From Nitratidesulfovibrio vulgaris str. Hildenborough (GTDB lineage Bacteria > Desulfobacterota > Desulfovibrionia > Desulfovibrionales > Desulfovibrionaceae), in contig NC_002937.3 in assembly GCF_000195755.1 (NCBI RefSeq), forward strand, positions 1,530,001 through 1,562,000: 32,000 nt of DNA, written 5' to 3'. Made by a program: the position numbers and the translations under genes. The notes below the pieces were generated by a model, which was not told where the DNA came from, made no database searches, and saw only the letters and a program-made list of their open reading frames with translations. Numbering within the stretch: the first letter of the stretch is position 1; each line of letters starts with the position of its first letter. This document shows, piece by piece, positions 1 through 32,000 of the stretch.

Positions 1-299
1 TCCAGCACAGCGGCTTCGTCGCTCAGCACGAGGATGAACGTATCGTCAAGATGCGGTTCGGAACGGAAGGCCCGAAGCAGGGCAAGGGCTTCGCCGTCGG
101 TGGACGAGGCATCGAGCAGGATGAGAGCGGGGCGGAAGGAGAGGGCCAACTCCATACCGACGTCGTGACTGTCGGCGATGAGCAGGCGACGCGTTTCGGA
201 GATGTGCGTCACCAGCGCATCACGCACCAGTGCCGAGTCGGTGATGATCAGGAGCGGGCTTTCATCCTGCAACGCTGGCCTCCGGGAAGAGTTCGGCAT
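1..299 (-). CDS. Response-regulator receiver-domain protein, N-terminal part (gene runs off the left edge)
   Basis: I translated the minus strand from ATG 299..297 (alternative TTG 272..270): MPNSSRRPALQDESPLLIITDSALVRDALVTHISETRRLLIADSHDVGMELALSFRPALILLDASSTDGEALALLRAFRSEPHLDDTFILVLSDEAAVL. This has a CheY-like layout (LLIITD, ILLD, DGEAL.LL). The frame is open to position 1. It is absent from the ORF track because it is truncated. The start overlaps the dtd 3' end. Confidence 0.6.
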   Translation of the reverse strand, partial: MPNSSRRPALQDESPLLIITDSALVRDALVTHISETRRLLIADSHDVGMELALSFRPALILLDASSTDGEALALLRAFRSEPHLDDTFILVLSDEAAVL

Positions 300-750
300 C
301 GTCAAGGCAAAGGGTCACAGGGCCCCAGTTGATGAGGCTCACATGCATCAAGGCCCCGAAGATGCCTGAAGATACCCGTCCGGGCAGCCTCGCGTCAATG
401 TCGTGGACGAGTCGTTCGTAGAGATTCCGGGCCGTGTCCGGAGGGGCCGCTGTCTGGAATGATGGGCGGCGGCCCCGGCGCAGGTCGGCATAGAGCGTGA
501 ACTGCGAGACAAGCAGCACCTCTCCGCCGTGTTCGCGCAGACTGCGGTTCATGCGCCCCTCTGCATCGGGGAAGATGCGCAGGTCGATGAGCTTGTCGCA
601 CATGGCGTTCCAGCGGCGGCTGTCTGGCAGGGTCTCGTCGTCGTCCTTGCCGAACCCGGCGAGGACCAGCAGCCCTGTTCCGATGGTGGCTACCGGGGTG
701 TCGTCCACCCGCACCCCGGCCTCCAGAACGCGCTGGACGACAAGCCTCAC
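262..750 (-). CDS. dtd: D-aminoacyl-tRNA deacylase
   Basis: Track ORF 262..810. Dtd hallmarks are present: VRLVVQRV start region, GLLVLAGFGKDDDE, VSQFTLYAD, RRPSF, and SLINWGPVTLCLD at the C-terminus. I prefer GTG at 750 (verified in the sequence) because Dtd proteins start at M/V-R-L-V-V-QRV and the upstream gene's stop is at 755-757. Confidence 0.85.
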   Translation of the reverse strand: MRLVVQRVLEAGVRVDDTPVATIGTGLLVLAGFGKDDDETLPDSRRWNAMCDKLIDLRIFPDAEGRMNRSLREHGGEVLLVSQFTLYADLRRGRRPSFQTAAPPDTARNLYERLVHDIDARLPGRVSSGIFGALMHVSLINWGPVTLCLDDAELFPEASVAG

Positions 751-754
751 GGGG

Positions 755-2476
755 CTAGTCCTCCCCGTTTCCGGCAGGAGCGTTCTTGAGACGCTCTTCT
801 TCTTCGGCACGCAGGATGCGACGCAACACCTTGCCCACGATGGTCTTGGGCAACTCGTTACGGAATTCGACCTGCTTGGGCACCTTGTAATTGGCCAGTT
901 GTTCTCGGCAGTGGGCCACTATCTCGGCCTTGGTGAGCTTCACACCCTCGCGCGGCACGATGTAGGCCTTGATGATCTCGCCCCGGGTGGCGTGCGGAAC
1001 GCCCACCGTGACCGCTTCCTTCACCTTTGGGTGCTCGTGAAGGACTTCATCGATTTCACGCGGGTAGACGTTGTAGCCACCCACGATGATCATGTCCTTC
1101 TTGCGGTCGACGATGAAGAAGTAGCCGTCTTCATCCATGGTGGCGATGTCGCCGGTGTACAACCAGCCGTTGCGCAGGGTGTTGGCCGTCTCGTCAGGGC
1201 GGTTGAGGTAGCCCTGCATGACCTGCGGGCCGCGAATGATGAGTTCGCCTATCTTGCCGGGGGGCAGGGGCACGAGACCCACCTCCATGTCGACGACCCG
1301 TGCCTCCGTGTCCGGAAAGGGCACGCCGATGGAACCGGGTTTCTGGACGCCGTGGATGGGGTTGAGGTGCGTGACCGGAGAAGCCTCTGTGAGGCCGAAG
1401 CCTTCGATGACCTGTGCGCCCGTCAGTTCATGGAAGCGGCGGATGTGCTCCAGCGGCATGGGGGCGGAACCGGAGATGCAGTACTTGATGGATTTGAGGT
1501 CGAATTCTCCGACGTCCTTCTGCTGCATGAGCGAGATGTAGATGGAGGGCGCACCCGGAAAGATCGTGGGCTTGTGCTTGTCGATACCAACCAGCACGTC
1601 GCGCGGCACATAGCGCGGGAAGGGGATGATGGTCGCGCCGAGTGCGGTTGGCAGCGTCAGGCAGGTGGTCAGCCCGTAGACATGGAAGTAGGGCATGAGG
1701 CCAAGGAAGGTGTGGCGCATCCGGGTGCTTTCACCAAGGATGGCCTTGATCTGCTGTACGTTCACCGAAAGGTTGTAGTGCGTGAGCATGACACCTTTCG
1801 ATATGCCCGTGGTGCCCCCGGTGTACTGGAGCAGGGCGAGGGCTTCACGCGGGTTCTCCACCTTGGCGGAGTAGCCTTCCTTCTTCTTGAACAGGGTCTT
1901 CCACGGGATGACGGTCTCCCCGTCGAAGGGTACGTCACGCCATGTCCCCTCCCGTTTGGCCTTGAAACGGTAGAGCAGGTTCAGCGGGAACCCGAGGGCG
2001 TCGCTGATGCGGGTGATGAAGAACTTGCGGATGCCCAGCCTGTCGCGCAGGGGCTCTATCTTGGGCCAGACGAGGTCGAGGGCGATCATGTATTCCGCGC
2101 CGGAGTCGTGAATCTGGTGCACCAGCTCCTTTTCCATATAGAGCGGGTTGGTCATCACCACGGTGCAACCGGCCTTGAGCAGTCCCCAGAAGGCGATGAT
2201 GGCCTGCGGGACGTTGGGAAGCATGACCGAGACCCTGTCCCCCGGCAATACGCCCTGTGCCCTCAGGTTGGCGGCGAAGCGCTCTGCGAGCAGGCGCAGT
2301 TTCGCGTAGGAGACCTTGTAGTTGCGGAAGATGATGGCGGTCTGCTTCGGGTGCCTTTCCGCCGCTTCGTCGAGGAAGGCGAAGAGGGGGGCGACCTCGT
2401 AGTCGATGCGGGCCGGAACATCCTTGTCGTAGCTTTGCAGCCAGGGCATTTCGCGGGTGGCGGTATCGTGCATCAT
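755..2476 (-). CDS. Long-chain-fatty-acid--CoA ligase / AMP-dependent synthetase (FadD-like)
   Basis: 573-aa ORF with the AMP-binding motif LQYTGGTTGISKGVMLTH, plus YGLTE-type (GFGLTEASPV), TGD (WLYTGDIA) and the C-terminal KVPK/GK motifs of the ANL superfamily. Confidence 0.9.
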   Translation of the reverse strand: MMHDTATREMPWLQSYDKDVPARIDYEVAPLFAFLDEAAERHPKQTAIIFRNYKVSYAKLRLLAERFAANLRAQGVLPGDRVSVMLPNVPQAIIAFWGLLKAGCTVVMTNPLYMEKELVHQIHDSGAEYMIALDLVWPKIEPLRDRLGIRKFFITRISDALGFPLNLLYRFKAKREGTWRDVPFDGETVIPWKTLFKKKEGYSAKVENPREALALLQYTGGTTGISKGVMLTHYNLSVNVQQIKAILGESTRMRHTFLGLMPYFHVYGLTTCLTLPTALGATIIPFPRYVPRDVLVGIDKHKPTIFPGAPSIYISLMQQKDVGEFDLKSIKYCISGSAPMPLEHIRRFHELTGAQVIEGFGLTEASPVTHLNPIHGVQKPGSIGVPFPDTEARVVDMEVGLVPLPPGKIGELIIRGPQVMQGYLNRPDETANTLRNGWLYTGDIATMDEDGYFFIVDRKKDMIIVGGYNVYPREIDEVLHEHPKVKEAVTVGVPHATRGEIIKAYIVPREGVKLTKAEIVAHCREQLANYKVPKQVEFRNELPKTIVGKVLRRILRAEEEERLKNAPAGNGED

Positions 2477-2606
2477 GCGTGGTTCCGTGATCCGTTGCTA
2501 CGGCGGAAGGCTAGTGTTCTCGGGATGTGGAAAACGATTCGACGGGTGTACTATGACGACACTGGCAAGGGCAAGTGGCGGTGGGCCCTAGCACGGGCCT
2601 TGTCCT

Positions 2607-3794
2607 CTACGGCATCGGTCTCAGACCGGTGACGGCGGCGATGGCCTTGATGCCCCTCTTCTCACCTGTGAAGCCGAGACCCTCTTCCGTGGTAGCCTTG
2701 AAGTTGACACTGGTGACAGGCAAATCGAGCAGCCTTGCGACATTGGCGCGAATCTTGTCGCGCCACGGGGACAGCTTCGGAACCTGGGCCACGATGGTGA
2801 GGTCTACGTGGGTGAGACGCAACCGTGCCTCGTGGGTCATGTGCAACACCCTGTCGAGAAGCATGGCGGAGTTGGCGTTGTCGAACGCGGCGTCGCTGTC
2901 GGGAAAGTGTAGCCCTATGTCACCTGCGCCGATGCAGCCGAGAAGGGCGTCGGCAAGCGCATGCAGCAGGACATCACCGTCGGAGTGGGCCACGACCTCG
3001 GGCCCTTCCGGGATTAGGACGCCGCCAAGCTTCATGGGGCGCCCCTCGCCGTAGCGATGGACATCGTAGCCCCACCCTACGCACGGCACGGTGACTTGAG
3101 GCTCATTTGCATCGAGCATGGCGAGGTCCTCCGGGGTGGTAATCTTGGCGTTGACGACTTCGCCTGCGACGATGCGCACGGGAATGCCGCACCGTTCAAG
3201 CAGGGCCGCGTCATCGGTGACGTTCCAGCCTGCCGTGCGGGCCGTCTCGTGCGCGGTGGAAAGTGCTTTCAGCGTGAAACCCTGTGGGGTCTGCACGGCA
3301 ACGAGTCTCGACCTGTCGGGCGTGTTCGCTACGAAGCCGTCGGTGGTCTCCTTCACCGTGTCGGTGAGGGGGATGCCCGGAACGACACCGGCGTGTCCGT
3401 CATGCAACGCGGAGAGTACACGGGCGACAAGGGCGGGTGAAGCGAAGGGGCGTGCGGCATCGTGGACGAGGACGGCCTCGCAGGAACGCGGAAGCGCTGC
3501 AAGGCCGCAGGCCACGGAGTCCTGTCGGGCTGCGCCGCCGCCCACCACATGCCAGTCGAGTCCAAGCACGCTGCCATCATCGAGTGCCGAGATACGCGCA
3601 CGCTCTTCCTCGACCCGGTGAGGGGGGAATACGAAGACGATGCCCTCTATACCGGCGACATGCGCCATGGTGCGGGCCGAGGCCCAGTACAGGGGCGCTC
3701 CATGCAGGGGAAGGAACTGTTTGGCATCGGGCAGTCCCGCCGTGGCGAGTCGTGTGCCGCTTCCTGCTGCGAGCAGTAGTACCCAAGTACGCAT
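2607..3794 (-). CDS. ispDF: Bifunctional 2-C-methyl-D-erythritol 4-phosphate cytidylyltransferase / MEcPP synthase (IspDF)
   Basis: 395 aa. The N-terminus LLLAAGSGTRL is the IspD P-loop-like motif. The C-terminal half GWGYDVHRY...HSDGDVLLHALADALLGC...FKATTEEGLGFTG is IspF. ATG at 3794..3792 was verified. Confidence 0.92.
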   Translation of the reverse strand: MRTWVLLLAAGSGTRLATAGLPDAKQFLPLHGAPLYWASARTMAHVAGIEGIVFVFPPHRVEEERARISALDDGSVLGLDWHVVGGGAARQDSVACGLAALPRSCEAVLVHDAARPFASPALVARVLSALHDGHAGVVPGIPLTDTVKETTDGFVANTPDRSRLVAVQTPQGFTLKALSTAHETARTAGWNVTDDAALLERCGIPVRIVAGEVVNAKITTPEDLAMLDANEPQVTVPCVGWGYDVHRYGEGRPMKLGGVLIPEGPEVVAHSDGDVLLHALADALLGCIGAGDIGLHFPDSDAAFDNANSAMLLDRVLHMTHEARLRLTHVDLTIVAQVPKLSPWRDKIRANVARLLDLPVTSVNFKATTEEGLGFTGEKRGIKAIAAVTGLRPMP

Positions 3795-3842
3795 CGGGCC
3801 TCCATGAAAGGCAGGGGGCGCATTTGCGCCCCCTGAAAAAGT

Positions 3843-4198
3843 GGGAGTCGGACGATAAGCCGGGTTCTGTCCCCTCGCGGGGGGTCGTCATTCCTCTAGG
3901 AGTGCAGTTACCTGCACCCTCAAGCAACCTACCCGGGAGCATCGGTCGGGCCGACCTTGGCGCTCCCCTATTTGGTCTTGCTTCGGACGGGGTTTTCCTA
4001 GCTTGCGATGTCACCACCGCAACTGGTGGGCTCTTACCCCACCGTTTCACCCTTACCCGCGCGAACGCGGGCGGTCTGCTCTCTGTGGCACTCTCCGGAG
4101 ATCGCTCCCCCTGGGCGTTACCCAGCGTCCTGCCCTGTGAAGCCCGGACTTTCCTCCCCGGGTCTTGCGACCCGCGACGACGACCTGTCCGACTCCCG
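3843..4198 (-). ncRNA. rnpB: RNase P RNA, bacterial type A
   Basis: The reverse complement reads GGGAGTCGGACAGG...GGGGAGGAAAGTCCGGGCTTCACAGGGCAG...GGTAAGGGTGAAACGGTGGGGTAAGAGCCCACC...CAAGACCAAATAGGGG...GACAGAACCCGGCTTATCGTCCGACTCCC. It carries the universally conserved GGAGGAAAGTCCGGGC and ACAGAACCCGGCTTA blocks. P1 pairing (GGGAGTCGGAC / GTCCGACTCCC) defines the ends to within a few nt. Confidence 0.85.
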
Positions 4199-4208
4199 AT
4201 TTGCGCGT

Positions 4209-4952
4209 CTATTCGGCGGCGGGCGCCTCGACGCAGAAGTGTTCGCACCAGAAGATGAGGCGCTGGCAGTTGGGGCAGCTCAGAATCTGCTGGCCCTTCT
4301 GCAATTCGATGAACGACTGCGGCGGGATGGAGATGTGACAACCCGAGCAGATGCCGTTTTCGACGGAGACGATGACCGGATGGTCGAGGCGCTTGCGGAT
4401 GAACTCGTAGCGCGAGAGAACGGGGCCGGGCACTTCGCTTCCGGCAGCGTTACGCTTGTGTTCGAGGGCGTCGAGCACCTGCTGTGCTTCGGCGAGTCGG
4501 GCTTCGAGGTTGGCGCGCTTCTCGTCGAGTTCTTCCTTGAGGGCGGTGTAGCGCCCTTCGATGTCGGCGAGGGCGTCGTTCTGCCTCTGCAGTTCTTCGG
4601 CAAGGGCGAGCTTTTCTTCTTCACGAGAGCGGTTGAGCTTCTCCATGGTGTCCATCTCGCGCATCATCGCGTGATATTCCTTGGTGTTGCCAACCTGCAT
4701 GAGCTTGTTCTTGCTCTTCTTGATGCGCAACGTGTCGTCTTCGATCTCGTTGGCGATACGCTTTTCCTGATCGTGCAGGTGTTCAAGCTTTTCGAGGATG
4801 CGGCTGCGCTGTTCCTCGATGATGTTGAAGCGCTGCTGAAGGCTGTCCACCTCTTGCGGGGCGTTCTTCAACTCGGATCTGATGGCGTGGATTTCGTCAT
4901 CGACCCTCTGCAGGGCGACGAGCTGTTCTATCTGCTTGAGGTAGAGGCTCAC
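4209..4952 (-). CDS. Coiled-coil protein with C-terminal C4 zinc ribbon (COG1579 / DUF164-type)
   Basis: 247 aa. It has a long heptad-rich N-terminus followed by CSGCHISIPPQ...LSCPNCQRLIF. This family is typically found between a NIF3 gene and rnpB, as it is here. Confidence 0.8.
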   Translation of the reverse strand: MSLYLKQIEQLVALQRVDDEIHAIRSELKNAPQEVDSLQQRFNIIEEQRSRILEKLEHLHDQEKRIANEIEDDTLRIKKSKNKLMQVGNTKEYHAMMREMDTMEKLNRSREEEKLALAEELQRQNDALADIEGRYTALKEELDEKRANLEARLAEAQQVLDALEHKRNAAGSEVPGPVLSRYEFIRKRLDHPVIVSVENGICSGCHISIPPQSFIELQKGQQILSCPNCQRLIFWCEHFCVEAPAAE

Positions 4953-4992
4953 GGTCGTATCCTCCTCGTGGAACGTGTTGCGACCTTGCTGG

Positions 4993-6003
4993 TTAACCCC
5001 GCCCCCCGTCCGTGACCGGGCGGGCGTAAGCCAGCGGACGGAGCGGATCGGCAGCGGGTATGAACGTGACGCGCACGTCGGGCAGGTCTTCCTGCAACCG
5101 CAGTGCGAAGCGGCGCATCATCTCTTCTTCGAGGCTGAAATGCCCGACGTCGATGATGGGGCCTGTGGTGTCGAGAGCGGTGTGATACTTCACATCGCCC
5201 GTGATGAAAATATCGGCATTCATGGCAAACGCGTCCGATGCCAGCGAACTTCCGGAACCGGTGCAGTATCCCACCCGGCTGATGACAGGCGGCGGACTGC
5301 CGCAGAAGGTCGCCCCGTCGAGGGGAACAAGCTGCCCGACCCGGCGGATGAAGTCGTCCCACGCCATAGGCGCGGGCAGGTCGCCGAGGATGCCGATACC
5401 CCATACCTCGGCAGGGTATTCGGGCGCCATGGGCAGCATGGGCCGGTCTCCGTCCGGCAAGGCCCTGAGGGCGACTTCAAGCTGTGGCCAGTCTTCCGCG
5501 TTGCAACTCACGACGAGGTCGTCATCGTCAGCTCGGGCCTTGAGGACAGCCGGGAGGGTGGCCACGGCTGCAAGGTGTGCACCCATGCCGACGATGCGGT
5601 GCGTGATGCGCTGCCGTGTGAAGGTGGGTTCGAGGACGCGTCTCCCCTCAAGGGCGAGTTCATCTGCGAACCATGCCACCGGTCCGGCAGGATTGGCATC
5701 CAGAGAGGTGTGCGCCCCGTACAGCCAGATGTCGCGGGTGAGAAGTGTGCGCACGACCTCATGGTGTGCGTCGACGCGGTCGAGGTAGCGGGGCTGCAGA
5801 AGCAGAGGATGGTGGGCAAGCACGAAGTCCGCACCCAGCGCAGCCGCCTTGACCACGTTGTCGGGCGTGGGGTCGAGGCAGACGGCAAGCGCATGCACAT
5901 CATCACGGGCCGCAGCGACTTGAACGCCGCAGTGGTCCCACGGTGCTGCAGCGGCCGGGAGGGCCGTTTTTTCGATAGTCTCAATGATTCTGCGTATTTT
6001 CAT
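4993..6003 (-). CDS. Nif3-family dinuclear metal-centre protein (GTP cyclohydrolase 1 type 2 homologue)
   Basis: Track ORF 4993..6183, trimmed to ATG 6003 (MKIRRIIETIE...) because the upstream extension overlaps the tRNA at 6123-6198. Motifs include VLAHHPLL, AHTSLD, ITGDVKYH and IDVGHF. Confidence 0.85.
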   Translation of the reverse strand: MKIRRIIETIEKTALPAAAAPWDHCGVQVAAARDDVHALAVCLDPTPDNVVKAAALGADFVLAHHPLLLQPRYLDRVDAHHEVVRTLLTRDIWLYGAHTSLDANPAGPVAWFADELALEGRRVLEPTFTRQRITHRIVGMGAHLAAVATLPAVLKARADDDDLVVSCNAEDWPQLEVALRALPDGDRPMLPMAPEYPAEVWGIGILGDLPAPMAWDDFIRRVGQLVPLDGATFCGSPPPVISRVGYCTGSGSSLASDAFAMNADIFITGDVKYHTALDTTGPIIDVGHFSLEEEMMRRFALRLQEDLPDVRVTFIPAADPLRPLAYARPVTDGGRG

Positions 6004-6122
6004 GCTTCGAGACCAAGAAAAGAGGGTGCTCTCTCCGCGGTGTGGCGGCGAAAGCACCCTGAATGGCCAGAGGTGTTCCCGTTGAGGAGTATATGCTCCA
6101 ACGTAGCTGCCCCGTGCGTTCG

Positions 6123-6198
6123 TGGTGGGCCCAGCAGGACTCGAACCTGCAACAAATCGGTTATGAGCCGAGGGCTCTGCCAATTGAGCTATGGGCCC
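6123..6198 (-). tRNA. tRNA with CAU anticodon (elongator Met; Ile2/lysidine type not excluded)
   Basis: The reverse complement is GGGCCCATAGCTCAATTGGCAGAGCCCTCGGCTCATAACCGATTTGTTGCAGGTTCGAGTCCTGCTGGGCCCACCA. It folds by hand into a cloverleaf: 7-bp acceptor stem, GCTC/GAGC D stem, CTCATAA anticodon loop, GCAGG/CCTGC T stem with a TTCGAGT loop, and an encoded CCA. The G1:C72 pair argues against an initiator tRNA. Confidence 0.85.
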
Positions 6199-6246
6199 AC
6201 GCCGTTACGGTTGAGCCGATTCAGATACCGTCATAGACCCATGCTG

Positions 6247-7176
6247 TCAAGACTCTGTCGTCGTGTTCCTACGGGAGGTTGCGAAGGGGCATTCTTCCTT
6301 GATGTAGCTGATGGCTGCGCGGGCGGCCTTGGCACCTTCACCGACGGCGACGGCAATCTGGAGAAAACCGCCTGTGCAGTCGCCTGCGGCAAAGACTCCA
6401 GGGATGTTGGTGCGCTGGTCGGAATCAGCGCCGAGGAACACGCCGTTGCGTTCAACGCCAAGCGTGTAGGCGAAATCGAGCGACGAGGCTTCGCCCATGG
6501 CGATGAAGAGCCCCTGTGCCTCTTCGGTGCTGCCGTCTTCGTAGCGCAACACTGACAGGGCGGGGGTGCCTTCGAGTGAGGCTATCTTGCGGTCGTCCAC
6601 GGCGATGCCTGCCTCGTCGAGGCGGGTCATGAACTCCGGGGTGATGCTCGCGGCCTTGCCTTGCGTGCAGATTGAGACATGCGGGGTGTAGTGCAAGAGC
6701 TCAAGAGCCTGATTGGCGGCAAATACACCCTCTCCGAGCACCTTCACCCTGAGGCCGCGGTAGAAGAACCCGTCGCAACTCACGCAGTAGGATACGCCCT
6801 TGCCTTCGTAGTCTGCGATGTTGGAGATGCCGGGGCGCACGCGAGAGACTCCCGTGGCGAGGATGATGGCACAGGCGGCTGTCTCGCCCGCTTCGGTGGT
6901 TATCCTGAATCCACCGTCGTCGCCGTGGTGAAGCCCGAGAATGCGGTCGTCGCGCAAGACGGCACCGAAACGTTCCGCCTGCCTGCGGCCTCTTTCAATG
7001 AGTTCGCGGCCCGTGATGGTCTCGTCGAACCCGAAGTAGTTGTCGATATCGTAATCGCCCGCCACCTTGGGGGCGGAACCGAACACAAGGGTGGGTATTC
7101 CCGCGCGGGCGGTGTAGACGGCTGCCGAAAGCCCTGCGGGCCCGGCACCTATGATGACGAGGGGGCGTGTTTCCAT
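6247..7176 (-). CDS. trxB: Thioredoxin-disulfide reductase-like flavoprotein
   Basis: Motifs are VIIGAGPAGLSAAVY (FAD GxGxxG), redox CVSCDG followed by FFY, and AAGDCTGG. The start was moved to ATG 7176 (METRPLVIIGAG), preceded by AGGAG. Confidence 0.85.
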   Translation of the reverse strand: METRPLVIIGAGPAGLSAAVYTARAGIPTLVFGSAPKVAGDYDIDNYFGFDETITGRELIERGRRQAERFGAVLRDDRILGLHHGDDGGFRITTEAGETAACAIILATGVSRVRPGISNIADYEGKGVSYCVSCDGFFYRGLRVKVLGEGVFAANQALELLHYTPHVSICTQGKAASITPEFMTRLDEAGIAVDDRKIASLEGTPALSVLRYEDGSTEEAQGLFIAMGEASSLDFAYTLGVERNGVFLGADSDQRTNIPGVFAAGDCTGGFLQIAVAVGEGAKAARAAISYIKEECPFATSRRNTTTES

Positions 7177-7320
7177 GGTAGCTCCTGTTGTCGAATGTGG
7201 CCACACACTTCAGACATGGTAGCCTCTCTTCGTCGCTTGGCAAGGGACGAGGTGTCTTTGCATACAGGCAGAGTGACGGCTGTCGGCGGAGTCAGGGCGT
7301 GTAGGATTGTGTCAAATCTG

Positions 7321-7370
7321 GTCAGGTCACGCCTGATCACGCCTGATCACGCATGATCACGTCTGGGAAC
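7321..7370. repeat. Tandem 10-bp direct repeats, each carrying a TGATCA palindrome
   Basis: Reading in 10-nt register gives gtcaggtcac / gcctgatcac / gcctgatcac / gcatgatcac / gtctgggaac. Two copies are identical, one has a single mismatch, and degenerate copies flank them. The repeats are intergenic, between the cheZ stop (7477) and the trxB start (7176). Confidence 0.75.
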
Positions 7371-7476
7371 GTCGGGCCCGGAACCGCGCAACAGGCAAAA
7401 GGCCCGACCTGACGAGGGGGCATGCTGCACTGCGATGTCTTGGCGTGTTCCGGGCTTCTGCATGTACCCATGCGTC

Positions 7477-8223
7477 CTAGAGGCCAAGCTGGGCCAGCAT
7501 GTCGTCGATGTTGGCCTGTGATGCGTCCCGGGTGGGTCCCTTGAGTTCCGACACCGCCTTGCGGGTTTCGGCTTCGAGCTCATCAAGGTCCCGGTCGGGT
7601 GTCTCTGCGTGGGCCTTCATGAGAAGCCCGGAGGAGAGGAACAGCTCGACCACGGTGGATTCGATGGCCTGCAGGGCCGCGACGATCTTCTTGATGCGCT
7701 GTCCCGTGAGGTCCTGAAAGCTCAAGGTCGTCATGATGGTGACGAGGTCGTCACCCAGTTGCCCATGCATGGCGCTCAACCGTTCGATGTCGTCGGGGGT
7801 GGCGGTGCCTGCCTTGAGGTTGTCGAGGATGACTGCCGCTTCAGGCTGAAGCTCGAAATGGCGTTCGACGATGTCCATGATGTCGACGGTAGCCTGTTCG
7901 GTCGTGGCGAGGATTTCGCCCAGTTGCTGCGAGGCTTCGCTGAAGAGCCTGTCGGCGTCGGCTTGCGACGGTGTGAGGGCGGGGGCTTCGGCTGGCGCAT
8001 GGCTGGTCTGGGCCGCCTGGGCTATCTCTTTGTATATCTTCTGCAGCCCCTTACGCATGTCGCGGCTGAGGCGTTTGTGGAATTCGCTTTCGACAAGGGC
8101 GGAGGTGAGACTCTTGGTGATTTCACGCTCTACGGTTTCGGCTATGACGGTACGCAGGTTCTCAACCAGTGTGGTCGAAACATTGTCCATCACTTTTCGC
8201 ATCAACTCTTCCTGACTGACCAT
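7477..8223 (-). CDS. cheZ: Chemotaxis phosphatase CheZ-family protein
   Basis: 248 aa. It contains the catalytic-region signature SFQDLTGQRIKKIV (E. coli CheZ has DFQDLTGQ) and an acidic C-terminal tail ending DDMLAQLGL, which resembles a CheY-binding peptide. Confidence 0.75.
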   Translation of the reverse strand: MVSQEELMRKVMDNVSTTLVENLRTVIAETVEREITKSLTSALVESEFHKRLSRDMRKGLQKIYKEIAQAAQTSHAPAEAPALTPSQADADRLFSEASQQLGEILATTEQATVDIMDIVERHFELQPEAAVILDNLKAGTATPDDIERLSAMHGQLGDDLVTIMTTLSFQDLTGQRIKKIVAALQAIESTVVELFLSSGLLMKAHAETPDRDLDELEAETRKAVSELKGPTRDASQANIDDMLAQLGL

Positions 8224-8485
8224 GTTCTCCTCCTGCGGTGCTCATTCCTAGTCTGGCATACTCCATATCTTTAGCAGAACAGGCGGGTTGCGGAAAGGGT
8301 AAAAGCGCGGGCGGTGCACAGAAAAGACAGAATGGGAGTCCCTCTGCCGGTACAGACCGCAGGGGAGGGGCGATTATCCACGCAAAGGAGCGTCCTTGCC
8401 TGAACGGGGGGCCGACGGCATGAAGGGGCCGCCGGTGGCGGGGGCGGCGTGATGATGCGGACGTGGCGATGCGGCCGGGGCTTGG

Positions 8486-9658
8486 CTAGGGAGTATCCTC
8501 TGCTGGCGGGCCGCCAGAGAAGATGATGTCGCCCCTTCTGACGGTGGCGGTCTTGCACCCTGCGAACATGAAGCGCGTGCCGCCTCGCCCGGCGACCCAT
8601 GCTGCATCGAGTGCCAGCAGTGTCTCCGCACGTGCCTGTCCTTCGCCCATTCGGCGCAGGACTTCCTTGAAGAGGCGAAGTCGTTCTGCCTGATGCAGTC
8701 CGGTCAGGGTGGTCTTGGGCAATCGTATGGATTCGGCACCATGTGCGGCGTCGTGCGGGGCGGAGGCTTCCCCCTCCACGTGAGAGGGTGAGGCGGGGGC
8801 TGCGCTCAAGGTCGCTGCGGTGCGGGTTTCCCAGAAGTCGGCGTCGATGTGCGCCAGTTGCCACAGGTCGCGCACCTGGTCGAGAAAGCCGGGATTCTCT
8901 GCCGTGAGAAGGGGGATGACCCCGTGCCGCATACGGTTGCGCAAGTACGTGTCGCTGGCATTGGAGGGGTCTTCTGTCCAGCTTACTCCGAGTGTGGCGA
9001 GAAAAGCCTCAAGCCTGTCCTTCTCGGTGAGCAGCAATGGGCGAAGAATCCGGCGTGCGGGGTCGCACAGGCGCATCCCCCCCAGCGCGGGCCAGCCGCA
9101 GCCGCGTACTAGACGCATAAGCACATCTTCGGCAAGGTCACCGAGATGATGCCCCGTGCATATCCAGTCTGCAGCGGGTGAGGGCAGCGCGGCGGCAAGC
9201 AGGTCGTAGCGGGCTTTTCTTCCTGCCTCTTCGGTGCCCACACGCCAGACGGCTGCCAGTTCGTCCACTGTCAGCGTATGCACGGCAAGCGGAATGCCGA
9301 GTGCATGGCAGAATGTGACGGCTGCACGGGCTTCAGCGGCCGATTCGGGCCGCAGACCATGGTCCACATGGAGGGCAGAAAGGCTGAGTCCAAGCCTTTG
9401 GCGCAGATAATGGAGGATGAGCAGAAGTGCCGTGGAATCAGCGCCGCCGGAGAGTGCCACCACGCAGTGGCAGTTGCGGACCCCCTCGCCATTCTCCCCG
9501 TCGCAGACGCCTTTGATGGTGCGTTCCACGTCGAGGCACAGCCTCGCCGCAGCGGAAGGCAGGGCTTGCAGGGTGCGCGGCAGGTCGTCCGGGGCCGACA
9601 GGAGTCGCAAGCCGGGGGCTGGTTCGGTGTTGCGTTCTGCGGGGGGAGAACCGGGCAT
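8486..9658 (-). CDS. tilS: tRNA(Ile)-lysidine synthetase
   Basis: It carries the PP-loop VVALSGGADSTALLL and then the HVDHGLR motif. The track ORF 8486..9781 was trimmed to ATG 9658 (MPGSPP...) to avoid overlapping the upstream ORF, which ends at 9694. The exact start is uncertain. Confidence 0.8.
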   Translation of the reverse strand: MPGSPPAERNTEPAPGLRLLSAPDDLPRTLQALPSAAARLCLDVERTIKGVCDGENGEGVRNCHCVVALSGGADSTALLLILHYLRQRLGLSLSALHVDHGLRPESAAEARAAVTFCHALGIPLAVHTLTVDELAAVWRVGTEEAGRKARYDLLAAALPSPAADWICTGHHLGDLAEDVLMRLVRGCGWPALGGMRLCDPARRILRPLLLTEKDRLEAFLATLGVSWTEDPSNASDTYLRNRMRHGVIPLLTAENPGFLDQVRDLWQLAHIDADFWETRTAATLSAAPASPSHVEGEASAPHDAAHGAESIRLPKTTLTGLHQAERLRLFKEVLRRMGEGQARAETLLALDAAWVAGRGGTRFMFAGCKTATVRRGDIIFSGGPPAEDTP

Positions 9659-9693
9659 GGCGATTCCGCCGGCAGGTATCCCTGCCGTGTGGC

Positions 9694-10029
9694 TTAGATG
9701 GCGATGCCGAGGTCGCGCAGCATGGTGTCGACGTAGTCGATCATGTGCCGTTCGAGGTCGACGGAGGCATAGCCGATACATTCACAGCGCAGCCGGTTGC
9801 GGGCACGCACCAGAAGTTCCATGCGCAGTGCCCCGTCGGTGAGTTCGAGGGCTATGCTGTAGGGGCCGCATTCGTCGAGATGCTCCTCCTGCACCTGTGT
9901 GAGCATGGAAGGCGGCACGGGCAGCCAGAAAAGCCCTTCCATGCCGGAACCGAGTTCCATCTCGTCAAGGCGGCGTCGAAGCGTTTCAAGGTCGTCGGTG
10001 GTCAGTTCATCGATGCAGTACGAACGCAT
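9694..10029 (-). CDS. Hypothetical acidic 111-aa protein
   Basis: The ORF is packed between hemA (stop 10047) and tilS on the same strand, with host-like codon bias (GC-rich third positions). I recognise no family. Confidence 0.55.
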   Translation of the reverse strand: MRSYCIDELTTDDLETLRRRLDEMELGSGMEGLFWLPVPPSMLTQVQEEHLDECGPYSIALELTDGALRMELLVRARNRLRCECIGYASVDLERHMIDYVDTMLRDLGIAI

Positions 10030-10046
10030 GAAGAGTCTCCGCAGGC

Positions 10047-11369
10047 TCAGTTGTCTTCGTCGTGCCGACGCCTGTCACAGTGGGCGTCTGGGGGCACGTT
10101 GTCATCGTCGAGGTTGAACATGCGCCGGGCGATGTCGATGTAGCGGGGGCCGGCATCCTCTTCGCTATGACGGCGCTTGAGAAAGGTTATGGGCTCATGG
10201 TTGAGCTTGCGCACCATGGAGGAGAGCATGGCTTCGAGGGCGTCGCGGGTCTCGTCGTCCACGGGTCCGAGGCGCTTGAGCGTACGGGCGAGTTCATCCT
10301 GGGCGATACGTTCCGACCTGCGGATGAGGTCCACGATGGTGGGCTGCAATTCCAGCGACCGCAGCCACTGCCCGAACTTCCCGGTCTCCTCCTCGACGAT
10401 GGTCAGCGCCTTGGAGGCCTCCTCGCGGCGCTGGGCGAGGTTCTCCTCGACCACTTCCTTGAGGTCGTCGATGTCGTAGAGGTAGACGTTGTCGAGGTTG
10501 TTCACGTCGGGGTCGATGTCGCGCGGTACCGCGATGTCGATGAAGAACATGGGGCGGTGTTTGCGACGGCGCAGCACATCCTTGATGTCGCGTGCGCGGA
10601 TGATGGCCTCGTGCGCCCCGGTGGAACTGATGATGATGTCGGCGTCCGCGAGGCGTTCGAAGAGGTCTTCGAAGTGGATGGCCTCGCCGTTGAACTGGCG
10701 TGCCAGTTCGCGCCCGCGCTCGAAGGTGCGGTTGGCCACGTAGATTTTCGATATGCCCGCGTGCAGAAGGTGCGTTGCCGCGAGTTCTGCCATTTCGCCC
10801 GCACCGATGAGCATGGCCTTGTACTGGTTCATCTCGCCGAAGATGCGCTTGGCAAGTTCGACAGCCGCATAGCTGATGGAGACGGCGCTGGAGGCCACGC
10901 CCGTCTCGGTGCGTACTCGCTTGGCCACCGAAAAGGCCTTGTGCAGCAGGCGGTTGAGGATGACGCGTGTACAGTTGCGCTCTATGGCCTTGCGGTAGGC
11001 GTCCTTGAGCTGTCCGAGTATCTGCGGTTCGCCCACCACCATGGAGTCGAGGCTCGACGCCACGCGAAAGAGGTGGCGAATGGCTTCGGGGCCCTTGTGG
11101 GTATAGACGTAGGGTGCAAGGTCGTGTTCACACTGGCCGCGTGCAGCCGACCAGCCGCGCAGCACGCGCGAGACGACTTCGGGGCCGCGTCCCACGGCGA
11201 GGATCTCGACGCGGTTGCACGTGGAGAGGATGAGGACTTCAGACACCACGTCGTCGATGGGGACTACGCCCTGTTCGAGAACGTTGCAGTCGGTGAGTGC
11301 GAAACGCTCGCGAACTTCGACGCCCGCCGTGCGATGATTGAGGCCGATAAGGTAGATGTCGCGTTCCAT
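10047..11369 (-). CDS. hemA: Glutamyl-tRNA reductase
   Basis: 440 aa with LSTCNRVE (active-site Cys), the NADPH-binding IGAGEMAEL, and the typical C-terminal dimerisation region. Confidence 0.92.
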   Translation of the reverse strand: MERDIYLIGLNHRTAGVEVRERFALTDCNVLEQGVVPIDDVVSEVLILSTCNRVEILAVGRGPEVVSRVLRGWSAARGQCEHDLAPYVYTHKGPEAIRHLFRVASSLDSMVVGEPQILGQLKDAYRKAIERNCTRVILNRLLHKAFSVAKRVRTETGVASSAVSISYAAVELAKRIFGEMNQYKAMLIGAGEMAELAATHLLHAGISKIYVANRTFERGRELARQFNGEAIHFEDLFERLADADIIISSTGAHEAIIRARDIKDVLRRRKHRPMFFIDIAVPRDIDPDVNNLDNVYLYDIDDLKEVVEENLAQRREEASKALTIVEEETGKFGQWLRSLELQPTIVDLIRRSERIAQDELARTLKRLGPVDDETRDALEAMLSSMVRKLNHEPITFLKRRHSEEDAGPRYIDIARRMFNLDDDNVPPDAHCDRRRHDEDN

Positions 11370-11370
11370 G

Positions 11371-12201
11371 TTACTGCTGGATGAAACTGTGATGGGTGGG
11401 CATGAAGACGTTCACCACGATGAGAGAGAAGACCGAGACGGCAAAGATCCATATGACCATCACCGCGGGCTTGCGGCCCTGCCAGCCGAGCGCCACACGC
11501 TGGTGGAAGAGCAGGGCGTACATGACCCACACCGCAAGCGAGACGATCTCCTTGGGGTCCCACGTGATGACCTTGCCCCACGCGGGGTGCGCCCACACGA
11601 AGCCCGACACGATGCCGAGCGTGAACAGCGGAAAGCCCCACACTACGCAGAGGCGGTTGACCCGGTCGAAGGTGGAGAGCGCGGGCAGGTCCTTGCGGAA
11701 CCCCGTCAGCGGCTCCTTGGTCTTTATCTTGCGTTCCATGTGCAGGAACAGCACCCCGGCGCCGAAGGCCATCGCCATGAGGCCGAAGCTGAGAAAGAGC
11801 GTGCCGATGTGCAGCCCGAAGAACAGGCCCGAGAGCGACTCGGGAAGCTTGCTCTGCACCTCTGCCACCTTGAACGAGGAAAGGTAGATGAGCAGCGCGA
11901 AGGGCGAGGCCAGCGCGGAGAGGAAGTCGAGTTTGAACTTCCACCACACGAACAGGTAGATGAGCAGCATGCTCCATGAGAGCATCTGCAGGAAATAGCC
12001 CTTGCTGATGGTCTCCCATGTGTGCCCCTGTAGTCCCGCGACCAGTGATATGGCGTGGACGACGAACCCCGTGATGGCAAGCCAGTTGGCGACGCGCTTC
12101 ATGGACGCGTTGCGGGCCACGGTTCCCACGACGATGGCGGCAGTGCCCGCGGCGTAGAGGAACAGGACGAGGGCCGAAAGCAGGAATTCAGGCGATATCA
12201 T
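11371..12201 (-). CDS. Cytochrome c assembly family membrane protein (CcsA/HemX-like)
   Basis: A multi-TM protein with the Trp-rich motif WAHPAWGKVITWDPKE. The start was set to ATG 12201 (MISPEFLL...), which overlaps the sirC-like stop by 14 nt. The stop lies 1 nt before the hemA ATG. Confidence 0.8.
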   Translation of the reverse strand: MISPEFLLSALVLFLYAAGTAAIVVGTVARNASMKRVANWLAITGFVVHAISLVAGLQGHTWETISKGYFLQMLSWSMLLIYLFVWWKFKLDFLSALASPFALLIYLSSFKVAEVQSKLPESLSGLFFGLHIGTLFLSFGLMAMAFGAGVLFLHMERKIKTKEPLTGFRKDLPALSTFDRVNRLCVVWGFPLFTLGIVSGFVWAHPAWGKVITWDPKEIVSLAVWVMYALLFHQRVALGWQGRKPAVMVIWIFAVSVFSLIVVNVFMPTHHSFIQQ

Positions 12202-12865
12202 GCAGCAACTCCACGATGTGCGGGTGCAGTTCGACGGGAAGCAGGGTGTGGAGAAGGTCTTCACACCGCTGCCTGTCCTTCGCGGCGAGGGCGTCCACAA
12301 GCGGTGAGCCTACGATGGTGCGAAAGAGGGCCGCATTCTGCCCTGTCTCGTCGCCGAGTGCAAGGACGAGTGGCCGAAGTCTGCCCATCAACACCACAAG
12401 TCCGTCGTAACGGTTGCCGAACCATGCTTCAAGGTCCATGCGGATGCGGCGTGCCAGCGCAGGGCTGTGCCCCCCCGTGGACAGGGCGACGGTGATGTCG
12501 CCACAGGCGAAGTGCGCCGGGACGATGAACGAACCGGCTGCGGGGTCGTCGATGACGTTGCAGAGTACGCCGCCATCGCGGCAGAGGCGGGCGATGTCGG
12601 CATTGGCTGCGGGCACACCTGTGGCGGCGAACACCAGCGAACGGCCTGCAAGGTCGTCGGCCGAGAAGGTGCGCTGTTCGAAGCGGACGCCGGGGCAGGC
12701 GAGCAGGGCTGCCAGTTCGGCATCGGGCGGCGACGTATCGAGGACGAGTATCTCGGCGGCGCCGCAGGGGATGAGTGCCGCCAGTTTGCGGCGTCCCACG
12801 CCGCCTGCGCCGACGACGAGGCATCGGCAACCATCAAGCCGCATGAAGAGGGGATAGGGTCGCAT
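12188..12865 (-). CDS. sirC: Precorrin-2 dehydrogenase / sirohydrochlorin ferrochelatase (siroheme synthase N-terminal domain type)
   Basis: 225 aa with the N-terminal Rossmann motif CLVVGAGGVGRRKL and a CysG-N/Met8-like length. It is the first gene of the operon with the hemX-like gene and hemA. Confidence 0.75.
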   Translation of the reverse strand: MRPYPLFMRLDGCRCLVVGAGGVGRRKLAALIPCGAAEILVLDTSPPDAELAALLACPGVRFEQRTFSADDLAGRSLVFAATGVPAANADIARLCRDGGVLCNVIDDPAAGSFIVPAHFACGDITVALSTGGHSPALARRIRMDLEAWFGNRYDGLVVLMGRLRPLVLALGDETGQNAALFRTIVGSPLVDALAAKDRQRCEDLLHTLLPVELHPHIVELLHDIA

Positions 12866-12987
12866 GGGGTTCTTATAGCCTTGTCATCGCTGTAGGTAAA
12901 CCGTGGCAGATGCTCGGGCGTACCGGCTACCCCGCCTTGCCGCACGGCAGCGAATGGGCTACCGTCGCGCCACTACCGGAGCCTTCG

Positions 12988-14223
12988 ATGCAGCAGTATC
13001 TAGTCATACAACTCGCCCGTTTCGGCGATATCGTCCAGACGCGACGCCTCGTGCTTACACTGGCCCGCCGTGGGGCCGTGCACCTTTGCGTCGACAGGTC
13101 GCTGGCCTCACTGGCGCGGCTGGTGCACCCCGAGGTCGTCGTGCATGAGGTCGTCGCGCACGGGGCAGGCGAGGGCGGCGGTGCCGCCATGCTCGCGGTC
13201 AACGTCCGTGTTTTCGAGGCGCTGCGTCAGGCGGGGTTTGATGAGGTCTACAACCTCAATCATTCGGGCCTCAATCTCGCCATGTCCGCCCTGTTCCCTT
13301 CTGCAGTCGTGCGCGGGCATCGTTTGGTGGACGGGCAACTCGTGCGCGACCGCTGGGTGCGCATGGCCTTTCGCTGGACGACGTGGCGGCGTCTCGCGCC
13401 GCTCAATCTCGTGGACTTCTGGGCGTCGCTCGCCGCCGACCCCGTCCCCCCCGGCGAGGTCAATCCGGTGGCGGTTCGCGGTGGCGGCGGGATAGGCGTC
13501 GTTCTGGCGGGGCGAGCCTCGCGGCGTTCGCTGCCGCCGGATGTGCTGGCCGCCTGTCTGCGTGCCGTGTTCGAGGGCATGGGCGGGGCGCGCGTGGTGC
13601 TGTTCGGCAGTCAGGCCGAAAGGCCGCTCGCCCGTCAGTTCATGCGCATGCTGCCGGGCAATGTCGTGGAACGTACCGAAGACCTCGTGGGACGAACCGA
13701 CTGGACGGGGCTGGTCGATGCATTGCGCGGACTCGATACGGTTCTCACCCCCGACACGGGCACGATGCACCTTGCCGCGAGGTTCGGGGTACCTGTCCAG
13801 GCCTTCTTTCTTTCATCCGCGTGGTGTCACGAGACCGGTCCCTACGGGCTCGGGCACAAGGTCTGGCAGGCCGAGTGCGAATGCCTGCCCTGCCTTGAGA
13901 CGGCCCCCTGCACCATAGGCGTGCGCTGTCTTGACGCCTTTCGCGACACCGCCTTCCTGCGTCTTCTGGCGGGTCGCCCCGGCGACATGTTCCCCCGCGG
14001 CATGATGGGGATGGTGTCGACGCTGGACGCAGTAGGGGCGACATGGCTCACCGTGTTCGGTGAAGACGTCCATGCCCCCCGTCGTGTGGCCCTGCGTGAA
14101 CTTGTGGGTGAGTATCTGGGACTGTTCGTCGGCGAGGGGCTGACGGATGCCTCGCTCACGGAACTGTTGTATGCCGAGCAGGACTGGATGCTGCCCCCGC
14201 CGGGGCAGGTGATTCCCTGTTGA
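12988..14223 (+). CDS. Glycosyltransferase family 9 (heptosyltransferase-like)
   Basis: The N-terminus YLVIQLARFGDIVQTRRLVLTL matches the GT9 pattern (..i.lsalGD...t.p....L). The late DTGTMHLAA motif is also GT9-typical. The start was moved to ATG 12988, which has GGAG 8 nt upstream. Confidence 0.7.
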   Translation: MQQYLVIQLARFGDIVQTRRLVLTLARRGAVHLCVDRSLASLARLVHPEVVVHEVVAHGAGEGGGAAMLAVNVRVFEALRQAGFDEVYNLNHSGLNLAMSALFPSAVVRGHRLVDGQLVRDRWVRMAFRWTTWRRLAPLNLVDFWASLAADPVPPGEVNPVAVRGGGGIGVVLAGRASRRSLPPDVLAACLRAVFEGMGGARVVLFGSQAERPLARQFMRMLPGNVVERTEDLVGRTDWTGLVDALRGLDTVLTPDTGTMHLAARFGVPVQAFFLSSAWCHETGPYGLGHKVWQAECECLPCLETAPCTIGVRCLDAFRDTAFLRLLAGRPGDMFPRGMMGMVSTLDAVGATWLTVFGEDVHAPRRVALRELVGEYLGLFVGEGLTDASLTELLYAEQDWMLPPPGQVIPC

Positions 14224-14266
14224 TGGGGCCTCACGTGCGAAAGAATCTCAAGGAGCTAGGGATCAT

Positions 14267-15595
14267 ATGAGCGAGACCTCCGGGCTGACGGCGCACGCTG
14301 GGCCAACGACATCGGGCGGGGCTGCGACAGGGCCTCTGCGCGTTCTCGTCGTGTTGCCCATGTATGGTGGTTCGCTGCCCATAGGGCGCTATTGTGCAGA
14401 CGCCTTGCGCGACCTCGGCCACACGGTGGAGACCTTCGAGGCGCCCGCCTTTCATGGGGCGTTCAACGCACTCAAGGGGCTTCGTGTCACTGCGGACAGA
14501 CTGGAACACCTCGAGACCGGGTTCCTGCAGGTGGTCTCGCAAGCCATTCTCGCCAAGGTCGAGACCTTCGAACCCGACCTCGTCCTGTGTCTCGCGCAGG
14601 CACCCATGAGCAGGCAGGCACTGCGGCGTCTGCGTCGTGACGGTGTGGCAACGGCCATGTGGTTCGTCGAGGACTTCAGGGTCTTCACCTATTGGCGGGC
14701 GTTCGCCCCCTTCTACGATTTCTTCGCCGTCATCCAGCGTGAACCGCTGCTCGATGAACTTGCCGCAATCGGGGTCGAGAACGCCATCTATCTGCCGCTT
14801 GCAGCACTGCCCGCCTTCCATCGCCCCATGGAACTTTCCCCGGTGGAACGTCACCGCTACGGTGCCGATGTGGCCTTTCTCGGGGCCGGGTACCCCAACC
14901 GCAGAGTGGCCTTCCGGCGGCTGACCCATCTTGATTTCAGGATATGGGGCACCGAATGGGATGGTGACGCGGTGCTGGCGAGGCATGTGCAGATGAACGG
15001 CGGGCGGGTGAGTCCTGAAGATGCCGTGAAGATATACAATGCCACGCGCATCAACCTGAACCTGCATTCGAGCGTGCAGGCGCAGACCCTTGTGACCGGG
15101 GGCGACTTCGTCAATCCGCGCACCTTCGAACTGGCTGCCATCGGGGCGTTCCAACTTGTGGACAGGCGCGGCCTCATGGATGAACTGTTCACCGATGATG
15201 AACTGGCGACATTCGGTGACATGGACGAACTCGTCGCGCTCATCGAACGCTTCCTCGCCGACCCTGATGAACGTGCGGCTTTTGCGGCACGCGGGCAAGC
15301 CCGTGTGTTGCGCGACCACACCTACCAGCAGCGTATGACGACGCTTCTCGACTTCATCGCTGCACGCCGCCCCGGCTGGCCGCCCCGCAGACAGGATGCC
15401 GGGTTCCCGGCGGACATGCCGGAGGGGCTGCGCGCCGAACTTGGTGGGTTGCTGCAACGCCTGGGCCTGCCGCACGATGCGGCCTTCGGAGATGTCATCG
15501 CCCGTTTGCGCCAGCAGACCGGAGAACTTGATGCGCTCGAGACATCGTTGCTGTTCCTCGATGAATGGCGCAAGCAGTATGCTGCCAAGGGGTAG
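14267..15595 (+). CDS. CgeB-family glycosyltransferase-like protein (DUF3880 + Glyco_trans_1_2 type)
   Basis: 442 aa with VAFLGAGYPNRR, INLNLHS and NPRTFELAAIGAFQLVD, as I remember them from CgeB-like proteins. The opposite-strand 518-aa ORF (14231..15787) has a shadow-ORF composition. Confidence 0.6.
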   Translation: MSETSGLTAHAGPTTSGGAATGPLRVLVVLPMYGGSLPIGRYCADALRDLGHTVETFEAPAFHGAFNALKGLRVTADRLEHLETGFLQVVSQAILAKVETFEPDLVLCLAQAPMSRQALRRLRRDGVATAMWFVEDFRVFTYWRAFAPFYDFFAVIQREPLLDELAAIGVENAIYLPLAALPAFHRPMELSPVERHRYGADVAFLGAGYPNRRVAFRRLTHLDFRIWGTEWDGDAVLARHVQMNGGRVSPEDAVKIYNATRINLNLHSSVQAQTLVTGGDFVNPRTFELAAIGAFQLVDRRGLMDELFTDDELATFGDMDELVALIERFLADPDERAAFAARGQARVLRDHTYQQRMTTLLDFIAARRPGWPPRRQDAGFPADMPEGLRAELGGLLQRLGLPHDAAFGDVIARLRQQTGELDALETSLLFLDEWRKQYAAKG

Positions 15596-15645
15596 GGCTT
15601 GTTTCGCCTGAAAGATGGCGCATAGGCTCTGTTCACACTGCCGCA

Positions 15646-15682
15646 ATGAAAACGGCCCGGAACAGACCGGGCCGTTTTTCAT
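15646..15682. terminator. Bidirectional intrinsic terminator between the convergent CgeB-like gene and argB
   Basis: The sequence is aatGAAAACGGCCCGG-aacaga-CCGGGCCGTTTTTCatt. It forms a 13-14 bp GC-rich stem flanked by an A-run on one side and a T-run on the other. Confidence 0.65.
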
Positions 15683-15701
15683 TGCAGATGTGTTCCGCTG
15701 G

Positions 15702-16628
15702 TCAGCGCAGCACGCAGTTGCAGGCAGCCTGTGCGGCCCTGTCGCTGACGATTTCGGTGCCCACGCCCTTGTCGGTGAGCAGCTCAAGAAGGATGCAGTT
15801 CTCGGTTCGGCCGTCGATGATCATGGCCTTCTCCACCCCTTCCTCCAGGGCTTCGAGGCAGCACTTCACCTTGGGTATCATGCCGCCGGTGAGGGTGCCG
15901 TCGGAGAACAGGTTCACGGCTTCGCGCATGTTCACCGAGCGGATGAGCTTCTTGTCATGGTCGAGGATGCCCGCCACATCGGTGAGCAACAGCAGTCGCT
16001 TGGCCTTGAGGGCGGCAGCCACGGCCCCGGCGACGGCGTCGGCGTTGATGTTGTAGGTCTCGCCGTTGTCATCGACGCCCACCGGTGCGATGACGGGGAC
16101 GAAGCCGTCACGTTCGAGAGAACGCAGTAGCGTCGTGTTCACGCCCATCACTTCGCCCACCTTGCCAAGGTCGATGATCTCGGGGGCCTGTGCCTCCTTG
16201 CTGATGACCATCTCCATCTTGCGTGCTCGGATGAGCATCCCGTCCTTGCCGGAAAGGCCTACGGCCTTCGCCCCGGCGAGGTTCATCTGATTGACGATCT
16301 CCTTGTTGACCTTGCCCACCAGCACCATCTCCACCACGTCCATGGTGGCGTCGTCGGTGACGCGAAGCCCTTCGCGGAAATGAGACTGGATATTGAGCTG
16401 TTCCAGCATCTTGCCGATCTGCGGGCCTCCGCCATGCACGATGACGGGGTTGATGCCGACCAGCTTGAGCAATGCCACGTTGAGGGCGAAGGCCTTCTTC
16501 AGGGCTTCGTCCTTCATGGCGTGTCCGCCGTATTTGATGACCACGGTCTCACCGTGGAACTGGCGCAGGTAGGGGAGACTCTCGATGAGGACCTTCGACT
16601 GGAGTCTGGCGTTCTCGACGCAATCCAT
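15702..16628 (-). CDS. argB: Acetylglutamate kinase
   Basis: 308 aa with [20 protein letters not shown] and NINADAVAG, all canonical ArgB motifs. Confidence 0.92.
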
Positions 16629-16643
16629 GCACGTGCTCCGATG

Positions 16644-17969
16644 CTACAGGATGTAGCGGCTGAGGTCCTTGTCGACGCGGACATCTTCGAGGTGGGTGCG
16701 TACATAGGCCGCATCCACCGTCACATGCTCGCCGGGGCGGTCGGGCGCGTCGAACGAAATGTCCGCCAGTATCCGTTCCATCATGGTGTAAAGGCGTCGC
16801 GCGCCGATGTTCTCGGTCTCTTCGTTGACCTCCTCGGCGAAGGCCGCGATCTCGCGCAGCCCGTCGTCGGTGAAGGACACGGTGACGCCTTCAGTGGCCA
16901 GTAGTGCCGCATACTGCCGGGTGAGCGCGTTATGCGGTTCGGTGAGGATGCGGTAGAACTCGTCGCGTCCCAGTGGGTCGAGTTCCACACGCAGGGGAAA
17001 GCGCCCCTGCAATTCGGGGATGAGGTCCGAAGGCTTGCTGAAGTGGAAAGCACCTGCGGCGATGAACAGGATGTGGTCGGTGCGTACCATGCCGTACTTG
17101 GTGTTGACCACGCTGCCCTCCACGATGGGCAACAGGTCGCGCTGAACCCCTTCACGCGATATGTCGGTGGTGCGGTGGGTCCCTTCGCCGGAGGCGACCT
17201 TGTCCAGTTCGTCGATGAAGATGATGCCCGTCTGTTCAACGCGCTCGCGGGCGATGTCGACGACCTTGTCCTGATCGAGAAGCCGCGAGGCCTCTTCGTC
17301 GACGAGAAGGTTCCACGCCTCGCGCAGCTTCATCTTGCGCATCTTGCGGCGCGCGGGAAACGCCTTGCCCATCAGGTCGCGGAACTGGTTGCCCATGGAC
17401 TCCATGCCGGGCATGGCGAAGATGTCCATCTGCGGCCCCTTGGTGCTCTCTTCGACCTCCATGTCCACCTCACGGTCGTCGAGGTGCCCCTGTCGCCACA
17501 GTCCGCGCAGTTTGTCACGCGTGCTCTGCCGTGTCTCGCCGCCATCGGCAGGGCTCTGCGGCAGCAGCAGGTCGAGCAGGCGCTCCTCAGCTGCGGCTTC
17601 GGCCCGCGCGCGAACGCGGGTCGCCTCTTCGTCGCGGATGAGCGATACGCCAATCTCCATCAGGTCGCGCACCATCGACTCCACGTCGCGCCCCACGTAG
17701 CCCACCTCGGTGTACTTCGTGGCCTCGACCTTGATGAAGGGGGCACCGCAAAGCCGTGCAAGCCGCCGGGCAATCTCGGTCTTGCCCACCCCGGTGGGGC
17801 CCATCATGATGATGTTCTTGGGGGCGACCTCGTCACGCAGCGAAGGCTCGAGGCGTTGCCTGCGCCAGCGGTTGCGCATGGCCACGGCAACCATGCGCTT
17901 GGCCTTTTCCTGCCCGACAACGAAACGGTCGAGTTCGGAGACGATTTCTCTGGGGGTGAGTGTGCTCAT
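16644..17969 (-). CDS. hslU: ATP-dependent protease ATPase subunit HslU
   Basis: Motifs are [21 protein letters not shown], Walker [18 protein letters not shown], Walker [10 protein letters not shown], and the C-terminal DLSRYIL. The start is set at ATG 17969 with AGGAG upstream. Confidence 0.92.
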
Positions 17970-18033
17970 GGGTTCTCCTGTGACTTCGGCGGGAAGGCAC
18001 GATAGCAGCGGGCAGGGGGAATGCCAATATGCG

Positions 18034-18058
18034 AAGGGGCGCACCATGTGCGCCCCTT
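18034..18058 (-). terminator. Hairpin downstream of htrA
   Basis: AAGGGGCGCAC-cat-GTGCGCCCCTT forms a perfect 11-bp stem. There is only a weak U-tract on the minus strand. Confidence 0.45.
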
Positions 18059-18080
18059 GTGGTCATGCGGGTTGTGGTGC

Positions 18081-19529
18081 CTACTTTTCGGCTTCGATGG
18101 GAATGGTGCGGAAGAACGTCTGACCGCGACGCTGAATCTGCAACATCACGGCACCCCTGCGCTTGGCGTCCTCCTGCACGACCTTGGCGAGGTCGGCGGT
18201 GCTGTTGACGGGGTGCAGGTTGGCGGAAAGCACCACGTCTCCGGCACGGATGTCGGCATCGGCGGCGGGCCTGCCCTCTTCGACGGCGATGACCAGAAGT
18301 CCCTGCGGCCTGTCGAGTTTGAGGGCGCGGGCCTCTTCGGCGTTGGGCGGGCGTACGGTGAGGCCGAGGCTGCTCGACGCCTGCTGCTTCGATTCAGGGG
18401 TCTGGCGCGGCGTGCCGCCCTGTGCGGCGAGATGTTCCGCCGTGCGTTCGCCGAGGGTGAGGTTGACGGTCTTGGTCTGGCCGTTGCGCCAGAGGGTTAT
18501 CTTGGCCGTCTCACCGGGCTTGAGTGCCGCGACGCGGCGCAGCAGGCGACCGGAGTCGGCTATGTCCTCACCTTCGACCTTGAGCAGGATGTCCCCGGCC
18601 TTGATACCGGCCTTGTCGGCGGGTTCTCCGGGCATCACGGAACCGACGAGGGCACCGCGCGGTTCACCGAGACCGAGCGCACGGGCCGTGTTCTCGTCCA
18701 CATCCTGAATGGTCACGCCTATCCAGCCACGGCGCACCTTCTTGTCGCTCTTGAGCTGGTCGATGATGCGGGCTGCCATGTTGCTGGGGATGGCGAAGCC
18801 GATGCCCTGACCGCTGGCGACGATGGCCGTGTTGATGCCGATGACCTCACCCTTCATGTTGATGAGGGGGCCGCCGCTGTTGCCGGGGTTGATGGAGGCA
18901 TCGGTCTGGAGGAAGTTGTCGAAGGGCCCGGAGCGGATGTCGCGCCCCTTGGCACTGAGGATGCCCGCCGTCACGCTGTGGTCGAGGCCGAAGGGGTTGC
19001 CGATGGCCATCAACCATTCACCCACTTCGAGGCTGTCAGAGTCGCCGAAGCGCAGCACGGGCAGTTGCCGCTTGGCGTCGATCTTGAGCAGGGCGAGGTC
19101 GGTCTCTTCGTCAGTGCCGATAACCTTGGCGTCGTAGGACGCACTCTTGCCCGTCTCGTTCTCGATGTTGACGTGGATGACATCCGCATCGGCGATGACG
19201 TGGTTGTTGGTGACGATGTAGCCGTCCGCCGAGAGGATGAAGCCGGAACCGAGCGAACGCTGCTTCTGCGGGCGCATCTTTCCGTGGAATCTTTCGAACT
19301 GCTCGAAGAACCTGTCGAAGGGCGTCCCTTGCGGGGCGTTGCGGAGCATGTCTCCGAACGGGTTTTCCGGGGCCTGCACGGTCTTCTCCGTGCTGATGTT
19401 GACGACAGCGGCACCGGCGTTCTTCGCCAGTTCCCTGAAATCCGGAAGACTTGCCGCCTGTGCGGTGGATGACAGGACCACCGCCACCATGAGCAGCAGC
19501 AATGCGAAATAGCGGGGGGTACGTACCAT
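18081..19529 (-). CDS. htrA: Periplasmic serine endoprotease HtrA/DegP/DegQ family (trypsin-like domain + 2 PDZ)
   Basis: It has a signal peptide (MVRTPRYFALLLLMVAVVLSSTAQA), TNNHV (His), DLALLK (Asp) and GNSGGPL (Ser), followed by two PDZ-like regions. The start was trimmed to ATG 19529 with GAAGGAG upstream. Confidence 0.9.
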   Translation of the reverse strand: MVRTPRYFALLLLMVAVVLSSTAQAASLPDFRELAKNAGAAVVNISTEKTVQAPENPFGDMLRNAPQGTPFDRFFEQFERFHGKMRPQKQRSLGSGFILSADGYIVTNNHVIADADVIHVNIENETGKSASYDAKVIGTDEETDLALLKIDAKRQLPVLRFGDSDSLEVGEWLMAIGNPFGLDHSVTAGILSAKGRDIRSGPFDNFLQTDASINPGNSGGPLINMKGEVIGINTAIVASGQGIGFAIPSNMAARIIDQLKSDKKVRRGWIGVTIQDVDENTARALGLGEPRGALVGSVMPGEPADKAGIKAGDILLKVEGEDIADSGRLLRRVAALKPGETAKITLWRNGQTKTVNLTLGERTAEHLAAQGGTPRQTPESKQQASSSLGLTVRPPNAEEARALKLDRPQGLLVIAVEEGRPAADADIRAGDVVLSANLHPVNSTADLAKVVQEDAKRRGAVMLQIQRRGQTFFRTIPIEAEK

Positions 19530-19638
19530 GCGGTAGCTCCTTCTAGGGCCTGAATGCCGGTTCATTCCGGCGGGGCTTCGCAAAATAATAGGTAATCGCC
19601 GTCGGATGTAAACACTGTTTTTCAGGCAGAACGAAGAC

Positions 19639-19665
19639 GGGGGCCATGCCTCTGGCATGACCCCC
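19639..19665 (-). terminator. Hairpin downstream of the S1-domain gene
   Basis: GGGGGCCATGCC-tct-GGCATGACCCCC. The single C.A mismatch on the plus strand becomes a G.U pair on the minus-strand RNA, which favours minus-strand function. A T-rich stretch follows on the minus strand. Confidence 0.45.
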
Positions 19666-19689
19666 GCTGAGGATGTCTTTTGGATCCGG

Positions 19690-21153
19690 CTACTTGCGCT
19701 TCTGCATTGCGGCCTGAAGAGCCGCGCCGAGCGAGCCGAGTTGGGGCTTTTCCTTGCGGGGTGCGAACTGCTTCCACGAGCCGTCGTCGCCGCCATGACC
19801 TGCATCGCCGACGGGGGCGAGGGTTATGCGGCGGGTCTCGGCCGAGATGTCCCGCACGGTCAGCGTCACGCTGTCACCGGCGTTCAGCTTGCTCAAGCTC
19901 GCGCCCTGACCGGAGGACTTGATGATGCCTTCGGGCAGCAGTCCCGTCAGACCGGGGGCGATGTTGACGAACAGGCCGAACTGGGCGCGCTTCTCGACGG
20001 TGCCCGTCACCTGTGTGCCGGGGGCGAAACGCTCGGTGGCGTCGGCCCACGGGTCGCCTTCGGCGTCGCGCAGGCTGAGGGATATGCGGCGCTTGGCGAC
20101 GTCGAGTTCCTTGATCTTGACGTTGACGGCATCGCCAACGGCGACGATTTCCTCGGGCTTGTTCACCCGGCGCGTCCACGACATCTCGGAGACGTGCACA
20201 AGGCCCTCCACGCCGGGAAGCACTTCGACGAACGCACCGAACGGGGCGAGGCGCACCACCTTGGCGGGTACGACCTGATCCTGTTCGAGGCGGTCGCCCA
20301 CGGTCTCCCACGGGTCGCCGCCTGCCTGCTTCACGGACAGGGAGATGCGGGTGCCCTTGCCCTTGGGTGCTTCGCCGATGCCCAGCACCTTGACGCGTAC
20401 GCGGTCACCCACGGACACGGCTTCATCAGCCTGTGCCACGCGCGACCACGTCAGTTCGGAGATGTGCACCATGCCATCCACGCCGGGGGCGATTTCGACA
20501 AAGGCGCCGAACGGGGCGAGGCGGGTGACCGTGCCTTCGAGCACGTCGCCTTCCTTGACCCCTTCGAGGAAGGTGGCGAGTGCGGCGTCGCGTTCGCGTT
20601 CGAGCAGAGCCCTGCGCGAGACCACGATGTTGCGACCGTGCTGTTCCACGCGGGTGACGAGGAACTGGAAGGTCTGTCCCACCACGGACTCGGCGTCCTC
20701 AAGCTGGTGCAGGTCTATCTGGCTGCCGGGGCAGAAGGCGCGCTTGCGAAGCACGTCGACGTTGTAGCCCCCCTTGCAGGTTCCGGTTACACGGCCTTCG
20801 ACGGGCACGCCCGAATCGCGTGCCTCTTCGAGGACGGCAGCGCCGCCCTGACCGGAAAGGCCCTTGGAAAGGCGTATCTCCTGTCCGTTCACGGCGGTGA
20901 CGTACAAATCGACGCGGTCGCCCACGGCATAGGGGAGAGACCCGTCCGCCTCCTCAAGTTCGCGGCGGTCGATGACGCCGTCGACCTTTGAACCGGTGGC
21001 GACGAAGACGGAGTCGTCGGTGATGGCGACGATGGCGGCGCTGATGCGGTCGCCGGGGCGAACATTCCGGGTGCCGCCCGCATGAGCCTCAAGCAGTTCG
21101 GCGAAGCTGGCGCTCTCGTCCAGTTCCGGAGTGTCTATGGGTTCCCCAGTCAT
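19690..21153 (-). CDS. rpsA: Ribosomal protein S1-like protein (multiple S1 RNA-binding domains)
   Basis: 487 aa with repeated S1 OB-fold signatures: G..V.G.V....PFGAFVE..PGV.G.VH.SE (x3-4) and related repeats. Confidence 0.8.
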   Translation of the reverse strand: MTGEPIDTPELDESASFAELLEAHAGGTRNVRPGDRISAAIVAITDDSVFVATGSKVDGVIDRRELEEADGSLPYAVGDRVDLYVTAVNGQEIRLSKGLSGQGGAAVLEEARDSGVPVEGRVTGTCKGGYNVDVLRKRAFCPGSQIDLHQLEDAESVVGQTFQFLVTRVEQHGRNIVVSRRALLERERDAALATFLEGVKEGDVLEGTVTRLAPFGAFVEIAPGVDGMVHISELTWSRVAQADEAVSVGDRVRVKVLGIGEAPKGKGTRISLSVKQAGGDPWETVGDRLEQDQVVPAKVVRLAPFGAFVEVLPGVEGLVHVSEMSWTRRVNKPEEIVAVGDAVNVKIKELDVAKRRISLSLRDAEGDPWADATERFAPGTQVTGTVEKRAQFGLFVNIAPGLTGLLPEGIIKSSGQGASLSKLNAGDSVTLTVRDISAETRRITLAPVGDAGHGGDDGSWKQFAPRKEKPQLGSLGAALQAAMQKRK

Positions 21154-21306
21154 TGCTCGTTTCTCCTTCGAAATGGTATCCCCGCCGTGGCAGGAGTGGT
21201 CTGTTTACCAATGAGAGGTTGCGTAGGCAAGTGAACATGGCGGTTGCAACCGCTCTTGGCGCATGCAATACTCAATATAATTATGTTTCGATAGGAAGGA
21301 GGCTAC

Positions 21307-21591
21307 ATGCTTAAGGCAAGAGCAAGGCACATTCTCGTGCCGACGGAAGAGGCGTGCAACGAACTCAAGACCCGAATCGAGGGTGGCGAGGACTTCGCCG
21401 AAGTGGCGCGCGCGTCTTCGCGTTGTCCGTCCGGCAAGCGCGGCGGCGACCTCGGGGAGTTCCCCCGTGGTGCCATGGTGCCGGAATTCGACGAAGCCGT
21501 GTTCACGGGTGAGGTCGGCAAGGTGCTCGGTCCCATCCGTACCCAGTTCGGTTATCATCTGGTAGAGGTGACTTCCCGCTCGGGAGAATAG
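21307..21591 (+). CDS. ppiC: Parvulin-type peptidyl-prolyl cis-trans isomerase (PpiC/Par10-like)
   Basis: 94 aa. ARHILV...CPSGKRGGDLGEF..G.MVPEFD...TQFGYHLVEV is near-colinear with E. coli PpiC. A GGAAGGAGG RBS lies upstream. Confidence 0.88.
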   Translation: MLKARARHILVPTEEACNELKTRIEGGEDFAEVARASSRCPSGKRGGDLGEFPRGAMVPEFDEAVFTGEVGKVLGPIRTQFGYHLVEVTSRSGE

Positions 21592-21663
21592 CCCGACCAC
21601 CCGCCGGAAGAGTCGTTCAGCGGGGGGCGAGAATCGCCTCCCGCCCGTTATGGAGGGCTGTAT

Positions 21664-22092
21664 ATGGCGAATCTCAAGCTTTGGCGAAGCGAAGAGCTGC
21701 AACGGCTCAAAGAGGAGAGCGACATGCTCTTCGACAGGCTTTGCACCAGCTTCGGCCTGCCTTCGGTGTGCCGTCCCCTGCTTGAACAGGCCATGCACAT
21801 CTACGATACCCCGGAGGCTGTCGTCGTGGAGGCGACTCTGCCCGGAGTCTCTGCCGAAGACCTCGATATCACCATCAGTGGCGCCATGCTCGTCGTCAGG
21901 TGTGCCCATGCGGGCAGTTGCAGTCCCGATGGAACGAGCAGCACGCTTGAAAGCCGTTTCTCCCTGCCGTGCAAGGTGCGCACCGACGATGTGGAGGCTG
22001 AACTCGACAACGACGTGTTGCGTATCACCATGCCCAAGTGCCGCCGTCCAGAGGCGCGCCGTATCCCCGTCAAGCCGCGTGCGGCATCATGA
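21664..22092 (+). CDS. Hsp20/alpha-crystallin family small heat-shock protein
   Basis: 142 aa. The alpha-crystallin domain pattern is present: DTPEAVVVEATLPGVSAEDLDITISGAMLVV...FSLPCKVRTDDVEAELDNDVLRITMPK. Confidence 0.8.
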   Translation: MANLKLWRSEELQRLKEESDMLFDRLCTSFGLPSVCRPLLEQAMHIYDTPEAVVVEATLPGVSAEDLDITISGAMLVVRCAHAGSCSPDGTSSTLESRFSLPCKVRTDDVEAELDNDVLRITMPKCRRPEARRIPVKPRAAS

Positions 22093-22106
22093 ACGTGGAG
22101 GCCCCT

Positions 22107-24554
22107 ATGAGCATACCCGGTGCCATTTCCCCATTGGCTGTCGAACAGCTGCGCTGGACTGTAGACCCTTCTTCCCTTCCCTTTTCGACCACGTCCGACT
22201 TGTCAGCCCATGACGGCATCATCGGTCAGCGCCGCGGCGTAGAGGCGTTCCGCTTCGGTATGGGGATGGACGGGCGTGGGTACAACATCTTCGTCACCGG
22301 CGCCTCGGGCATAGGCAAGCTCGCCATGACCCGCCAGTTGCTGCAACAGGCGGGGGGGGGCGTCGTGCCGGACGACCTCTGCTACGTCAACAACTTCACC
22401 GTGCCCGAAGAACCTGTGTTGCTGCGTTTCCCCGCCGGGCGGGGCAAGCGGTTCAAGGCTGATGTGCAGGCGTTTCTCGACACCATCAAGCGCGACATCC
22501 CGCAACTTTTCGAGAGTCAGGAGTACATCAACAGCAAGAACGAGATCATCGAGACGCATGACCGGAAGACCCGCGATTTTTTCAAGAACCTCGAGGCCAA
22601 GGTCAAGGACGCCGGATTCGTCCTCGTGAACATGCAGATGGGGCAGGTGCAGCGGCCCGACATCGTCCCCATGGTGGACGGAGAACCCGTGCACCTGCTC
22701 AAGCTGGAGGAGATGGCCGAGAAGGGGCGCTTCCCCCGCGAAGAACTGGTGCAGTTGCAGGCCAAGTACAAGGTGCTCAAGGAGGAGATAGACACCATAT
22801 TCCTTGAGGTGCGTGAATTGCAGAAGGAGGTCAAACGCAAGAGCGAAGAGGTGGACAGGCTCATGTTCCTCAACGCCGCGCGCGACCTCGCCCGTCCGCT
22901 TTTCGCTGAATACGCCGAGGAGAAGGTCGTCGCGCACTTCGAGGGCATGTTGCAGCACATGTCCGACAATCTCGACGCCCTGCGCGCCATGGGGCAGCCC
23001 CAGCAAGGGCCCATGGGCATGTTCGTGCCCGTCACGGCAGAGAGTGTGCTGCATGACTATCAGGTGAACCTTCTCGTCGACAATTCCGGGCTTGAAGGTC
23101 CCCCCATCATCTTCGAGTCGTACCCTACGTACCGCAAGCTCTTCGGCAGCATAGAGCGCGCCATGGACAGGTCTGGCCTGTGGCGTACGGATTTCACCAA
23201 GATCAACGCCGGGTCGTTCGTCAGGGCCAACGGTGGCTATCTGGTGCTCAACCTCATGGATGCCATCTCCGAACCGGGAGTCTGGCAGACGCTCAAGCGG
23301 GCACTCAAGACCTCTGAAATCGAGATACAGACCTTCGACCCCTACTACTTCATCACGGCGCAGGGCCTCAAGCCGGAACCCGTGAAGATGGAAGTGAAGG
23401 TCGTGGTGCTTGCCACTCCGCAACTCTACCACATGCTGCGCCACTACGACCCCGAGGTCACCAAGATATTCAAGGTGTGGGCGGACTTCGATTCGGTGAT
23501 GAACCGTGACGACGCCGCTGTGGAGGCAGTCACGCGGCTCATGGCCTCGTTCGCGAACGAGCGCAAGCTCATGCCTTTCGGGCGTGAAGCCGTCGCCCTC
23601 TTGCTTGAGCACAGCGTCCGGCTTGCCGGACGGCGTGAGAAGATGTCCACCACCTTCCCGGCCCTTTGCGACATCATGGAAGAGGCGCATTTCTTCGCCC
23701 ATGCCGCCGCGGCGGAGACCGTCGGGGCAACGCATGTGCGTGATGCCATCCTCGCGCGGCGCGACAGGGCGGGGCAGTATGAAGAGAAGGTCCAGGAGAT
23801 GATCGACCGTGGCAGCGTGTTCATCGACACGGAAGGTGCCGTGGTCGGTCAGGTCAACGGCCTTGCCGTGTTCGGCGTGGGAGACCACATGTTCGGTAAG
23901 CCCACGCGCATCACCGCCACAACGGCCATGGGGCGCGAGGGCATCATCAACATCGAGCGCGAGTCCGACCTTTCCGGTGCCATCCATAACAAGGGCATGC
24001 TCATCCTCGCAGGCTTCCTGCGCCGCCGCTTCGCGCAGGACAAGCCGCTGACTCTGGCTGCGTCCATCGCCTTCGAACAGTCCTATGGTGGTGTGGATGG
24101 CGACTCCGCCTCCAGTACCGAGCTTTACGCCATCCTTTCCAGCCTCGCCGGAGTACCGCTTTCGCAGGGGATAGCGGTGACGGGGTCCGTCAACCAGAAG
24201 GGCGAGGTGCAGCCCATAGGCGGTGTGAACGAGAAGATTGAAGGCTTCTTCGAGTGCTGCCGACGTAACGGTCTCACTGATGGACAGGGGGTGATGATTC
24301 CGGCTGCCAACGTGGGCGACCTCATGCTGGACGAAGACGTCATGGAAGCTGTGCGTGAGGGGCGGTTCCACATATGGGCCGTGAAGACCATTGAAGAAGG
24401 CATCGAATTGCTGACCGGAATGCCTGCGGGCGTGCGGGGTGAGGATGGCACGTTCCCCGACGGGACCCTCTTCGCCCTAGCCGATGCGCGGCTGCGTGCC
24501 CTCGCCGAAGGGCTGAAGGCCTTTGGCGAGAAGAAGGATGATGCCCAGGCATAG
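22107..24554 (+). CDS. Lon-like (LonB/COG1067-type) AAA+ protease
   Basis: It has Walker A VTGASGIGK and a large helical insert. The C-terminal S16 protease domain carries GVDGDSASSTELYAILSSL (Ser) and PIGGVNEKIEGFF (Lys). I prefer ATG 22107 (GGAGG 5 nt upstream). An alternative ATG at 22089 overlaps the hsp20 stop as ATGA. Confidence 0.85.
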   Translation: MSIPGAISPLAVEQLRWTVDPSSLPFSTTSDLSAHDGIIGQRRGVEAFRFGMGMDGRGYNIFVTGASGIGKLAMTRQLLQQAGGGVVPDDLCYVNNFTVPEEPVLLRFPAGRGKRFKADVQAFLDTIKRDIPQLFESQEYINSKNEIIETHDRKTRDFFKNLEAKVKDAGFVLVNMQMGQVQRPDIVPMVDGEPVHLLKLEEMAEKGRFPREELVQLQAKYKVLKEEIDTIFLEVRELQKEVKRKSEEVDRLMFLNAARDLARPLFAEYAEEKVVAHFEGMLQHMSDNLDALRAMGQPQQGPMGMFVPVTAESVLHDYQVNLLVDNSGLEGPPIIFESYPTYRKLFGSIERAMDRSGLWRTDFTKINAGSFVRANGGYLVLNLMDAISEPGVWQTLKRALKTSEIEIQTFDPYYFITAQGLKPEPVKMEVKVVVLATPQLYHMLRHYDPEVTKIFKVWADFDSVMNRDDAAVEAVTRLMASFANERKLMPFGREAVALLLEHSVRLAGRREKMSTTFPALCDIMEEAHFFAHAAAAETVGATHVRDAILARRDRAGQYEEKVQEMIDRGSVFIDTEGAVVGQVNGLAVFGVGDHMFGKPTRITATTAMGREGIINIERESDLSGAIHNKGMLILAGFLRRRFAQDKPLTLAASIAFEQSYGGVDGDSASSTELYAILSSLAGVPLSQGIAVTGSVNQKGEVQPIGGVNEKIEGFFECCRRNGLTDGQGVMIPAANVGDLMLDEDVMEAVREGRFHIWAVKTIEEGIELLTGMPAGVRGEDGTFPDGTLFALADARLRALAEGLKAFGEKKDDAQA

Positions 24555-24575
24555 GCATACGTCTGGTTGATGATG

Positions 24576-24597
24576 CAGGGGGGCAGGTGCCCCCCTG
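24576..24597 (+). terminator. Hairpin after the Lon-like gene
   Basis: CAGGGGGG-caggtg-CCCCCCTG followed by ttg. A second weaker hairpin, GCCCCG...CGGGGC+TTTCTG, lies at about 24613-24645. Confidence 0.45.
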
Positions 24598-24875
24598 TTG
24601 CGGACACGTCGATGCGCCCCGTCTTTTTCAAGGCGGGGCTTTCTGCTGTACGGTCACCCCTGTTTCTGGAGCCAGTTCATTGTCAGCAGGGGGGCTGAAG
24701 GTGGTGGCTGCCGATGTGGGCCTGTGGCTGCTGCCAGCGTTCCCATGCTGACAGGCGCGATAGAAGAAAGGCGTCACCCTTCAAGGAATGACGCCAGAGA
24801 TGAAGTCGCAACGGAATGGCAGTATGAGGTGATGCCGGAGAGAGACCCGAAAGATGCGTAAGGATGTGAGGGTGG

Positions 24876-25124
24876 CTAGCTTCCCTGCGGCACGCCAAGC
24901 ATCGGCAACCCGCCGGATACGAGGGCCATGAATCGCCGCGCGGACTGACGTTCTACAGGGTCGAGGTCATTCCAGCGACGTGCATGGTTGTGAATACAGA
25001 CTCCGTCAGCCTCGACATCGACGTACAGCATGCGTTCCACATCCGCTTCAATCTCGATGCGTTCCCCTGAATGTGTGACGAGCACCAACTGCACCTGCCT
25101 GTACGGAAAAAGGTCTTTAGTCAT
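24876..25124 (-). CDS. Hypothetical 82-aa protein
   Basis: This is the inner part of track ORF 24876..25295, starting at ATG 25124 (MTKDLFPYRQVQLVLVTHSGERIEIE...) with GGAG upstream. I recognise no family, and the GC content is lower than in the core genes. Confidence 0.4.
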   Translation of the reverse strand: MTKDLFPYRQVQLVLVTHSGERIEIEADVERMLYVDVEADGVCIHNHARRWNDLDPVERQSARRFMALVSGGLPMLGVPQGS

Positions 25125-25563
25125 ACCTGGCCACTCCGGTACTGATAGGAGGTGAAGAAACCTCTTTATGTTTACCACATGTGGAATACGAGACAAGGTG
25201 TATACGCGATGCACCATGGGACTTGTGAAAAAAACAACGACCTGTTTGTACGGTGAGTTGTGGCTAGGTGAGCTTGATTGAACGATGGTGCACACGGCAC
25301 TAAGCGCATGTTACATGCGATTGTGAAAAAAATAGCCAGACTGTAGTGTTTGTTCGCGCATTCAACATGGTCCGGGCGGGGTGTGAAAGGGCGGCATGAC
25401 CTTTCGTGCCGAACAGTTGTCACGACTGTGACGTCATGGCGTCCGGTATGTTCTGCCTCATGAAGGTGGTTTATTTGCGTTCTGTTCTGTGGCATGGCTC
25501 AAATCGAGGACGAGACAGAAACGCGCGGGCATCATGGCTGCCCGTCAGCACCGGAGGTTCATT

Positions 25564-26241
25564 ATGCAACTTGCTCACAATCTGCTTTCAGAGCGGCTCG
25601 ATACCCTGCGGTCACGGCTGTTGATCATGCTCGACGGGGCAGAGAAGGCCGTTTCGAACTGCGTATGGGCCTATCTCCGGCGCGATGAACGGCTTGCCTG
25701 GGATGTGGCTGCCCATGATTTCGCCATCAACGACCTCGAAGTGGAAATCGACGAACTGAGTCTGCAACTTCTGGCGCGTGAAGCGCCTCTTGCGCAGGAT
25801 TTGCGAACCATCATCGCCACGATGCGCATCTCGAACGATGTGGAACGTATCGCCGACGAGGCTGCCAATGTCGCAGAGCGCGCCTTGCCGCTGGTGTCGC
25901 TGCCTGTGTTGCCTTTCGGTGACCTCTTCACGCCTTTTGCTGAAAGCGTGCTCGCGCAGGTGCGTTTTGCGTGCGCAGCTGTCCGCGATATGGACCCCGA
26001 TGCCGCGCAACGCCTTCGTGACATGGATGAGGAGGTCGACTTCGGTCTGTATGAACTCTCCACGGCTGTCGTCGCCTTCATGAAAGAGAATCCTGAAGCC
26101 ATGGAACGGGCGTTGTCGTTCCTTATCATGGCGCGACGCCTTGAACGCATCGCCGACCTTGCGACCAACATCGGTGAAAGCGTCTACTTCGCTGTGCGCG
26201 GCATCAATGCCAAACACGCCAGCGTTGAATGCGTGGAGTAG
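25564..26241 (+). CDS. phoU: PhoU-family phosphate-signalling regulator (orphan, no pst genes nearby)
   Basis: Two PhoU repeats carry the conserved ISNDVERIADEAANVAER and ARRLERIADLATNIGE motifs. The start was moved to ATG 25564 with GGAGG 6 nt upstream. Confidence 0.85.
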   Translation: MQLAHNLLSERLDTLRSRLLIMLDGAEKAVSNCVWAYLRRDERLAWDVAAHDFAINDLEVEIDELSLQLLAREAPLAQDLRTIIATMRISNDVERIADEAANVAERALPLVSLPVLPFGDLFTPFAESVLAQVRFACAAVRDMDPDAAQRLRDMDEEVDFGLYELSTAVVAFMKENPEAMERALSFLIMARRLERIADLATNIGESVYFAVRGINAKHASVECVE

Positions 26242-26323
26242 CGGCGACGCGGGTGTGCGTTTTCTGTGTGCGTTGACGAGAGTCTCGCAACATGGCGTTG
26301 TTGATAGATGTGTGAATGAAATC

Positions 26324-26362
26324 AGCCCCCGTCCCGGAGATGACGTCTCCGTGGCGGGGGCT
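26324..26362 (+). terminator. Compound hairpin after phoU
   Basis: AGCCCCCG-tc-CCGGAGA-tgacg-TCTCCG-tgg-CGGGGGCT followed by tggtttg, which is a weak U-tract. Confidence 0.5.
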
Positions 26363-26429
26363 TGGTTTGCTACGTTCTAGGACGTTCCCGCAAAGAAAAG
26401 CAGATGCGATGAGTGGATGAATACTTTAA

Positions 26430-26463
26430 AAGACCCCGGAAACATTCGTGTTTCCGGGGTCTT
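26430..26463 (-). terminator. Perfect 15-bp hairpin with a 4-nt loop (ttcg on the plus strand, CGAA on the minus-strand RNA); U-tract only on the minus strand
   Basis: AAGACCCCGGAAACA-ttcg-TGTTTCCGGGGTCTT. On the minus strand the stem runs into TTTTAAAG. On the plus strand it is followed by gcattctg, which has no T-run. Confidence 0.5.
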
Positions 26464-26925
26464 GCATTCTGTATGGCGGAGAGGGTGTCCGCTAAACATG
26501 GTTTATAGTTGTCTGTTTTAGCTTGATTTTGATGTTTTGTATTTTGGTAGTTGCCCCCAAGGTTGCCCCATAAGGGTGGTGACTTCTGTAGCCTTCGTGC
26601 TTGTGGCTATGTCGGTCTCCTTGCTGGTGGTTGATGACGCGTTGCAACCTCATCGCTATCCCAACGGAGTAAAGCATGGCCACTTCCTTTTGAAGGGCCA
26701 ACTGTCAGGTAATAACAAGATTAAATCACCAGACGCAGCCGTGGTGTGCATCCATATCGGCTCTTGCCTTCGCCCTTGCTATTGGGGTAATCCACTCATT
26801 GATGTTCAATCGTTCTTCCTAGAAGTGTGAGCCTATTGCTTTGCGGCGTCGCGGCTCCTCCTCTGGGGTTCGCCTTCGGTCTTGGTAGGCCGGGCGAAGC
26901 GCATCAGGTCGCAGGAAGGGTGAGT

Positions 26926-27054
26926 ATGGGCCGGACGCAACGATATGTGGAGATTCCTCCCGATGCTGGAAGGGGCAGCGTTGCCGCTGCCATGAAGCCT
27001 TCCGGTGTCGCTGTCGTTAGCTCGTTGCCTCTCGGTCTGTGTTGTTGTCGGTAG
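26926..27054 (+). CDS. Candidate 42-aa small ORF with a C-terminal CCC motif (coding status uncertain)
   Basis: AGGAAGGG lies 5 nt upstream of ATG 26926. The product is MGRTQRYVEIPPDAGRGSVAAAMKPSGVAVVSSLPLGLCCCR. The stop is 7 nt before the strong terminator. It is the inner part of GTG-started track ORF 26827..27054. Third-position bias is not host-like, and the region also folds into hairpins. Confidence 0.3.
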   Translation: MGRTQRYVEIPPDAGRGSVAAAMKPSGVAVVSSLPLGLCCCR

Positions 27055-27061
27055 AACGAAT

Positions 27062-27099
27062 CGCCCCCGTGCTGTGTGTCAGCTCGGGGGCGTTTTTTT
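27062..27099 (+). terminator. Strong Rho-independent terminator (or attenuator) immediately upstream of ORF A
   Basis: CGCCCCCG-t-GCT-gtgtgtc-AGC-t-CGGGGGCG followed by TTTTTTT (27093-27099). No T-run is present on the opposite strand. Confidence 0.8.
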
Positions 27100-27112
27100 G
27101 CGGGAGATGGCA

Positions 27113-27733
27113 ATGAGTTGTTCTTGTAGAGGGCAGGGGCTCTTAGCTTGGCTTTACATGGGAATCGCGGGGGTCTTCATTTTGATGGTGCCGTGCAATG
27201 TACGGGCTGGAAGCTCTCCGCAGCCCTATGTGCTGTGCCGCGCGCATAAAGTCCCTCTTAAAGGTATGCCCGACTTCTATGGCGTAAAAATTCTCGTGAC
27301 CACCAAGGCTCGCGATATGTCGACCATGTCCATGGAGCAGTTGGCTGCAACGGCCTACTCGGCAATGGAATATTTCAATGCGGGTGAATACGCCGATGCC
27401 TTGTTGGTCAATGTGCTGCTCACTCCTAGCTGTGCAGATACGGGCCTGTCGATCGCCCGTGCTCAAGTGGGCGAAGGTCGACGAATAGTCTCTGCGGCCC
27501 GAAAGTCATGCGGCCCTAGCGCCGCCATGCTTTGTGTCGCGGATGCTGTTGCCAGGGCTAAGCGTGGTTCCGCGCGGATGACTTCAGATGCCGATTACGC
27601 CAAGGCTGCCACGGTCTGCAAGGTGTCTGCTCGTGCTGCGAAGGATGTTCATCTCGCTTTGGCAGAATATGCACTGCATGAGGACTACTATGAAGTCACG
27701 GAGAACATTTTGCCTAAAAGTCCGAGTAAATAG
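27113..27733 (+). CDS. Hypothetical secreted/membrane-anchored protein (ORF A)
   Basis: Track ORF 27005..27733 was trimmed because its 5' part covers the terminator. ATG 27113 has GGGAG 6 nt upstream (alternative ATG 27107). The N-terminus MSCSCRGQGLLAWLYMGIAGVFILMVPCNVRA/GS looks like a signal peptide or anchor. I recognise no family. Confidence 0.55.
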   Translation: MSCSCRGQGLLAWLYMGIAGVFILMVPCNVRAGSSPQPYVLCRAHKVPLKGMPDFYGVKILVTTKARDMSTMSMEQLAATAYSAMEYFNAGEYADALLVNVLLTPSCADTGLSIARAQVGEGRRIVSAARKSCGPSAAMLCVADAVARAKRGSARMTSDADYAKAATVCKVSARAAKDVHLALAEYALHEDYYEVTENILPKSPSK

Positions 27734-27758
27734 AAGTTGATGCTGGAGGCGTGAGGCT

Positions 27759-28655
27759 ATGAAGAGAAGAACGGCTGAACTGATAAGGATACTGCAAGGT
27801 AGAAAAATGCTTACCCATATGAATATAATGATAGGCAATGCTCGTCACTGTTTAGTTAACTGGATTAGCCAGAATAGCTCTCTGTGCGCTCTTCGGGATT
27901 TAAATTTTGAAGTTAGCTTTCCTTACTGTGTACAGTATGCGCAGGCTCTGTATATATTGAGGTATTATCCAGCATATTTTGCTGAGAACTATATGCTTTA
28001 CACAACATTGAGTGAGATGGGGTGCCGTCGGCCTGATATCGCGTCGATTGGCTGCGGAAGCATGGTTGATGGCGCAGCTGCAAGCTATGTTTTTGATTCA
28101 TTTACGTATCATGGGTATGATTTGAATGACTGGAGCTTTAAGGGATTAACTCCTAATGGTGGTTCTGTCATCTTCCACAATGGAGATGTGTTTAGCGAGA
28201 CGTCATGGGATGTTGAGCGTGATGTCTTTTGTTTTTCAAGGTCGCTGCGTGATATTGGAGATAATATTGATGGATTGAGGTGTGCCGTTGAGTCAACTGA
28301 TTTTAAATATGATAATATTTATATATGTGCGACTTACAATAGCGCACCGGATGAGATAAGAAGGTCTCACAGGGGCATGTTAAGGCGTTTTGCTTCATTT
28401 TTTGAAGACTACGATATTATAAATGAGGACTATTGGGATTCAGGTAGATTGTCTAAAAGAGGAAGAGCGATAAGGAGTCATCTTGATTGGTGGGTTCACA
28501 GCGAGTCTAGCTTTTGTTCTTCACTTCTTTCTAGGTGTAGAGATATGTTGTCGGATGGGTGCGCTACTTCTGATTGCGAAACGAACTTACAGAAAAAACC
28601 TATTTTAAATGTCACAGAGCTTGGATTTGAGGTGTTACATCTTTTACGCAGATGA
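27759..28655 (+). CDS. Hypothetical protein with degenerate class-I SAM-methyltransferase-like motifs (ORF B)
   Basis: 298 aa with GGAGG 9 nt upstream. The ordered motifs are DIASIGCGSMVDG (motif I-like), YHGYDLND (motif II-like), VIFHNGDVF and DVFCFSRSL. The gene is AT-rich: I counted 41% GC over 27781-28620. The functional call is tentative. Confidence 0.55.
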   Translation: MKRRTAELIRILQGRKMLTHMNIMIGNARHCLVNWISQNSSLCALRDLNFEVSFPYCVQYAQALYILRYYPAYFAENYMLYTTLSEMGCRRPDIASIGCGSMVDGAAASYVFDSFTYHGYDLNDWSFKGLTPNGGSVIFHNGDVFSETSWDVERDVFCFSRSLRDIGDNIDGLRCAVESTDFKYDNIYICATYNSAPDEIRRSHRGMLRRFASFFEDYDIINEDYWDSGRLSKRGRAIRSHLDWWVHSESSFCSSLLSRCRDMLSDGCATSDCETNLQKKPILNVTELGFEVLHLLRR

Positions 28656-29671
28656 GGACGTTCATGACCTTCAAGAATGACGTCGATGGGTGTTCATATC
28701 CTGGCATATTGTCTGCGAGTAGGTCTACGGATATACCAGCATTCTATGCAGAATGGTTCTCGAGAAGGCTACGAGATGGGTATGTTGTTTGGAAAAGTCC
28801 TTTTAACCAAAAGTGTTACTCTGTTTGTTTTGAAAAAGCAGGTGGCATTGTCTTTTGGACCAAGAACCCTAAGCCTCTAATGCCTTTTTTGGACGAGGTT
28901 TCAGAGCTTGGCTATGACTATTACTTTCAGTTTACGGTCAATGACTATGAGAGTGAAGGTTTTGAGCCGAATGTACCTCCCCTTGATGAGCGGATAGAGA
29001 CGTTTCGCAGCTTGTCGCAAAAACTGGGCAAGGAGCGAGTCATCTGGCGCTTCGATCCCATTTGCTTGACCCGTGAGCTTGACGTCGAAGGTATCATGGC
29101 TCGGCTACGTTCTATCGGGGAGTGCTTGAAGGGGTATACTGAACAGCTTGTCATCAGTTTTGTGGACGTCCATGCGTACACGAAGGTGCAACGTAACATC
29201 AAAACAGCAGACGGCTTTTGCCTTCGAGAGCCTAGCATGGAAGAGCAGGATGAATTGGCAAGGCGCATTTCGTCCTACGCAAAAGAGATTGGCGTATCGC
29301 CTTCAGCGTGCGGCGAACGTAGGTCTTTTGCACATTTTGGCATTCTTCCTAACAAGTGCATAGATGGCGAGTTGTTCAAGAGAATATGCCGGAAAGGCAA
29401 CATAAAACTTCAAAAGCATCTGGGAACGTACATCGATCAATACTCGCTCCTGTCTCCGCAAAAGAAAGACGTTACCCTGTGCAAGGACAAGGGGCAGCGT
29501 AAAGAATGTGGATGCGTCGAGAGCAAAGATATAGGAATGTACAATACGTGCAACCATATGTGCGTGTACTGCTATGCGAATACATCGCAGCGTGTGGTCG
29601 AAAAGAACCGGGTACTGCATGATGTCAATGGAGAATCGCTCATCCCTACGTCGAGAACGGTGGAGGAGTAG
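28652..29671 (+). CDS. DUF1848-type protein with a C-terminal Cys cluster (putative Fe-S / radical-SAM-like enzyme) (ORF C)
   Basis: 339 aa. The ATG overlaps the ORF B stop (ATGA at 28652-28655); an alternative ATG is at 28664. Motifs are SASRSTDIPAFYAEWF, VFWTKNP, YYFQFTVNDY, IWRFDPI, ISFVDVH, CID and KGQRKECGCVESKDIGMYNTCNHMCVYCYAN. These match my recollection of Pfam DUF1848. No search was run. Confidence 0.7.
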   Translation: MRTFMTFKNDVDGCSYPGILSASRSTDIPAFYAEWFSRRLRDGYVVWKSPFNQKCYSVCFEKAGGIVFWTKNPKPLMPFLDEVSELGYDYYFQFTVNDYESEGFEPNVPPLDERIETFRSLSQKLGKERVIWRFDPICLTRELDVEGIMARLRSIGECLKGYTEQLVISFVDVHAYTKVQRNIKTADGFCLREPSMEEQDELARRISSYAKEIGVSPSACGERRSFAHFGILPNKCIDGELFKRICRKGNIKLQKHLGTYIDQYSLLSPQKKDVTLCKDKGQRKECGCVESKDIGMYNTCNHMCVYCYANTSQRVVEKNRVLHDVNGESLIPTSRTVEE

Positions 29672-29696
29672 CTTCGTGCCATGATATTTCGGCGTG

Positions 29697-30071
29697 ATGG
29701 AAGTTGTTTTGATGAGCCTTGAGATTCTGCTCCTCATTGGCATTGTGGCCGGGGCCATCGGCTATCGTGTGGCCAACGGCAAGGGCCGGGATGGGCTTGT
29801 CTGGGGCATGCTGTGCTTCTTCATCCCCATTCTGGTGCTGCTGCTTCTGATTCTCGGCCCCGGCAGCGGTGTACCTCCGGGCTACCGCCGTTGTCCGCAT
29901 TGCGCCGAACCCATCCACAAGGCCGCCAACGTGTGCCGCCACTGCCGAGGCGAGGTCACACCGGTGCAGCAGAGCACAGGCCATGCAACGCGCCCCTGCC
30001 CGCACTGCGGCGCAGACATGGACAACGACGCGCGCGTTTGTACATCGTGTGGCAAGAGCGTGTCGTTCTAG
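29697..30071 (+). CDS. Small membrane protein with two C-terminal zinc-ribbon motifs (ORF D)
   Basis: Track ORF 29694 (GTG)..30071. I prefer ATG 29697, or ATG 29712. Two hydrophobic helices are present (LEILLLIGIVAGAIGY and GMLCFFIPILVLLLLIL). They are followed by CPHC-x10-CRHC and CPHC-x10-CTSC. The GC content is back to host-like. Confidence 0.65.
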   Translation: MEVVLMSLEILLLIGIVAGAIGYRVANGKGRDGLVWGMLCFFIPILVLLLLILGPGSGVPPGYRRCPHCAEPIHKAANVCRHCRGEVTPVQQSTGHATRPCPHCGADMDNDARVCTSCGKSVSF

Positions 30072-30101
30072 CTGGTATCGCACCTGTCAGACCAGACACA
30101 C

Positions 30102-30126
30102 AAAAGCCCCCGCATCGGGGGCTTTT
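30102..30126. terminator. Bidirectional intrinsic terminator shared by ORF D and the convergent nuclease gene
   Basis: AAAAGCCCCCG-cat-CGGGGGCTTTT. The A-run and T-run flank a GC-rich stem. It lies 30 nt after the ORF D stop and 3 nt after the nuclease stop (30130-30132). Confidence 0.75.
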
Positions 30127-30129
30127 GCA

Positions 30130-30651
30130 TTACTCGGCATCTGCGTGGGCGGCTCGTTGTTCGCGTCGCCAGTCCCACGGGGGTTGCGGCATCCCTGCGG
30201 CCCATAGGCCGCGTTGCGCGAGAGCTGCACGTATGGTCACCACTACCCACTCCACGCAAGGGAAGATGGCTTGGCAGTACTGCGGGTACACCCACGCCTG
30301 ACCCGCGTCGAGCATGGCTGCGTTGACATCGACGTCTCCGTGCTGCACCCGCCCCACCACGCGACCGTATCGGTCGGTGTCCATCGTCCGCACGTCGATC
30401 GTCCCCCCATCCGCGAGCATCTCGCGCAGGTAGTCGCGGGCCTCTGGCCCGCCGGGCTGTGCAAGCTCCGGGGCGTCCACACCATAGAGCCGTACCTTGA
30501 CGACGTCACCGCTCGTGCGGCGGACGGTGAGCGTGTCACCATCGTGCACACGAAGTACGACGCCGGGCCACGCATAGACCAGCGAGGGACAGGTGAGCAG
30601 GGCGCAGAGGAGGGCGGCGCGAATGAGCATACGCTTCCTATACAGCAGCAT
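30130..30651 (-). CDS. Secreted thermonuclease (staphylococcal nuclease/SNase-like) family protein
   Basis: Motifs are VLRVHDGDTLTV, VRLYGVDAPELAQPGG, DRYGRVVGRV, DVNAAMLDAGQAWVY and RGLW....PPWDWR, which match the SNase pattern. The N-terminus MLLYRKRMLIRAALLCALLTCPSLVYA looks like a signal peptide (possibly a lipoprotein). The start is uncertain: ATG 30651, or 30630 which has AGGAAG upstream. The 269-aa track version adds an implausible AT-rich extension. Confidence 0.8.
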   Translation of the reverse strand: MLLYRKRMLIRAALLCALLTCPSLVYAWPGVVLRVHDGDTLTVRRTSGDVVKVRLYGVDAPELAQPGGPEARDYLREMLADGGTIDVRTMDTDRYGRVVGRVQHGDVDVNAAMLDAGQAWVYPQYCQAIFPCVEWVVVTIRAALAQRGLWAAGMPQPPWDWRREQRAAHADAE

Positions 30652-30998
30652 GTGGGGCGTGACCATATCCGTGGCAGCGAAGGTCAGACGTTCATCAGGT
30701 TGAGCATGCTTTGCTGCGGTGGGAGATCTTATGAGGTGTCGGAAGCGCTCATGAACTGGAGGGTGCTTTTTCCTCGTAGTTGCAATTAGCTGTTTTTCAT
30801 CCATTTTTTTATGAGCGTAAATTTTTTTAAGAAAAAATACAGTCAATAAAAACAGGTTGTTAAAAAAACGAAGTGTCGATTTTGAATGGCTTTTCGCAGA
30901 ATCTATGGACCGTGTGCAAGGGTTGTGGGGGGGGCGCACGACTGTTAAATGCTATTTGTCTCGGCATCATGTAGCGCAGTCCCCCAAAAGGAGGGTGC

Positions 30999-31073
30999 AT
31001 GACTAAAGCAGACATTCTCGTGTTTGTGAACGTCGCGCACGCAGTCATCGTCTGGGCTTTGAGTAGAGCCTAG
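30999..31073 (+). CDS. Candidate 24-aa hydrophobic mini-protein
   Basis: AAAGGAGGG lies 4 nt upstream of ATG 30999. The product is MTKADILVFVNVAHAVIVWALSRA, with stop TAG at 31071-31073. It falls below the ORF-track length cutoff and has no homology support. Confidence 0.3.
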   Translation: MTKADILVFVNVAHAVIVWALSRA

Positions 31074-31074
31074 C

Positions 31075-31115
31075 AAAAAAGCCGACGGCCTCCCCGCGAA
31101 AGCGAGAAGGCCGCC
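31075..31115 (-). terminator. Intrinsic terminator for minus-strand (prophage late/tail) transcription
   Basis: The plus strand reads AAAAAA-gcc-GACGGCCTCCCCGC-gaaa-GCGAGAAGGCCGCC. Three A.C mismatches on the plus strand become G.U pairs on the minus-strand RNA. On that strand the 14-bp stem is followed by GGCTTTTTT. Confidence 0.6.
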
Positions 31116-31156
31116 AAGTCTGAAGCGGGTCGATGCCGTACAGTAGCTACAGACCC

Positions 31157-31193
31157 GGAAAGGACACAGAGCTGGTACCTCTGTGTCCTTTCC
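31157..31193. other. Perfect 15-bp inverted repeat/hairpin
   Basis: GGAAAGGACACAGAG-ctggtac-CTCTGTGTCCTTTCC, followed by ctttatgg on the plus strand. It is intergenic, 70 nt downstream of the tail-assembly-like gene. Confidence 0.5.
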
Positions 31194-31262
31194 CTTTATG
31201 GCACTGCACCTATTGAGGCAACAGATTTTCGGCATTATTTGCCGTTTTTTCGAGGCAAAACC

Positions 31263-31772
31263 CTACACCGGATAGCTCACTTCCACGACCTCCAGCGCTT
31301 CGAAGGTGGATGAGGATTCAACCATCGCTTTAAGTTCTGCCCGGCGCATAGCCAGCTTCTGCCGGGCATACTCAAGCCCGGTGAGATCGGTAGCAGCGAG
31401 CAACGCCGCTTCCACGGCCACCGTGGTGGGGGTGGGGTCGGAGAGGGCGATTACTCCAGCAAGGGCCGCATCGTGTCCGGCCCGGATGGCAGCCAGCTTC
31501 GTGGCCTTGGCCTGTTCCAGCGTCAGGGGCGGGGGCGGCGCATCGGCAGCGGCACGGGCCGACTCCCACGCGGCGAGGGCTGGCACAACCAGCACGTCAT
31601 ACTCGGTCTGTGTCACCGGGGTGTTCGGCGTGCCGTCGTTATGTTCCACCCACCCGGTGCGCCCATCCCACTGGATGGCATGCACGTGCCCCGGCAGGGT
31701 GAGGCTCACGTTGAGGCCCCGCCCGTCCACGATGACGAGGCTGTCGGCGGGAACGATGGTCACTCTAGGCAT
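31263..31772 (-). CDS. Phage tail-fibre-assembly-like protein (C-terminal DUF4376-like region)
   Basis: Track ORF 31263..31877 was trimmed to ATG 31772 (AGGAGG upstream): MPRVTIVPADSLVIVDGRGL...HAIQWDG..GWVEH. The C-terminal LEQAKATKLAAIRAGHDAAL... resembles DUF4376 as I remember it. The start overlaps the stop of the upstream gene by 8 nt. The functional call is tentative. Confidence 0.45.
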   Translation of the reverse strand: MPRVTIVPADSLVIVDGRGLNVSLTLPGHVHAIQWDGRTGWVEHNDGTPNTPVTQTEYDVLVVPALAAWESARAAADAPPPPLTLEQAKATKLAAIRAGHDAALAGVIALSDPTPTTVAVEAALLAATDLTGLEYARQKLAMRRAELKAMVESSSTFEALEVVEVSYPV

Positions 31773-32000
31773 GGGGCACCTCCTGGAGGGCGATGGTGCG
31801 AGAATGTGCGGTCGCGCCCGCTGCGTTGTCTGCGCCGAGGGCGGCAAGGGTGATGGCCTGCGACGCCTCTGCCGCACGCACCATCTCGTTGCGCAGCGAT
31901 TCGGTAGCCGCCGCGCCCTGCCGCACCTGCTGTGCGTTCTCGATGAGCAGCACGGGCAGCCACGCCAGCGAGCATCCCCACTCGTCGATGTCCGCCCCGG
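31765..32000 (-). CDS. C-terminal end of a phage structural (tail-fibre-like?) protein; the gene continues beyond the right edge
   Basis: I translated this frame, and it is open from the window edge: ...GADIDEWGCSLAWLPVLLIENAQQVRQGAAATESLRNEMVRAAEASQAITLAALGADNAAGATAHSRTIALQEVPHA*. It is translationally coupled to the downstream assembly-like gene. Confidence 0.4.
   Translation of the reverse strand, partial: GADIDEWGCSLAWLPVLLIENAQQVRQGAAATESLRNEMVRAAEASQAITLAALGADNAAGATAHSRTIALQEVPHA

Follow-up and report, generated by a model that had tools for sequence, protein, structure and literature searches.

What does a strong terminator do when it stands only 13 nt in front of a gene, and what is the role of the structured region and the short open reading frame (ORF) that precede it? 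This question is raised by gene A in a prophage of Desulfovibrio vulgaris Hildenborough, a model sulfate reducer for which transcript maps and genetic tools exist. The window, i.e., the whole stretch of DNA that was analysed, comprises 32,000 nt, and all positions below refer to it. An earlier note on this DNA proposed three readings of the region 26830–27112: a riboswitch- or attenuator-type leader of an A–D gene cluster, a small precursor peptide with a Cys-rich tail, or an independent small RNA (sRNA). Comparison with related prophages and metagenome contigs identified positions 26758–27100 as one copy of a repeated unit. The reading that we favor, with moderate confidence, is a non-coding cassette-junction module in the defence hot spot of a temperate phage, which would insulate neighboring cassettes, let them be expressed by read-through, and supply the homology by which they are swapped.

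A repeated unit in front of differing cargo

The unit belongs to a prophage of about 39.6 kb that is integrated into tRNA-Ser, and it lies within the first 640 nt of this prophage, next to attL. Comparison of three junctions placed the attL core at 26472–26487 (16 nt, TATGGCGGAGAGGGTG), and the att core at the far end is the 3′ end of tRNA-Ser(CGA) (attR). The sole integrase seen, a P4-type phage integrase, is encoded at the opposite prophage end. The phage appears to excise, since two assemblies, L024 and L027, are attP-type junctions; in L024, a 37.8-kb assembly from another sample, the window sequence from 26471 onward is joined to DNA located 39.6 kb downstream, with a phage integrase. D. 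vulgaris has been described as polylysogenic, with inducible prophages (PMC6006170). Judged by their sequence context, genes A–D are accessory genes of this phage. Positions 26592–26725 are the terminal ~130 bp of an insertion sequence (IS), full copies of which are present at four other sites of the genome with 77–84% identity. Strain DP4 (CP000527.1) was found as a relative.

The unit and the start of its cargo in the window are as follows.

26758–27100, + strand: one copy of the repeated ~345-nt cassette-junction unit, from the nine-copy alignment, nhmmer, and BLAST
27102–27115, + strand: ribosome-binding site (RBS; GGGAG) and start codon of the cargo gene A, which starts at 27113, 13 nt past the T-run

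Nine distinct copies of the unit, with 73–94% mutual identity, were found in related prophages and metagenome contigs, and a tenth copy (L052) is 98.9% identical to that of L044. Copies were mapped by BLAST in L037, L038, L040, L041, and L044 and were found by scanning metagenome and viral contigs with a conserved 20–24-mer; they represent five independent types of contig, and each contig has one to three of them. An nhmmer profile matched every copy, with E values of 1e-81 to 1e-117, and detected only one copy in the genome of the window. The left boundary of the unit varies between copies, and the copy L038b lacks the 5′ third altogether. Two further candidate carriers, L039 and L042, were discarded as chance 22-nt matches, and contigs carrying exactly the same phage provided no comparative signal, since they are 100% identical over 26471–28000.

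The family has a narrow range. A BLAST search of 26725–27112 against 300 genomes of the same family returned only chance matches of 24–43 nt, the unit had no match in phage and plasmid collections, and the exact core motif was absent from species-representative genomes. All copies come from one species group, so that their high similarity could reflect recent spread rather than selection. The contig L037 shares phoU, the att core, and the IS remnant with the window, leaves the window after 27017 with another tail, terminator, and genes, and rejoins it inside gene D. Its phoU is 99.6% identical to that of the window, and the prophage DNA is 84–96% identical; the two are different phages at one att site and are therefore unusable for calibrating a neutral rate.

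Within 13–70 nt, each copy is followed by a different gene set: gene A in the window, a BRCT protein with a 221-aa protein, an ATPase-like protein with a 145-aa protein, a 103-aa protein, or B′–C without A. The arrays of L041 and L038 start after a CI-like S24 repressor gene. Behind this gene stands the type-1 terminator without the rest of the unit, and the next gene encodes an AbiP2 reverse transcriptase (E 1.8e-179) or PDC-S31. Gene C matches the PADLOC model RTasDUF1848 (RT-associated DUF1848) with an E value of 7e-44. Gene D and an SNase gene are conserved to the right of all arrays. The hot spot lies downstream of the CI-like repressor in L041, L038, and L029 and next to attL in the window, and its accessory and defence genes differ in base composition from their surroundings. 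On these comparisons, the locus is a defence/accessory hot spot with a conserved spacer before each cassette. The A–D cluster of the earlier note does not hold together as one unit, as D flanks the hot spot and is conserved there, and A is also found separately from B–C. A search of IMG/VR with a gene A profile found no relative. The presence of a reverse transcriptase beside one unit made a diversity-generating retroelement repeat a candidate; it was rejected, as the differences between copies are not confined to adenines and the enzyme is of the AbiP2 type.

The near-identical modules and gene D, the conserved flank on the right, would jointly provide homology for the swap, gain, or loss of cargo. 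The unit is thereby visible as a putative recombination substrate, which would explain cargo turnover.

The terminator and the 42-codon frame

The 3′ part of the unit carries the features below.

26913–26920, + strand: Shine–Dalgarno (SD)-like sequence AGGAAGGG, 5 nt before the ATG at 26926 and identical in 9/9 copies
26926–27054, + strand: 42-codon ORF, open in all copies, without protein-level selection (dN/dS 1.32; codon score −0.39)
27018–27054, + strand: variable tail, of type 1 in the window; from here on type-2 copies differ, with their stop in the same alignment column
27058–27099, + strand: type-1 Rho-independent terminator, from its folding energy and its match to the L041 and L038 terminators

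The canonical terminator that had been placed with its end at 27099 is indeed present. Its outer stem (27062–27069 × 27085–27092) consists of 8 bp, all G/C; beyond a U-U mismatch, an inner helix of 4 bp (27071–27074 × 27080–27083) carries a loop of 5 nt, and the T7 run occupies 27093–27099. A G+C-rich stem-loop followed directly by a U-run, the hallmark of an intrinsic terminator, is thus found at 27062–27099. This segment folds with −26.5 kcal/mol (z −6.3), a value that none of 200 shuffles reached. The internal mismatch alone explains why a consensus terminator scanner passed over it. Type-2 copies have a strong terminator of their own (−23.7 kcal/mol). The copy in L040 retains the hairpin and has lost the U-run; termination is therefore not kept in every copy.

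Positions 27059–27100 match L041:2279–2320 and L038:5839–5795, and in both contigs the type-1 terminator is also present alone, without the unit, 3′ of the CI-like repressor gene. That the terminator might simply belong to a decayed upstream gene, a scenario raised in the earlier note, is contradicted by its membership of a repeated module. A tblastn search of the unit with the CI-like repressor and neighboring proteins (from L029, L041, L038, and L044) detected nothing significant.

Both ATG codons proposed for gene A, at 27107 and 27113, are present and in frame. The start is likely at 27113, since GGGAG lies 6 nt upstream and the resulting MSC N-terminus is found in the database protein P0004 and in a 56%-identical homologue. 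No sigma-70-like site was found 3′ of the terminator, and there is no room for one either. With a gap of just 13 nt between the T-run and the start codon of gene A, the cassette would be expressible only by terminator read-through. In our favored reading, transcription that enters or starts in the module would be stopped at 27062–27099, so that each cassette would be insulated from its neighbor. Read-through would then come from leakage, from a ribosome that completes translation of the 42-codon frame 7 nt short of the stem, or from a phage antitermination factor. With a strong terminator at this distance, gene A could also simply be hardly expressed.

The 42-codon frame itself was correctly described: it starts at ATG 26926, has an SD sequence, encodes a peptide ending in GLCCCR, and stops at TAG 27052–27054. 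The ATG, the SD-like sequence, and the frame are kept in 10/10 copies. At the level of divergence of the copies, however, a frame staying open is not improbable by chance, and the ORF alone is not beyond chance either, as 630 nt of this sequence (63% GC) contain 33 stop-to-stop frames that reach 20 aa or more. Its codon-usage score of −0.39 per codon is barely apart from that of other frames and unlike that of the real genes of the window. Over the 31 codons common to all copies, 17 non-synonymous and 5 synonymous changes were counted (67 and 26 sites, respectively), corresponding to a dN/dS of 1.32. Changes at the three codon positions amount to 9:5:8, with no excess at the third position. 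Across all six frames, dN/dS values are 0.46–1.37, and no frame on either strand looks coding. A minus-strand ORF of 29 codons was rejected as a gene because its ATG is lost in 6/10 copies.

The tail of the ORF occurs in two types, ...SSLPLGL(R/C)CCR (type 1) and ...LPLGFDLLSCL (type 2). Only the window copy ends in CCCR, four copies end in RCCR, and five in LLSCL. The two types may differ by 6-nt in-frame indels, given the shared LPLG, although MAFFT aligns the tails without gaps. Gene callers left the ORF uncalled on all contigs except L037, where its homologue P0006 is predicted; about 200 contigs with the window sequence lack a call, as do two other variants of the ORF. When the 75-aa extended frame was searched exhaustively with phmmer against 1.8 billion representatives, one homologue, P0006 (42 aa, 73% identity), was returned, and a word-index protein search with the 42-aa ORF gave no candidates.

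A functional small protein, or a precursor of a ribosomally synthesized and modified peptide (RiPP) whose Cys tail is modified by the methyltransferase-like B and the DUF1848 protein C, is very improbable on this evidence: despite the good SD–ATG spacing, the frame open in every copy, the single gene-caller prediction of P0006, and the possible in-frame tail indels, there is no purifying selection on the peptide, its codon usage is poor, its only homologue is P0006, and the modifiable residues are not conserved. Nor is it co-inherited with genes B and C, since the unit also precedes cargo without them and B′–C adjoin a unit with the RCCR tail. PADLOC, moreover, assigns gene C to a defence-associated DUF1848 class, which likewise speaks against a role in peptide modification. 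The tempting annotation as a Cys-tailed RiPP precursor is thereby removed.

RNA structure and alternative readings

Upstream of and within the frame, the following elements were delineated.

26758–26835, + strand: 5′ block, with antisense homology to the beginning of an HTH early gene of related phages (RBS plus ~20 codons), from nhmmer
26777–26805, + strand: weak sigma-70-like candidate promoter (TTGCTA, 17 nt, TGATGT), a putative element read from the alignment
26811–26820, + strand: helix 1, pyrimidine-rich arm of 10 bp complementary to the SD-like stretch 26913–26922, from RNAalifold and pair counts
26822–26908, + strand: helices 2 and 3, two hairpins where the unit varies most, from RNAalifold and pair counts
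26949–26960, + strand: small hairpin GGAG-AUUC-CUCC from RNAalifold, with its stem identical in 9/9 copies
26961–27010, + strand: compound hairpin (CTGGAAGG...CCTTCCGG, extended), MFE −32.3 kcal/mol, z −3.9

The whole 283-nt stretch considered in the earlier note folds better than its shuffles (z −3.6). The compound hairpin described there is real, but its coordinates of 26962–27003 were wrong, since the motif as written occupies 26966–27005. The structure proposed by RNAalifold consists of helix 1, two hairpins between its arms, the GGAG/CUCC hairpin, and the compound hairpin; 96.3% of its cells pair, and three pairs are changed on both sides. In helices 2 and 3, 92–97% of cells are paired, and two pairs of helix 2 are changed on both sides. 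Helix 1 has a standard pair in every copy with both arms, and as these pairs never vary it gives no covariation evidence. In the compound hairpin, both partners of one pair have changed (U-G to G-U), and pairing is lost through five one-sided changes. The covariation score of the structure beat all but 1 of 500 shuffles. Support from covariation, an analysis that the earlier note had suggested, is weak, because the sequences scored are those from which the structure was built, most pairs are invariant, and five changes in the compound hairpin break pairs.

The core of the unit (26926–27017) contains 0 indels, where 4.5 are expected (P 0.011), and 23% variable columns vs 35% upstream (P 0.049), suggesting that it is under some constraint. 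No tandem repeats were found in 26400–27200.

A cis-acting leader, the first of the earlier readings, comes closest of the three, in a weak form. The unit always lies directly before cargo and ends in a terminator. On the other hand, covariation is weak, and no riboswitch family and no antiterminator were found. In agreement with the earlier failure to recognize a known riboswitch class, an Rfam 15 scan of the window copy and three L041 copies gave nothing at the gathering score. The best match, RF01677 (Pseudomonas sRNA P35) at 27047–27092, scores 30.5 bits vs a gathering score of 70 (E 0.043) and is essentially a GC-rich terminator hairpin; matches to His_leader were set aside as terminator-driven. 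Folds of the nascent RNA pair the 5′ arm of the terminator with the SD/ATG region. This pairing was rejected as evidence of an antiterminator, as the best upstream duplex with the 5′ arm is no stronger than that with shuffled upstream sequence: 0.22–0.99 of shuffles are at least as good, with values above 0.9 in 4/5 type-1 copies and 0.56 in the 5′-truncated L038b. A riboswitch is therefore unsupported.

The origin of the unit bears on the other readings. In its 5′ block, the first ~60–80 nt match L041:1032–1094 (E 3e-7) and L029:78–156 (E 5e-5) by nhmmer, in antisense to an HTH early gene that adjoins a cro-position gene and cI. The minus-strand HTH frame is destroyed in the units. From these matches, the unit may descend from a collapsed phage immunity region, and what was carried along could be an antisense promoter that was copied, an antisense RNA, or no more than a scar.

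If only a scar was left, the unit would be a neutral fragment of that region, duplicated by unequal recombination and hitch-hiking, with the terminator as its sole active part. We regard this as doubtful, although it deserves serious consideration: the 5′ block and the 3′ terminator match two immunity-region sites of L041 in the same order and orientation, dN/dS is close to 1 in every frame, the taxonomic range is narrow, and the left boundaries differ between copies. A neutral scar agrees poorly with a core that has fewer substitutions than the rest of the unit and no indels. It would also leave unexplained why copies with flanks that are 15–25% different agree fully in the SD-like sequence, the ATG, and several hairpin stems, and why the frame, the stop position, and the terminator are kept in both diverged tail types.

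If the unit were instead an independent sRNA gene, a promoter in its 5′ ~50 nt would drive a structured RNA of ~290 nt (~26811–27099) that acts in trans, and the position before cargo would be incidental. A possible target would be the RBS region of the early HTH gene of related phages, to which the 5′ block is antisense. The unit does resemble a self-contained block, composed of a conserved 5′ region, a structured body, and a strong terminator, and the RNA would start ~45 nt inside the minimal left boundary of the copies. This reading is nevertheless unlikely. No promoter above chance was detected by a PWM scan of 26440–27130 or by a second promoter scan. The candidate promoter has the form TTGCGA/TTGCTG, 17 nt, TAATGT in five of eight copies, whereas the −10 element is defective in the window copy, with G for A at its second position. 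Moreover, there is no Rfam family match, the window prophage lacks such an HTH gene, L038b has been kept without the 5′ third, and covariation is weak.

A portable translation-gated switch can also be envisaged. In this scheme, transcription would start at a promoter in the 5′ block, and the ORF, for which any peptide sequence would do, would normally be masked by the conserved anti-SD helix (26811–20 × 26913–22); when the ORF is translated, a ribosome 7 nt before the terminator would let the polymerase through. In both tail types, the stop of the ORF lies 7–8 nt before the terminator stem, so that the base of the hairpin might be disturbed by a ribosome terminating there. This spacing is not diagnostic, since the ordinary cI gene has the same spacing to the same terminator, and we consider the switch improbable. 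If it were true, at least five unrelated defence systems would answer to a single reusable sensor of the translational or infection state of the cell, and the repeated sensor would drive cassette shuffling.

Comparison with described systems

Prophage defence hot spots are actively studied; to our knowledge, little is known about how their cassettes are kept apart, expressed, and exchanged. Here, one conserved 345-nt spacer capped by a terminator stands before unrelated cassettes, namely an AbiP2 reverse transcriptase, PDC-S31, a DUF1848 pair, a BRCT protein, and a secreted protein. As a cassette-junction module, the unit is a concrete candidate for the expression and insulation signal of defence cassettes.

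Accessory genes of phages that are expressed during lysogeny, known as morons, are found next to att or downstream of cI, as in lambda rexAB and in prophage and satellite hot spots, and a classic moron has the order promoter–gene–terminator. The locus described here resembles these in having accessory and defence genes at a fixed hot spot, with a base composition unlike that of the surroundings. It differs in that the terminator lies directly before each gene and in that a long conserved spacer is repeated between cassettes.

In E. coli pyrBI, a leader frame of ~40 codons is translated up to an attenuator hairpin, and termination just ahead of the structural gene is thereby suppressed. Likewise, the short ORF of the unit has a good SD sequence and ends 7–8 nt before an intrinsic terminator ahead of the first structural gene, and the peptide that it encodes shows no constraint on its sequence, which would fit a leader in which translation as such is what counts. 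In contrast to pyrBI, the promoter of the unit is only a candidate, and the spacing is also found after the cI gene.

Type III toxin–antitoxin systems such as ToxIN are composed of RNA repeats, a terminator, and a toxin gene. The unit is similar in that a non-coding region and then a terminator directly precede a defence gene, but internal tandem repeats are absent from it. Because its cargo is unrelated from copy to copy, it cannot serve as a cognate antitoxin. In an integron array, attC sites, which are short imperfect palindromes at the 3′ ends of cassettes, act together with an IntI integrase; such sites are far shorter than the ~345-nt unit, the left boundaries of the unit vary between copies, and the sole integrase seen here is of the P4 type.

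To judge by their description, the closest described analogue of the unit is formed by the promoter-early stem-loop (PeSL) cassettes of T4-like phages. PeSLs are repeated intergenic terminator/promoter signals that flank variable ORFs in hyperplastic regions, and their copies are points of homologous exchange at which unrelated cargo is swapped between the same flanks (PMC2839356, PMC4122927). The likeness, which is drawn from description, lies in the repeated unit, the varied cargo, and the conserved right flank (gene D). However, PeSLs are small and belong to lytic myoviruses of the T4 type, whereas the unit measures ~345 nt, includes a structured body and a 42-codon frame, and is found in a temperate phage of a sulfate reducer. 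In addition, the unit has its terminator at the 3′ end, and its promoter is only a candidate.

Organization of unit–cargo arrays and genes A–D

The ~345-nt non-coding, terminator-capped unit lying upstream of gene A recurs in arrays of related phages, in which it is interspersed with cargo genes. The arrays are located as follows.

L041:1578–7755, array in a related phage (L043 is the same contig)
L038:1461–6426, array in a related phage

Both arrays start with a CI-like repressor and a terminator, followed by an AbiP2 reverse transcriptase or PDC-S31 (DUF2971), and continue in the order unit, cargo, unit, cargo, unit. The last unit is followed by a BRCT protein, a 221-aa protein and gene D; L041 has an additional DUF4875 gene 3′ of D. 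In strain DP4 (CP000527.1; L045:13081–20997), a unit copy is located 3′ of a truncated tail-tube gene (123 aa, versus 140 aa in intact relatives) and precedes a BRCT gene and a 1958-aa helicase-nuclease-like protein (DUF4011/AAA_11/AAA_12/DUF3320). This locus lacks the tail genes that come next in the related phages L046 and L047.

The “A–D cluster” of the window (27113–30071) is a mosaic. Gene D (29708–30071) is a conserved flank seen in every array. Contig L040 carries B′-C-D without A, and its B′ shares only ~77% identity with the methyltransferase-like gene B over the part that aligns. Gene A has a single homologue (56% identity; L029:1386–1991), which is located in a sediment contig immediately 3′ of a CI-like repressor gene, without B or C. 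The G+C content decreases to 39–51% across most of genes B and C (27700–29650), compared with ~60% in the surroundings, which is consistent with recently acquired cargo.

Sequence elements within the unit

The 5′ block of the unit (26758–26835) shows antisense homology to the RBS and N-terminus (MEL/SM.DVTQL.PTRQELLAL...) of an HTH early gene, with the following counterparts.

L041:1032–1094, HTH early gene
L029:78–156, HTH early gene

A 21-nt segment of the unit RNA would be able to pair with the SD region of this gene, with just two G-U pairs. The 42-codon small ORF includes Pro-Pro-Asp, a motif known for stalling ribosomes without EF-P, in codons 11–13 (26956–26964, IPPD), immediately 5′ of the compound hairpin. 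This motif is kept in eight of the ten unit copies, and SPD is found in L044 and L052. The L040 copy (303–345) retains a perfect 14-bp terminator hairpin via 3′-arm changes and has lost the U-run; termination upstream of B′-C-D is probably weak.

Prophage ends and insertion-sequence remnant

The ends of the prophage were assigned and compared as follows.

26472–26487, attL core TATGGCGGAGAGGGTG
Within tRNA-Ser(CGA), 39.6 kb downstream, attR, adjoining a P4-type integrase
26430–26487, L030:3760–3956 and L024:2260–2400, prophage-end regions compared

Contigs L024 and L027 bear the attP junction, which suggests phage excision in the samples behind them. The phoU terminator hairpin (26430–26463) has a look-alike on the integrase side.

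Residues 26592–26725 correspond to a solo insertion-sequence end of ~130 bp; the element body is absent, and the start codon of the transposase (HTH) carries a mutation. This end shares 84% identity with copies at 541473, 629857 and 2086248 of the same genome and 77% with that at 1240783; contig ends of a related genome also match. The remnant is also found in the excised-phage junction contig and L037 and has therefore long belonged to the phage.
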